The position numbers and the translations under genes are program-made. The notes below the pieces were generated by a model. It saw nothing but the letters and a program-made list of their open reading frames with translations, ran no database searches and was not told the DNA's origin. This document shows, piece by piece, positions 1 to 64,000 of a DNA stretch of 64,000 nt. The DNA lies in the NCBI GenBank assembly GCA_022566715.1, contig JADFIH010000001.1:2420-66419 (forward strand), written 5' to 3'. Source of the DNA: Pseudomonadota bacterium. Its GTDB lineage: Bacteria; Pseudomonadota; Alphaproteobacteria; SHVP01. Each line of letters opens with the position of its first letter. Position 1 is the stretch's first letter.

Positions 1-979
1 GGCGCAGAGCGCTCCCTCCTACACCAGCGTGTTCTCGCAAGCCCTGATCGTGGAAGCGGAAGCCGACGAAAAGATCGTCGCCGTCACGGCCGCCATGCCG
101 GCGGGCACGGGCCTCAACAAGTTCGAGGACCGGTTCCCGGATCGCTTCTTCGATGTCGGCATTGCGGAGCAGCACGCCATTACGTTTTGCGGCGGCTTGG
201 CCTGCGAGGGATACAAACCCTTTGCGGCGATCTACTCGACCTTCTTGCAGCGCGCCTACGATCAGGTGGTCCACGACATCGCCATCCAACGGCTGCCGGT
301 ACGCTTCATGCTGGACCGCGCCGGTTTGGTGGGGGCGGACGGCGCCACGCACCAGGGCTCCTACGACATCGCCTATCTCGGCTGCCTGCCCGGCTTCGTG
401 TTGATGGCCGCGAGCGACGGCGCTGAATTGATGCACATGGTGGCGACCGCAGCGGCGATCGACGACAGGCCCTCGGCGCTGCGCTTTCCGCGCGGCGAGG
501 CGGGCGGCGTCGAGTTGCCCGAGAGGGGCGTTCCGCTGGAGATCGGCAAGGGCCGCGTCCTGCGCGAGGGAAGCCGCGTCGCGCTACTGTCCTACGGAAC
601 GCGCTTGGGGGAGGCGCTCAAGGCCGCCGACGAGCTTGCCGGCCGCGGCATGTCGACGACCGTGGCCGACGCCCGCTTTGCAAAACCCCTCGACACCGCG
701 CTCATCCGGCGCCTCGCGGCCGGGCATGAGCTCCTCATCACCCTGGAGGAAGGCGCCATCGGCGGCTTCGCCACCCAGGTCATGCACTTTCTCGCGACAG
801 AGGGGCTTCTCGATTCGCACCTGAAGTTCCGCCCCCTGTGCCTGCCCGACCGGTTCATCGACCATGATAAGCCGGAGCGTCAGTATGCATCGGCGGGCTT
901 GGATGCGGCGAGCATCGTCGCGGCGGCGACGCAAGCGCTGGGCCGCGATCACGAGGTCCTGACCCCGGCGTCAGCCTAG
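1..979 (+). CDS. dxs: 1-deoxy-D-xylulose-5-phosphate synthase, C-terminal part (5' end lies outside window)
   Basis: ORF open to window edge. Translation shows DXS transketolase-like pyrimidine-binding and C-terminal domains ([27 protein letters not shown]). Confidence 0.85.
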
Positions 980-1000
980 CTCCCCGCCTCAAGACAGGTC

Positions 1001-2254
1001 CTAACCTGCCAGCACCGCGCGGGCCGCGGCGCGTCCCGATTGCACGGCTCCCTCGATCGTCGCCGGCAGTCCCGTGTCCGTCCAGTCGCCGGCGAGAAAC
1101 AGGTTTCGCCAGCCCGTCCGGGTGCCGGGCCGGCGCGCGGCCTGTTCGGGGGTCTGCGCAAAGGTGGCGCGGCGTTCCTTGATGATGCGGATCGGGGGTT
1201 GCTCGTTTGCCTCGAGGCCGAGCGCCCGCGCCGTGTCCGCCCAAACCAGCTTGGCGATCTCGCCGGACGGTCTCTCCGCCAGCGCATCGGCGCCGCTGAT
1301 CGTCAGGCTGGCCATGTCGCCGCGCAGAAAGAGCCATTCCGCCGTGCCGCCGATGAGGCCGAGGAAGGTGCCGCCGTCCGGCAGGGACGCCGGCGCGGGC
1401 AATGTGACGTGTGCGTTGACGATGGTGCGGCTTCCCTCGGGAACGGTGAGCTCGGGCACCAGCTCGCGTGCGTTGGCCGGAGGAACGGCGAGCACCAGGT
1501 GATCGCCGGCGCCAAGCTCGATGCGGCCCTGGGCGAACTCCAACGCGCACGCACCGCCTTCGCCGAGTTCGATACCCTTGAGGCCAGAGTTGAAGCGGAC
1601 GGGAACCTGATGATCGGCAAGGAGATCGAGCGCGGGATCGATCAGGCTTGGCGAAAGGCCGTCCCGCGCGACCAGCGGGCGGCATCCCGCGGCGCCCCGG
1701 CCAAAGGTGCGCCACAGCACGGACCAGAGAAGCCGGGCCGATCCTTCTTCCGGCGCGATGTTGAGGGCGGCGACCGCCAGCGGTTTCCAGAAGCGCTCGT
1801 ATAGATCGCCGTTGGCCCCAACCACCGCATGCACCGTTGCGCCGGGCCGGGCGCGGGCAAGCTTCAGACCCGATAGATAATCGCGCGGCCGGGTCCCCGG
1901 GACCCGCCGTTTGGGCGACAGAATCCACCACGGCACGACGCCGCGGTTGGGCCGCAGGGTCCAGCGTTCGCCCGTTCGCAAATCAAGAAAAGAAAAGCCC
2001 GCCGTCTCCGGCCCGGTCAGCGTGCCACGCGCGCCGATGTCGTCGAGATAAGACATCGTGGCCTTGTTTCCGCTGAGCAGCAGGTGGTTGCCGTTGTCGA
2101 TTTGACGCTGGAGTTGCGCGTCGAAGTAGGAGCGGCAACGCCCGCCGGCATGCGCGGCGCTCTCATATAAGACGGCGGCACGCCCCGCCTTGGCGAGGGT
2201 CACGGCGCAGGCAAGCCCGGCAAGGCCGGCGCCGGCAATGTGCGTTACCGCCAA
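1001..2254 (-). CDS. hpnE: hydroxysqualene dehydroxylase (squalene-associated FAD-dependent desaturase)
   Basis: 417 aa. N-terminal FAD-binding GAGLAGL motif with amine-oxidase fold. Lies 4 nt downstream of hpnD, the classic hpnCDE order. Confidence 0.8.
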   Translation of the reverse strand: MAVTHIAGAGLAGLACAVTLAKAGRAAVLYESAAHAGGRCRSYFDAQLQRQIDNGNHLLLSGNKATMSYLDDIGARGTLTGPETAGFSFLDLRTGERWTLRPNRGVVPWWILSPKRRVPGTRPRDYLSGLKLARARPGATVHAVVGANGDLYERFWKPLAVAALNIAPEEGSARLLWSVLWRTFGRGAAGCRPLVARDGLSPSLIDPALDLLADHQVPVRFNSGLKGIELGEGGACALEFAQGRIELGAGDHLVLAVPPANARELVPELTVPEGSRTIVNAHVTLPAPASLPDGGTFLGLIGGTAEWLFLRGDMASLTISGADALAERPSGEIAKLVWADTARALGLEANEQPPIRIIKERRATFAQTPEQAARRPGTRTGWRNLFLAGDWTDTGLPATIEGAVQSGRAAARAVLAG

Positions 2255-2257
2255 GGG

Positions 2258-3127
2258 TCACACAAGCCCGTGGCGCAGGGCGATCCACAATTTTTCCGGA
2301 CGCGAGACACGCACGGGTTGTTTCAAGTTTTCCCAACCGCGCCGTTCGAGCCGTTCGAGAACGCGGTGATAGATCTCGATCATCAGGATGCACGGCTTGA
2401 GCCGCCGCCGGTTACAGCGGGCGATCAACGCGCGGCTTTCATCGAACCGCCGGTGCGCCACCGCCGCGAGGTCCTTGCACACGCTCGGCAACGCCGGATG
2501 GGTCAACACGTCCCGCGGATCGACCGATTCGATGCCGTGCGCCCGCAGCGATTCGCGCGGCAGGTAGAGCCGGTCCATGGCCGCGTCGTCCGTCAAGTCG
2601 CGCAGGATGTTGGTCAGTTGCAAAGCCTCGCCCAGGCAACGGGCGATCTCGGGCGCCTCGGGCTCATCCGCGCCGAAGATGTTGAGGGACAACCGCCCCA
2701 CCGCGCCGGCCACGCGCCGGCAATACGTCTCCAGTTCGGATTGGCTGGGCCCGCGCATGACGCCCCTGAGGTCCATCTCCATGCCGTCGATGACGGCGAG
2801 GAAGGCGTCCCGCGGCAGATCGTGCGCCCGGACCGGCTGCAAAAGCGCGCGGCCGATTGCGGTGCCCGGCTTGCCCGCATAGAGCCGGCCGATCTCCGTC
2901 CGCCACTCCTCCAGCCGCCGCGCCTGATCCTCGCGGTCGCCCGGGTTGTCCACGATATCGTCGACGACCCGGCAAAACCCGTAGACCGCGTACATGGCGT
3001 CGCGGCGGGGCTTGGGCAGGATTCGCATGCTCCAATGGAAGGACGTACCCGATTGGCGCACGAGTTCGCTCGAACGGGCCTGTGGGTCCTTGCGGTCGAG
3101 AACGCCGGCGCCGGTATCTTCAGCCAT
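2258..3127 (-). CDS. hpnD: presqualene diphosphate synthase
   Basis: Squalene/phytoene synthase fold (YAVYGFCRVVDDIVD). Probable start MAEDTG at 3127, 2 nt after the hpnC stop. The ORF-track start at 3202 would overlap hpnC. Confidence 0.8.
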   Translation of the reverse strand: MAEDTGAGVLDRKDPQARSSELVRQSGTSFHWSMRILPKPRRDAMYAVYGFCRVVDDIVDNPGDREDQARRLEEWRTEIGRLYAGKPGTAIGRALLQPVRAHDLPRDAFLAVIDGMEMDLRGVMRGPSQSELETYCRRVAGAVGRLSLNIFGADEPEAPEIARCLGEALQLTNILRDLTDDAAMDRLYLPRESLRAHGIESVDPRDVLTHPALPSVCKDLAAVAHRRFDESRALIARCNRRRLKPCILMIEIYHRVLERLERRGWENLKQPVRVSRPEKLWIALRHGLV

Positions 3128-4073
3128 GCGGTCCCCCGGCGGGCGCGTTTTTATGGGCGTCGCCGCGCCGGCGCCCGGGCAAGGCCCGCCAGCCCAACGC
3201 ACCGAGCGCGCCCACTAACGCGGTCCCCGCAAACGCGAGTTTCGAATGGCGAACCGGTTCCGCAAGGGGATCGTCCTTGCGCAGCCGCCGCGACAGGCTT
3301 TCCGCTAGACGGAGGATCGCCGCCGACTCCATGGCCAGGCGGTGGCTTTCCAGCAACCTTGGCAAAGGCCGCGCCGCAACGAGGAGGTCGTCCACGCCGT
3401 CCAGGCACTTGTCGAAGACCCGGCGCAAGGCGGGGTCGAGCCGCGGTTCGTCGAGCGCCGTCACGTCGAGGCCCTCCGCACCGAGCCAGTCGAGCGGCAC
3501 ATACACGCGGTCGAGGCCGCGGTAGTCGGCTTGCGCATCCTGTAGGTGGTTGATCACCTGGAGCGCCGTGCAAAGCGCGTCGGACGCCGCGTAATCCTTC
3601 CGCGATTCGCCGTGAAGGTCGAGCAGATAGCGCCCGACGGGATTGGCCGAATATTCGCAGTAGGCGAGAAGGCCGGACCAGTCATCGTAGCGCCGCTTGA
3701 CCGCGTCCTGTTTGAAGGCGGTGAGAATATCGACGCAGTGTTTATCCGTCAGGCCGGTCGCGGCGAGACTTTCGCGCATCAGGTGGGCTTTTTTGAGGTC
3801 GGGCGAGTCCCGGTCCCGGCCGGTCACGGCCGCCTCAACCCGGTCGAGGCGCGCGAGCTTATCCGGCGCCGAACGGTTCGGGTCGTCGGCGATGTCGTCG
3901 GCGGCGCGGGCGAAGGCATAGAAGGCCGCGACGTGGGGCCGCAGCCGCGCCGCGATCAGGCGCGAGCCCACGGGAAAGTTTTCGTCGCCCGCACGCTTTG
4001 CCGCGACTTTTACCGCTTTCGTTGCCGATGGCGTCTCGATGTCCGCGGCCCGCGTCATCGTTGCTCCCCACAA
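3120..4073 (-). CDS. hpnC: hydroxysqualene synthase (squalene synthase family)
   Basis: 317 aa with ENFPVGSRL and AFYAFARAADDIADD squalene-synthase motifs and a hydrophobic C-terminal tail. First gene of the hpnCDE array. Confidence 0.8.
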   Translation of the reverse strand: MWGATMTRAADIETPSATKAVKVAAKRAGDENFPVGSRLIAARLRPHVAAFYAFARAADDIADDPNRSAPDKLARLDRVEAAVTGRDRDSPDLKKAHLMRESLAATGLTDKHCVDILTAFKQDAVKRRYDDWSGLLAYCEYSANPVGRYLLDLHGESRKDYAASDALCTALQVINHLQDAQADYRGLDRVYVPLDWLGAEGLDVTALDEPRLDPALRRVFDKCLDGVDDLLVAARPLPRLLESHRLAMESAAILRLAESLSRRLRKDDPLAEPVRHSKLAFAGTALVGALGALGWRALPGRRRGDAHKNAPAGGPHG

Positions 4074-4076
4074 ATA

Positions 4077-5003
4077 CTAGACCGGACCGGCACGCTCGGT
4101 GATGATGCCGTAGTGCTCCGGCCGGCGGTGTTGCGCGAAATCGAACATCGCCTTCTTGTTGTACTGCGCGAGGTCGAGGTCGCAGACGTGGCTGATGAGC
4201 TCGTCGTCCTTGGTCGCCGTCAGCGCCACGATCTCGCCCGACGGCGCAATGATGCACGTTCCGGCCAGCAGATTGCAGCCCTCCTCCATCCCGGCCTTGG
4301 CGACGCCCACCACCCAGGTGCTGTTCTGGTAGGCGCCCGACTGCATCGACAGGTGATTGTGAAACCCGGTGAGGTCGTCGTAGATGGGCTCCCACGGGAT
4401 ATGGGTCGGCGTGTTGTAGCCCAGCATCACGAGCTCGACGCCCTTGAGGCCCATCACGCGATAGGTCTCGGGCCAGCGCCGGTCGTTGCAGATACACATG
4501 CCCATCTTGCCGCCGAAGGCATCCCAAACACCGAAGCCGAGATCGCCGACCTCAAAGAAATACTTTTCGAGGTGTTGGAAGGGCCATTCCGGGCGGTGAT
4601 CGGCGTGGCCCGGCAAGTGAATCTTGCGGTACTTGCCGACGATGGCGCCCGATTTATCGACCAGGATCGAAGTGTTATAGCGATGGGTCTTGCCGCCCTC
4701 GTCCGCGAGCTCGCCGTACCCAAAAGAAAACCCGATCTCTAACCGCTTCGCTTCATCGAACAGCGGCTGCACGGCGGGACCCGGCATTTCGCGCTCGAAG
4801 AAGGACTCGATCTCGGCCGGGTCCTCCATCCACCAGCGCGGAAAGAAGGTGGTGAGCGTGAGTTCGGGAAAGACCACGAGGTCGCATCCGCGGCCGTGGG
4901 CCTGGCGTAAAAGTTCGAGCAGGCGGCTCACGACGACCTGCCTTGATTCGTTGCGCGCGATCGGTCCCATTTGCGCGGCCCCGACGGTGACGTTTCTTGC
5001 CAT
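4077..5003 (-). CDS. N-carbamoyl-D-amino-acid hydrolase (nitrilase superfamily)
   Basis: 308 aa, aligns closely along its full length with Agrobacterium D-carbamoylase (FPELTLTTFFPRW, KIHLPGH, MCICNDRRWPE with catalytic Cys). Confidence 0.75.
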   Translation of the reverse strand: MARNVTVGAAQMGPIARNESRQVVVSRLLELLRQAHGRGCDLVVFPELTLTTFFPRWWMEDPAEIESFFEREMPGPAVQPLFDEAKRLEIGFSFGYGELADEGGKTHRYNTSILVDKSGAIVGKYRKIHLPGHADHRPEWPFQHLEKYFFEVGDLGFGVWDAFGGKMGMCICNDRRWPETYRVMGLKGVELVMLGYNTPTHIPWEPIYDDLTGFHNHLSMQSGAYQNSTWVVGVAKAGMEEGCNLLAGTCIIAPSGEIVALTATKDDELISHVCDLDLAQYNKKAMFDFAQHRRPEHYGIITERAGPV

Positions 5004-5047
5004 GGTGTCCTCCCCTTTTGCGGCCGGCTCTGGCGCGGCGGTGACGC

Positions 5048-6632
5048 CTACGCGTTCTCGCGCAACTTGAAACGCTGAATCTTACCGGTCGCGGTCTTCG
5101 GCAGGTCGCTGATGAAGTTGAACCAGCGCGGGTACTTGTAGGGAGCGAGGCCGGACTTGCAGTGTTGCAGCAACTCCTTGGCGAGATCGGGCGATGCGTC
5201 CGCCGGGTCGTTGAGGACCACATGGGCTTCGGGTTTGATCAGGTTGTCGTCATCGGCCCGGCCGACAATCGCGGCCTCGAGAACCTTGGGATGCTCGACG
5301 AGCTTGGCCTCGATCTCGATCGGCGAGCACCAGATACCGCCGACCTTCAGCATGTCGTCGTTGCGCCCGCAGCAGACGAAGTAGCCGTCCTCGTCCTGGT
5401 AATAGGTATCGCCCGTTGCGAGCCAGCCGCCGAGGAGGCTTTGCGCCGTTTTCTTCGGATTGCGCCAGTAATGCTTGAACAGGGAATCGCCGCGAATCAT
5501 CAGGCGTCCCGTTTCGCCCTGCGGCACATACTTGCCGCCATCGTCGACGATTTTCGCCTCGTAACCGGTGACCAGGCGGCCGCTCGAACCCGGCCGCAGG
5601 TGATCGGCGGTGTTGCAGAGGAAGATGTGCAGGATTTCGGTGGTGCCGATGCTGTCGTAGAGGTCGCGGCCGGTCTTGGCGCGCCAGCGCTCCAGGATGT
5701 CGGGCGGCAAGGCCTCGCCCGCCGAGACATAAACGCGCACCGAAGACAACTCGGGCGAGTCGGTTTCCATGGCGCGCAGCAGCGCCGCATAGAGCGTCGG
5801 CACGCCAAAGAAAATGGTCGGCTTGTAGGCTTCGATGTTTTCGAATATGGCGTCGGGCGCCGGCCGGCCCGCAAATAGCACGGCGGTCGCGCCAAGCCAC
5901 AACGGAAACGTCATTGCGTTGCCCAAACCGTAAGCGAAGAAAAGCTTGGCCGCGGAAAAGCACACATCGTCTTCGGTCATGCCGAGGGTTTCGACCGCGT
6001 AATACTGGCAGGTCGCCGCGAAGGCCGCGTGGGAGTGGACCACGCCCTTGGGCGCACCGGTCGATCCCGACGAATAAAGCCAGAAGCAGTCGTCGTCGGG
6101 GCCCGCGGCGAGGGGCGAAAGGCCGGGCGGCGCGCCGGCCATCAGCGAGACGATTGTCGTCCCCTCCCCATCGACCGGAAGGCGGTGCGTGGGCGCGTGG
6201 CTTGTTTCCTTCAAAGCCGAAGCGACGTCATCGGCGAACTCCGGCGAATAAACCACCGCGCCGCACTGCGAGTTCTCGAAGATGTACTGGAAGTCCTGGG
6301 CGCGTAACATGGTGTTGATGGGAACCGGAATGAACCCGGCTTTGATCGCGCCCCAAAACAGGTAAAAGAACTCGGCGCAGTCCTTGACCACCATGACGAC
6401 GCGCTCTCCCCGCGCGAGCCCGAGGTCCGCCAGCACGTTGCCGCAGCGGTTGACGTTTTCGGCCAGCTCCGCGTAGGTGACGCTGCCGCCCTCGCCAAGA
6501 ATGGCGGCCTTGGCGCCGCGGCCTTCCTCGAGGTGCCGGTCGATGAAACTAACCGCCGCGTTGTACACCGGCGAAAATTCAATCTCGCTGGGCGTCACCG
6601 ACGTATCGACCGCAACCGTATGATCGCGCATG
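5048..6632 (-). CDS. aryl-CoA ligase, benzoate-CoA ligase family (AMP-forming)
   Basis: About 528 aa adenylate-forming enzyme (YSSGSTGAPKGV AMP-binding motif; GWLATGDTYY and KTATGKIQR C-terminal motifs). Probable start MRDHTV at 6632. Divergent from iorA. Confidence 0.75.
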
Positions 6633-6921
6633 AATTTTTCTCCCCGGCCGGAAGCGCGCCGCCTTGCGCCCCTGAAGCAAATCAATACGTTAGAGCAAAT
6701 TCTCCGGGTTGATGGACCGCCTTGGGCGGATCAACCGGGAGCGGCTCCGATCGACCCGGATTCGCTCCAACGGCGGCTATTCTAACGCGGAATGAGCGGG
6801 CCGTTGCAAGATGGACTCTGGCCGCCGCCACCCCCATTTGGCCCTGTATCCGACTTTGAATTTGACTTTCGAACCGGCTGTCCTACCCTGGCCTTCGATC
6901 AACACTTAGAATGCTTCCAAT

Positions 6922-9168
6922 ATGACCGCACAAACGACCCAAAAACCGCGGAAAACCGGCGCTCAGCGGCAGGCTGGCGGGGAACGCTCCTTCGCCAAGG
7001 AGGTGAAGCTTCTGCGCCTGGGCGAGGGCGATATCTTCGAGGGCGAGGGCATCCTGGCCGTCACCAAGGCGGCCCTGCAGGCCGGGGTCAGCTATGTGGG
7101 CGGCTATCAGGGATCGCCCGTTTCGCACCTCGTCGACGTGCTGTCCGAGGCCAAGGATATCCTCGACGAATACGGCGTCCACCTGGAGATCTGCGCCAAT
7201 GAAGCGGGCGCCGCCGCCATGCTGGGCGCCTCGGTCAACTACCCGATTCGTGGCCTGGTGACGTGGAAATCCATCGTCGGCACGAATGTCGCCGCCGACG
7301 CGTTGTCCAGCTTGGCCTCGACCGGCGTCAAGGGCGGCGCCATGGTGGTCATCGGCGAGGATTACGGCGAGGGCGCCAGCATCATTCAGGAGCGCAGCCA
7401 CGCCTATGCGCTGAAATCACAAATTTGGCTGCTCGACCCCCGGCCCAATCTCACATCGATCACCAACATGGTGGAAAAGGGCTTCGAGCTGTCCGAGGCG
7501 ACCAACACGCCCGTCATGTTGGAACTGCGTATCCTCGCCTGCCACGTTCAGGGGCGCTTCGTCTGTAAGGATAACGCGACGCCTAAATATTCGCGCAACA
7601 ACCCGATCAAAATTCCTGAGTTCAATGTGGAGCGGATCGCCCTGCCGCCGTTCACCTACCAGCAGGAGCGCGACAAGGTTACGCGCCGGTTGCCCGCCGC
7701 GATTCAGTTCGTCAAGGACAACAAGCTGAACGAGATGTTCCCGGGCGACATGGAGGAGGTCGGCATCATCGTCCAGGGCGGCCTCTATAACACGCTCATC
7801 CGCTCGCTGGGCCGCCTGGGGCTCGCCGATCTGAACGGGAATTCGCGGCTGCCCCTCTATGTCCTCAACGTGACGCATCCGCTCATCGACGACGAGATCG
7901 TCGAGTTCTGCGCCGGCAAATCCCACGTTCTCATGGTCGAGGAGGGGACGCCCGAATACATCGAGCAGGCCATCCATGTGGCGCTGCGCAAGGCGGACGT
8001 GAACACCAAGGTGAGCGGCAAGGATGTCTTGCCCGCCGCCGGCCAGTACACCAACGACGTGATGCTCACGGGCGTCGCCGAGTTCATCCGCAAGGCGGAA
8101 CCTCGCGGCGCCGACCTGAGCGCGGTTTCGCGGGCGCTTGCGGATACGGCGGCCCTGAAGCAGCAAGCGGCGGACCTGCTGGGTGGCACGGTGCCCGGAC
8201 GCCCCCCAACCTTTTGCACCGGCTGCCCCGAGCGGCCCGTGTTCACCGCAATCAAATTGCTGGAGCGCGAGCTGGGACCGACGCACATCAGCGCCGACAT
8301 CGGCTGCCACACCTTCGCCGCGTTGCCGCCCTTCGGCTTGGGCAACACCGTGCTGGGCTACGGCGCGGGACTTGCGAGCTCGACCGGCATCGCCCCCAAT
8401 TTCGAAAAGCGCACGATCAGCATCATGGGCGACGGCGGATTCTGGCACGGTGGTCTGACGAGCGGTGTGGCGAGCGCCGCCTTCAACCAGGCCGATTCGG
8501 TGCTGATCGTCATGAAGAACGGTTACACCTCGGCCACGGGATGGCAGTACCTGCCGTCAAGCCCCAAGGATGGCGACATGTCGGACACCCGCATGTCGAT
8601 CGAAAAGACCATCAAGGCACTGGGCATCACCTGGCAGAAGAAGGTCCACACCTACGACTTGGGGAAGATGGTCAAGACCCTGCGGGAGGCGATGACCACC
8701 AGCCGGGCCGGCCTCAAGGTCATCATCGCCGAGGCCGAGTGCCAGCTTGCAAAACAACGCCGCGTGAAGGCCGACCGCACCAAGAAGCTCGCCGCCGGCA
8801 AGCGCGCCGTGCGGCCGCGCTTCGGCATCGATGAGGACGTATGCACCGGCGACCACTCGTGTATCCGGCTGTCGGGCTGCCCATCGCTGACTATAAAGCC
8901 CAATCCCGACCCCTTGCGCACCGACCCGGTCGCGCACATCAAAGAGGATTGCGTGGGCTGCGGCCTTTGCGGCGAGATCGCGCACGCCGCGGCGTTGTGC
9001 CCGTCCTTCTACCAAGCCGACATCGTCTACAATCCGAATTTACTGGAGCGCGCCTTGAGCCGGGCGCGGCGCGCCGTCATCGGCCGCTTTTACAGCCGCG
9101 AGGCCGTGCGCCTGGCCGAGCCCGTGGCCGGTGTCCTCGAGGCCGAGGAGTCGCGGGCCGCCGCATGA
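6922..9168 (+). CDS. iorA: indolepyruvate:ferredoxin oxidoreductase alpha subunit (TPP- and 4Fe-4S-binding)
   Basis: 748 aa with a TPP-binding region (GDGGFWHGG) and a C-terminal ferredoxin-like CxxCxxC cysteine cluster. Stop overlaps the iorB start in an ATGA junction. Confidence 0.85.
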   Translation: MTAQTTQKPRKTGAQRQAGGERSFAKEVKLLRLGEGDIFEGEGILAVTKAALQAGVSYVGGYQGSPVSHLVDVLSEAKDILDEYGVHLEICANEAGAAAMLGASVNYPIRGLVTWKSIVGTNVAADALSSLASTGVKGGAMVVIGEDYGEGASIIQERSHAYALKSQIWLLDPRPNLTSITNMVEKGFELSEATNTPVMLELRILACHVQGRFVCKDNATPKYSRNNPIKIPEFNVERIALPPFTYQQERDKVTRRLPAAIQFVKDNKLNEMFPGDMEEVGIIVQGGLYNTLIRSLGRLGLADLNGNSRLPLYVLNVTHPLIDDEIVEFCAGKSHVLMVEEGTPEYIEQAIHVALRKADVNTKVSGKDVLPAAGQYTNDVMLTGVAEFIRKAEPRGADLSAVSRALADTAALKQQAADLLGGTVPGRPPTFCTGCPERPVFTAIKLLERELGPTHISADIGCHTFAALPPFGLGNTVLGYGAGLASSTGIAPNFEKRTISIMGDGGFWHGGLTSGVASAAFNQADSVLIVMKNGYTSATGWQYLPSSPKDGDMSDTRMSIEKTIKALGITWQKKVHTYDLGKMVKTLREAMTTSRAGLKVIIAEAECQLAKQRRVKADRTKKLAAGKRAVRPRFGIDEDVCTGDHSCIRLSGCPSLTIKPNPDPLRTDPVAHIKEDCVGCGLCGEIAHAAALCPSFYQADIVYNPNLLERALSRARRAVIGRFYSREAVRLAEPVAGVLEAEESRAAA

Positions 9169-10712
9169 GCGAGGGGCTGCGTCCCGTAACGGTGCTCATC
9201 GCCGCGATGGGCGGCGAAGGCGGCGGCGTCCTCATGGATTGGATCGTCAGGGCCGCGCGATCCCTGAACCTGCCCGTGCAAGCGACGTCGGTTCCGGGCG
9301 TGGCGCAACGCACCGGGGCCACGACCTATTATGTGGAGCTCCTGGAGACGCCCCGCCAAGCGGACGACGCGCCGGAGCCGGTCATGGATCTGTATCCGGG
9401 CGTCGGCGATATCGATCTCATGATCTCCAGCGAATTGGTCGAGACGGCGCGCGCCATCGAGAGAGGGTTCGTCAGTCCCACGCGCACCACGTTGATCGCC
9501 TCCACCCACCGCGTCTATTCGATCCTCGAGAAGATGTCGATGGGCGATGCGCGCTACGACGGCGACCGCATCATCGCGGCGGCGGGCAAGATGGCGAAGC
9601 GCCGCATCATGTTCGATATGGAGCGCGCCGCGGGCCGGGTCGGATGCCCGATGAACTCCATAATCCTTGGCGCCATCGCCGGTAGCGGCCTGCTCCCGAT
9701 CGCGCCCGAGGTGTTCGAGGAGGGGATACGAACCGGCGGAAAGGCCGTGGAGGCGAACTTGGCGGGCTTCGCCGCGGGCCTTGCCTATGCGCGCGGCGAG
9801 GCCATGGAGGACCCCCCCGCAAAGGACTCCCGCCCCAAGCCGCCCACGTTGAACGGCGCGGCCTTGGCCCTGCGGGCCCGTGTCGAGAATGAATTTCCGG
9901 CGCAAACGCACACCATTCTTTTGGAGGCGGCGGGCCGGGTTCTCGATTACCAGGACCCCCGCTACGCCGCTCTCTATCTCGACCGATTGGCCGATTTCCT
10001 GTCCGTCGACAAGGCGCGCGCCGATTCGGATTACGAATTGACGCGCGAGGTGGGCCGCCACCTGGCCCTGCGCATGACCTACGAGGACATCATCCGGGTC
10101 GCGCAGTTGAAGACGCGGCGGTCGCGCTTCGAGCGCGTGCGCCGCGAGGTCGAGGCCGAACCGGGTCAGCTCGTGAAGATCACCGAGTTCCTGAAGCCCG
10201 GCGTCGAGGAATATGCCTCGGTGCTGCCGCCGTTCGTGGCGCGGCGAATCATTTCCTGGGCCGGCAAAAAGAAAAGCCGGGCGGCCAAACTCCAGATCGG
10301 CATGCACGTGCGGACGGATACGGTGTTCGGTTTCGCCAACCTGCGCCTGGTGGCGGGCTTGCGCCGCGTCCGCCGGCGCGGATACCGCTTCCAGCAGGAG
10401 CAAAAGCTGATCGAAGACTGGTTGGCGCTGGTCCGTGAGGCCGCCGCAGCCGACTACGCGCTGGCCCTCGAAACCACCGAGTGCGCCCGCCTGCTCAAGG
10501 GGTATGGCGATACCCACGCCCGGGGGGCCGAGAACTTCGCCCGCATCGCCGAGGCGGTCATCCGGCCCGCGATCGCAGGCCACGTCCGGGACGCCGCCAA
10601 GGCCGTGCGCCGGGCACGCGACTCCGCCCTTGCCGATCCCGAGGGCAAGGATCTCGCGGAGGTCTTGTCGGAGGTCGGCGCGGGCGCTGCCGCCGACGTC
10701 TCACCGTCCTAA
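9165..10712 (+). CDS. iorB: indolepyruvate:ferredoxin oxidoreductase beta subunit
   Basis: Start MSEGLRPVTVLIAAMGGEGGG at 9165, translationally coupled to iorA. The ORF-track start at 8841 is an in-frame upstream extension. Confidence 0.8.
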   Translation: MSEGLRPVTVLIAAMGGEGGGVLMDWIVRAARSLNLPVQATSVPGVAQRTGATTYYVELLETPRQADDAPEPVMDLYPGVGDIDLMISSELVETARAIERGFVSPTRTTLIASTHRVYSILEKMSMGDARYDGDRIIAAAGKMAKRRIMFDMERAAGRVGCPMNSIILGAIAGSGLLPIAPEVFEEGIRTGGKAVEANLAGFAAGLAYARGEAMEDPPAKDSRPKPPTLNGAALALRARVENEFPAQTHTILLEAAGRVLDYQDPRYAALYLDRLADFLSVDKARADSDYELTREVGRHLALRMTYEDIIRVAQLKTRRSRFERVRREVEAEPGQLVKITEFLKPGVEEYASVLPPFVARRIISWAGKKKSRAAKLQIGMHVRTDTVFGFANLRLVAGLRRVRRRGYRFQQEQKLIEDWLALVREAAAADYALALETTECARLLKGYGDTHARGAENFARIAEAVIRPAIAGHVRDAAKAVRRARDSALADPEGKDLAEVLSEVGAGAAADVSPS

Positions 10713-10865
10713 GCCGTGCCCAATTTATCTTTCGAAGTCCTCACCCTGAGCCTGTCGCCCTGCCGGAGCAAAGCCGCTCCGGCTAAAACTTTGGGGGCGA
10801 GGACAGGTGGCAAACCCTCATACTTCGACAGGCTCAGCATGAGGGCATAGCATTGTCTCAGGCGT
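10713..10865. repeat. alphaproteobacterial REP-like palindromic intergenic repeats (LSLSK-type)
   Basis: Contains CCTCACCCTGAGCCTGTCG and its partner CCCTCATACTTCGACAGGCTCAGCATGAGGG. Near-identical units recur at 15960-16110. Generates the spurious LMLSLSKYEG ORF. Confidence 0.6.
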
Positions 10866-12023
10866 CTACTGCGCGGCCTGGGCTTCCTCCTCGCCGAGGT
10901 GGCGCGTCGCCGGGAAGACCTCATCCCGCAGGTAGTCGAGGGTACGCGTTACGTGCTCGTCGAGAACGTTGCCGATCTTGATGCTGAGCCCGATGCGCGC
11001 GTTGCCGAGTTCCTTGTGCACGGTGTGAATTTGCTCGATCGCCATGTCGGGCGTGCCGCAGATCATTAGGCCGCACTCCATCTTTTCCTCGAAGGACAAG
11101 CCGCCCATGCGCATGTTGACGAATTTTTTCGCCTGTTCCTTCGCCGTCTTCTGGTCCTGGTAGTAGCGCGTCTTCTGCACCACGAGCTTTTGCGCCGTGC
11201 GGATACCACCGCCGAGCACACCAAAGAAATATTCCTGTCCGCTCTTTAGAATCTTGATGGCCTCGTCCTTGGTAGGCGCGATGCAGCAGTTCAAGCCAAC
11301 CGTGAAGTCGAGCGGCCCGGGTTCCCAGCCATATTCCCGGGCGAAGGTGCGATACCGTTCCATGCTGCGGCGCCCATCGTCCATGTCCGAGAGGGCAAGA
11401 AGGCCGGCGATGGCCCGGTGCTTGGCCGCCAGCTTGGCCGATTGTTCGCTCGCCGCGGACATGAGAATCGGCGGGAGGGGCTGCTGCACCGGCTTGGGCC
11501 AGATGGAGACGGCGCGGAACTGATAGTGCTCGCCTTCCCAGCCGAAGGGCTCCGTTTCGGTCCAGCATTTCTTGATCAGTTCCACCGCCTCGTTCATGCG
11601 ACTGTAGGATTCGCTGGGCGGTTCGTTGTAGGCGATATATTCGTGCGGGATGCCGCGCATGAACCCGGCGATCAACCGGCCGCCGCTGAGCACGTCGATC
11701 ATGGCGTACTCTTCCGCGACGCGGATCGGGTTCGCGATCGGCAGGATATTGCCCGACTGCAAGATGCCCGCCTTGGTTGTCTGGTGCGCGAGGACCGCTC
11801 CCACGAGATTCGGGTTGGGCATAAGGCCATAGGGGCTCATGTGATGCTCGTTGCAGCCGATCCAGTCGAAGCCGGCCTGCTCCGCGTAGATCTTGTCCTT
11901 GATGTAGGCCTTGAACATCTTCACGCCCTTTTGCGGGTCGAACTGTTTGTTCGGCACCGGCCAGTCCTGACCCGCCCGGTCGATATCGGTGTAGGGCATG
12001 TGGTGGGTATAGGAATAACGCAC
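10866..12023 (-). CDS. LLM-class (luciferase-like) flavin-dependent monooxygenase, paralog 1
   Basis: 385 aa with a bacterial-luciferase fold (GCNEHHMSPYG, NPxL, GRL). Shows DKCMO-like features. Confidence 0.75.
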   Translation of the reverse strand: MRYSYTHHMPYTDIDRAGQDWPVPNKQFDPQKGVKMFKAYIKDKIYAEQAGFDWIGCNEHHMSPYGLMPNPNLVGAVLAHQTTKAGILQSGNILPIANPIRVAEEYAMIDVLSGGRLIAGFMRGIPHEYIAYNEPPSESYSRMNEAVELIKKCWTETEPFGWEGEHYQFRAVSIWPKPVQQPLPPILMSAASEQSAKLAAKHRAIAGLLALSDMDDGRRSMERYRTFAREYGWEPGPLDFTVGLNCCIAPTKDEAIKILKSGQEYFFGVLGGGIRTAQKLVVQKTRYYQDQKTAKEQAKKFVNMRMGGLSFEEKMECGLMICGTPDMAIEQIHTVHKELGNARIGLSIKIGNVLDEHVTRTLDYLRDEVFPATRHLGEEEAQAAQ

Positions 12024-12034
12024 GGTCTTTCCCC

Positions 12035-12844
12035 CTATGCAGTCGCCGCCGCCGCGTCGAGGCCGGCCGCTTCATCGCCCCAGTTCACCAAGAAGCCTTC
12101 GGCCCGGGTCAGGAAGTCGCGAACCAAAAGCGAAACCCGCTCCGGCTGGTCGATCTCCATGACGTGGGCCGCGTCATAGACGTAGACCAAGAAGGAGCGC
12201 GGGATGAGGCTCTTGAGCAGGCGCGGGCTCTCCTCGGGGATGGCGCCGTCCTCGGTGCCGTGGAGGATCAGGGTCAGGGTCTCGATCTCGCCCAGCCGCG
12301 CGACGAGCGCCTTGTCCATGGGCGATGCATCGTGATAGTGGCCCATGGCCTTACGGTTGTGCGCCACCGTCTCCTCGGGCTTGCCGTCCTCCGGAATCTT
12401 TTCCGGGTGGGCGTACATCTGCTTGACGAATTCCGCGGGATCGCTGGCCAGACCGACGGCGCCGTCCGGCCTGAATCCGGCCGGCCCCTCCAAAACCATC
12501 TGGCCAATCTTGCCGCCATGCAGGACGGCGAGCCACGCCGCGGTCCAGCCGCCAAAGGAGTAGCCGATGACGTCGCACGGACCGCCGATCACCGTGTCGA
12601 TGAATTCGCCGGCGAGATCCGCCAGCCCTTGCATCGAATCGACGCCGTCGAGAAACGGCGTGCCGTCGAACCCGGGCGTCACCGGCATGAAAATTTTAAA
12701 GGATTCGGCCCAGTCGTTGATCGGCTTGCTGGCGAGCCGCACGCCGCCACCGCTGTGCAGATAGAGGACCGGCGGTCCGTCGCCGCCGACAAAATATTTG
12801 ACGGCCCCGGCCGATAGTTTGGCTTCTTTTTCCTGAAAGGTCAT
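12035..12844 (-). CDS. alpha/beta-fold hydrolase
   Basis: 269 aa. HSGGG oxyanion region, GYSFGG nucleophile elbow, and a C-terminal His. Confidence 0.75.
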   Translation of the reverse strand: MTFQEKEAKLSAGAVKYFVGGDGPPVLYLHSGGGVRLASKPINDWAESFKIFMPVTPGFDGTPFLDGVDSMQGLADLAGEFIDTVIGGPCDVIGYSFGGWTAAWLAVLHGGKIGQMVLEGPAGFRPDGAVGLASDPAEFVKQMYAHPEKIPEDGKPEETVAHNRKAMGHYHDASPMDKALVARLGEIETLTLILHGTEDGAIPEESPRLLKSLIPRSFLVYVYDAAHVMEIDQPERVSLLVRDFLTRAEGFLVNWGDEAAGLDAAAATA

Positions 12845-12874
12845 TGCAACACCTGTTTCACGAGGAGGATGTTC

Positions 12875-13993
12875 TCACAAATCGCGTACGTGAGGCAGCA
12901 CCTGGTCTTTGAACAGGTCCATGCCCTTATAGATTGTTTCATCGGGTATGTTGCCCACTTTCATGTTGATGTTCGTCACGCCATGGCCCATGGCCGCGTG
13001 CACGTGCTTGAGCTGGTCGACCACCATCTTGGGCGTTCCACAGAGGATGGTGCCCTGATCGAGCAGGTCGTCCACCGAAATTTGAGCGGATTTGCGCGCA
13101 TCGACGAACTTGCCTTTCATCTCGTCGCCGTAATAACGGGTCTTTTGCAGCACCAATTTCTGCGCCGTGCGAAGCCCGCCACCCAATACCTCGGCGAAGA
13201 ACCGCCGGCCGTTGGTGAGAGTTTCCTTGGCCTCGTCGGCGTCTTCCGCGAGCGAAAGCGTCAAGCTGACGAGAACGTCTTCCGGTTTCGGATCGAATCC
13301 GTGTGCCTTGGCCGACTCTCGATAGATGTCGATCAGATTCCGCGCGTCATCGAACGTTTTCAATTGCGCGATGCCGAACATCGCACCGAATCGACCGGCG
13401 ATCTCCGCCGAGCGTGGCGAACTGCCCGACATGATGATCCGCGGGTGCGGTTGTTGGATGGGGCGCGGCCATATCGAGACGGCCCGGTATTGGTAGTACT
13501 CGCCTTCCCAGCCGAAGGGCTCTGGCTCGGTCCAGGCCTTTATGATGAGCTGCGTCGCCTCGATCAGGCGGCCATAGGACTCGCTCGGCGCCATGTTGTA
13601 GGCAACGTACTCGTGCGGAATGCCGCGGAACATGCCCGCAACGAGCCGGCCACCGCTCAGCACGTCGAGCATGGCGTACTCCTCCGCGACACGCAGCGGG
13701 TTCAGCAATGGGATCAGGTTGCCGACCATGGCGATCTTGATGCGCGTGGTGCGCTGGATCAGCGAAGCCCCGATGAGGTTCGGGTTCGACATCATGCCGA
13801 ACGGGCTCATGTGGTGTTCGTTGCAGCCCACCCAATCGAAGCCGCACTCCTCCGCATACACCATATTGTCGAGGTAGGCGTTGTAGAGCTTCTCGCCCGT
13901 TCGCGGATCGAACCGTTTGTTGGGCACCGGCCAGTCCTGAGTGTGCTCCGGACTCTCCGTGTACGGCATCAAATGAAAGTACGCGAACTTCAT
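12875..13993 (-). CDS. LLM-class (luciferase-like) flavin-dependent monooxygenase, paralog 2
   Basis: Roughly 55-60% identical to the 10866-12023 product. Probable start MKFAYFHLMPYT at 13993. Confidence 0.75.
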   Translation of the reverse strand: MKFAYFHLMPYTESPEHTQDWPVPNKRFDPRTGEKLYNAYLDNMVYAEECGFDWVGCNEHHMSPFGMMSNPNLIGASLIQRTTRIKIAMVGNLIPLLNPLRVAEEYAMLDVLSGGRLVAGMFRGIPHEYVAYNMAPSESYGRLIEATQLIIKAWTEPEPFGWEGEYYQYRAVSIWPRPIQQPHPRIIMSGSSPRSAEIAGRFGAMFGIAQLKTFDDARNLIDIYRESAKAHGFDPKPEDVLVSLTLSLAEDADEAKETLTNGRRFFAEVLGGGLRTAQKLVLQKTRYYGDEMKGKFVDARKSAQISVDDLLDQGTILCGTPKMVVDQLKHVHAAMGHGVTNINMKVGNIPDETIYKGMDLFKDQVLPHVRDL

Positions 13994-14215
13994 GCCCCCC
14001 CCCCAACGCCCGGCCTCGCCGCACGCGCCCTGCGGGCTCATTCAGCGTTACAGCAAAGCGTTTGGCGATTCCACGCCCTGGGGCTAAGAGTCCACAGTTC
14101 GGACAATCCATCGAGAGCGACGGTTTGATGACGGCGAGCGAGGGTTTAAGATCGGGCCGGGCTCGCGGGGGCGAGTGATCGGTGACGACCTAGCCGGCCA
14201 CGAGGGAGAGCAGGG

Positions 14216-15022
14216 GTGGCGAAGTTCCAACAGGAAATGATTTCGGTCGCGGGGTGCCGAGTGAGCGTGTTCCGCGGTGGCGCGGGTGAGCCCCTTCTGC
14301 ACCTGCACGGCGCGGGCGTTGTCCGCAGCGTTATGCCGTTCATGGAATTTCTGGCCGAGACCTTCGACGTGATCATCCCGCAGCATCCGGGCTTCGGCGA
14401 CTCGGACGAACCCGATTGGCTGGAGGGGATGGGGGACCTGGCCTATTTCTATCTCGAATTCATGGAGCAACTGGATCTGCGCGGCGTTCATCTCGGCGGA
14501 ACGAGCCTGGGCGGCTGGCTCGCCATGGAGGTCGCCCTGCGCAACACCGAACGCCTGAAAACGCTCACGCTGGTCGGCGCCGGCGGCATCCATGTCGAGG
14601 GAGTCGAGCGCGGCAAATCACGCGAATGGGGACCGCAGGAGACCATGCGCCAAGTGATCTACAACCAGGTGCTGGCCGAGAAGATGATCGCCACGATGCC
14701 GGCGAACCCGGAACAGGACCCGGTTCACCAGAAAAACCGGCGCACCATCGGCAAGCTTGTCAAGCCGCCGACCTACAATCCCGATATCCAGAAGTGGGCG
14801 CACATCGTGAAGATTCCGGTTCACATCATTTGGGGAGATCACGACCGCCTGCTGCCGATGGCGTTCGCGCCCGAATACGCGAAGCTGTTCGACGACGCCA
14901 CGCTCGACATCATGAAAGAGTGCGGCCACATTCCCTACATGGAGAAGCCGCGCGAGTATGCGGACGTGATCACCCGGTTCATCCAAAAGGCCACGCAGAC
15001 GGAGAACGCCGGCGCCAGGTAA
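14216..15022 (+). CDS. alpha/beta-fold hydrolase
   Basis: 268 aa. HLHGAG, GTSLGG nucleophile elbow, catalytic His near C-terminus (ECGHIP). Confidence 0.75.
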   Translation: MAKFQQEMISVAGCRVSVFRGGAGEPLLHLHGAGVVRSVMPFMEFLAETFDVIIPQHPGFGDSDEPDWLEGMGDLAYFYLEFMEQLDLRGVHLGGTSLGGWLAMEVALRNTERLKTLTLVGAGGIHVEGVERGKSREWGPQETMRQVIYNQVLAEKMIATMPANPEQDPVHQKNRRTIGKLVKPPTYNPDIQKWAHIVKIPVHIIWGDHDRLLPMAFAPEYAKLFDDATLDIMKECGHIPYMEKPREYADVITRFIQKATQTENAGAR

Positions 15023-15108
15023 GGCGCACCGGCGTCCCGCCCGCCAATACGGCGAGGGGAAGAGTTCTGAAACCGCAAACCCTGGGCGATGTCACGGTTT
15101 CGAAACTG

Positions 15109-15936
15109 GTGGAATTCGAAACCCCGTTCATCGGGCGGCAATACGCCCTCCCCGAGTCCACGCGCGAGGTTTTCGACGCCCACCGGGATTGGCTCGCGCC
15201 GCATTTCTTCGATTACTCGGCCGATCTCCTGATCTTCAGCTTCCATACCTTTATCCTGAAGACGCCGCATCACACGATCCTTGTCGATACCTGCGTCGGC
15301 AACCACAAGGAGCGGCCGCTCGAGCACTGGCATATGCGCGACGGGCCCTATCTCGAAGACATGCGCGCGGCCGGCGTGGCGCCCGAATCGGTCGACTATG
15401 TCATGTGCACGCATCTGCACGCCGATCACACCGGCTGGAACACCCGGCTTCGGGATGGCCGTTGGGTCCCCACGTTTCCCAACGCCAAGTATTTGTTTTC
15501 AAAAGACGATTGGAACTTCTTCCAAGACCTGAAAGAGGGCGATCCCGGCTATGCCGCCCTGCGGGACAGTGTCCTGCCGATCATGGAGGCGGGACAGGCG
15601 CAACTCGTGGACAAGGACTTTCAGTTCGACGACGCGGTCCGCGTGGAGCCGACGCCGGGGCACACGCCCGGCCATTACGCCGTCCATCTGTCCTCGAAAG
15701 GCCGGGAGGGCGTTCTGTCCGGCGATCTCATCCATAGTCCGGTGCAGATCAACCGGCCGGACTGGTCGAGCAAGTTCTGCAACGACCCCGACCGGTCCCG
15801 CGAGACGCGCATCGAGTTCGTCGACCGATACGCCGATACGGACGTCATGCTTTTCGCCGCGCACTTCGGCGGGCCGACGGCGGGGCACATTCGCGCGGAC
15901 GGCGATGCCTGCAAGTTTCAGGTCGTCGAGGGCTAG
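15109..15936 (+). CDS. MBL-fold metallo-hydrolase (AHL-lactonase-like)
   Basis: HLHADHTGW (HxHxDH) zinc motif plus downstream His/Asp ligands. No in-frame ATG between the upstream stop (15022) and the motif, so start is uncertain. GTG at 15109 is the first canonical start; an alternative lies near 15064. Confidence 0.6.
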   Translation: MEFETPFIGRQYALPESTREVFDAHRDWLAPHFFDYSADLLIFSFHTFILKTPHHTILVDTCVGNHKERPLEHWHMRDGPYLEDMRAAGVAPESVDYVMCTHLHADHTGWNTRLRDGRWVPTFPNAKYLFSKDDWNFFQDLKEGDPGYAALRDSVLPIMEAGQAQLVDKDFQFDDAVRVEPTPGHTPGHYAVHLSSKGREGVLSGDLIHSPVQINRPDWSSKFCNDPDRSRETRIEFVDRYADTDVMLFAAHFGGPTAGHIRADGDACKFQVVEG

Positions 15937-16120
15937 GCCGAGCCGTTGTTTTTGAGCCGGTGAACTCGTCCTTCGACAGGCTCAAGACGAGGCCTCATGC
16001 TGAGCTTGTCGAAGTATGGGGGAGTTCCCTCTAGGAGGTTCTCCGCCTGAGCACGTTGATGGCCTCATGCTGAGCTTGTCGAAGTATGAGGGGGGAATAA
16101 AGGCGCCGTCGTTACCGGTT
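15937..16120. repeat. REP-like palindromic repeats (two units, LSLSK-type)
   Basis: GGCCTCATGCTGAGCTTGTCGAAGTATG(G/A)GGGG occurs twice. It is the reverse complement of the unit at 10820-10850. Confidence 0.6.
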
Positions 16121-16612
16121 TCATTTTGGTTTTCGGCGAAACGGCGTCCTTCGAAGCGCCGTTTTACGCTTCAGCGGCGTCTTGCGTTTTAACGCCGTTT
16201 TTTGGACCAATGTTCGACGCGTCGGAGCTTTGCGGACTTTTCCGGTCGCTTGAGATTTGGAAACGCCGGTCTCGACCGGTCCGGGCTCAGTTTCAAGGCT
16301 GTGGCCAAGCGCAACGTTCGAGGTCCCGGCGGCCTCACCCGTGGCGACGTAAAGCGCGGCCTTTGAAGCCGTAACGGCGGGCAGCATGACGATAATTTCT
16401 CCCGCGCTATTGCGTGAAGGTTCAGGGATATCCTCACGGTTTGCCATGCGCGCGGCAATCGCCTCTTCAAGGCAATCGGCGGCGCGCGCGATCGCCTCCG
16501 CCACATCGGCGCCTTCGGTAAGCGCCTCCGGCAAATCGGGGAAACTCACGATCATGGTGCCGGACGGCGATTCCTCGAGGTCCGCGGGAAAGGCAAAGGT
16601 CGGGTTCGCCAT
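16121..16612 (-). CDS. HicB-family antitoxin-like protein with Lys/Arg-rich C-terminal tail
   Basis: N-terminal region (MIVSFPDLPEALTEGADVAEAIARAADCLEEAIAARM, then EDIPEPS) fits the HicB/UPF0150 fold. C-terminal 40 aa are KRKT/ALRRT repeats, histone-H1-like. No adjacent HicA. Confidence 0.45.
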   Translation of the reverse strand: MANPTFAFPADLEESPSGTMIVSFPDLPEALTEGADVAEAIARAADCLEEAIAARMANREDIPEPSRNSAGEIIVMLPAVTASKAALYVATGEAAGTSNVALGHSLETEPGPVETGVSKSQATGKVRKAPTRRTLVQKTALKRKTPLKRKTALRRTPFRRKPK

Positions 16613-16759
16613 CGTCAGTCCTCGGAATTTGGCGGGATCTGCTCGCAGTTGCTTAGGAAGTCTGGTCACAAATGCGGGCGAATACAGCCTACACAGAGGC
16701 CGGGTAAAATGTCCGAAAGTAAAGTGCTAAATCGGGCAAATGTGTCCGAACGGATTCCC

Positions 16760-16787
16760 AAAAAAAAGCGGCGCCCGAAGGCGCCGC
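16760..16787 (-). terminator. intrinsic terminator downstream of aceA
   Basis: Minus-strand read GCGGCGCC-TTCG-GGCGCCGC followed by T8, 40 nt after the aceA stop. Confidence 0.7.
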
Positions 16788-16824
16788 AATGGTTGAAAGG
16801 TCGGAGGGCCTTCCGGGCCGCGGA

Positions 16825-18144
16825 CTACTCCGCGGCCGTGTCCAGGGCCCCTTGGTGGAACTGGGCGTCTTCGGTCGAGTCCCTGAGCGCCGTCGTCGAG
16901 GACCGCCCGGCGCTGATCGTCATGGACACCGCATCGAAATAACCCGTGCCGACTTCGCGTTGATGGCGGGTGGCCGAGTAGCCCCGGCCTTCGGCGGCGA
17001 ACTCGGCATCTTGCAGCTCCGAGTAGGCGGCCATGCCGCGCTCGGCGTAGCCGGTGGCCAATTCGAACATGCCGTAGTTGAGGGCATGGAACCCCGCCAG
17101 GGTCACGAACTGGAACTTATAGCCCATGGCCCCGATCTCGCGTTGGAAGCGGGCGATATCGTTGCGGTCGAGATTGGCCGACCAGTTGAACGACGGCGAG
17201 CAGTTGTAGGCCAGCATCTTGCCGGGAAATTCCGCGTGGATCGCATCGGCAAAGCGCCGCGCCTGATCGAGGTTGGGCGTGGACGTCTCCATCCACAGAA
17301 GGTCGGCGTAAGGCGCGTAGGCGAGCCCGCGCGCGACGCAGCGCTCGAAGGAGAGCCCCTCCTTGTGCCGGTAGTAGCCCTCGGCCGTGCGCTCGCCGGT
17401 AATGAACGGCCGGTCGCGCTCGTCCACGTCGCTGGTCAGCAGCTTCGCGCTTTCCGCGTCGGTGCGGGCCAGGATGATCGTGGGCACGCCCATCACATCG
17501 GCGGCAAGCCGCGCCGCGGAAAGATTGGCGATGTGCTGCTGGGTCGGGATGAGCACCTTGCCGCCCATGTGACCGCACTTCTTTTCCGAAGCCAGCTGGT
17601 CCTCGAAGTGCACCGCGGCCACGCCCGATTCGATGTAGGCCTTGGTCAATTCGAAGGCGTTGAGCACGCCGCCGAAGCCCGCTTCGGCGTCCGCGACGAT
17701 CGGCGCAAACCAGTGCGTGGCACCGCCGCCTTCCATGTGCTGGATTTGATCGGCGCGCTGGAAGGTGTTGTTGATGCGCCGCGCAAGCTCGGGGCCGCTG
17801 TCGACGGGATAGAGACTCTGGTCGGGGTACATGGCGCCCGCCGAATTCGCATCGGCGGCGACCTGCCAGCCCGAGAGATAAATGGCCTTGAGACCCGCGC
17901 GCACCATTTGCATGGCCTGGTTGCCCGACAGCGCGCCTAGCGATGCGACGTAATCTTCCTCATGCAGAAGCGTCCACAGGCGATCGGAACCCATGCGGGC
18001 AAGCGTGTGCTCGACGTGAACGGAGCCGCGCAGTTTGGCCACGTCAGCCTTGGTGTAGCCGCGCCGGATGCCGTCCCAGCGGTTCGCCGGAACCGGCGCC
18101 GTCGTCCAATCAAGCGCAGCCATGTCAAGTGTCGCGTCAGCCAT
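16825..18144 (-). CDS. aceA: isocitrate lyase
   Basis: KKCGHMGGK catalytic motif. About 440 aa. Probable start [11 protein letters not shown]. Confidence 0.9.
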
Positions 18145-18155
18145 GATTAATCGCC

Positions 18156-19793
18156 TCAAGTATCGGTGGTGGAAACAAGCCGCTCGTAGGCCGGCAGCGT
18201 CAGAAATTCGGCGAGCTCGGGCTCGAAGATCAGGGTCTCGAACAGTTCGCTGGCGTCTTTTAGGTGCCCCTCGCCAAACACCCCTTGGGGACTACTCGAG
18301 ACCTTCTCGAGCTCCTCGCCCAAGACCTTGCGGATCAGGTCCTCGTCGATCACCCGTCCATCGTCGAGCTTCGCCCCATGGTGGCGCCACTGCCAGACCT
18401 GGGTGCGGGAGATTTCGGCGGTCGCCGCGTCCTCCATCAGGTTGTTGAGGGGGACGCAGCCCGACCCGGCGAGCCAGGCGGCGGTGTACTGAATGCCGAC
18501 GTTGAGGTTCAGACGCAGGCCGGCCTCGGTGATGTCGCCCTCGGGCACCGCGAGCAGGTCCGCCGCCTTCACGTCGACATCCTGACGCACGCGCGCCAAC
18601 TGATTCGCCTCGGGCATTTTTTCGTCGAAGATGGCCATGGCAAGGGGCACCAGACCGGGATGGGCGACCCAGGTGCCGTCGTGGCCGTCGCCGGCTTCGC
18701 GCTCCTTGTCGGCGCGCACCTTCGCAAGCGCCTCCTCGTTGGCGTCGGGGTCGTTCTTGATGGGAATCTGCGCCGCCATGCCGCCGATGGCGTGCGCGCC
18801 GCGGTGGTGGCAGGTCTTGATCGCCAACAAGCTGTAGGACCGCAGGAAATGCCGCGTCATGGTGATGGCGCCGCGGTCCGGCAGCACGAAGTCCGGGTTA
18901 TTCCGGAAGCGCTTGATGAAGCTGAAGATGTAGTCCCAGCGCCCACAGTTGAGCCCGGCGATGTGGTCGCGCAGCTCGTACAGAATTTCGTCCATCTCGA
19001 AGGCCGCGAGAATGGTCTCGATGAGGACGGTGGCCCTGATGGTTCCCGTGGGCAGGCCCAGGGTCGCCTGCGCCGATTCAAAGACGTCGTTCCACAAACG
19101 CGCTTCCAGGTGGCTCTCGATCTTCGGCAGGTAGAAGTAGGGACCCGTTCCCTTATCCAGCGCCGCGCGCGCGTTGTGGAAGAAATACAGCGCGAAATCG
19201 AACAGCGCCGCCGACACCGGCGCGCCGTCCACCCGCATGTGAACCTCTTCGAGGTGCCAGCCCCGCGGCCGGACGATGAGAACCGCGGTTTTTTCGGCGA
19301 GCTCGTAGTGCTTGCCGGATTTCGGATCGTCGAAGCTGATGTCGCCCCGAACCGCATCGCGCAGGTTGATTTGCCCCTCGACGATGTTGCGCCAAGTCGG
19401 CGACAGCGAGTCCTCGAGGTCGGCCATGAAGACCTTGGCGCCCGAATTCAGCGCGTTGATGATCATTTTTCGCTCGACCGGCCCGGTGATCTCCACCCGG
19501 CGGTCCCGCAGGTCCTTCGGGGCCGGCGCGACCTTCCAGTCGCCGGCGCGAACGTCGGCGGTGGAGGCGAGGAAATCCGGCTTGGCCCCCTGGTCCAAGC
19601 GGGCTTGAATCTCCTGGCGGCGTTCGAGCAGCTTTTTGCGTTGGGCGCCGAATTGCCGTTCGAGGTCGGCGACGAAGCCAAGCGCCTCGGGCGTAAGGAT
19701 CTGATCGCCGCCCGGCGGCAGGTCGCCAACGAGTTCGACCCCGTTGCTCGGGTTGGGATTCTTGGGGTCCATCAGCTTGGTCTCAATGCTCAT
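18156..19793 (-). CDS. aceB: malate synthase A
   Basis: Collinear with E. coli AceB ([58 protein letters not shown]). Start [10 protein letters not shown]. Confidence 0.9.
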
Positions 19794-20027
19794 TCCCTGC
19801 CTCATTCGCGTGGTTCCGTGGCCCGGAACGAAGCGAAAGACCCGTTCCGGATGGATGTCCGGGCTACGGATACGACCCACTAGACCGGCGCGGCAGGCCG
19901 GTCTCAAGTGACGGATCGGGGCTAAGCACCTTGTCCGCAGCCTCGCCATAAGGGTAACCCGGTTACCAAAGATGAGATAGCCGGGGCCCAACGCCTGTCG
20001 GGCCACGAAGCCGCCCGACCGGCCCAT

Positions 20028-20260
20028 TTCGGGCCACGGGTGGCGGAAATCTTGGGTTTAGCGCCGCCTTCCGTCCTCCCAATCTCCACGGAGGCAACAG
20101 ACCAGCCTCCACGAACCTTATCCATATTGACAAACTATCGAGAGAAGTCCGCAATGCATTGAAAGTAAAAGAGTTATGTTGTATATATTGCAAATCTATT
20201 ATTAGAGATTTTGTAAAATTTGTAAAGTTCGAGGGCGCGACCGTGGCGGATAAGAAAGCG
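20028..20260. promoter_or_regulatory. divergent aceBA / regulator promoter region with AT-rich TTTG(C/T)AAA operator-like motifs
   Basis: A roughly 100-bp AT-rich tract in a 65% GC genome. Contains TTGCAAA, TTTGTAAAA, TTTGTAAAG and the imperfect palindrome CAAATCTATTATTAGAGATTTTG. These resemble RamB/ScfR-type boxes. Confidence 0.5.
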
Positions 20261-21670
20261 ATGCTTGGCCATAAAATCCGCCGCTTTCGGCAGGATCTGG
20301 GCCTGAACCAATCGGAACTGGCCGAACAGCTCGAGATATCGCCAAGCTATCTCAACCTGATCGAGCACAACCAGCGCCCGGTCACCGTGCCGCTGCTGTT
20401 CCGGCTCAGTCAGTCCTTCGATATCGACCTGCGCGAGTTCGCGGAGGATGAGGAGGCGCGTCACGCGGTGGGCCTGGCGGAGGTGTTCGGCGACCCCCTG
20501 TTCGAGGGGCAGGCGCCGGGCCAGCAGGACATCCGCGCGGTGGCGGCGGCCAGCCCCGCGGCCGCCCGCTCGGTGATTACGCTTTACAACGCCTATCGGT
20601 CGATCCGCGAGGACGCCCAGGCGCTGGCCCACCAACTGGCCGACGACGACGCACTCCAAGCGCTCGGTCAGCGCGGCCAGCCCTTGCAAGAGGTCCGCGA
20701 TTATCAGGAATCGCGCTCCAACCATTTCCCGGAACTCGAGACGGCGGCGGAAGAACTTCGCGGCGGATCGCAGGACGACCTCTATCAAGGCTTGGTGGAC
20801 CATTTGCGGCAAGTCCACGGCCTCGGCGTCAAGATCATGCCCGTCGACGTGCTCCAGGACACGATACGGCGTCACGACCAGCACCGCCGGCGCGTACTGC
20901 TGTCGGAGATCCTGCCGCCCTCGGGCCGCATCTTCCATCTGGCGGCGCAGATCGCGCTTCTGGACCACAGCGACATGCTGGACCGCATCGGCGAGGGTGC
21001 CGATTTCACCAGCGACGATGCCCGCAAGCTGATGCGGGCCGGCCTGTCCAATTACTTCGCGGCGGCCGTGATGATGCCCTACGATGCGTTCCTGACGGCG
21101 GCCCGTGAGCTTCGCTTCGACATCGACATCCTGTGCCGCCGCTTTGGCGCCAGTTTCGAGCAGGTCGCCCACCGGCTGACGACCCTTCAGCGTCCCGCCG
21201 CCCGTGGCATCCCGTTCTTTTTCCTGCGCGTCGATGCCGCCGGCAATGTGTCCAAGCGGCTGTCCGGAGGCGGCTTTCAGTTCGCGCGCTTCGGCGGCGC
21301 CTGCCCGCGCTGGATCGTACACCACGTCTTTCGCAGCCCCGGCGCCATTCGGACGCAGGTGGTCCAGCTGCCTGACGGCGGCGCGTTCTTCACCCTCGCC
21401 CGAACCGTCGATCCCATCGCCGGATGGAGCCAAGGCCCGGGCCCGCAATATGCGATCGGGCTGGGCTGCGATATCAAGGACGCGGGCAAGCTCGTCTATG
21501 CCGACGGCGTGGACCTCAAGAACTTGGACGCGGCAACGCCGATCGGTGTGAGCTGCCGTCTTTGCGAACGCCTGGACTGTAGCCAGCGCGCCTATCCGCC
21601 CATCAACCACCGCCTGAGCATCGAAGATCATATCCGGCGGCTGACGCCCTTTACCTTCGCGCAATCGTAG
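20261..21670 (+). CDS. ScfR/RamB-family transcriptional regulator (XRE HTH, ImmA/IrrE-like metallopeptidase-like and DUF2083 domains)
   Basis: N-terminal XRE HTH (LGHKIRRFRQDLGLNQSELAEQLEISPSYLNLIEHNQR). Long C-terminal region typical of short-chain acyl-CoA regulators. Divergent from aceBA. The ORF-track start at 20159 lies in the AT-rich promoter, so ATG 20261 is used (or GTG 20243). Confidence 0.75.
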   Translation: MLGHKIRRFRQDLGLNQSELAEQLEISPSYLNLIEHNQRPVTVPLLFRLSQSFDIDLREFAEDEEARHAVGLAEVFGDPLFEGQAPGQQDIRAVAAASPAAARSVITLYNAYRSIREDAQALAHQLADDDALQALGQRGQPLQEVRDYQESRSNHFPELETAAEELRGGSQDDLYQGLVDHLRQVHGLGVKIMPVDVLQDTIRRHDQHRRRVLLSEILPPSGRIFHLAAQIALLDHSDMLDRIGEGADFTSDDARKLMRAGLSNYFAAAVMMPYDAFLTAARELRFDIDILCRRFGASFEQVAHRLTTLQRPAARGIPFFFLRVDAAGNVSKRLSGGGFQFARFGGACPRWIVHHVFRSPGAIRTQVVQLPDGGAFFTLARTVDPIAGWSQGPGPQYAIGLGCDIKDAGKLVYADGVDLKNLDAATPIGVSCRLCERLDCSQRAYPPINHRLSIEDHIRRLTPFTFAQS

Positions 21671-21788
21671 TTGGGCCTAGTTTGGCCTAGCTGAGCCTAG
21701 CCGAGTCGTGGCCTCACACTTTTTTGTCGCGGCGCGGCCCGTGGCTGGTCTACCCTTGAGCGGCGGGAACCGGACCGGGAGGGTTGTC

Positions 21789-22499
21789 ATGCACAAGTTC
21801 GAGATATTGCCGAACGTGTTGGAGGCGGTGCAGCGCCGGCGCGGGCGTAAGCACGTGTTCGAGGACTTCGAGCCCTCGACAGCCGCGTTGATTGTCGTGG
21901 ACATGCAGAATTTCTTCTGCGCCGAGGGGCAGCTCGGCGCGCTCCCGGTGGCCCGCGAGATCGTTCCCAACATCAACCGTATTGCCGCGGCCATGCGCGC
22001 GGCGGGCGGACGAGTGGTCTGGATAAAAACGACGTTCAGCGAGAAGATCGCGCGATCGTGGTCGACCTTCTTCGATTATTTCAACACGCCGGAAATGCGC
22101 GCCGCCACCATCGGCGGGTTGACCGCGGGAACGGAAGGGCATGACCTCTATGGCGAGCTCGACGTCCTGCCCGAGGATTTGACCGTCGAGAAGAACCGTT
22201 ACAGCGCCTTCATTCAGGGCGCGTCGGACCTGCACGACATTCTTAAGGGCATTGGCGTGGATACCCTTCTGATTACCGGCACGGTCACGACGGTGTGCTG
22301 CGAGTCCACGGCCCGCGACGCCGCCATGCTCAACTACAAGACCATCATGGTTGCGGACGGAACCGCCGCGGCCAGCGACGTCCAGCACAATGTCGCGCTG
22401 AGCAATCTGTTTGGCGGCTTTTGCGATGTGCTCACCACCGGGCAAATTGTCAAGCGACTCGAGTCGGTGGCGGCGCACCGCGCCCGCGCCGCGGAGTAG
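21789..22499 (+). CDS. isochorismatase-family cysteine hydrolase
   Basis: Start MHKFEIL. Motifs ALIVVDMQNFF and LLITGTVTTVCCESTARDA with catalytic Cys. Confidence 0.75.
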   Translation: MHKFEILPNVLEAVQRRRGRKHVFEDFEPSTAALIVVDMQNFFCAEGQLGALPVAREIVPNINRIAAAMRAAGGRVVWIKTTFSEKIARSWSTFFDYFNTPEMRAATIGGLTAGTEGHDLYGELDVLPEDLTVEKNRYSAFIQGASDLHDILKGIGVDTLLITGTVTTVCCESTARDAAMLNYKTIMVADGTAAASDVQHNVALSNLFGGFCDVLTTGQIVKRLESVAAHRARAAE

Positions 22500-22506
22500 G
22501 CGGCCC

Positions 22507-22800
22507 ATGGCGGATCATACCCATGCCCCCGAAGACGGCAGCCGCAACATGGCCTTCTTCGACCGCCGCGTCGACGCGATCCTGTCGTTGATCACGGGGC
22601 AAGGGACCGGCAAATACGATCCCGATCTTCAGCGCCGCGCCATCGAGCACTACAACCGGTTCGAGGATCCCGCGCGCAGCACATCGGAAAGCTGGATACT
22701 GGCGATCAAGGCGCTGACCGTCGAAACCGGCGCACTGAGCGAAACCGAGATCGAGGAAAAACTCGCGGCGGTGCGCCAAGCGCTCGAATCCGCCACCTGA
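22507..22800 (+). CDS. small conserved hypothetical protein, nitrile-hydratase beta-subunit/accessory-like fold
   Basis: 97 aa. ESWILAIKALTVETGALSETEIEEKL resembles the NHase-beta N-terminal helix region. No NHase genes nearby. Confidence 0.4.
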   Translation: MADHTHAPEDGSRNMAFFDRRVDAILSLITGQGTGKYDPDLQRRAIEHYNRFEDPARSTSESWILAIKALTVETGALSETEIEEKLAAVRQALESAT

Positions 22801-22815
22801 CGCCGAGGGTAATCT

Positions 22816-23820
22816 CTAGCGGTAGGGATCGTCCGTGGCGAGGTACTTACGGACGTAATCGGCCACGCCGTCCTCCAAGGACGTGAAGGGCTTGGCGTAC
22901 CCCGCCGCGCGCAACCGCTCCATGCGGGCCTCGGTGAAATATTGGTATTTATCCCGAAGCCCCGGCGGCGTGTCGACAAACTCGATATTTGGGTCGCGGC
23001 CCAGCGCCGCATAGACCGCGTTGGCGAGATCGAGGAACGTGCGCGACTGCCCGGTCCCCATGTTGAAAAGGCCGCTTACACCGGGATGGTCGAGCAGCCA
23101 AAGCACCACATCAACGCAATCGGCCACGTAAACGAAGTCGCGCCGTTGGCCGCCGTCCGGATAGTCCGGATGATGCGATTTGAATAGGCGCATGGGCTCG
23201 CCCGCCATCGCACGCTCGAATATCTGTATCGCGACGCTGCGCTGCGATCCCTTGTGGTATTCGTTCGGCCCGTAGACGTTGAAGAACTTGAGTCCGGCCC
23301 ATTGCGGGGGCCTGTCGAGCCCACGGCGCAATTTTTCCACCCGCCGGTCGAACTGGTGTTTGCTCCAGCCATAGGCGTTCAAGGGGCGCAGGCGGGCAAG
23401 ATCGTCCGCCGTGAACGCATCGTCGAATCCTTGGCCGCCATCGCCATAGGTCGCCGCCGACGAGGCGTAAATGAAGCGCACCCCATGGCGCGCGCACCAC
23501 GTCCAGAGGTCCAGCGGAAGGCGCACGTTCGTATCATAGATGAGGTCCGCGTCGGTTTCGGTCGTCGAACTGATGGCGCCCATATGAACGACGGCATCGA
23601 CGGGGTGCGAGAAAATCCAGGCCGAACGGGTCAGGCCGTTGAGATAGTCGAACAGGCGCGCGGGCGCGATCAGGTCGGCGATGTTGTGCTTGGCGATGTT
23701 GCGCCACTTGTCGCCGGCGCCGAGCGTGTCGCACACGACGACCCGGTCCCGCCCCTGGCCGGTCAGCGCGCCGACGATGTTGGAGCCGATGAACCCGGCG
23801 CCGCCGGTGACGATGATCAT
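22816..23820 (-). CDS. hldD: ADP-L-glycero-D-manno-heptose 6-epimerase
   Basis: MIIVTGGAGFIGSN Rossmann motif, YxxxK motif, and length all match HldD/RfaD. Confidence 0.85.
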   Translation of the reverse strand: MIIVTGGAGFIGSNIVGALTGQGRDRVVVCDTLGAGDKWRNIAKHNIADLIAPARLFDYLNGLTRSAWIFSHPVDAVVHMGAISSTTETDADLIYDTNVRLPLDLWTWCARHGVRFIYASSAATYGDGGQGFDDAFTADDLARLRPLNAYGWSKHQFDRRVEKLRRGLDRPPQWAGLKFFNVYGPNEYHKGSQRSVAIQIFERAMAGEPMRLFKSHHPDYPDGGQRRDFVYVADCVDVVLWLLDHPGVSGLFNMGTGQSRTFLDLANAVYAALGRDPNIEFVDTPPGLRDKYQYFTEARMERLRAAGYAKPFTSLEDGVADYVRKYLATDDPYR

Positions 23821-23829
23821 GCCGCCCGG

Positions 23830-25302
23830 TCAACCAGAGGTTCGGGCCGTCATTCGGGCGATCGTATCGGTCGTCGAGTGTCCGGGCATGATTTCGGCCA
23901 GCAGAACCTTGCCACCGTAACCCTGCACGATATCGGCCCCCACGACATCATCGACGCTGTAGTCGGCGCCCTTCACGAGCACGTCCGGCCGGATCGCCTC
24001 GATAAGGGCCTGTGGCGTGTCCTCGGCGAACACGACAACCAGATCAACGCCACTCAACGAGGCCAAAACGAGCGAGCGCGACGCCTCCGGCTGAAGCGGG
24101 CGGCCTTCGCCCTTAAGCCGTTGCACCGACTCGTCGCTGTTGAGGCCGACGACCAAGCGGTCGCAGGCGGCCTTTGCTTGGGCAAGAAGAGAGACGTGCC
24201 CCGCGTGGACGAGGTCGAAGCAGCCGTTGGTGAAGCCGATGCGGTCGCCGCGGGCGCGCCAACGCTGAATGATGTCGAGGGCGGGCGCGCGGGTCTTGAC
24301 CTTGGCGTCGCTGGCGAGGACATCGGCGCTGTGCAGCGCCTCGGCAAGATCGTCCGTGCGAACCACGGCGGTGCCGACTTTGGCGACGACGATGCCCGCC
24401 GCCGCGTTCGCGAGGTGTGCGGCGTCGAGGGGCGAAGCGCCGGCAGCGCCGGCGAGCGCAAAGGCGGCAAGCACCGTGTCACCGGCGCCTGACACATCGA
24501 AGACCTCGCGCGCCTGCACGGGAACGTGGTGGGCGCCATCCGCCGTGATCAGGCTCAACCCGCTGGCGCCACGCGTGACAAGAAGCGAGGCGACACCACA
24601 GGAGTCGATGATCGTGCGCGCCGCCTGCTCGACGTCGGCGTCCTCTTCGCACGAAAGCCCGGTCGCCCCCTCCAACTCCGCCCGGTTGGGGGAGACCACG
24701 GCGGCGCCGCGATAGCGCCCATAATCACGGCCTGAAGGATCGACGATAACCGGGACACCCGCGGCCCCCGCCTTTTCCATGACTTCGGCAAGAACCGCAT
24801 CTGTCAGCGCGCCCTTACCGTAGTCGGACACCACCACCGCATTCGCCTCACCGATCACCCGGCCCACCGCGGCGCGCAGCTCGGCTTCCGTTGCGGCGGC
24901 GACCGGCGCCGTATCCTCGTAATCGGCGCGCAAGAGTTGCTGACCCGCGGCGACATAGCGCGTCTTGACCGTCGTCGGGCGCGCGGCATCGGTGACGAGC
25001 GTGCTTTCGACTCCGTCCGTGTCATCGAGCAAGGCCCCCAACTCGCGCGCCGCGCCGTCGTCCCCGACGACGCCGAGAAGACGCGCCTGGCCGCCCAGGC
25101 TGGCGACATTGACCGCGACATTACCGGCGCCCCCGGGCATGGCGGTCTCACGGGCCACCTTGAGCACGGGGATGGGCGCCTCGGGCGAGATGCGCTCCAC
25201 CGAACCGGCGACGAAGCGGTCCAACATCACGTCGCCCACGCACGCGATGCGGCCACGGGGGAAGTCCCCGAGGTACCTGGCGAGATGGCTTTGATCGCTC
25301 AT
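23830..25302 (-). CDS. hldE: bifunctional D-glycero-beta-D-manno-heptose-7-phosphate kinase / heptose-1-phosphate adenylyltransferase
   Basis: N-terminal ribokinase-like domain (GDVMLDRF, DVSGAGDT) plus C-terminal cytidylyltransferase domain (FTNGCFDLVHAGH). Confidence 0.9.
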   Translation of the reverse strand: MSDQSHLARYLGDFPRGRIACVGDVMLDRFVAGSVERISPEAPIPVLKVARETAMPGGAGNVAVNVASLGGQARLLGVVGDDGAARELGALLDDTDGVESTLVTDAARPTTVKTRYVAAGQQLLRADYEDTAPVAAATEAELRAAVGRVIGEANAVVVSDYGKGALTDAVLAEVMEKAGAAGVPVIVDPSGRDYGRYRGAAVVSPNRAELEGATGLSCEEDADVEQAARTIIDSCGVASLLVTRGASGLSLITADGAHHVPVQAREVFDVSGAGDTVLAAFALAGAAGASPLDAAHLANAAAGIVVAKVGTAVVRTDDLAEALHSADVLASDAKVKTRAPALDIIQRWRARGDRIGFTNGCFDLVHAGHVSLLAQAKAACDRLVVGLNSDESVQRLKGEGRPLQPEASRSLVLASLSGVDLVVVFAEDTPQALIEAIRPDVLVKGADYSVDDVVGADIVQGYGGKVLLAEIMPGHSTTDTIARMTARTSG

Positions 25303-25350
25303 TTGGGGCGGTTTATCCGCGCCACGCGACCGGGACCGGGGCCGGGGCCG

Positions 25351-25953
25351 TTATTGCGGCGAGCGCTTGGCAAGAATTCGCTGCAGAGTACGGCGGTGCA
25401 TATTGAGGCGGCGCGCCGTCTCCGAAACGTTGCGGTCGCACAACTCGTAAACGCGTTGGATATGCTCCCAACGCACGCGGTCGGCCGACATTGGACGTTC
25501 GGGCGGCGGCGGCTTGGTCCCGGCGCTCGCAAGCAGGGCGGCCTCGACGGCATCGGCATCCGTCGGCTTGGCCAGATAATCCACCGCGCCGGCCTTTACG
25601 GCAGCGACCGCGGTTGCGATGTTCCCATAGCCCGTGAGCATGATGATGCGCATATCGTTGCGCAGGTTTCGCAGCACGGGCACCACGTCGAGCCCGTTGC
25701 CGTCATCGAGCCGCATGTCGAGAACGGCATAGGCGGGCGCTTGATCCGTCGCCAGCGCGACCGCCTCCGCGATGGTGGGAGCGGTGCGCACGGAAAAGCC
25801 CCGTTGCTCCATCGCCCGCCCCAGGCGGTTCAGGAACGGCAGATCGTCATCGACAAGAAGAAGAGAGCGGTCCTCGGGGTCCGCGGCCGCGCCACCCTCC
25901 GGCGTGCCGTCCATCTCGTCCTTTTCTCCCTCGGCGATCGTCATGCGTGACCC
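25351..25953 (-). CDS. regA: redox response regulator RegA/PrrA/ActR
   Basis: Receiver domain plus the invariant HTH NVSETARRLNMHRRTLQRILAKRSP, nearly identical to Rhodobacter RegA. Start MTIAEGEK at 25953. Confidence 0.9.
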   Translation of the reverse strand, partial: GSRMTIAEGEKDEMDGTPEGGAAADPEDRSLLLVDDDLPFLNRLGRAMEQRGFSVRTAPTIAEAVALATDQAPAYAVLDMRLDDGNGLDVVPVLRNLRNDMRIIMLTGYGNIATAVAAVKAGAVDYLAKPTDADAVEAALLASAGTKPPPPERPMSADRVRWEHIQRVYELCDRNVSETARRLNMHRRTLQRILAKRSPQ

Positions 25954-25963
25954 GTTCCCGGGG

Positions 25964-27352
25964 CTAGACCTCATCCTGCTCCAGTATGGCACGCGGCCAC
26001 GTGATCGCAACCCTGGCCCCGCCGCCGCCCCGGTTGCTGAAGACCACGCGGGCCCCGGTATGCTCCAGCAAGGTCTTGGCGATGAAGACGCCAAGACCCA
26101 TTCCATCCGCCTCGCGCCGCGTCGTGACATAGGGCTCGCCGAGGGCGCCGAGAATTCCCCGGTCGAATCCGGGACCGTCATCTTCCAGTTCGATGCTGAT
26201 TTCGTTGTCGGTCCACCCGACCCGCAGGGCGACCCGGCTCTCGGCGAAATCGACCGCGTTCTCGATCAGGTTGCCAAGGCCGTGCAATATCTCCGGATTT
26301 CGCGCCACAACCGGTTGCGCCCCCTCGGATGCGCCGCCGTCACCCGTTGCGCCGGTCCGGTTCGCGGGATCGACTTCGACCGACAATTCGACCCCGTCCT
26401 TGCGGTGGGGCGCCGCGCTCGCCTCGGCGAGTGCGCTTAAGGGCATGCGATTGAACGGCGAGTCGCCATAGTCGCCCCCTTCGGGCCGCTGCGACAACTC
26501 TCTCAGAATATCGCGGCAGCGGTCGCTCTGGGTGATCAATAGGTCCACGTCGCCGGCCAGCGGGCTTCCCTCGGGGAGTTCGCGGCTCAGTTCCTTGGCG
26601 ACCAAGGCGATGGTGCCGAGCGGCGTTCCCAGTTCGTGGGCGGCGGCGGCGGCCAGTCCGCCCACCGCCGAGAGACGTTGCTCGCGCGCCAACGCCATTT
26701 GGGTCTCGGTCAGGGCATCGGACATGCGCCGGCTTTCTGCCGCGATGCGAAAGGCGTAAACCGTGATGAAGATCATGCTGAGCGCAAGCGCCGACCAGAT
26801 GCCGAAGATGTAACGCTCGGAAATGGCGAAGCCGCCCTCGTCCCACGGGAGCGGCAGATGGAAGAAGGAAAGAATGGTGAGGCTGACGAGGGTCACCGCG
26901 CCGAGCCAGATCGTGCTGCGTAGGCTAAGCGTGGTGGCCGCGATGATCGCCGGCACGAGAACCAGAATGGAGAACGGGTTTTGCACGCCGCCCGTGAGGA
27001 ACAACAGCACCGCGAGCTGAAGGGTGTCGAAGGCGAGGTACAACGCGGCTTCCGAATCGCTCAACCGGGTCGACGCCGGATAGCGCGCGGCGAGGAAGAT
27101 ATTGACGATGGCCGACGCCGCGACCACCGCCAGCACCAGCGCCAACTGCATGTCGAAGCCAAAACCAAACCGCACCACGAGTATGGCCGCCGTCTGACCG
27201 GCAATGGCGACCCAGCGGATCAGGACGAGTGTCTGTAGCCGCACCCGGCCCTTGGTCACCCGGCCCTTTCCTACTCGGCCATTTTCCCCTTGCCCATTTT
27301 TCATTTGATTGGACCCGCGTGCGTCGGCGGGAAGGTCGCGTTCCCTCATCAT
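25964..27352 (-). CDS. regB: redox sensor histidine kinase RegB/PrrB/ActS
   Basis: Six TM segments, H-box AAAAHELGTPLGTI, HATPase_c domain. Immediately upstream of regA. Confidence 0.85.
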   Translation of the reverse strand: MMRERDLPADARGSNQMKNGQGENGRVGKGRVTKGRVRLQTLVLIRWVAIAGQTAAILVVRFGFGFDMQLALVLAVVAASAIVNIFLAARYPASTRLSDSEAALYLAFDTLQLAVLLFLTGGVQNPFSILVLVPAIIAATTLSLRSTIWLGAVTLVSLTILSFFHLPLPWDEGGFAISERYIFGIWSALALSMIFITVYAFRIAAESRRMSDALTETQMALAREQRLSAVGGLAAAAAHELGTPLGTIALVAKELSRELPEGSPLAGDVDLLITQSDRCRDILRELSQRPEGGDYGDSPFNRMPLSALAEASAAPHRKDGVELSVEVDPANRTGATGDGGASEGAQPVVARNPEILHGLGNLIENAVDFAESRVALRVGWTDNEISIELEDDGPGFDRGILGALGEPYVTTRREADGMGLGVFIAKTLLEHTGARVVFSNRGGGGARVAITWPRAILEQDEV

Positions 27353-27466
27353 GCCACCGCGCCGGCCGGGTTCGTGCCCCGCGCCTCACGTGCCTGAGTC
27401 TAGCGAACAAGCGCGGCGCCTGGGAAAAAACTGGCCTTCACGCCATGCAATCTCCATATTGGCCGC

Positions 27467-28249
27467 ATGCACGAGAGCGCAACCCGGGCCGCGATTTCGG
27501 TCGAGAACCTCACCAAGCGCTACGAAAAGGTATTGGCGATTCAATCGCTTACCTTCGACGTTGCGGCGGGGACCACGACCGCCTTGTTGGGCGGAAACGG
27601 CGCCGGCAAGACCACCACGATCGCCATTCTGCTTGGCGTCCTGCTGCCGACGGAGGGGCGCGTTTCGATCCTTGGCGAGGACATGTTGCGCCACCGCCAC
27701 CGCGTGCTGCCGCGCATGAATTTTTCGTCTCCCTATGTCGACCTGCCGCGCCGCTTGACCGTGGCGGAGAACCTTCGGGTCTATGCACACCTTTACGGCT
27801 TGCGCGATGTCAATCGCCGCCTGCGCGAGTTGGGCGAGGCGCTCGACATCGCCAGCCTGATGAAGCGCCCGCTCGGCAATCTGTCGTCGGGCCAGAAGAC
27901 GCGCGTCGCGCTTGCCAAATCGCTGCTGAACGAACCCGATCTGTTGTTGTTAGATGAGCCGACCGCGTCGCTCGACCCCGACACCGGCGAGTGGGTACGC
28001 GATTACCTTCGCGACTATCAGAAAAAGACGGGGGCGACCATCCTGCTCGCCTCCCACAACATGAGCGAGGTCGAGCGCATGTGCGACGATGTCATCATGT
28101 TGCGCGCGGGAACCTTGGTCGACCGCGGCACGCCCGATGCCTTGATCAAGAAGTACGGCCGCAAGACCCTCGAGGAAGTATTCCTCGACATCGCGCGCGG
28201 AAGGGGCCGGGCGGACGAACCCGGCGCCGTGACCACGGCCGCGCAATAA
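27467..28249 (+). CDS. ABC transporter ATP-binding protein (ABC-2 exporter type)
   Basis: Walker A GGNGAGKTT, signature LSSGQKTRV, Walker B LLLLDEPT. Confidence 0.85.
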   Translation: MHESATRAAISVENLTKRYEKVLAIQSLTFDVAAGTTTALLGGNGAGKTTTIAILLGVLLPTEGRVSILGEDMLRHRHRVLPRMNFSSPYVDLPRRLTVAENLRVYAHLYGLRDVNRRLRELGEALDIASLMKRPLGNLSSGQKTRVALAKSLLNEPDLLLLDEPTASLDPDTGEWVRDYLRDYQKKTGATILLASHNMSEVERMCDDVIMLRAGTLVDRGTPDALIKKYGRKTLEEVFLDIARGRGRADEPGAVTTAAQ

Positions 28250-28260
28250 CCGGCCACCCG

Positions 28261-29115
28261 ATGACCGGCGACCCACGTATCCACGGCAAGGACTCGATCC
28301 TGACACGCGCCTCCTTCGCGCCCGTGTCGCTCCGGCGCATCGGCGCCATGGTCTTGCGCTACGGCTATCTCCTGCGGGGGTCGTGGCCGCGCATCATCGA
28401 GCTCGCCTATTGGCCGACCATGCAAGTCATCATGTGGGGGTTCCTGACACAGTTCCTGGCCCAGAATTCGAGCTACTTCGTTCAGGCGTTCGGCGTCCTG
28501 CTCTCGGCGGTCCTGTTGTGGGATGTCCTGTTCCGCGGCCAGCTTGGCGTGTCTATTTCCTTTCTCGAGGAAATGTGGTCGCGAAACCTCGGGCACCTGT
28601 TCGTCAGCCCCTTGCGGCCCTACGAGCTTCCGATCGCGCTGATAACCATCAGCTTCATCCGCACCATCATCGGCGTCGTGCCGGCAACCTTTCTGGCGAT
28701 TGCGTTTTTCGACTTTTCGATCTACTCCCTGGGCTTTGCGCTGATCGGATTCTTTACCAACCTGATCATCATGGGCTGGGCCATCGGCCTGATCATGGCG
28801 GGCGTCGTGCTGCGCTTCGGGCTGGGGGCGGAAAGTCTGGCTTGGGTCGCGATCTTCGCACTTGCGCCCATTAGCGGCATTTATTATCCGCTCGACGTGC
28901 TGCCGGCTTGGATCCAGCCGGTCGCCCAGGCCTTGCCGGCGAGCCACGTGTTCGAGGGTATGCGTTCGATCCTTGTCGACAACACCTACCGGAGCGATCT
29001 CATGCTCAAGGCGGCCCTGCTCAACGTGGTGTATATCGCGGTCGGCTTTGCCGCCTTTTCCGCCTTTTTCCGCGCCGCCCGAATTCGCGGCCTGCTGCTT
29101 AATTTGGGTGAGTAG
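28261..29115 (+). CDS. ABC-2 family transporter permease
   Basis: Start MTGDPRIHG. Six predicted TM helices. Follows the ATPase gene by 11 nt. Confidence 0.75.
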   Translation: MTGDPRIHGKDSILTRASFAPVSLRRIGAMVLRYGYLLRGSWPRIIELAYWPTMQVIMWGFLTQFLAQNSSYFVQAFGVLLSAVLLWDVLFRGQLGVSISFLEEMWSRNLGHLFVSPLRPYELPIALITISFIRTIIGVVPATFLAIAFFDFSIYSLGFALIGFFTNLIIMGWAIGLIMAGVVLRFGLGAESLAWVAIFALAPISGIYYPLDVLPAWIQPVAQALPASHVFEGMRSILVDNTYRSDLMLKAALLNVVYIAVGFAAFSAFFRAARIRGLLLNLGE

Positions 29116-29252
29116 CCCATTCGGGTGAGTGGGAGAGCCGGCGATTCCGGTAACAAAATTGCCCGGCGCTTGCGTCATGGGTTGGCCGGTTTAGACTGAA
29201 CGCCAGACCCTGACCCCAAAACCCTAAACCACAACGACAATGGAGGTTCGCC

Positions 29253-29975
29253 ATGCGCGCCCTTTCGCTTCGGCTCCGGCTTCGATTTCGGCTGGGGGCC
29301 CTGCTCCCCGCACTTATGATCCTGTCCGGGATCGGGCTCGTGCTTTCGCCCGGCGCCGTGGCCGGCCAGGCGGAGGACGCACAGCGTTTGGTCGATAAGG
29401 CCCGGATTACGGTGGACGCCTTCCGCGACGACCCGAACATGGCCGCGCTGCGCGCGCTCGCCAAGGACGCAAAAGCGCTGTTTATCGTGCCCCAACTCAT
29501 TAAGGGCGGCTTCATCTTCGCGGGCGAAGGCGGCACCGGCGTGCTCTTGACCCGCGAAGGCGGCTGGAGCGCGCCTGCCTTTTACACCATGGCGGCGGGC
29601 AGCATCGGTTTTCAGATCGGCGGACAGACGTCGGAGGTGGTGCTTGTGCTCATGACCGACCGGGCCCTCGATGCCGTTCTGCAAAACAAAGTCAAACTCG
29701 GCGCCGACGTGGGCGTCGCTGCGGGGCCTCTCGGTGGCGGCGTGGAGACCGCCATCGCCACCAACCTGCGCGCCGACATCTATACCTACGCAAAAAGCAA
29801 GGGCCTGTTTGCCGGCATTTCCTTCGAGGGCGCCGTTATCACCGAGCGCGGCAAGCTGAATCGGGCTTACTACGGGCGGCGGGTTTCGCCGGAAGACATT
29901 GTCATAAGAAGAACCGTCGACAATCCCAACGCCAACCGCCTGCGGACTTCGCTGGATGGCCTTATCGCCCGCTAG
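29253..29975 (+). CDS. YSC84/SYLF (DUF500) lipid-binding domain protein, secreted
   Basis: Signal peptide followed by a Gly-rich SYLF fold (GGFIFAGEGGTGVLL, GADVGVAAGPLGGGVE). Confidence 0.65.
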   Translation: MRALSLRLRLRFRLGALLPALMILSGIGLVLSPGAVAGQAEDAQRLVDKARITVDAFRDDPNMAALRALAKDAKALFIVPQLIKGGFIFAGEGGTGVLLTREGGWSAPAFYTMAAGSIGFQIGGQTSEVVLVLMTDRALDAVLQNKVKLGADVGVAAGPLGGGVETAIATNLRADIYTYAKSKGLFAGISFEGAVITERGKLNRAYYGRRVSPEDIVIRRTVDNPNANRLRTSLDGLIAR

Positions 29976-30114
29976 AAAGTTGCGCCGGCGCAAAATGCCG
30001 CGCGGCAATGGGACGCAGAGACATGGAGGGCCAAACGCACTAACTGTCCGCCTGTGGGGGTGTGGAGCGACGGGCCTTCGTGGCGACCGCCGAAGCCCTA
30101 CAATGGAGGGACAA

Positions 30115-30889
30115 TATGCTCGATTCTGTTGCAATAATTGACCGCATGGTACGTCGTTCGCGTTCGGTTTTGGTCGTGCTGGCAACCGCACTTATCTTCC
30201 TCGGTGGCACCGCCGTCGTCGATTCGAAACGGGCATCGGCCGACGAGGCGGTAAGTTCGGAAGCGGGTCGGATCGCTCGCGGCGCGCGACTCTACGACAA
30301 GTGGTTCGCCGTCATCGGCGCCGAGAAACCGAAGGAAACCCATTCAGCTTGGCCCGCCTCCAATACCAATAAGAAAGGCAACACCACCTGGCGCTGCAAG
30401 TCCTGTCACGGCTGGGACAATTTGGGTGCGGACGGTGCCTATTCCAGCGGTTCCTACAAGACCGGAATAACGGGTGTTCGCGGGTCGGCCGGGGCCGATC
30501 CAACCGAAATCATCGCCGTCATGAGGGACGGGACCCACGGTCTTGGGGACCTCATGGACGACCGGGACCTTGAAGACTTGGCGCTGTTCATTAGCAAAGG
30601 GCAGGTCGATATGGAGCGCTACATCGACCGCGCCACCAATGCCCCGAAGGGCGACAAGGTCAAGGGTCAGGCTTTCTTCGAGACCTTGTGCGTCGCTTGC
30701 CACGGCACCCAGGGCACGAAGATCAAGGACATGAAAGCATTGGGGGGGCTGATGAAGAATCCCTGGGAGATCATGCACAAGATCACCTTCGGCCAGCCCG
30801 ATGAGGAGATGCCCGCGCTGTACATGTTCGACCGCCAGGTTCCGGCGGATATCATGGCCTATCTGGCAACCCTGCCGAAAGAGAAATAA
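30115..30889 (+). CDS. diheme c-type cytochrome
   Basis: Signal anchor. Two CxxCH motifs (CKSCHG, CVACHG). RBS GGAGGG upstream. Confidence 0.75.
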
Positions 30890-30935
30890 CGGCAGGCTCG
30901 GGGCCCCCACAGGTAAGGGAAAACTTCATAGCGCC

Positions 30936-31508
30936 ATGATCGGTAAACTGTGGTCCTGGTTCTGGGGGCCAACCACCAGATATGGCTGGGGTGCGATTTT
31001 CATTGTCGGCGGTGCCGCGGGCGTAATCTTCTGGGGCGGTTTCAACACGTTCATGGAATATACCAACACGCTTGGGTTCTGTATCGGGTGCCACGAGATG
31101 CGCGATACCGTGTTTCCGGAATACAAGAAGACGGTCCATTTCACCAACCGGACGGGCGTGCGCGTCATCTGCTCCGACTGCCATGTGCCCAAGGACTGGA
31201 CCCCTAAGCTGCTGCGCAAGATCAGGGCGACCAACGAGCTCTATCACAAGGTCGTCGGCACCATTAATACGCCGGAGAAGTTCGAAGCCAAACGTCTGGA
31301 GATGGCGGAGAAGGTTTGGGCCTCCATGGAGGCCTCGGATTCGCGCGAATGCCGCAACTGCCATTCCTTCGAGGCCATGGATTTTTCGAAGCAAGCGCGA
31401 CGCCCGCGGGAAAAACATCCCGCCGCCGCGCAGGCGGGCAAGACCTGCATCAATTGCCACAAGGGAGTCGCGCACAAGCTGCCCGAGGATTACGAAGACG
31501 ACGACTGA
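30936..31508 (+). CDS. NapC/NirT-family tetraheme cytochrome c (CymA-like quinol dehydrogenase)
   Basis: N-terminal TM anchor and four CxxCH motifs (CIGCH, CSDCH, CRNCH, CINCH). Confidence 0.8.
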   Translation: MIGKLWSWFWGPTTRYGWGAIFIVGGAAGVIFWGGFNTFMEYTNTLGFCIGCHEMRDTVFPEYKKTVHFTNRTGVRVICSDCHVPKDWTPKLLRKIRATNELYHKVVGTINTPEKFEAKRLEMAEKVWASMEASDSRECRNCHSFEAMDFSKQARRPREKHPAAAQAGKTCINCHKGVAHKLPEDYEDDD

Positions 31509-31697
31509 ACGTCGCTGCCTGCCGGTTAGCCCGATGTGGCGCGCGGCGGAACCGGGTCAATGCGACAGGCCGCGGCCCGGCCGTTAACCCCTACGAAGCC
31601 ACGATAGTAGACCCCATATCCATGGCGAACCCACTGCATATCCGGGTTCCGAGTTGTACTCCGCGCCAGTCCGGCGGCCGATACTCAGAATCTGGCA

Positions 31698-32108
31698 TCA
31701 ACCGGCATATTCCCGGAGCTTCAAAAGAAAGTCTCTGAAATCGTTATCGTGTTCCAGCGCATGTCTTAGAGACCTTTCAAGGTACTTCCCTAAGTCGTCT
31801 GAAATATTACGAAGTTTTTCGACAACAACAAGTCTAATAACACTACTCAAAACCTTTGCCATGGCACTATGTTGATCCTTGTGACTAACAAGGCTCGGAT
31901 AATTACAACGCTCCATCACTTCCTCTTCGTGGCGGAAATGGATTTGCTCGGATGATTGTAGGTGCAATAGTTCGCGCCTTATGATGGGCAGGTCTTGCGA
32001 AGCTATTGCAGATGTTATCCGATCCACGGATTCAGAAAGTAGCTGATGTTCCGTGCTCATAAGCTCCAAGACATCGTCAAGGATCTCAGCGGGAAGTCTC
32101 GAAGCCAT
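31698..32108 (-). CDS. bacteriohemerythrin-like protein
   Basis: His/Glu/Asp ligand pattern (HFRHEEEVM, HKDQH, HDNDF). Gene GC is about 45%, against about 65% elsewhere. Confidence 0.65.
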   Translation of the reverse strand: MASRLPAEILDDVLELMSTEHQLLSESVDRITSAIASQDLPIIRRELLHLQSSEQIHFRHEEEVMERCNYPSLVSHKDQHSAMAKVLSSVIRLVVVEKLRNISDDLGKYLERSLRHALEHDNDFRDFLLKLREYAG

Positions 32109-32241
32109 CGCGTATCTTGCGGCGAGTAGGTGCGTTTTGGGGCACACGGGTGACCCCGAACGGTACCGTATCCTCCACTAGATTCCTAACAGCGCGACCT
32201 GGTGCGCAGGCTCCGCCGGTTTTTTTGCCGGCGTGACGAGC

Positions 32242-33294
32242 CTAGATGAGCGATGAGCCGATCACGATGAGCAGCAGGAGAACGACGTTCAGAACGCAAC
32301 CGACCGCGTAGAGGAAAAGACCGCGGTGAACGTCGAGCGCGGTTGCCCGCGCCCGCCCGCCCTTGGGGCCGATCCAACGCCAGGTGCGCTCCGGCCCCTC
32401 GGCGGCAAGGGGCGGCCCCGACAGCGAAAGATCGAGAGCACCCGCCGCCGCCGCGATGGGCCAGGCGATACCGCGTGACGCCGACCCGCGGCCCGAGTCC
32501 GACATGGCCGCCAGGGCGCGCAGGGGCCTGGCGCCGGCAACGAAGAGCGCGGCCAGGGACAACAGCAATGCCGCCAGACGCGCCGGCAGGAACGTCACGG
32601 CTTCGTTGAGGCGCGTCGCCGCGAAACCGAACTGTTCGCGCCGCGGCAGCGCGTCGTCCAACACCTCGCCGCACACATTGATGATCCGGTAGAGGATGAT
32701 GCCGGGCAGTCCCAAGAGGACGAACCAGAAGGACTCCGCGATCAAGCCCTCGCTGAAGCGCCCCGCAAGGTGTTCGACCGCGCCGCGCGCCACCGCGTGC
32801 GGATCCCGCGAAAACCCCTTCGACAATTTGCGCGCCGTCAGGACGGGAGAGCGAACCTCGAGCTCCTTTCCGCCGGGTCCGCGTTTTCCCGCCGCCCGGC
32901 GCGCCGCCTCGCGCGCAGCGCCGAACGGCCGGTTCTGGGTGATGAATGCGAGCAGGACGGCGAGCGCAATGATCCAGCCAAACGGCAGCGTGGCGGCCGC
33001 GAAAGACACCGCCGCCGCCAGGCCGCCGCCAACGGCCAAGAGAACCAGAACCAGAATCAGTCCCCGGATGAGACGCGTCGCCGGGCTGCGCATGTCGCGG
33101 TTGAGGCGCCGCTCCAGCCAGAACGTAAAGGCGGTGATGAACCTATCGGGGTGCGGCAGGGGCAGGCGGCGCAACAGGGAGCCGAGCACGGCGTCGAGGG
33201 CCACCGCAAACAAGAAGATAAATATCGGATCGGGCCCCGGCGCCCATGCCGCCAGGCTGAAATCGAGGTCCAAATCCATCAGGCGGTCGAACAT
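32242..33294 (-). CDS. CobD/CbiB-family membrane protein (adenosylcobinamide-phosphate synthase-like)
   Basis: Polytopic membrane protein with CobD-like N-terminus (LDAVLGSLLRRLPLPHPDRFI). Start MFDRLMDL at 33294. Confidence 0.6.
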   Translation of the reverse strand: MFDRLMDLDLDFSLAAWAPGPDPIFIFLFAVALDAVLGSLLRRLPLPHPDRFITAFTFWLERRLNRDMRSPATRLIRGLILVLVLLAVGGGLAAAVSFAAATLPFGWIIALAVLLAFITQNRPFGAAREAARRAAGKRGPGGKELEVRSPVLTARKLSKGFSRDPHAVARGAVEHLAGRFSEGLIAESFWFVLLGLPGIILYRIINVCGEVLDDALPRREQFGFAATRLNEAVTFLPARLAALLLSLAALFVAGARPLRALAAMSDSGRGSASRGIAWPIAAAAGALDLSLSGPPLAAEGPERTWRWIGPKGGRARATALDVHRGLFLYAVGCVLNVVLLLLIVIGSSLI

Positions 33295-33413
33295 TTTGGT
33301 ATCCCGCCCACACGGGTCCGGCGCTCCGCATGGAAGCCCCCAGGAAGGCACCTGGGGAGGCGCCTGAGAGTTTCGCTCCCAGAGGTAAACCGGAGGTGTA
33401 CCGCGCGGCGCCC

Positions 33414-33564
33414 AGAGCAATATCCGATATGATAGAACCAGCTTGGTTCAATCATATCGGATAGAATTGCTCGTCTCTTCAAGATGTTAGAGCAGCTTTA
33501 TCCGTTCGGTAATCGCCACAAGAGATCTCAATGGGGCGATTCCAAGTGAACGGATGCTGCTTTA
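33414..33564. repeat. structured palindromic repeat element, copy 1 (MITE/REP-like or sRNA candidate)
   Basis: A 60-bp near-perfect palindrome (AGAGCAATATCCGATATGATAGAACC / GGTTCAATCATATCGGATAGAATTGCTC) plus a second hairpin (AGCAGCTTTATCCGTTC ... GAACGGATGCTGCT). A reverse-complement copy sits at 56047-56178. Confidence 0.6.
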
Positions 33565-33606
33565 GGGGGTGCTATGACTTATGGCCCAGGGTGGATTTTG
33601 CTTTAG

Positions 33607-33924
33607 GTGGGGAGACGGACCGTGGCGAACCCGAACGATGAGCTCCCGGCCCTTCCAGGCACCGGAAGGGCGGGCTGGCCCACCTACGTTTCCATAGCGC
33701 TTGCCCTGGTGGCGGTGGCCGCGGCATTGCGTGATCCGGATATTCTGGGGAGCAAGGGAACCATTCTCGATCGTCTGTTCGGCGCCCTTCTCGTGGTGGG
33801 TGCGATCGGCAATGCCTTGATCGGATTTCACTGGCGCGTCAGCCGTCCTCTTCGCCTGATCGCCAACCCGGCCTTCGCCTGGCCCGCCGTCGTCGCGGGT
33901 GTCGCCTATGGCATTCTGGCCTAG
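33607..33924 (+). CDS. small hypothetical membrane protein
   Basis: 105 aa with two hydrophobic helices. Codon usage is consistent with the genome but there is no recognisable family. Confidence 0.3.
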   Translation: MGRRTVANPNDELPALPGTGRAGWPTYVSIALALVAVAAALRDPDILGSKGTILDRLFGALLVVGAIGNALIGFHWRVSRPLRLIANPAFAWPAVVAGVAYGILA

Positions 33925-34011
33925 TGGTACGGGCCGTGACTCGCAAACTTGTTCGTTGCCGGATCGGGCCGGCGGTGATGAAATGCGGCCGCCAGACGAC
34001 CGGACGGAAAG

Positions 34012-34491
34012 GTGTCGATCCCCGCAATGCCGCAAAATAAAATTTCCCCGGATAGCGGGACCGCGCCGTTTTGGAAATCGAAATCCCTTGGCGAAATGAC
34101 TCGTCAAGAGTGGGAGTCCCTGTGCGACGGCTGCGGCCGTTGCTGTCTCCTCAAACTCGAGGATGTGGACTCCGGGCACATAGACTTTACCAACGTCGCC
34201 TGCCGGTTGCTCGACCTGGGGACCTGCCGGTGCACGCGCTACGGCGAACGCAAACGCTTCGTGCCGGATTGCGTCGTCCTCACGCCCGGCACTGTCGAGC
34301 AGATTTCCTGGATGCCGGCGACCTGCGCCTATCGGTTGATCGCCGAGGGCCGCGAACTCTATTGGTGGCATCCCCTGGTTTCGGGCAACACCGAAACCGT
34401 GCACAGCGCGGGCGTGTCGGTGCGCGGCCGCGCCATCAGCGAAAAACGAGCCGGCGATCTCGAGGATCATGTCGTCGAGTGGCCGGATTGA
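34012..34491 (+). CDS. YcgN/UPF0260-family Fe-S/zinc cysteine-cluster protein
   Basis: [11 protein letters not shown] ... CRCTRYGER cysteine cluster characteristic of UPF0260. Confidence 0.6.
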
Positions 34492-34730
34492 GCCGGTCCG
34501 GGCGGACGGGATCTTCGTGTCACATGAGAGCGGAGAGCCCTGCAGGCTTGAAAAAGCTTGAGTTTATTTTCACGGACGTTAGTTTGTGACGCGCATGGGC
34601 CTACATGTTTTCCGCGCCTGGCCTTCAACCGGACCGCTCGACCGGCCCGGACCCATCCTTGCCCAACAACACCCCCCGAGACGCACGCGACCGGCCTTAG
34701 AGCCGAGTCGTTCATGACGGCCACAGCCCC

Positions 34731-35435
34731 TTGAACAAAGTCACGAAGTTCGAAACGGTGAATTTGCACGGGCGCGACGTGACCTTGCGCCTGTGCTTCA
34801 ACCGGAGGGCGCGGCACATCAGCCTGCGGGTGGACGAAAAATGGGGCGGCGTAGACCTGATCCTGCCGGGCCGCAACTCCCGAACCGAGGGACTGGAATT
34901 CGCGCACGAGAAATCCCTATGGATCCTGCGCCAGCTCGATGCGCTGCCGGCCCGCGTGCCTTTCGTCGATGGCGCCGTGATTCCCATTCTCGGAACGGAT
35001 CACGTTGTGCGTCACCGGCCCGGCGCGCGCGGCTTCGTTTGGCTGAGCGGCAATGAAATTCACGTCGCGGGGGCGGAGCCCCACATGCCGCGCCGCGTGA
35101 CCGACTGGTTGAAGAAATACGCCCGCGAGGAGATTCGCAAGCGCGCCGACCTTGGCGCACGGTCCGTCGGCCGGAAGATTTCGCGTCTTTCGGTGCGCGA
35201 CACGCGCTCGCGCTGGGGCAGTTGTTCGGAGGACGGGCACCTGTCGTTTTCGTGGCGCCTGATTCTGGCGCCCGAGACGGTGCTCGACTATGTTGTCGCC
35301 CACGAAGTCGCCCACCTGGCCGAGTTGAACCACGGCGGCCGGTTTTGGAAGCTCGTCGACCAGCTGTGTCCGGGCAACAAGGTGCCGCGCTATTGGTTGA
35401 AGCGCCACGGCGCCACCCTGCACCGTTACGGCTGA
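34731..35435 (+). CDS. YgjP-like (DUF45 / M48-like) zinc metallopeptidase
   Basis: HEVAHL zinc-binding HExxH motif near the C-terminus and typical YgjP length. Confidence 0.7.
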   Translation: MNKVTKFETVNLHGRDVTLRLCFNRRARHISLRVDEKWGGVDLILPGRNSRTEGLEFAHEKSLWILRQLDALPARVPFVDGAVIPILGTDHVVRHRPGARGFVWLSGNEIHVAGAEPHMPRRVTDWLKKYAREEIRKRADLGARSVGRKISRLSVRDTRSRWGSCSEDGHLSFSWRLILAPETVLDYVVAHEVAHLAELNHGGRFWKLVDQLCPGNKVPRYWLKRHGATLHRYG

Positions 35436-35559
35436 GTTCCCCCTCGCCTGCCGTCTTGACCACGGGGGAGCCGGCTGCGGATCAGGTCCCAAAAATGCCA
35501 CAGGGCGCTGATTTGTCACTTGAGTCCGGCGCCCTTATAGTTGCGCCCGCCGATCCACG

Positions 35560-40475
<4,916 letters not shown>

Positions 40476-40478
40476 GCG

Positions 40479-41597
40479 TTAAACCCGCATAGGCATAAGG
40501 ACATAGAGGGCACGCTCATCACTAAGGTCGCTCACGATGGTCGGAGAGACCGAGTCCGCGAGCGCGAGCCGCGACACCTCTCCATCTATTTGTCCAGTGA
40601 TATCAAGGAGATACTTGGAGTTAAACCCGATCTCCATGGGTTCTCCCGGATAGGCGACCGACAATTCCTCGGTCGCGCTGCCGCTATCGGGGCTGGTGAC
40701 GGACAGCAGCAGCTTGTCTTTTTCGAGCGTTAGTTTCACCGACCGCGACTTTTCCGTGGAGATCGTCGAGACCCGGTCCACGGCGTCGGCGAATTGCTGC
40801 TTGTCGACATCGAGCATCTTGTCGTTCCCGACGGGGATGACGCGCTCATAATCCGGGAAGGTGCCGTCGATCAGCTTTGTCGTCAGAACCGTACTACCGA
40901 AGACGAACCGTATTTTGGTGTCCGACAGTGCGATTTCGATGTCGTCGTCACGGCCCTCGATCAGGCGCCGCATCTCGGTCACGGCCTTGCGCGGAAAAAT
41001 AATCCCAGGCATTCCCGCCGCGCCTTCCGGCAGCGGCGTTTCGACCTGCGCCAACCGGTGGCCGTCCGTCGCCACGGCGCGCAACATGGCGACGCCGCCG
41101 CTTTCCGCCGCGTGGAGGTAGATTCCGTTCAGGTAATAGCGCGTCTCCTCCGTCGAGATCGCGAAGCGCGTCTTGTCGATCAGGCGGCGAAGCGCCTCGG
41201 CGGACAGGGTGAAGGCGTGCGGTAATTCGCCCTCGCTCATGACCGGGAAATCCTCACGCGGCAGGCAAGGCAGCGTGAACACCGAACGGCCCGCGACCAG
41301 CGACAAACGGCCGCCCCCCTCGTCAAGCGAAAGCTCGACCTGGGCGCCCTCCGGCAGCTTACGCACGATGTCGTACAAGGTGTGGGCCGGGGTCGTCGTC
41401 GCACCGCCCTGCTTCATGTCCACCGGGACAGCCTCGACGATCGCGAGATCTAGATCCGTCGCCGTCAGGCTGAGCCGGCCGTCCTCGACCGACAATAGAA
41501 CGTTGGACAGAATCGGGATCGTGTTGCGGCGCTCGACAACATTTTGGACATGGCCAAGCGCGGACAATAGGGCCGCGCGTTCAATGGTTATCTTCAT
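40479..41597 (-). CDS. dnaN: DNA polymerase III beta sliding clamp
   Basis: Start MKITIERAALL. Three-domain clamp of about 372 aa. Confidence 0.9.
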   Translation of the reverse strand: MKITIERAALLSALGHVQNVVERRNTIPILSNVLLSVEDGRLSLTATDLDLAIVEAVPVDMKQGGATTTPAHTLYDIVRKLPEGAQVELSLDEGGGRLSLVAGRSVFTLPCLPREDFPVMSEGELPHAFTLSAEALRRLIDKTRFAISTEETRYYLNGIYLHAAESGGVAMLRAVATDGHRLAQVETPLPEGAAGMPGIIFPRKAVTEMRRLIEGRDDDIEIALSDTKIRFVFGSTVLTTKLIDGTFPDYERVIPVGNDKMLDVDKQQFADAVDRVSTISTEKSRSVKLTLEKDKLLLSVTSPDSGSATEELSVAYPGEPMEIGFNSKYLLDITGQIDGEVSRLALADSVSPTIVSDLSDERALYVLMPMRV

Positions 41598-41906
41598 CGC
41601 GTCTCTGAATGCTTTTGTTTGGGCGGACCCGGTGGGCCTGTCCTGGATTTCGGTTTCGTCCACGTTGATTCTGCCTCCTGCCCGGCTACGAATCCGGGCC
41701 CTGACGACAAGCCTCCAATTCAGGGTTTGGCGGGGCCTTACCGACCCCCGGACGCCTCAAGTTTTGCCCCAAAGGGGCGGGACACGGGGCCACCGCCCTG
41801 GTTGGCGATTATACCACAGGGACCGCGCCGAGGCCAGGACTCGACGCCCCGCGGGACGCCGCCGGTTGGCGCGCAAAGCACTGAAATCAAGCCGTATTTT
41901 TGGCGC

Positions 41907-43307
41907 CTAGGTCTCGAGCATGCGGCGCAGAAGATCGACGTCCTCGGCCAGATTGCTATCGCTCTCGCGCAACTCGTTGATCCGCTTGACGGCATGCATG
42001 ACCGTGGTGTGGTCGCGCCCGCCGAACTTGCGGCCAATCTCGGGCAAGGACCGCGAGGTCAACTGCTTGGCCAGGAACATCGCCACCTGGCGTGGCCGGG
42101 CCACGGCCCGCGCCCGGCGCGCGGAATGCATCTCCGAGATACGGATGTTGTAGTGCTCGGCCACCCGTTTCTGGATGTCCTCGATGGTGATGCGGCGGTC
42201 GTTGGACCGCAGGAGGTCACGCAACACCTCTTGGGTAGTGTCGATCGTGATGGCCTGCCCCACCAGATTGGAATAGGCCAGCACGCGGTTCAGGGCGCCT
42301 TCCAGTTCGCGCACGTTCGAGGTTATGCGGTGCGCCAGAAATTCCAGCACCTGAAGCGGTACGTTCTTGGCGTCGAGGTGCTGGACCTTCGACTGCAGAA
42401 TGCCGACGCGCAGCTCGTAGTCGGTCGAATGGATATCGGCCACGAGCCCCCAGCCGAGCCGCGAGCGCATGCGTTCCTCCATCCCATCGAGGTTCGAGGG
42501 CGAGCGGTCGCCGGAAATAATGATCTGCCGGTTCTGATCCACCAACGCATTGAATGTATGGAAGAATTCTTCTTGGGTGGATTCCTTGCCGCTAATGAAC
42601 TGCACGTCGTCGATCATCAGCACGTCGACCGAACGGAACAGTTGTTTGAACTGCATCACGTCCTTGAACCGCAGCGCGCGGATGAACTGGTACATGAACT
42701 TTTCCGCCGACAGGTAGATCACCTTACGGTCGGGATCGCGTTCGCGGATGTGCCAGGCGATGGCGTGCATGAGATGGGTCTTGCCCAACCCAACACCGCC
42801 GTAGAGGAAGAGAGGATTAAAGGGCACGGTCGGAGATTCGGCGGCGCGCCGCGAGGCCGCATACGCGAGTTCGTTGGTTTTGCCAACGACGAAATTTTCG
42901 AAAGTGAAGCGCGGGTCGAGTGGTGCGCCCGGGTCGGACAACGCGGACATCGGTCCGGCCGGCGTCGGGCGCCCGGCCTCAGCCCCTTTCGCCGCCTCCG
43001 GCGCAGGTTCGGACACCCGAGGTCCCGCGGGACGAACGTGAATCTCGGCCGCCGCGGTCGTATCGAACTCGTCGTTCCACAACGATCTTATCTTTTCCGC
43101 GTAGTGGGAAATCACCCAATCGCGCATGAACCGGGTCGGCAGGGTCATCATCATCCGGCCATCCCGCCCACGGGTCAGGTCGAGCTGGCGCAACCAACTG
43201 TTGAATGCGGCGTCACCTACCTCAGCTTTAAGTCGCCCCCTCAGGCGTTGCCAACTCTGGGAATCCTCGGGCGAAAGCCCCTGAGACGATGACACCGGCC
43301 CCACCAT
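41907..43307 (-). CDS. dnaA: chromosomal replication initiator protein DnaA
   Basis: AAA+ Walker A GGVGLGKTHL, Walker B LMIDDVQF, C-terminal DNA-binding domain (VARPRQVAMFLAKQLTSRSLPEIG). Confidence 0.95.
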   Translation of the reverse strand: MVGPVSSSQGLSPEDSQSWQRLRGRLKAEVGDAAFNSWLRQLDLTRGRDGRMMMTLPTRFMRDWVISHYAEKIRSLWNDEFDTTAAAEIHVRPAGPRVSEPAPEAAKGAEAGRPTPAGPMSALSDPGAPLDPRFTFENFVVGKTNELAYAASRRAAESPTVPFNPLFLYGGVGLGKTHLMHAIAWHIRERDPDRKVIYLSAEKFMYQFIRALRFKDVMQFKQLFRSVDVLMIDDVQFISGKESTQEEFFHTFNALVDQNRQIIISGDRSPSNLDGMEERMRSRLGWGLVADIHSTDYELRVGILQSKVQHLDAKNVPLQVLEFLAHRITSNVRELEGALNRVLAYSNLVGQAITIDTTQEVLRDLLRSNDRRITIEDIQKRVAEHYNIRISEMHSARRARAVARPRQVAMFLAKQLTSRSLPEIGRKFGGRDHTTVMHAVKRINELRESDSNLAEDVDLLRRMLET

Positions 43308-43308
43308 A

Positions 43309-43725
43309 TCAGGCCTGAATCCAGGGAAGGCCGGCGGCCTTCCAGCCCCCGGTCACGCCGCGGTGCCGGTCGCCGTCAAGATCGCCCTCGAACCCACCGG
43401 CTACGTTGAAGCACTTCGAATACCCTGCCGCCGTCATGGCGACCGCAGCCGCTTGGGACCGTGCGCCCGACCGGCAAAGAAATAAGATGCTCGCATCGGT
43501 GTCGGTGGCCTGCGCCCGAACCTCCTCGACGAAGGCCGGGTTCTGCTCCATCTTCGGTAGTGTTTGCCAAGACACCCGAACGGCCTGTTTCCGGATTCCA
43601 GAAAGATCGGGGGCGCCGACGAAGTTCCACTCCGCGGCCGTGCGCACGTCGACGAGTACCGCCGAGGATTCGTCGCCCAATCGGCGCCACGCTTCTTCGA
43701 CACTAATATCGCCTGAGTACGTCAT
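43309..43725 (-). CDS. rhodanese-domain sulfurtransferase
   Basis: Single rhodanese domain with active-site loop CRSGARS. Its stop codon abuts the dnaA start codon. Confidence 0.75.
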   Translation of the reverse strand: MTYSGDISVEEAWRRLGDESSAVLVDVRTAAEWNFVGAPDLSGIRKQAVRVSWQTLPKMEQNPAFVEEVRAQATDTDASILFLCRSGARSQAAAVAMTAAGYSKCFNVAGGFEGDLDGDRHRGVTGGWKAAGLPWIQA

Positions 43726-44268
43726 CGGAATTTGTATCTACCAATCTTCGGCTTGGAGCTATTCGCATCGAACTATTTTTTGAACCGATTATTTCGAGCG
43801 ATCATCCACCGCCCATGGCTCGTTCTATTGCGGCCCCTCAAACCATCACGTTTTAATTTTTTCCGTATGTGTTTACGACTCGAAATTTTATTGTGACTCA
43901 AGAATCGAAGTACGCTAGCGGCGACAGATCAATTGAACAATTGAACCGCAGCCCCACTCAGTACACTTCAAATTATCAAGTAATACTTCGGAGGCCCTCC
44001 CTTGCCCCCGGGTCGTATGCAACACATTAATGCCCCGCCCGGCGCCATGCAACTGCCTCGCCGTCCGCGAACGAGAAATTACCTCGCCGCATAGGCACAT
44101 GGGCAACACACTACATTTTGCTTGAAGTTGGCACACCGTCCCAAGATGTTTGGGCATCCTGTTTGAACAACAGAAAATTTTTCAACCCTGCGATTTGGCG
44201 ACGGCATGCCCCGAGGCACAAAAAAACCGCGCCAACCCCGGGCGCGGTTTTGTGTCGAAAAAAAACTT
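43726..44268. promoter_or_regulatory. AT-rich rpsT-dnaA intergenic region: candidate oriC / dnaA promoter
   Basis: A 540-bp region of markedly lower GC. Contains a DnaA-box-like ATCATCCAC, tandem AATTGAAC-AATTGAAC, and three GANTC sites within 35 bp. Confidence 0.4.
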
Positions 44269-44535
44269 TCAGACCGACATCGATTTAACGCGGCGCGACA
44301 GTTTCGACACGCGGCGCGATGCGGTGTTCTGTTTCATCACGCCCCGCCGAACACCACGCATGAGCTCTGGCTCGGCCTTCTTCAGCGCGTCCGCGGCCGC
44401 TTCACGGTCGCCACCTGCAACAGCGGTTTCGACATTCTTGATATGGGTGCGAATCCGGCTGACGCGCGCACGATTGATCGCGGTGCGGGTCTTGGTGCGG
44501 CGAATGCGCTTTTGGGCTGACTTATGATACGCCAT
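44269..44535 (-). CDS. rpsT: 30S ribosomal protein S20
   Basis: MAYHKSAQKRIRRTKTRTAINRARVSRIRT is a near-canonical S20 sequence. Confidence 0.9.
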   Translation of the reverse strand: MAYHKSAQKRIRRTKTRTAINRARVSRIRTHIKNVETAVAGGDREAAADALKKAEPELMRGVRRGVMKQNTASRRVSKLSRRVKSMSV

Positions 44536-44702
44536 GGCTACAACAATGAGTTTGGTTTGGAACGCGGCCTTATATCGCCTGGGGCCTCCACCGTCAACAT
44601 GCCAATTTCTGGCTGTTTTCCGCGGCGTTTCAGGGGAGAATTTGGCGAAGGGCCGGCCTGGGGGCCTAAACCGAACGGATGGCCCAAGGGGGCGCCCGCC
44701 GG

Positions 44703-45479
44703 TCAAGCGTGCTTGAAGTCGGGTTTTCGCTTTTCGACGAACGCCGCCATGCCTTCTTTTTGATCCGCCAGCGCGAATGTCGCATGAAAAAGGCGCCGTT
44801 CGAACCGCACGCCTTCCGACAAAGTCGTTTCATAGGCGCGGTTGACAGCTTCCTTCGCCATCATCACCGAAGGGCGCGACAGCGCGGCAATCTCGCCGGC
44901 AACCCGAACCGCTTCATCGACGAGCTCGGCGACGGGCAAAACTCGGCTGACCAGACCCGCCCGCTCGGCTTCGTCCGCGTCCATCGTACGGCCGGTCAGG
45001 ACCATCTCCATCGCTTTTGATTTACCAATGAAGCGTGTCAAACGTTGTGTGCCACCCGATCCCGGTATGACGCCCAATTTGATTTCCGGTTGGCCGAACT
45101 TTGCGTTTTCTCCGGCGAGTATGAAGTCGCACATCATCGCGATTTCACAACCGCCACCGAGTGCAAAGCCCGCGACCGCCGCAATGACCGGCTTGCGGCA
45201 GGTCGTGATCCGTTCCCAGTCTGAAGTAATAAAGTCTTCGGAGTAGGCCTGCGCAAAAGACTTGTCCTGCATCTCCTTGATATCGGCGCCGGCCGCGAAG
45301 GCCTTTTCGTTGCCCGTGATGACGACGGCGCCGATCGCGCCGTCATCCTCGAACGCATCGAGCGCCGATCCAAGCTCACGCATGAGCCTTGCGTTCAGCG
45401 CGTTAAGTGCGTCCGGCCGATTGAGCGTGATGAGTCCCACGGCGCCGCGGGTCTCGACAAGAATGTTTTCATAGGGCAT
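44703..45479 (-). CDS. enoyl-CoA hydratase (crotonase family)
   Basis: 258 aa with [11 protein letters not shown] and catalytic Glu residues ([17 protein letters not shown]). Confidence 0.85.
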
Positions 45480-45615
45480 GGCGCGCCTTTCCTCCCCAGT
45501 GCGGATCGATTTTGGCCGGGATCACCGCGCGGGGCGGTTCATGGAGCGAATCCGGCAACCCGAATATTTCGCTCTAACTTATTGATGTGGAGGGGATTCA
45601 CAAGTTTTGTCCGCA

Positions 45616-46449
45616 CTAACGCTGGCGGCGGGAGCAGAAGAATGTCGAGCGGCCGCTCTGGACGATTCGCTGGATGGCGCCGCCGCAGTCGCAGCCGGCG
45701 CAGCTCTCGCCCTCGCGGCCGTAGACGGCGAAGCGGTGCTGAAAATAACCGAGCTCGCCCGACGCCTGGACGTAATCGCGCAGGGTGGACCCCCCCGCTT
45801 CGATTGCCTCGTTGAGGATGCCCTTGATGGCCGGCGCCAGCCTTTCGGCCCGCCGCCCGGCCACGGAAGCGGCGGCCCGGCGGGGCGATATCCCCGCCCG
45901 GAACAAAGCTTCACAGACATAGATGTTGCCGAGTCCCGCCACGGTGTGTTGATCCAGAAGCGCCGCCTTGATCGGGGTCCTGCGCCCACGCAGCGCCGCC
46001 GACAGCGAGGGGCCATTGAAGGCGTTGCCAAGGGGCTCCGGCCCCAAATCGCGCAGCAAGGGATGTTCCGCTAGGTCCGCCTGGAGCGCCAGGGTCATCA
46101 GGCCAAACCGCCGGACGTCGCGGTAGACCAGCGTCGTTCCGTCATCGAGCGTGAATTCGACGTGGTCGTGGGGGCCGGGCGGCTCGGCGGGCCGGCCGTC
46201 GTGGATGACCCACTGACCCGACATGCCCAGGTGAACGATCAGAGCCGTCCCGCCAGACAGCCGCGCCACGATGTATTTGGCGCGCCGGTCGAGCCGGGTG
46301 ACGGTCCGGCCCTCCAGCCGGCGGCTGAAGTTTTCCGGGAACGGAATACGCAAATCGGGCCGGCGCACAATGACGCGCGACAGGGTGCGCCCTTCGAGAC
46401 GCGGCCGCAGGCCGCGCACAATGGTCTCTACCTCCGGAAGTTCCGGCAC
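45616..46449 (-). CDS. mutM: formamidopyrimidine-DNA glycosylase
   Basis: N-terminal PELPEVETI (GTG start), H2TH domain, and C-terminal zinc finger [23 protein letters not shown]. Confidence 0.9.
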
Positions 46450-46457
46450 CGCCGCAC

Positions 46458-46868
46458 CTATTTCCGCGTGGGATTCCGGAATTTCAGGGGCAGCAACTCG
46501 GAAATCGGAAGGCTTTCCGGGCCATTGTCGGTTTGGACGATCACCTTGGCGCGGGCCCCGTAGTCGCTGATCATCTCGCGGCACATTCCGCAGGGAGAGG
46601 CCAGCATCGGGGTTTCGTCCTCCGGACTCACTTGCAGCACAGCGACGATGGTTTCTATTTCGTCCTCGCCCTCGGACACGGCCTTGCCGAGCGCCACCGC
46701 CTCCGCGCAGACCGCGATGCGGCCCACGTGCGTGTCGAGGTTGACGGCGGTGTAGACCCTGCCCGAACGCATCCGTACGGCGCTGCCCACCTTGTGCCGC
46801 GCATCACGGAACGCGCTACGGATGATGGCGCGCGCCCGGTCGATCAACTCCCGATCCCGTTCGTCCAT
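46458..46868 (-). CDS. cdd: cytidine deaminase
   Basis: CAEAVA and PCGMCRE zinc-binding motifs. 136 aa. Confidence 0.7.
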
Positions 46869-46974
46869 ATTACCCTTTGTCCGTCAGGTGGGTGGCGCCC
46901 ATCACTTGGCCCCATTTGATGGGCGCGCACAACTTGTCGAAAGTAGCGCGGTTGATGGCGCTGCGCTATGGTCG

Positions 46975-47020
46975 CCACTAGAGCGGTTCCGACTTAGTCG
47001 GAACCACTCTAGCTTTTTGT
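46975..47020 (+). terminator. orphan plus-strand intrinsic terminator (possible 3' end of an unannotated small RNA)
   Basis: 17-bp stem CTAGAGCGGTTCCGACT / AGTCGGAACCACTCTAG followed by CTTTTTGT. No plus-strand CDS lies upstream, and a 10-bp GC hairpin sits at 46895-46935. Confidence 0.5.
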
Positions 47021-47145
47021 CACTCGCGGCGGCGGACCGGAAGGTCCGCGCCTGCGCGGGCGCGCCGGATAACCGGCGGGCCGCCTTGCGGCCTCGAGCG
47101 ATTCCAGCAGCCTTGAGCGGGTTCTGATGAACTGGAATCGCTCTA

Positions 47146-47979
47146 ATGACGCGGAGCGAAGAAATGCCCGACACAGCGTCGGATAACGGCGGCGCGGACG
47201 CCGAGGATACCACCGATTTTGGCTACCGCCGCGTGACGGCCGCGGAAAAACCGGAGCTGGTCCGCGGCGTCTTTGATTCAGTGGCCAACCGGTACGATCT
47301 CATGAACGATCTCATGAGCGGTGGCGTCCACCGCCTCTGGAAGAGCGCGCTGGTCGCCAAGCTCGATCCCCGGCCGCCCCTGCATTTCGTCGACGTGGCC
47401 GGCGGCACCGGCGATATCGCCTTTCGCATCCTTGCGCGCCTGAAGGCCCGCGCCGCGAAATCCGGCGAGGAGGCCGGAGCCGAGCGGAACCGCGCCACCA
47501 TCATCGACATCAACCAGCATATGCTGGACGTGGGCCGCGACCGGGCGCTCGACCGCGGTCTTATAGCCGGGCTGGACTGGGTTTGCGGCGACGCCACGGC
47601 CCTGCCGCTGGACGACTCGTCCGTCGATGCCTACACCATTGGGTTTGGCATTCGCAACGTCACCGGTATCGAGGAGGCTCTGAGGGAGGCCCGCCGCGTT
47701 CTGCGGCCGGGCGGCAGGTTCCTCTGCCTCGAATTCTGTCCGGTCGAGCGGCCCCTGCTGCGCCCCCTATACGACGCTTACTCCTTCGCGGTCGTGCCGG
47801 CGTTGGGCCGGGCCGTCGCGGGCGACGCCGAGTCCTATCGCTATCTGGTGGAAAGCATTCGCCGCTTCCCCGGACCGGAGAAGTTTACCGCCCTCATGGA
47901 GGCCGCGGGCCTCGAGCAGGTGCGGGTCCGCGCCTTAACCGGCGGTGTGGTCGCGCTGTACTCGGGTTGGCGCCTCTAG
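47146..47979 (+). CDS. ubiE: ubiquinone/menaquinone biosynthesis C-methyltransferase
   Basis: SAM-binding VDVAGGTGD and the conserved UbiE N-terminus FDSVANRYDLMNDLMSGGVHRLWK. Confidence 0.9.
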   Translation: MTRSEEMPDTASDNGGADAEDTTDFGYRRVTAAEKPELVRGVFDSVANRYDLMNDLMSGGVHRLWKSALVAKLDPRPPLHFVDVAGGTGDIAFRILARLKARAAKSGEEAGAERNRATIIDINQHMLDVGRDRALDRGLIAGLDWVCGDATALPLDDSSVDAYTIGFGIRNVTGIEEALREARRVLRPGGRFLCLEFCPVERPLLRPLYDAYSFAVVPALGRAVAGDAESYRYLVESIRRFPGPEKFTALMEAAGLEQVRVRALTGGVVALYSGWRL

Positions 47980-47991
47980 GCGCGATCCTTC

Positions 47992-49539
47992 GTGTTCCGC
48001 GCCGCCCGTAATATTCTTCGGCTGATCAGCATCGCCCGCATTCTGGCGCGCCACGACGCCCTGTTCGTGCTCGATCTGCTCGGCCTGGGGCCCACGCCAG
48101 CACGCCTGGGCCGATTTTTTCTCCGCGGACCGCGCCGGGGCAGCCCTTTGCGCCAAGGGCAGCGACTGGCGGCCGCCCTGCGCGAACTTGGACCCGCCTT
48201 CATCAAGTTCGGCCAGACCTGGTCGACCCGCGCCGATCTCATCGGGGAAGAGATGGCCGACGATCTGGGGGAGTTGCGCGACCGGCTGCCGCCGTTCCCG
48301 TCCGATCGGGCCCGTCAAACCGTGGTAAAGGAACTCGGCCGTCCGATCGAGGAGCTGTTTTCCGAGTTCACCGACCAGCCGACCGCTGCCGCTTCCATCG
48401 CACAGGTCCATTTCGCGGTGACGATGGAGGGCGAGGAGGTCGCCGTGAAGGTCCTGCGGCCCGGCATCGAGAAGGCTTTTCAGCGCGACATCGAATTGCT
48501 CTTATGGCTCGCCGAGACCGCCGAGCGCACCCAGCCCGCAATGCGGAGGCTCAAACCGGTCGAGGTCGTCCGCGGCTTCTCGGATGTCGTCGACATCGAG
48601 ATGGACCTGCGCTTCGAGGCCGCGGCGGCCTCCGAGTTGCGCCAGAATTTCGAGGACGATCCGACCTTTCAGGTGCCGACCGTTCACTGGGCGCTCACCA
48701 GCCGCCGCGTACTCACCTTGGCGCGCATAACCGGAACCCCGCTCAGCGACCGCCAGACCCTGCTCGACGCGGGAATCGAGCCCAAGACGGTCATCACCAA
48801 TCTGTTGAACGCCTTTCTGCGCCAGGTCTTCCGCGACGGATTTTTTCATGCCGACCTGCACCCGGGAAACCTCTTCGCCGACGCCGACGGCAACATCCTT
48901 GCGGTCGATTTCGGGATCATGGGGCGCCTCGACATGCAATCGCGCCTGTTCCTTGCCGAATTGCTGCTCGCTTTCCTCTTGCGCGACTATTGGCGCGCCG
49001 CGGAGGTTCATTTTGAAGCGGGGTACATTCCCGCCGACCAATCGCTCGAGGCCTTCGCGCAGGCTTGCCGGTCGATTGGGGAGCCGATCCTGGGAAAACC
49101 GGCGACCGAGATCTCGATTGGCCGGCTGCTCTCCCAGCTCTTGCAAACGACGGAAAAGTTTCAGATGGAAACCCAACCGCAACTGCTGCTGCTGCAAAAA
49201 ACCATGGTGGTTGCGGAGGGGGTGTCGCGCCGCCTCGACCCGAACGTCGTGGTCTGGGAGATCTCACGGCCGGTTATCGAGGAATGGATACGCGGCAACC
49301 TGGGCCCGCAGGCTCAGCTGCGCGATTCGGCGAAGCAAGCCGTGGCGCTGGTGCGGCGCCTGCCGGCCCTGGTCGAGCGGGTGGAGAGCGTCATCGACCA
49401 ACTGGCGGGGGACGGCCTCAAGCTCGATCCCGAGAGCGCCAAGCTTATCGCCGCGGGCCAGAGCCGCGGCCGGTCCTTCGAGCGTACCCTGATCGTCATT
49501 GGGATACTTATCCTGCTCGCGGTCACGATCCTCTCGTAA
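47992..49539 (+). CDS. ubiB: ubiquinone biosynthesis regulatory kinase-like protein UbiB (ABC1/ADCK family)
   Basis: ABC1 kinase-like domain (AAASIAQVH, FFHADLHPGN, DFG) and a C-terminal TM helix. Follows ubiE by 13 nt. Confidence 0.9.
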   Translation: MFRAARNILRLISIARILARHDALFVLDLLGLGPTPARLGRFFLRGPRRGSPLRQGQRLAAALRELGPAFIKFGQTWSTRADLIGEEMADDLGELRDRLPPFPSDRARQTVVKELGRPIEELFSEFTDQPTAAASIAQVHFAVTMEGEEVAVKVLRPGIEKAFQRDIELLLWLAETAERTQPAMRRLKPVEVVRGFSDVVDIEMDLRFEAAAASELRQNFEDDPTFQVPTVHWALTSRRVLTLARITGTPLSDRQTLLDAGIEPKTVITNLLNAFLRQVFRDGFFHADLHPGNLFADADGNILAVDFGIMGRLDMQSRLFLAELLLAFLLRDYWRAAEVHFEAGYIPADQSLEAFAQACRSIGEPILGKPATEISIGRLLSQLLQTTEKFQMETQPQLLLLQKTMVVAEGVSRRLDPNVVVWEISRPVIEEWIRGNLGPQAQLRDSAKQAVALVRRLPALVERVESVIDQLAGDGLKLDPESAKLIAAGQSRGRSFERTLIVIGILILLAVTILS

Positions 49540-49645
49540 AATCATGGCCTGGGATCGGTATCCGAGCCGATCTTGGGGTCTTGTGCCCGCGGAAGCTCCA
49601 TATTAAATATACAACTAACTACCGTACTTAATCGAGGTTCCCACA

Positions 49646-50923
49646 TTGGCGGCAAGCAAACGGGTGCTGCTCATCATCTCGGGCGGCATCGCGGCCTATA
49701 AATGCCTGGAGCTGATCCGCCGTCTGACGGACGCGGACATCGCCGTGCGCTGCATCATGACGAAAGCGGCGGAGCGGTTCGTGACGCCCCTGTCGGTGGG
49801 CGCGCTGAGCCGCGATACGGTGTATTCGGACCTGTTCTCGCTCAAGGACGAGAGCGAGATGGGCCATATTCGGCTCTCGCGGGAGGCCGACCTGGTGGTG
49901 GTCGCCCCGGCAACCGCCGACATCATCGCCAAGATGGCCGCGGGTCTCGCCGATGACCTGGCGACAACGACCCTGGTGGCGACGGACAAACCGGTCCTGA
50001 TCGCACCCGCCATGAACGTGGCCATGTGGAAACATCCGGCGACCCAGCGCAACATTGCCCAGCTACGCGAGGACGGCATCGCCCTGATCGGCCCGGAAAC
50101 GGGGGAACTCGCGGACGGCGAGTACGGTACGGGCCGTATGTCCGAACCGGACGCTATCCTGCAAGCGATCGAGTCCCGCCTCGGCGGTCCCAAGGTGATC
50201 GGCCGCGACCGGTTTGTGGGACCGGGAACCGCCCTCAAGGGGCGCAGGGCCATTGTCACCGCCGGGCCGACCCACGAGGCGATCGACCCCGTTCGCTTCA
50301 TCGCCAACCGGTCGAGCGGCAAGCAGGGCTACGCCATTGCCGCCGCCCTTGCGCTTGCGGGAGCCGAGACCATCCTGGTGACGGGCCCCACGGACCTTGC
50401 GGCGCCGGACGGCGTCACGGTGGTTCCGGTGGAATCGGCCCGCGACATGCTGGCCGCCAGCACCGATTCGTTGCCCGCCGACATCGCCATCTGCGTTGCC
50501 GCCGTGGCCGATTGGCGCGTCGAGAATGAAACCGGCGCCAAACTCAAAAAAGGCGCCACGCCACCCGAGCTCAAGCTCATCCCAAACCCCGACATCCTGG
50601 CCATCCTGGCGGCATCGCGGACCCGCCCCGCGCTGGTCATCGGCTTTGCCGCCGAGACCGAACGCGTGGTCGAGAATGCCGCGGAGAAAAGGGTCCGGAA
50701 AGGCTGCGACTGGATGGTGGCGAACGATGTCTCGCCGGGCACGGGCACCTTTGGCGGCGACCGCAACCAAGTGCATCTGATTACCGCGGATGGCGCGGAA
50801 AGCTGGCCGAGCATGTCGAAAACGGAGGTCGCGGAGTGGCTCGTCGCCCGCATCGTCCGGACGCTGGGCCGCAAGGAAGACTCAACCCCCGGGCACGGCC
50901 CGACCCAGATCGCCGGCTCATGA
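49646..50923 (+). CDS. coaBC: bifunctional phosphopantothenoylcysteine decarboxylase / phosphopantothenate-cysteine ligase
   Basis: Flavoprotein N-domain ([13 protein letters not shown]) plus a CoaB C-domain. 425 aa. Confidence 0.9.
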
Positions 50924-51438
50924 GCGAAGCCGTCGTTCACGTCGAGCGGCTTGCTCACGCCGCCGGCCTGCCGCTCCCGGCCTATGCGACGCGGGACAGC
51001 GCCGGCGCCGATCTCTGCGCCGCCGTCTCGCAAGACGTCGTGCTGCGCCCAGGCGAACGGGCGCTCATTCCCTCGGGCTTTAAAATGGCCGTCAGCCCCG
51101 GATACGAGGCCCAACTCCGGCCACGCTCGGGCCTCGCCCTGCGCCACGGGGTCACGGTGCTGAACAGCCCGGGGACGATCGACGCGGATTACCGGGGAGA
51201 GGTGGGCGTCGTGCTGATCAACCTGGGAGACCGGGATTTCACGGTTCGGCGCGGCGACCGAATCGCCCAGATCGTCATTGGCCGGGTCGAAAGCGCGGTT
51301 TGGCGGGAAACCAGCACGCTAACGGAGACCTCACGTGGTTCGGCGGGTTTCGGTTCGACCGGACACGGTTCGACTAAGTTGACCGGCGGCGACGCCACGC
51401 CGCGCCGGGCACCGGGCCCCGTGACCGAGGCGTCCTAG
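50920..51438 (+). CDS. dut: dUTP diphosphatase
   Basis: dUTPase motifs ([30 protein letters not shown]). ATGA overlap with coaBC. About 20-aa C-terminal extension. Confidence 0.85.
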
Positions 51439-51442
51439 GGCG

Positions 51443-51895
51443 ATGCTTCATCTATCGAAAAAGATGCTGTTCGCCCTCGAGGCCGTGGTCGACATCGCCT
51501 ATAACGCCGGCAGCGAGCCCGTGCAATCCAAGGAGATCACGCGGCGCCAGGGCATCCCCCAACGCTACCTCGAGCAAGTCATGCAACGCCTTGTCCGTGC
51601 CGGCATCCTCAAGGGTGTGCGCGGCCCGCGCGGCGGTTATCGCCTGGCCCGGGAGCGCCGGCGCGTCACCGTCGGCCAAATCGCGCAGGTGGTGTACGAC
51701 CTCGATGAAGACGATGGCCCGGCCTATCCCACCGCGTCGCCGCTGGGGACGAAAGTGGTCCAACCCATGTGGGCGGAACTCCAGGACGGTTTGATGAATC
51801 GCCTCGACGCGATCACCGTTGAGGATTTATGCCGCCGCGCCCACGATACGGGTGTCGAAAGCGAGTCCCGGAAACGGCTGGACTACACGATTTGA
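51443..51895 (+). CDS. Rrf2-family transcriptional regulator lacking the IscR Fe-S cysteine triad (CymR-like)
   Basis: Winged-helix Rrf2 N-terminus. Only one Cys in the C-terminal half, so not IscR/NsrR. Immediately upstream of cysK. Confidence 0.8.
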   Translation: MLHLSKKMLFALEAVVDIAYNAGSEPVQSKEITRRQGIPQRYLEQVMQRLVRAGILKGVRGPRGGYRLARERRRVTVGQIAQVVYDLDEDDGPAYPTASPLGTKVVQPMWAELQDGLMNRLDAITVEDLCRRAHDTGVESESRKRLDYTI

Positions 51896-51916
51896 GGCGC
51901 GCCCGGCGCGTTCGGA

Positions 51917-52895
51917 GGTAACCGGTATGGACCCCCGCCCGGAGGCCCAGAAATGGTGCCGCGGCCAAATCTATGACAGCGTTGTCGATACCATCGGCGC
52001 GACGCCCTTGGTGCGCCTGCGCGCCCTCTGCGCCGAAGCGAACTGCAAAGCCGACGTTGTCGGCAAGCTTGAGTATTTCAACCCGTTGGCCTCGGTGAAG
52101 GACCGTATCGGCCGGGCCATGATCGAGGCCGCCGAACGCGAGGGCCGCATTCGCGACGGCACGGTCTTGGTCGAGCCCACGTCGGGCAATACGGGCCTGG
52201 CGCTGGCGTTCATATGCGCCGCCAAGGGATACCGCTTGATCCTGACCATTCCGGATAATACGACGGCCGGGCGGCGCAAGATGCTGGAGCTTCTGGGCGC
52301 CGAGATTCGCCTGACGCCGGCCTCGCAAGGTATGCGCGGCGCGATCCTCAAGGCGCACGAGATCGTTGAGGACCTGCCGGATGCGCTACTGTTGCAGCAG
52401 TTCGAGAATCCGGCCAATCCGGAGGCGCACCGCACCACGACGGGCGAGGAGATTTGGACGGATACGGCGGGTGAAGTCGATGTACTGGTGGCGGGCGTGG
52501 GCACCGGGGGCACGTTGACGGGCGTGGCGGAGTTGCTTAGGGAGCGCAAGCCGGAGGTTATGATCGTCGCCGTGGAGCCTGAGGATTCGGCTGTCCTGAC
52601 GGGTGGCCCCGCCGGGACGCATGCCATCGAAGGCATTGGCGCGGGGTTCAAGCCCGCCATATTGAAGGCGGAGCTGATTGACGAGATCGTGACCATCGCC
52701 AACGAAACGGCCCGGACGACCTCGCGCCGCGCCGCGCGCCTGCAAGGGCTGGCGGTGGGAATCTCCTCGGGCGCGGCCATCGCCGCGGCGCTGGAGGTGG
52801 GCTCGCGCCCCGGCATGGAGGGCAAGCTGATCGTGGCCGTGTTGCCGGATTTCGCCGAACGCTACCTATCGACACCCCTGTTCGACGATCTCTAG
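51917..52895 (+). CDS. cysK: cysteine synthase (CysK/CysM family, PLP-dependent)
   Basis: PLP-lysine motif SVKDRIG, TSGNTG, GVGTGGT. RBS GGAGG precedes ATG 51917. Confidence 0.85.
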
Positions 52896-52915
52896 GGCCC
52901 CTGTTCGAAACCCTC

Positions 52916-53722
52916 ATGGCTGAACCGATGGACTTTTCCGAGGAGCAAATCCAGCGCTATGCCCGGCACATCATCCTTTCCGAGGTGGGCGGCACGGGGC
53001 AGGCCAAGCTGCTCGAGTCCAAGGTCCTGGTCATCGGGGCGGGGGGCCTTGGATCGCCCGTGTTGATGTATCTCGCCGCGGCCGGGGTCGGAACCATCGG
53101 CATCGTCGACGATGACCAAGTCAGCCTGTCGAACTTGCAGCGCCAGATCATTCACACGAGCGGCCGGATCGGCGAGAATAAGACGGAAAGCGCCGCCGCG
53201 ACCCTGGCGGCCATCAATCCGGACGTATCCGTCGTCCGGCACACCCTGCGCCTGAACGCCGGCAACGTCATGGACCTGATCGCGGATTACGATGTCGTGG
53301 CCGACGGGTCGGACAATTTCGAGACCCGCTTCCTCGTCAACGACGCCTGCCATATCGGCGGAAAGACCCTGGTCTCGGCCGCCATCCTGCGCTTCGACGG
53401 TCAGCTTTCCACCTTCAGATCCCACGAAGGGGACGGCCATCCGTGCTACCGCTGCATCTTCCCCGAGGCGCCGCCCCCTGGCCTGATCCCGAGTTGCGCC
53501 GAGGGGGGCGTGTTGGGAGCGTTGGCGGGCACGATGGGATCAATGCAGGCCACCGAGGTCATCAAGGAACTCCTGGGCATCGGCGAGAGCCTGTCGGGCA
53601 CCCTATTGATCTACGATGGCCTCGCAACGTCCTTCCGCAAGGTGAGGGTCCGCCCCGACCCGGCCTGCAAGCTGTGCGGGGCGCAGGCCACCATTACGGA
53701 CCTGTCCGCCCATGCCGCCTGA
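52916..53722 (+). CDS. ThiF/MoeB-family E1-like adenylyltransferase (MoeZ-like, no rhodanese domain)
   Basis: Nucleotide-binding GAGGLGS, then a Cys4 zinc site (CYRC ... CKLC). Confidence 0.8.
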   Translation: MAEPMDFSEEQIQRYARHIILSEVGGTGQAKLLESKVLVIGAGGLGSPVLMYLAAAGVGTIGIVDDDQVSLSNLQRQIIHTSGRIGENKTESAAATLAAINPDVSVVRHTLRLNAGNVMDLIADYDVVADGSDNFETRFLVNDACHIGGKTLVSAAILRFDGQLSTFRSHEGDGHPCYRCIFPEAPPPGLIPSCAEGGVLGALAGTMGSMQATEVIKELLGIGESLSGTLLIYDGLATSFRKVRVRPDPACKLCGAQATITDLSAHAA

Positions 53723-54161
53723 TTCCGAACCGCCCCGCCCGTCCAAGCTCTCGCTCGTCGTCTCTTCGGGCGATTTCGACAAGGTGCATTATGCCTTGGC
53801 CATGGCGAGCGCCGCGGTGGCCGTCAATGTGCCGGCGACCCTGTTTTTCACCATGGAAGCGATCCACGCGCTCAAGAAACCGGGCGGCGGAGAGTCCCCG
53901 GGCTGGCACGTTTTGCGCGCGGGAGACGGACGGCGGGCGCGCGAAGTCGACGAGCAATACGCTAGCCGCGGCGTCGCCCGCTTCAATGAGCTCTTGGAGG
54001 CCTGCCGCGACCTGGGCGCGGCCTTCATGATCTGCGACATGGGGCTGCGCGCCACCGGGCTCGAAATGGCCGATCTGCGCGACGATATCGACTACCGGCA
54101 AGGCGGACTCGTGACCTTCCTGAACGACGCCCGCGCCGATGGCGCCATGGTGTTCATCTAA
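53712..54161 (+). CDS. DsrE/DsrF-like sulfur-relay family protein
   Basis: DsrE fold pattern with a candidate active Cys in FMICDMG. Start overlaps the thiF/moeB 3' end. Confidence 0.6.
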   Translation: MPPDSEPPRPSKLSLVVSSGDFDKVHYALAMASAAVAVNVPATLFFTMEAIHALKKPGGGESPGWHVLRAGDGRRAREVDEQYASRGVARFNELLEACRDLGAAFMICDMGLRATGLEMADLRDDIDYRQGGLVTFLNDARADGAMVFI

Positions 54162-54165
54162 CAGA

Positions 54166-54290
54166 GAACAGAGGACAGGGATCAGGGATCAGGGATCAGG
54201 GATCAGGGATCAGACAGAGGGCCGAAAACAGGAATCAGGGATCAGAGAAGGCGAAACGCCTCTGATTACTGATATCTGATCCCTGGAATC
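54166..54290. repeat. CAGGGAT heptamer microsatellite with inverted partner forming a long hairpin (bidirectional terminator region)
   Basis: Five perfect tandem CAGGGAT copies (54166-54200), extra GGAATCAGGGATCAGAG, and downstream inverted copies (CTGATATCTGATCCCTGGAATCTGAT). Sits between convergent dsrE-like and 2-hydroxyacid dehydrogenase genes. Confidence 0.7.
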
Positions 54291-54307
54291 TGATGCCTGT
54301 CTTCTGA

Positions 54308-55294
54308 CTAAAGCAGTTGCGGCAGCACCCGGTCCGGTGGCCGATGGCCGTCAAAAAAGGTGCGGATGTTGATCAGCACCTTCTCGCCCATATCGATCCG
54401 GCCTTCCAGGGTGGCCGAACCGATGTGCGGTAAAAGAACCACGTTATCCAGCGCCAGCAGCTCGGGGTTCACTTTTGGCTCGTGCTCGTAGACGTCGAGC
54501 CCGGCGCCGCTCAATTCGCCGTCCCTGAGCATTTGCACCAGAACCTCCTCGTCCACGACCTCGCCGCGCGAGGTGTTGACGACGTAGGCGCTGGGCTGCA
54601 TCAGCTTGAGCCGGCGCCCGGACAAGAGATGATAGGTGGCGGGCGTATGCGGACAATTGACCGAGACGATGTCCATATGCGCTAGCATTTGATCGAGGCT
54701 CTCCCAATAGGTGGCCTCCAGTTCGGCCTCGGTGTCCTCGGCCACGCGATTGCGGTTGTGGTAGTGGATCGACAAGCCGAAGCCGCGGGCGCGCCGCGCC
54801 ACGGCCGTACCGATGCGCCCCATCCCGAGGATGCCCAGGCGTTTGCCCCAAATCCGGCGGCCCAACATGAAGTTCGGCGCCCAACCCGTCCACTTTCCGG
54901 CGCGCAACAGACGCTCGCCTTCGCCAAGCCGCCGGGGGACCGAGAGGATGAGCGCCATGGTCATGTCCGCCGTATCCTCGGTCAGGACCCCCGGCGTGTT
55001 GGTCACGGTAATGCCGCGCTCACTCGCAGCGGCGAGGTCTATGTGGTCGATCCCGGTGCCGAAGCTGGCGATCAGTTTTAGGCGCGGCGCGGCCTCGGCG
55101 ATGATTTGGGCGTCGACCCGGTCGGTCACGGTCGGCACAAGAACATCCGCCGATTGCACGGCGCCGATCAGATCTTCCCGCGACAACGCCTTGTCCGCCA
55201 CGTTGAGGCGGGCGTCGAACAGCTCCATCATCCGTGTCTCCACCGGATCGGGCAGCTTACGGGTTACGAAAACGACCGGTTTTTTCGTGGACAT
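54308..55294 (-). CDS. D-isomer-specific 2-hydroxyacid dehydrogenase (glyoxylate/hydroxypyruvate reductase-like)
   Basis: NAD-binding GILGMGRIGTAVARRA, catalytic Arg/Glu/His (NTSRG, LPHIGSAT). Start MSTKKPVVFV. Confidence 0.85.
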   Translation of the reverse strand: MSTKKPVVFVTRKLPDPVETRMMELFDARLNVADKALSREDLIGAVQSADVLVPTVTDRVDAQIIAEAAPRLKLIASFGTGIDHIDLAAASERGITVTNTPGVLTEDTADMTMALILSVPRRLGEGERLLRAGKWTGWAPNFMLGRRIWGKRLGILGMGRIGTAVARRARGFGLSIHYHNRNRVAEDTEAELEATYWESLDQMLAHMDIVSVNCPHTPATYHLLSGRRLKLMQPSAYVVNTSRGEVVDEEVLVQMLRDGELSGAGLDVYEHEPKVNPELLALDNVVLLPHIGSATLEGRIDMGEKVLINIRTFFDGHRPPDRVLPQLL

Positions 55295-55508
55295 GGCGGG
55301 TTCGACGACCGTTGCGGGGGCCAGACGGCTACCATTTCTTAGCAAATCCCCCCTATGGCGGCAAATGGCGCCCTCCAAGGAACGCGGGGCTTGACCGCTA
55401 TTCGAGTGCCTGGGCATAAAGGCGCGGAGCTTTCGGCGGCGGCCAAAGGTTCAATGTTCCGTTCAGTTTGGATTTGTCGAGGTTAGAGCCACGACCGCCT
55501 ATTTTAGT

Positions 55509-56009
55509 ATGCGCCGCGTTTGGCAAACCGCCCTTGTTGTACTGTCCGTTTTGGTGGTGCTGGCCTGGGAGAGCCCTGCCGTCCGGGCCAGCGAAAACGG
55601 GGGCTTCCTGCCGCACTTCGTCTCGTTGCGCGCGGACAAGGTGAACGTTCGCGCAGGACCGGGCATGCGCTATCCCATCTCTTGGGTGTTCCGCCGCGCC
55701 GGACTTCCGGTGGAAGCCATCGCCGAGTTCGATAATTGGTTCAAGGTGCGGTACGCCGACGGCGACGTGGGATGGGTTCACCGGCGCCTGCTCTCGGCCA
55801 GGCGCACCGCGGTCATCGCCGGCAAACTTCGGATCCTTCGGCGCGACCCCAAACCGGACGGAACCCCCGTGCTGCAGGCGGAGGAGGGGGTCCAGGGACA
55901 ACTCCTGACCTGCCAGGACGCCTGGTGTCAGTTGCAGATCGGGGGGAAAAAGGGTTGGCTCCCGCGCGAAGCCCTTTGGGGCGTGTACCCCGACGAAAAC
56001 TTCAATTAG
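55509..56009 (+). CDS. periplasmic SH3b-domain protein
   Basis: Signal peptide then an SH3-like domain (VNVRAGPGMRYPISWVF, WVHRRLL). The arrangement is common in alphaproteobacteria. Confidence 0.6.
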   Translation: MRRVWQTALVVLSVLVVLAWESPAVRASENGGFLPHFVSLRADKVNVRAGPGMRYPISWVFRRAGLPVEAIAEFDNWFKVRYADGDVGWVHRRLLSARRTAVIAGKLRILRRDPKPDGTPVLQAEEGVQGQLLTCQDAWCQLQIGGKKGWLPREALWGVYPDENFN

Positions 56010-56046
56010 CGCGATTCCGGTTCATCCGGAATCGTTCAAGGCCGCC

Positions 56047-56178
56047 AGAGCAGCATCCGTTCAGGTGAACGCCTTCGCCGCTCACCGAACGGATAAAGCT
56101 GCTCTTGCATATTGAAAAGTAGAGCAATTTTATCCGAGTGATCGAACCGGACCGGTTCAATCACTTCGGATATTGCTC
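56047..56178. repeat. structured palindromic repeat element, copy 2 (reverse orientation relative to copy 1)
   Basis: Reverse complement aligns with 33414-33564, including palindrome arms and the AGCAGCTTTATCCGTTCGG / GAACGGATGCTGCT hairpin. Arm differences are partly compensatory. Confidence 0.6.
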
Positions 56179-56303
56179 TAGGCGCCCCGCCGGTTATCCG
56201 GCGCGCCCGCGCAGGCGCGGACATCCTTAATTCATCCGAGATTGGCCCGTCCGAAGCCGTGAGCGACAAAAACTAGCGCGCCGACCCGGCGCCGCAATGC
56301 GCT

Positions 56304-56858
56304 CTATTCGAAATCGCCGGCCAGCGCTTCACGCGCTTCGGCGGGCAGGACCGCGGTATGGCCATAATTGGGATGGCCGATTCCGACCAGCACCTCGACC
56401 GCGGGATCGCGGAACCCGGCCACCTGCGCGTCGCTGAAGGGGAAATGCAGAAAATGGACGGACGAGGCCTTGCCGTCGCTCCGGGTGCGCTCGACATCGT
56501 CTTCGGGCACGGCGGTGATCGTTTCCTGCCCCACCTTTAAGGTGACCGTGCCCTCGACGCCGCCAAGCCGGCGCAGCTCCCGGCCGCGCCGTTCCGGATC
56601 GGGAATTTCGAACATCAGTGTCGCCACGAGTTCACGCCCCTTCGGCACGAGCGGGTTGTAGGCCGCAAGTTCGCCCTCGACCTGCGCCTCGCCACCCTTT
56701 TCGATGTGAAGCATCTCGTGAATCTGGATCCACATGGTGTCGTAGCTCTCGAAATAGAGGGTGGCGAAGGGACCGACCTCGACCCGGCGTTTTTTCTTGA
56801 TGGCCGACGCTTCGGCGCGCCGCTGTTTGCGGACGTCGGCGTAATCCGCCATCGGCAT
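56304..56858 (-). CDS. DUF3501-family protein
   Basis: Conserved partner of HdrD-like Fe-S proteins and rubrerythrin. Start MPMADYADVRK. Confidence 0.65.
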   Translation of the reverse strand: MPMADYADVRKQRRAEASAIKKKRRVEVGPFATLYFESYDTMWIQIHEMLHIEKGGEAQVEGELAAYNPLVPKGRELVATLMFEIPDPERRGRELRRLGGVEGTVTLKVGQETITAVPEDDVERTRSDGKASSVHFLHFPFSDAQVAGFRDPAVEVLVGIGHPNYGHTAVLPAEAREALAGDFE

Positions 56859-56907
56859 GATGTCGGCGCGAGTGATTTCCCGTTTCAAAGCGCTCACCGT
56901 CCGACCC

Positions 56908-58275
56908 TCACTCCGCCCCACTCTCCGACCCAATCTCCGAAATGCCGTAGGCGCGCGCCATGAGCTCCACCGGGTGGTAGGCGCGGCCACCAGGGACGGG
57001 CTCCTGGCCGAGCTTTTCCACCCCTTGAACGATGTGCTTGGCCGCCAAGGGACATTCGGATGCGAGGTAAGCCTTGCCGGCCTCGCGCGCCTTTTTGGCC
57101 ACGGGCTTGCCCACCTTTATGGCGACCTCGAAATTCTCACGTTTGATGCCCCACGATCCGCCATGCCCGGAGCAGCGTTCGATCACCGAGACATCCGTGT
57201 CGGGCAACAGGCGCAGGAGCTCGGCCGCCTTCGGGCCCATATTCTGGGCCCGCGCGTGGCAGGCGAGATGCACCGCGACGCCCCCCGGTAAGGGCGACAG
57301 GCCGTCCGCCAGCCCCTCGGCGCGGGCAATATCGACAATGTATTCGGTGATGTCCTTCGTCGCCCGCGAAAGCCGTTTGACGTCCGGGTCATCGGGCAGG
57401 ATGAGCGGCCATTCGAACTTCAGCATGAGAGAGCAAGACGGGATCAAGGCGACGATGTCGTAACCCTTCCCGATCCATGGCGCCATTTCCCGGGCGATCC
57501 GGCGGGCCCGGTTCGCAACCGACTCCAAATCGCCCTGCTCAAATTGCGGCATGCCGCAGCATTCTGGATAGACCACCTCGGTTTCGACGCCGTTCTTGGC
57601 GAGAACCCCCTGAGCCGCAACGCCGATTCCGGGACTGTTGTAATTCGCGAAACACGTCGCGTAGAGCACGGCCTTGCGCGCGGACGCCGGTGCATCGGAC
57701 GCAACCCGCGGCGGCGCCGACTTGCTTCGTCCGGCGAAGGTCTTGCGGTGGAATCGGGGCAGCTCCACGTCGCGGTGAATCCCGGCGATCCCCTCCAGCA
57801 GGGGCCGCGTCAGGCCATTGCCGCGCTTGGAGCCCCAGTTCGCCAGACCCGAAACCTTGCCCGCCAACCGCCCGTTGCGGTCGGTCTTGGCGATCTGCCG
57901 GTCGAAAAAACCGATGCCGTGGGATTTCTTTTCGGCGACCCGGTAGCGCAGCATGAGATGGGGGAAGTCGAGGTTGAACTCGTGCGGCGGCACATAAGGA
58001 CATTTGGTCATGAAGCACATGTCGCACAGGGTGCAGGCATCGACCACCGGAGCAAAGTCCTTGCTGTCCACCGAATCGAGCTCGCCGGTTTCCGAGCCGT
58101 CGATCAAATCGAAGAGGCGCGGGAACGAATCGCATAAGTTGAAACAGCGCCGGCAACCGTGGCAAATGTCGAAAACACGCCGAAGCTCCGCGTCGAGCTT
58201 GCCCGTGTCGGTGAAATCGGGATTGCGCCAATCGATGGGATGGCGTATCGGCGCTTCGGTGCCGCCCTCTTTCAT
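56908..58275 (-). CDS. heterodisulfide-reductase-related (HdrD/GlpC-like) Fe-S protein with two CCG domains
   Basis: Two ferredoxin-like cysteine motifs (CHGCRRCFNLC, CTLCDMCFMTKCP) and CCG-domain cysteines (YPECCGMP). Confidence 0.75.
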   Translation of the reverse strand: MKEGGTEAPIRHPIDWRNPDFTDTGKLDAELRRVFDICHGCRRCFNLCDSFPRLFDLIDGSETGELDSVDSKDFAPVVDACTLCDMCFMTKCPYVPPHEFNLDFPHLMLRYRVAEKKSHGIGFFDRQIAKTDRNGRLAGKVSGLANWGSKRGNGLTRPLLEGIAGIHRDVELPRFHRKTFAGRSKSAPPRVASDAPASARKAVLYATCFANYNSPGIGVAAQGVLAKNGVETEVVYPECCGMPQFEQGDLESVANRARRIAREMAPWIGKGYDIVALIPSCSLMLKFEWPLILPDDPDVKRLSRATKDITEYIVDIARAEGLADGLSPLPGGVAVHLACHARAQNMGPKAAELLRLLPDTDVSVIERCSGHGGSWGIKRENFEVAIKVGKPVAKKAREAGKAYLASECPLAAKHIVQGVEKLGQEPVPGGRAYHPVELMARAYGISEIGSESGAE

Positions 58276-58353
58276 GTCGCTGTTCGACCCCGTGCCTGAG
58301 AGGAAAAAGGGGGCCGCGATGAAGCCCCCTTCTCTAAGATCAGTTGAGTGGTT

Positions 58354-58773
58354 CTAGTCGAGCGTGTCCAGCGCCTTCTGGAAACGGCCGGCGTGAGATT
58401 TCTCGGCCTTTGCCAGGGTTTCAAACCAATCGGCGATTTCCTCGAACCCCTCGTCCCGCGCGGTACGCGCCATGCCGGGATACATGTCGGTGTACTCATG
58501 GGTCTCGCCGACGACAGCGGCCTTGAGGTTCAGCTGCGTACTGCCTATGGGCTCTCCCGTCGCCGGGTCGCCGGTTTCCTCGAGATACTCGAGATGCCCA
58601 TGGGCATGGCCGGTCTCACCCTCGGCGGTGGAGCGGAAGACCGCCGACACGTCGTTGTAGCCTTCGACATCCGCCTTTTGGGCGAAATAGAGATAGCGGC
58701 GATTCGCCTGCGACTCACCTGCAAACGCATCCTTCAAATTTTTTTCCGTCTTCGAACCGGCAAGCGATGCCAT
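58354..58773 (-). CDS. rubrerythrin-family diiron protein (no rubredoxin domain)
   Basis: Ferritin-like ExxH pairs (EGETGHAHGH, EYTDMYPGMARTARDEGFEEIADWFETLAKAEKSHAGRF). 139 aa. Confidence 0.8.
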   Translation of the reverse strand: MASLAGSKTEKNLKDAFAGESQANRRYLYFAQKADVEGYNDVSAVFRSTAEGETGHAHGHLEYLEETGDPATGEPIGSTQLNLKAAVVGETHEYTDMYPGMARTARDEGFEEIADWFETLAKAEKSHAGRFQKALDTLD

Positions 58774-58940
58774 CGTTCCTCCTCCTATCTGGATTTTCGA
58801 GTTTCATATGGCGAGATGGCGAGCGCGCCACCCCGTTTTGCCAGCCCTCCAATTGACAATTGACTGGCGAGAAAGCACGCGGCCATGCGCCCCGGCCGCG
58901 ATGATGGATATTTAATGCATCCCACGCAGCGAGTCAATAC

Positions 58941-58958
58941 ATTAGAATCGTTCTAATT
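58941..58958. promoter_or_regulatory. Irr-box / iron control element (ICE)-like palindrome upstream of rubrerythrin operon
   Basis: ATTAGAATCGTTCTAATT matches the ICE consensus TTTAGAA-N3-TTCTAAA at 12 of 14 positions. Lies 170 bp upstream of rubrerythrin and 100 bp downstream of irr. Confidence 0.5.
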
Positions 58959-58990
58959 ACCGACGAGCCAGAAATTTCCGGGAGTCAGCG

Positions 58991-59078
58991 ATCCCCGGTA
59001 ACGCGCCAAATACGACCGGGGACTATCTATCCCCGGTAACGCGCCAAAACGACCGGGGATTATCTATCCCCGGTAACA
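58991..59078. repeat. 2.4 tandem copies of a 37-38-bp hairpin-containing repeat overlapping the irr 3' end
   Basis: Unit ATCCCCGGTAACGCGCCAAA(T)ACGACCGGGGA(C/T)TATCT. Each unit holds the inverted repeat TCCCCGGT/ACCGGGGA. The partial third copy encodes the last 5 codons and stop of irr. Confidence 0.7.
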
Positions 59079-59494
59079 CGTATGACGACGTCGACGCTGG
59101 CGATCCGCTTTCCGGCGGGCGGATCGGGAAGCCGGCCGAGGACGACCGAACTACCGGGAATGTCTTCCAGGCGCCCAATGTCCTCATGATAGAAATGATG
59201 GTGCTCGGTCGTGTTGGTATCGAAATAGGATTTTCCGGGATCGACGACCACTTCATCGAGCAGGCCAACCTTCACGAACTGATGCAGGGTGTTGTAAATG
59301 GTCGCCAGCGAGACACGAACGCCCGCATCGACCGCTTCGGCGTGAAGCGCCTCCGCCGTCACGTGACGATGGGAGTCGCCGAAAAGAAGGCCGGCCAGGG
59401 CGAGCCGCTGCCGCGTGGGCCGCAGACCAACCTGCTTGAGACATCTCAAGGCGCCGCCATCACCGCGTGTGCTTGCACCCTGTGTGTTTGCCAT
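59060..59494 (-). CDS. irr: Fur-family regulator, Irr-like (iron response regulator)
   Basis: Fur winged-helix with the HHH motif (TEHHHFYHE) typical of Irr. Lacks the C-terminal Cys4 structural zinc site of Fur/PerR. Confidence 0.65.
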   Translation of the reverse strand: MANTQGASTRGDGGALRCLKQVGLRPTRQRLALAGLLFGDSHRHVTAEALHAEAVDAGVRVSLATIYNTLHQFVKVGLLDEVVVDPGKSYFDTNTTEHHHFYHEDIGRLEDIPGSSVVLGRLPDPPAGKRIASVDVVIRVTGDR

Positions 59495-59603
59495 GGCTTA
59501 TCTTAGCCTAAAACCCCAGAGTGTAGGGGGTATTTTCGAGGCATCGGCCGCTCCCAAATGGGTCATGCCCCAAAGGTCAAGTCCATGTGGGCCCTGTCCC
59601 GGT

Positions 59604-60998
59604 CTAGTCCCCCGTGGCAATACGTTCCACAAGCTGCCCGACCGTTGGGATGAAACCGTTGGAATAGAACGGATCCGTGGCGAATCGGTAGCCCCCGTGG
59701 CCGGAGAACATCAGTTGGTCTTCGATATCATCGGAGTGGGCGATCGACTGCAAGGTCTTTTGGATGCAAAAGCTGCGCGGATCGGCCTTCCGGCCCGTAC
59801 CGCGGCCCTCGCCCTGCGACCAGTTCGAAAAGCGGCATGAGCTCAGGCAACCCATGCATTCGATCTGGTCGGTTCGGATCTGGTTGGCCTTCTGGGGGGT
59901 GACGAAGATCAGAGTCGAACCGGGCGTGCGCAACGCGTCGGTGAAGCCGGCGGCGATCCAGGCCTCCGCCCGCGCCTTGTCTTGTTCGGCGACGTAAACG
60001 ATCCGCTTTCGGGGTCCGATCGGAAGCTCGGCGTTGTGTTCGCCGACGGGTTGAGTCGTATAGGCGACTTGCCGCCCATTTCGTTCACGCAATTCCTTGA
60101 TGAAGTTGTTGTCGACCGCCGAGGACCAGAACCCCGTCGGACTGTAGTGATTGAGAAAGATATCACCCTCCTTGAGGGTCACGAGTTTCGCCTTCCAAGC
60201 ATCCGAGATGGGGCATTCCTTGGTCAGAAGGGCCCGGGTGCCGAATTGGAAGGCGATGGGCCCCAACTCCTTGTTGTCGAACCAGTCCTGCCACTCGCGC
60301 AGATACCAGACCCCACCCGCCATGATGATGGGCGTTTCGCCGAGACCGTATTCCCGCATCTTGTTACGAAGCTCGACGACCCGTGGAAAGGGATCTTCGG
60401 GTACTTCGGGGTCTTCGCTGTTCGACAGGCCGTTGTGGCCGCCGGCCAGCCAAGGATCCTCGTAGACCACCCCGCCGAGCATGTCGGAGAACTTGTGATA
60501 GGCGCGTTTCCATAGGGCACGAAAGGCGCGCGAGGACGACACGATGGGATAATAGGATATGCCAAAGTTGGCCGCGATCTGGGCGATGCGGTAAGGCATA
60601 CCGGCGCCGCAGGTGACACCGTTGATCAGACCCTTGGCCCCTTCGAGCACGCCATTGAGCACGCGCTCCGCGGCCCCCATTTCCCACAGAACGTTTATGT
60701 GAATGGGGCCGCCCCGGGCGAGCTCGTAAGCGGCCTTCGCCTGGGTTATGCCGCCGTCGATCGCATAACGCACGAGTTCCTCGTGACGCTCCCGCCGCGT
60801 GCGGCCACTATAAATCTGCGGAATGACGCGGCCATTGTCGTCATAGGAATCCGCGTTGACGCCGGAGAAGGTGCCGATTCCCCCGGCGGCGGCCCAGGCG
60901 CCGGAGCACTCGCCGTTGGTGATGGCGACGCCCTTGCCCCCTTCGACCAAGGGCAGCACGTCGTGGCCCGACATGCGGATTGAGTTAAGCGCTTTCAA
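59604..60998 (-). CDS. nitronate monooxygenase (NMO / 2-nitropropane dioxygenase family, FMN-dependent, long form)
   Basis: 464 aa TIM-barrel NMO with FMN-binding glycine-rich segments (GVTCGAGMP, IMAGGVW). Confidence 0.75.
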   Translation of the reverse strand: MKALNSIRMSGHDVLPLVEGGKGVAITNGECSGAWAAAGGIGTFSGVNADSYDDNGRVIPQIYSGRTRRERHEELVRYAIDGGITQAKAAYELARGGPIHINVLWEMGAAERVLNGVLEGAKGLINGVTCGAGMPYRIAQIAANFGISYYPIVSSSRAFRALWKRAYHKFSDMLGGVVYEDPWLAGGHNGLSNSEDPEVPEDPFPRVVELRNKMREYGLGETPIIMAGGVWYLREWQDWFDNKELGPIAFQFGTRALLTKECPISDAWKAKLVTLKEGDIFLNHYSPTGFWSSAVDNNFIKELRERNGRQVAYTTQPVGEHNAELPIGPRKRIVYVAEQDKARAEAWIAAGFTDALRTPGSTLIFVTPQKANQIRTDQIECMGCLSSCRFSNWSQGEGRGTGRKADPRSFCIQKTLQSIAHSDDIEDQLMFSGHGGYRFATDPFYSNGFIPTVGQLVERIATGD

Positions 60999-61141
60999 GG
61001 CCCGTCACCATCAAGGAAAAAGCCGAGGCGCCCGGTGCGCCTCCCCCTAATATAGAATGATTCAAGACAAGGAAAAGTGGTCCAGCGGGGATTTTACAAC
61101 CCCCGCTAGTGAAAATCGTTCACCCCACCACTTTCTGATTT

Positions 61142-63283
61142 TCAAGTATTCGCTTCGGCCTCTACTTTTGTTTCCTGGGCCGCATTCTTTTCTTTCCCGG
61201 TTTCTTGATCGATCATTTTCATGCTTAGGCGCACCTTGCCGCGGTCATCGAAACTGAGGACCTTGACCCAGACCTCATCGCCTTCGTTGACGATATCGGT
61301 GACCTTGCCGACACGGCGCGGCGCCAACTCGCTGATGTGCACTAAGCCGTCCTTAGAGCCGATGAAGTTCACGAAAGCGCCGAAGTCGACGACTTTCACG
61401 ACCTTGCCCTTATAGATCACGCCGATCTCGGGTTCGGCGACGATGTCCTTGATCCACTTGATGGCGGCTTCTCCCGCGGCCGTATCCGCGCTCGCCACCT
61501 TGATCGTACCGTCATCCTCGATGTCGATCTTGGCGCCGGTCGTTTCGCAGATCTCACGAATGACCTTGCCGCCGGTGCCGATGACCTCGCGGATCTTGTC
61601 TTTCGGGATCGTTATCGTCGTGATCCGCGGCGCGTATTCGGCCACAGAAGCGCGGGAACTGGAGAGCGCCTTGGCCATTTCGCGGAGGATGTGCTTGCGT
61701 CCCTCGTGCGCCTGGTCCAGGGCGGCCTGCATGATCTCCCGCGTGATCCCGGTGACCTTGATGTCCATCTGGAGCGCGGTGATGCCGTCCTCCGTCCCGG
61801 CGACCTTGAAGTCCATGTCGCCGAGATGATCTTCGTCGCCAAGAATGTCGGACAGAACAGCGTAACCATCGTCCTCCAGAATAAGCCCCATGGCGATGCC
61901 GGCGCAGGCCGCCTTCAGGGGGACGCCCGCTCCCATCATCGACAGGGACGATCCGCAAACCGTCGCCATGGAAGACGATCCATTCGACTCGGTCACTTCG
62001 GACACGACGCGAATGGTGTAGGGGAAGGTCTCACGGTCGGGCATGAGCGCGTGCAACGCGCGCCAGGCGAGTTTGCCGTGGCCAATCTCCCGGCGGCCGG
62101 GCGAGGCCATGAATTTCGTTTCGCCGACCGAATAGGGCGGAAAGTTGTAATGCAGCATGAAGTGCTCGCGGTACTCGCCGTCGAGCGCATCCACGATCTG
62201 TTCGTCCTGGCCCGTCCCCAGGGTGGTGACGACCAGCGCCTGGGTTTCACCGCGCGTGAACAGGGCCGAGCCATGGGTGCGCGGCAGCACATCCGTCTCG
62301 GCGACGATCTCCCGGACGGTCTTGGTGTCGCGGCCGTCGATGCGCACGCCCGTGTCGAGCACCTGCCTGCGAACGATGTGCTTCTCCATCGACTTGACCA
62401 GGTCCTTGACCACGTTCGGCCCAAGCTCCTCATCGTTCTCGAACGCCGCCGCCGCCTTTTCGCGGGCCGCGGCAAGCAGGACGGTGCGGGGCTGTTTGAC
62501 CTTTTCCTCGTAGGCCGCGCGCAAGTCGGCCCCGATGACCTCCTCGAGTTTCGCGGCGGTCTTGGAATGGTCTTCCTCTTCGGGAAGCGCCCAGGGCTCC
62601 TTCGCGCATTCCTCGGCCAGTTCGATGATCATCTTGAGCACCGGCTGAAACTGCTCTTGCCCGAACATCACGGCGCCGAGCATCACGTCTTCACTGAGCT
62701 CGGAGGCTTCGGATTCGACCATGAGCACCGCGTCGGCTGTTCCGGCGACGATGAGGTCCAAATCCGAGGACGCCATGTCGTCGATCAGCGGGTTGAGGAC
62801 GTACGCGCCGTCCACATAGCCGACCCGGGCGCCCGCGATGGGCCCAAGGAACGGAATCCCCGAAATCGTCAACGCCGCCGAGGCGCCGACCAACGCGGGA
62901 ATATCGGAATTGTTCTCCAGATCGTGCGACAGGACCGTGCAGATAACCTGGGTCTCGTTGCGGAAACTCTTATGAAACAAGGGCCGGATGGGCCGGTCGA
63001 TCAGCCGGGAGGTCAGGGTTTCCTTCTCGGCGGGGCGTCCCTCACGTTTGAAAAACCCGCCCGGTATCTTGCCGGCCGCGAAGGTCTTTTCCTGGTAATT
63101 GACGGTGAGGGGGAAAAAGTCGATTCCGACTCGCGGCGTTTTTTGCGCGACGGCGGTACAAAGGACGACGGTGTCGCCATAACTTACGAGGACGGCGCCG
63201 TCGGCCTGACGGGCCATTCTTCCCGTCTCGAGGACGAGCTTGCGGCCGCCCCAGTCGATTTCTTTTCGACGTACATCAAACAT
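61142..63283 (-). CDS. pnp: polyribonucleotide nucleotidyltransferase (PNPase)
   Basis: 713 aa with two RNase PH domains plus KH and S1 domains. Confidence 0.95.
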
Positions 63284-63553
63284 GTATCTCTATTCCTTCC
63301 ATGCGGCCGCGGAACCCAATGCCCCGCGGCAAGCCCGCCACGCAAGCGCGTCCCCCAAGGGGACCCGTAAATCGTCGATGCTTTCGTGGCGGCATTCAAA
63401 TTCGACCCGGGCTAACCCGAGCCACGGTTCGACCCGAGTTCACTCGGGCCACGGATAACCGCCGGGACCGGTATTCGGTCCCACGGTTGCGGGCAGGACT
63501 TGCCCCGTGCCGCGGCGTAACGCGGCGCGAGATGCAACTGGCCCTGCGACAAA
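63284..63553 (-). promoter_or_regulatory. rpsO terminator / pnp 5' leader with multiple GC hairpins
   Basis: Several stable stem-loops (GCCGCG-GCGTAA-CGCGGC, GGGACCG-GTATT-CGGTCCC, CCCGAG-TTCA-CTCGGG) between rpsO and pnp. By analogy to E. coli these mark the RNase III autoregulatory leader. Confidence 0.55.
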
Positions 63554-63823
63554 TTATTTCCTTAGACCTAGGCGCTTGATCAGCCCTACGTAGCGCGGCG
63601 CGTCGATACTCTTCAGATAATCGAGTAACCGCCGCCGGCGGTTGACCATCATCAACAGGCCCCTTCGGGAGTGCAGATCCTTCTTATGATCCTTGAAATG
63701 CCCCGTCAGGTTAACGATTCGCTCGGTGAGAATTGCAACTTGCACCTCCGGCGAGCCAGTGTCGTTACTATTGGTGGCGTATTCCTTGATGAGTTCGGAC
63801 TTGCGGTCCGCTGTAATCGACAT
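63554..63823 (-). CDS. rpsO: 30S ribosomal protein S15
   Basis: [15 protein letters not shown] ... [16 protein letters not shown] is canonical S15. AGGAGA RBS upstream. Confidence 0.95.
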
Positions 63824-63837
63824 CGCGTCTCCTGAAA

Positions 63838-64000
63838 TCAGAGGTTAAAGACTCGAACCGGCTGCACCTCACCGCCCGCCACCCGAGCGAGCGCCACGGC
63901 CCGTCCATCGGCCATCACGCATACGGTTCCGTCTTCGGTACCAGAGACCTGGACACATTGTCCCCGCCTAAGGCGGTTCGCGTCTGTTCCAGTCAAGGCC
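63838..64000 (-). CDS. truB: tRNA pseudouridine(55) synthase, C-terminal PUA region (5' part outside window)
   Basis: Reverse-strand translation ends ...[26 protein letters not shown]. Position upstream of rpsO-pnp matches the conserved truB-rpsO-pnp order. Confidence 0.6.

Follow-up and report, generated by a model that had tools for sequence, protein, structure and literature searches.

The 64,000-nucleotide stretch of alphaproteobacterial DNA that was analysed (the window) carries an irr gene directly upstream of a rubrerythrin gene (rbr), and an iron control element (ICE) lies between the two, beside the -35 region of the rbr promoter. On the evidence of sequence and comparative genomics, this arrangement is probably a self-contained Irr module, in which ICE-bound Irr would repress the rbr promoter at low levels of haem or iron. 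The pairing of irr, ICE and rbr recurs in more than 60 species and is a further example of a link that was predicted in 2006; it involves no new regulator, operator or mechanism. The three central features were as follows.

59060 to 59494, minus strand: irr, encoding a Fur-superfamily iron response regulator of the IrrA type, 144 aa (NCBIfam models).
58941 to 58957, strand not assigned: the ICE (Irr box) ATTAGAATCGTTCTAAT, the predicted Irr operator, located by consensus and PWM scan.
58354 to 58773, minus strand: rbr, encoding an "aerobic-type" rubrerythrin of 139 aa, a diiron four-helix bundle (PF02915, 1.5e-29).

By its sequence the 144-aa protein is an Irr of the IrrA type, and it is predicted to be haem-responsive. 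It passed the NCBIfam cut-offs for both IrrA (200.9 bits, cut-off 150) and Irr (180.3, cut-off 170), and it scored below those of the rival equivalog models PerRB (60, cut-off 250), PerRA (57, cut-off 200) and Fur (47, cut-off 146). The HHH haem-binding motif (H98-H99-H100, inside TEHHHFYHE) was kept in 69-70 of the 70 syntenic Irr orthologues. The CxxC motif of the structural zinc site of Fur and PerR was absent from the irr product and from all 70 orthologues, and the only cysteine in the protein, C18, was not conserved among them. These results confirmed the proposal of the initial annotation, which had taken the protein to be Irr on account of the HHH motif and the missing Cys4 site; the check that it had suggested, alignment as a PerR or Fur protein with a Cys4 site, gave a negative answer. 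The N-terminal haem regulatory motif is a trait of the Bradyrhizobium japonicum subtype and is no requirement for membership of the Irr family. Its Cys-Pro pair was absent from the irr product, which was therefore grouped with the Rhizobium leguminosarum-like IrrA type, and was found in one of the 70 orthologues. A sequence search of the PDB returned no solved Irr structure; the best matches were Fur and PerR.

The operator is a perfect 7+3+7 palindrome of 17 bp (the next base, at 58958, is T). It agreed with the consensus TTTAGAA-N3-TTCTAAA (TTTRGAAYNRTTCYAAA) at 12 of 14 positions, and both mismatches were outermost; the bases concerned, A at position 1 and T at position 17, are the commonest variants there, present in 16 and 19 of 65 orthologous sites, respectively. 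Within two mismatches of the consensus, ATTAGAATCGTTCTAAT was the sole match in 64 kb, compared to 0.03 matches expected by chance per window from dinucleotide shuffles, of which 3 in 100 had any. The 12 of 14 palindrome reported previously at 58941-58958 was thus found again at exactly those coordinates, with the added observation that it is unique in the window at this threshold. A PWM built from the orthologous sites gave it 27.1 bits, against a training median of 27.7 and a shuffled-window best of 19.7; these statistics are partly circular, since the PWM was trained on the same related loci that it scored. The first ICE scan used the literature consensus and was independent of the PWM.

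Two other ICE-like sites in the window were considered and dropped. The site at 6905-6921 (19.3 bits) adjoins an IorA-like gene, and the ior operon of B. japonicum is preceded by an ICE according to the part of Rodionov et al. (2006, PMC1698941) that was available; only 1 of 75 upstream regions of metagenomic homologues reached 15 bits, which suggests that this site is due to chance or is lineage-specific. The other, at 61051-61067 (16.5 bits), falls in the interval from the pnp stop codon to the pnp terminator and scored under the shuffle maximum.

Comparison with related genomes gave strong evidence for the link between regulator and target. Synteny of irr, rbr, RFO (an Fe-S oxidoreductase gene) and the DUF3501 gene was found in approximately 66 of 80 related genomes belonging to several orders; the order rbr-RFO-DUF3501 was kept, the rbr product was 85-93% identical across related loci, and Arhodomonas sp. 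SL1 (L065), an isolate of the Gammaproteobacteria, also carried the cassette. An ICE was located upstream of rbr in 65 of 75 related loci, compared to 17 matches in 616 kb elsewhere. When the threshold was set at 15 bits or more, a site was present in 66 of the 68 loci with an adjacent irr gene and in 1 of 521 control coding windows. Across the orthologous sites, the half-sites TTAGAA and TTCTAA were conserved in a position-specific manner that did not reflect general AT-richness. Among the seven loci without an adjacent irr gene, a site of at least 15 bits was missing in two (L008 and L083), and no site within three mismatches was found in four (L007, L008, L083 and L084); the TTGACA promoter upstream of rbr was still visible in L083 and L084. 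In these seven loci irr may be located elsewhere in the genome. With regard to autoregulation by Irr, the PWM scan found no site of 10 bits or more upstream of irr in the window, and a weak ICE-like site was present upstream of irr in 13 of 68 related loci.

An ICE-anchored alignment of the related loci revealed a conserved promoter, TTGAC(A/T)-17-cATAtA, with the ICE 3-5 nt upstream of it. In 47 loci the ICE is separated from TTGAC by 3 nt; 13 loci have a gap of 4 nt and 6 loci a gap of 5 nt. The features of the corresponding region in the window were as follows.

58932 to 58937, minus strand: TTGACT, the hexamer predicted to be the -35 box for rbr; 3 nt separate it from the ICE, which lies upstream.
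58909 to 58914, minus strand: predicted -10 hexamer TAAATA, separated from the -35 hexamer by a 17-nt spacer and aligned with the conserved cATAtA.
58878 to 58900, minus strand: GC-rich hairpin at the start of the predicted 5'UTR, flagged as terminator-like and folded.
58851 to 58864, strand not assigned: AATTGAC-AATTGAC tandem in the predicted 5'UTR of rbr.
58971 to 59080, minus strand: 2.5 tandem copies of a 37-38-nt unit, each with a 9-bp GC hairpin and a T-rich tail (repeat and inverted-repeat search).

Transcription of rbr is predicted to start near 58902, which would place the centre of the ICE at about -48 and its span at approximately -56 to -40, upstream of the -35 box. The earlier view that the ICE is positioned to control rbr was well supported by its presence in 65 of 75 loci at a near-fixed position beside the promoter. 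Since both the -35 and the -10 box are strong and conserved, the promoter itself is likely to be intrinsically active, which argues that it is repressed rather than activated.

Upstream of the ICE, the tandem units at 58971-59080 folded at -56.4 kcal/mol (z = -2.85); the irr reading frame ends inside the first copy, which supplies its final five codons together with the stop codon. The GC hairpin and T-rich tail of each unit give this region the appearance of a terminator for irr; the copy number of the unit varied between near-identical contigs. On the other side of the promoter, a structured element in the 5'UTR of rbr was considered and dropped, because the fold z-score of the whole 5'UTR was only -1.33. 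An Rfam search of 58300-59700 returned nothing at E ≤ 1.

The AATTGAC tandem, which reads GTCAATTGTCAATTG on the gene strand, was located as previously annotated at 58851-58864; its supposed position near the likely -35 box could not be upheld, as the conserved -35 box lies at 58937-58932. The tandem is approximately 40-50 nt downstream of the predicted start, and neither CAATTG nor TCAATTG was found within the 110 nt immediately upstream of rbr in any of the 75 related loci. A match with two or fewer mismatches occurred in 15 of 100 shuffles, so that an exact or near tandem copy is not rare by chance. Its strand is the opposite of that needed for TTGACA, it follows the conserved promoter, and none of the 75 loci has an equivalent; on these grounds it was rejected as a -35 box or second operator. 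Given its position in the 5'UTR and its restriction to this lineage, the tandem is probably outside the control region.

The genes downstream of rbr, and the hairpins that accompany them, were as follows.

58304 to 58334, minus strand: intrinsic-terminator-like hairpin (GGGGGC-loop-GCCCCC followed by TTTTT) in the gap between rbr and RFO, identified by folding.
56908 to 58275, minus strand: RFO, encoding a COG0247/CCG-domain Fe-S oxidoreductase (PF02754).
56304 to 56897, minus strand: gene encoding a DUF3501 protein of 197 aa, with a GTG start codon (PF12007, 4.6e-59).
56268 to 56292, minus strand: terminator-like hairpin GCGCCGGGTCGGCGC followed by GCTAGTTTTT, at the end of the cluster after the DUF3501 gene.

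The rbr product has PF02915 as its sole domain and no rubredoxin domain. Its best PDB relatives were the Burkholderia pseudomallei rubrerythrin, with which it aligned almost without gaps (9onm/4di0, E ~7e-72), and sulerythrin. RFO, which scored under the cut-offs of the GlpC models, was 62-73% identical in related alphaproteobacterial loci. The gene call for the DUF3501 protein in L002 was likewise 197 aa, and the sole PDB relative of this product was 3fjv, an "uncharacterized novel protein". With a rubrerythrin that has no rubredoxin domain and adjacent RFO and DUF3501 genes, the locus has the composition of an aerobic-type cluster.

Whether these three genes form one operon, as the initial annotation had it, received a divided answer. 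The RFO stop codon is 10 nt from the GTG start codon of the DUF3501 gene, this junction has no promoter-like site and no long gap, and a terminator closes the cluster. In contrast, rbr is set off from the other two genes by the hairpin at 58304-58334 (-28.7 kcal/mol, z = -2.09), and strong hairpins with T-rich tails were found in the rbr-RFO gap in at least 33 of 79 related loci. This hairpin is probably an attenuator or a 3' stabiliser. Its terminator-like form suggests that expression of RFO and DUF3501 needs read-through, and it may decouple these two genes from the ICE promoter.

In the mechanism that we propose for this module, an apo-Irr dimer would sit on the ICE, from about -56 to -40, in cells short of haem or iron. 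Aided by flanking contacts of the kind that Fur-family proteins usually make, Irr would keep sigma region 4 and the alpha-CTD off the -35/UP region, and the near-consensus sigma-70 promoter of rbr would be repressed. An increase in haem, or oxidative stress, would lead to degradation of Irr or to loss of its affinity for DNA; once Irr had left the ICE, the iron-rich peroxide-scavenging system would be produced. The rbr promoter would also drive RFO and DUF3501, through read-through of the hairpin after rbr. The binding of apo-Irr to the ICE, and the ending of this binding by haem at the HXH motif, are described in a review (PMC7762939). By analogy with Rhodobacter sphaeroides, repression under iron limitation is plausible: Irr bound the ccpA upstream region in vitro and ccpA expression was approximately 2-fold higher in an irr mutant under iron limitation, in an organism in which the effects of Irr were weak (PMC3413700). 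Two further observations count against repression. The rbr gene of Pelagibacter, a predicted Irr target, was up-regulated 1.57-fold under iron limitation, which points weakly in the other direction, and the ICE in the window is upstream of the -35 box, unlike the site in the repressed mbfA promoters of B. japonicum and R. sphaeroides, which lies over the -10 box or the start.

The same two observations favour a system with the same parts and the opposite sign, in which Irr at about -48 would act as a class I/II-like activator and rbr expression would rise at low haem or iron. Direct activation by Irr is reported to be common and to depend on position (PMC7762939), and most of the genes affected by deletion of irr in R. 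sphaeroides behaved as activated, as far as the available part of that report goes (PMC3413700). Activation would also be useful, since iron limitation brings oxidative stress and the loss of haem and Fe-S peroxidases. However, promoters that depend on an activator do not typically have -35 and -10 boxes so near to consensus and so strongly conserved, and a gap of 3 bp leaves scant room for Irr and sigma region 4 together. Furthermore, ccpA of R. sphaeroides, which has the closest tested geometry, is weakly repressed by Irr (PMC3413700), and the synthesis of diiron and multi-Fe-S proteins when iron is scarce would contradict the usual iron-sparing logic of Irr. Activation is rather unlikely, though the most probable of the rival readings.

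It is much less probable that the palindrome is kept for another regulator (PerR, Fur or OxyR-like), or as an AT-rich UP element, and that irr acts elsewhere. The AT-rich sequence does lie exactly at the position of an UP element (-40 to -60), and the site persists in three to five of the seven loci without an adjacent irr gene, but the genomes of these loci possibly have irr at another place. The palindrome agrees with the experimentally defined ICE, including the degenerate positions R4, Y8, R10 and Y14, and shows no agreement with Fur or PerR boxes; it co-occurs tightly with an adjacent irr gene (66 of 68 loci), and its position-specific half-sites are at odds with simple AT-richness. The remaining explanation, that the regulator is a paralogue of PerR or Fur and that the palindrome resembles an ICE by chance, was effectively refuted. 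PerR models were the nearest among the non-Irr families, and the downstream peroxide-defence genes are typical of PerR control; nevertheless, the PerR and Fur scores were far under their cut-offs while both Irr models were passed, none of the 70 orthologues has the CxxC pair, and a site expected 0.03 times per window was kept in 65 of 75 loci.

Repression by Irr, the reading that we favour, was compared with described systems. The initial annotation had considered Irr control of a rubrerythrin-HdrD-DUF3501 locus to be undescribed; this was wrong in substance, since an Irr-rubrerythrin link was predicted in 2006 and the gene cluster was defined in 2016. In the available part of Rodionov et al. 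(2006, PMC1698941), Rhodospirillum (R. rubrum), Magnetospirillum spp. and Pelagibacter (P. ubique) are predicted to have minimal Irr regulons, with one or two ICEs per genome, the consensus TTTRGAAYNRTTCYAAA and, as target, either ccpA or a rubrerythrin-like gene that stands alone. The source of the window is another alphaproteobacterium, one that is uncultured, and the same part of that text does not state the ICE-3 nt-(-35) geometry, the adjacency of irr and rbr in approximately 66 of 80 genomes, or the hairpin after rbr. Cardenas et al. (2016, PMC5114695) defined the aerobic-type Rbr-RFO-DUF3501 cluster, with the same three genes in the same order, a rubrerythrin without a rubredoxin domain, a CCG-domain RFO and a DUF3501 protein (PF12007). 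Neither Irr nor any other regulator is named there, whereas irr and an ICE precede the cluster in the window and in related Alphaproteobacteria.

The R. sphaeroides Irr-ccpA system (Peuser et al. 2012, PMC3413700) likewise has an Irr box upstream of a peroxidase gene, there approximately 40 nt before the start. Irr binding in vitro and weak repression under iron limitation were demonstrated for ccpA, whereas the regulation proposed here is predicted; the target in R. sphaeroides is a dihaem cytochrome c peroxidase gene without an adjacent irr gene, and in the window it is a rubrerythrin gene with irr beside it. The blr7895 (mbfA) and bfr promoters of B. japonicum share the regulator family and the operator motif with the window, and the mbfA product, which is Irr-repressed in low iron, has a rubrerythrin/erythrin (PF02915) domain. 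However, MbfA is a ferritin-like protein of the membrane that exports iron and has a VIT1 domain, in contrast to the soluble, peroxidase-type Rbr of the window; the mbfA and bfr ICE overlaps the transcription start, according to the available part of PMC3413700, whereas the window ICE abuts the -35 box; and B. japonicum Irr has the N-terminal haem regulatory motif that the window Irr lacks. PerR of Firmicutes and anaerobes follows a similar logic, as a Fur-family repressor beside or controlling rbr-type peroxide-defence genes, but it has a Cys4 zinc site, senses peroxide by metal-catalysed oxidation of histidine and recognises a different box. The window Irr differs from it in failing the PerR models and in its missing cysteines.

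Compared to the 2006 prediction, what is gained is the breadth of the linkage, approximately 66 of the 80 genomes sampled, and an operator whose 3-nt distance to the -35 box hardly varies. As a system of one regulator, one operator and one promoter, the locus could settle how Irr acts outside the Rhizobiales, both in the sign of its effect and in whether the signal is haem or peroxide, and it could show how the widespread Rbr-RFO-DUF3501 system is deployed. We suggest, tentatively and as the less likely view, that the irr-ICE-rbr(-RFO-DUF3501) unit may represent the ancestral form of Irr, a local, PerR-like regulator of peroxide defence carried as a portable cassette, and that the global role in iron metabolism would have come later, in the Rhizobiales. 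The cassette in the gammaproteobacterial Arhodomonas isolate and the near-invariant spacing of ICE and -35 box across orders both fit this suggestion, as does the AT-rich ICE which, given its position, could double as an UP element.

Four genes, all on the minus strand, lie downstream of an NMO-family gene, pnp and rpsO:

59060-59494, minus strand, Fur-family gene (irr)
58354-58773, minus strand, rubrerythrin gene (rbr)
56908-58275, minus strand, CCG-domain Fe-S protein gene (RFO; GlpC/HdrD-like)
56304-56897, minus strand, DUF3501 gene

The rubrerythrin, which has 139 amino acids and no rubredoxin domain, aligned over its full length with sulerythrin and with the Burkholderia pseudomallei rubrerythrin (E ~7e-72). 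The rubrerythrin, the GlpC/HdrD-like protein and DUF3501 make up the aerobic-type Rbr-RFO-DUF3501 cluster, which Cardenas et al. 2016 (PMC5114695) defined and reported in 185 genomes without naming a regulator. The rubrerythrin was unusually conserved, with 85-93% amino-acid identity to the window protein in related loci L007-L086; the values in the same loci were 54-68% for Irr, 62-73% for RFO and 49-68% for DUF3501.

The Fur-family protein carries the motif TEHHHFYHE and a single cysteine. It passed both curated NCBIfam cut-offs (IrrA, 200.9 versus an equivalog cut-off of 150; Irr, 180.3 versus 170) and fell far short of the PerR (57-60 versus 200-250) and Fur (47 versus 146) models, which effectively disposes of the PerR/Fur alternative. 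In an alignment of 70 syntenic Irr orthologues, H98-H100 was invariant, a CxxC pair was found in none and an N-terminal Cys-Pro in one, in agreement with the initial annotation, which had described an Irr-like regulator lacking the Cys4 site. On these sequence criteria the regulator belongs with the R. leguminosarum-like Irr proteins (IrrA type); the haem regulatory motif of B. japonicum Irr is absent. A sequence search of the PDB found no Irr structure.

The Irr box (ICE) and the predicted promoter elements of rbr were located as follows:

58941-58957, ICE palindrome ATTAGAATCGTTCTAAT, two mismatches from TTTAGAA-N3-TTCTAAA
58937-58932, minus strand, predicted -35, TTGACT
58914-58909, minus strand, predicted -10, TAAATA
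58851-58864, AATTGAC tandem, within the predicted rbr 5'UTR

The palindrome, found where the initial annotation had placed it, was the only site in the 64-kb window within two mismatches of the consensus (0.03 expected from shuffles); five sites were within three mismatches, compared to 0.29 expected. Conservation was assessed in 80 loci from species-representative genomes, retrieved with an RFO protein profile and including Rhodospirillales, Kiloniellales, Reyranellaceae, Stella, Ferrovibrio, Pelagibius, Sneathiella, Parvibaculum, a Paracoccaceae MAG and others. The irr gene was directly upstream of rbr-RFO-DUF3501 in ~66 of the 80 (tblastn). A scan of the 350 nt upstream of rbr with the published consensus, which does not derive from these loci, revealed an ICE with at most three mismatches in 65 of the 75 loci where the 5' end of rbr was intact, 47 of them with at most two and five perfect; the remaining 616 kb contained 17 matches. 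The two mismatches in the window fall at the two positions where the related-locus sites are least conserved, and are the variants most often seen there. When a PWM was built from the sites upstream of rbr, 66/68 loci with an adjacent irr had a site scoring 15 bits or more, a threshold reached by one of 521 control coding windows of 300 nt. Among seven loci without an adjacent irr, L008 and L083 had no such site.

Weaker ICE-like sites (15-23 bits) were present ~100-200 nt upstream of irr itself in 13/68 related loci (L013, L016, L021, L025, L039, L040, L044, L046, L055, L060, L071, L072 and L079), which suggests that Irr may be autoregulated in a minority of lineages; the PWM found none upstream of irr in the window. 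Two other ICE-like sites were recorded there:

6905-6921, CTTAGAATGCTTCCAAT, 19.3 bits, second-best in the window
61051-61067, TATAGAATGATTCAAGA, 16.5 bits, upstream of the NMO-family gene

The former ends one base 5' of the start codon (ATG) of a gene for an IorA-like 2-oxoacid:ferredoxin oxidoreductase (6922-9168), and ior is among the ICE-preceded operons reported for B. japonicum by Rodionov et al. 2006 (PMC1698941). The site was not conserved upstream of the 75 metagenomic homologues scanned and is probably a chance or lineage-specific match. The latter, between the pnp stop codon and the pnp terminator hairpin, scored below the best site from shuffled sequence and so is probably due to chance.

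Alignment of the loci on the ICE revealed a conserved order of ICE, 3 nt (cTa), TTGAC(a/t), ~17 nt and cATAtA, with 47 loci having a gap of 3 nt between ICE and TTGAC, 13 a gap of 4 nt and six one of 5 nt. The window has ATTAGAACGATTCTAAT-gta-TTGACT-17 nt-TAAATA. Transcription of rbr is predicted to start near 58902, giving a 5'UTR of ~130 nt, without a significant fold, and placing the ICE at roughly -56 to -40. The AATTGAC tandem (GTCAATTGTCAATTG on the gene strand) is present, but its earlier assignment near the -35 was ruled out, since it falls inside the predicted 5'UTR and had no counterpart in 75 related loci.

The Irr-ICE-rbr module itself is highly probable; the module combined with a repressive sign is much less secure, though we consider it reasonably likely. 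Apo-Irr is the form that binds the ICE, haem bound at the HXH motif prevents R. leguminosarum-type Irr from binding DNA, and ICE position decides the sign of control (review PMC7762939). Activation is a live rival, given that the ICE lies upstream of the -35 and that Pelagibacter rbr, a predicted Irr target, was up-regulated 1.57-fold under iron limitation (PMC2864753). Repression is favoured by -35 and -10 boxes that are conserved and close to consensus, by the 3-bp gap and by the precedent of R. sphaeroides ccpA, the closest tested geometry, where the Irr box is about 40 nt upstream of the transcription start, Irr bound in vitro (Kd ~0.9 uM) and expression under iron limitation was ~2-fold higher in an irr mutant (PMC3413700). 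Under repression, Irr bound to the ICE at low haem or iron would occlude the -35 and UP region of the rbr promoter.

Hairpins follow both rbr and DUF3501:

58334-58304, minus strand, canonical intrinsic-terminator-like hairpin between the stop codon of rbr and the start of RFO
56292-56268, minus strand, terminator-like hairpin 3' of DUF3501

In the first, TTTTT follows a GGGGGC/GCCCCC stem (-28.7 kcal/mol, z -2.09), and comparable strong GC hairpins with T-rich tails were present between rbr and RFO in no fewer than 33 of 79 related loci. Only ~28 nt separate it from the RFO start, which suggests that RFO and DUF3501 (10 nt apart) are most likely expressed by partial read-through; Rbr would then be made in excess. 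Thus, of the operon-wide control initially proposed, the ICE promoter's control over rbr is well supported, while that of RFO and DUF3501, beyond the hairpin, is inferred.

Further hairpins lie between irr and the ICE:

58971-59080, hairpin unit of 37-38 nt, in 2.5 tandem copies

In every copy the unit folds into a 9-bp GC hairpin (ACCGGGGAT-5 nt-ATCCCCGGT, with a T-rich tail), and the final five codons of irr and its TAA stop are supplied by the first copy. Near-identical metagenome contigs differed in copy number (one fewer in L001 and L004) but had identical Irr proteins. No further copies occurred elsewhere in the window, and an Rfam search of the region gave no match. The tandem hairpins are probable terminators of irr and would thereby insulate the rbr promoter. 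On the other side, the NMO-family (nitronate monooxygenase-like) gene (59604-60998) is immediately upstream of irr, as in ~27/80 related loci (tblastn), so the conserved neighbourhood may include one more gene.

Control of a rubrerythrin cluster by Irr had been thought undescribed. The cluster was described in 2016, and Rodionov et al. 2006 (PMC1698941) predicted the link of Irr to a rubrerythrin-like gene in Rhodospirillum, Magnetospirillum and Pelagibacter; it is therefore a 20-year-old computational prediction, and no experiment on whether Irr controls an aerobic-type rbr cluster was found in the literature searched. Added here are the wide distribution of irr next to rbr, the almost constant distance between operator and promoter, the attenuator-like hairpin 3' of rbr and a gammaproteobacterial isolate that carries the entire cassette. 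That isolate, Arhodomonas sp. SL1, carries a complete irr-ICE-rbr-RFO-DUF3501 cassette (L065, 2950-5950) whose Irr passes the IrrA cut-off (168.8 bits versus 150). To our knowledge, Irr is regarded as confined to Alphaproteobacteria. The cassette may reflect contamination or misassembly; set against those supposed limits, its presence points to horizontal transfer in which regulator, operator and target would have moved together.
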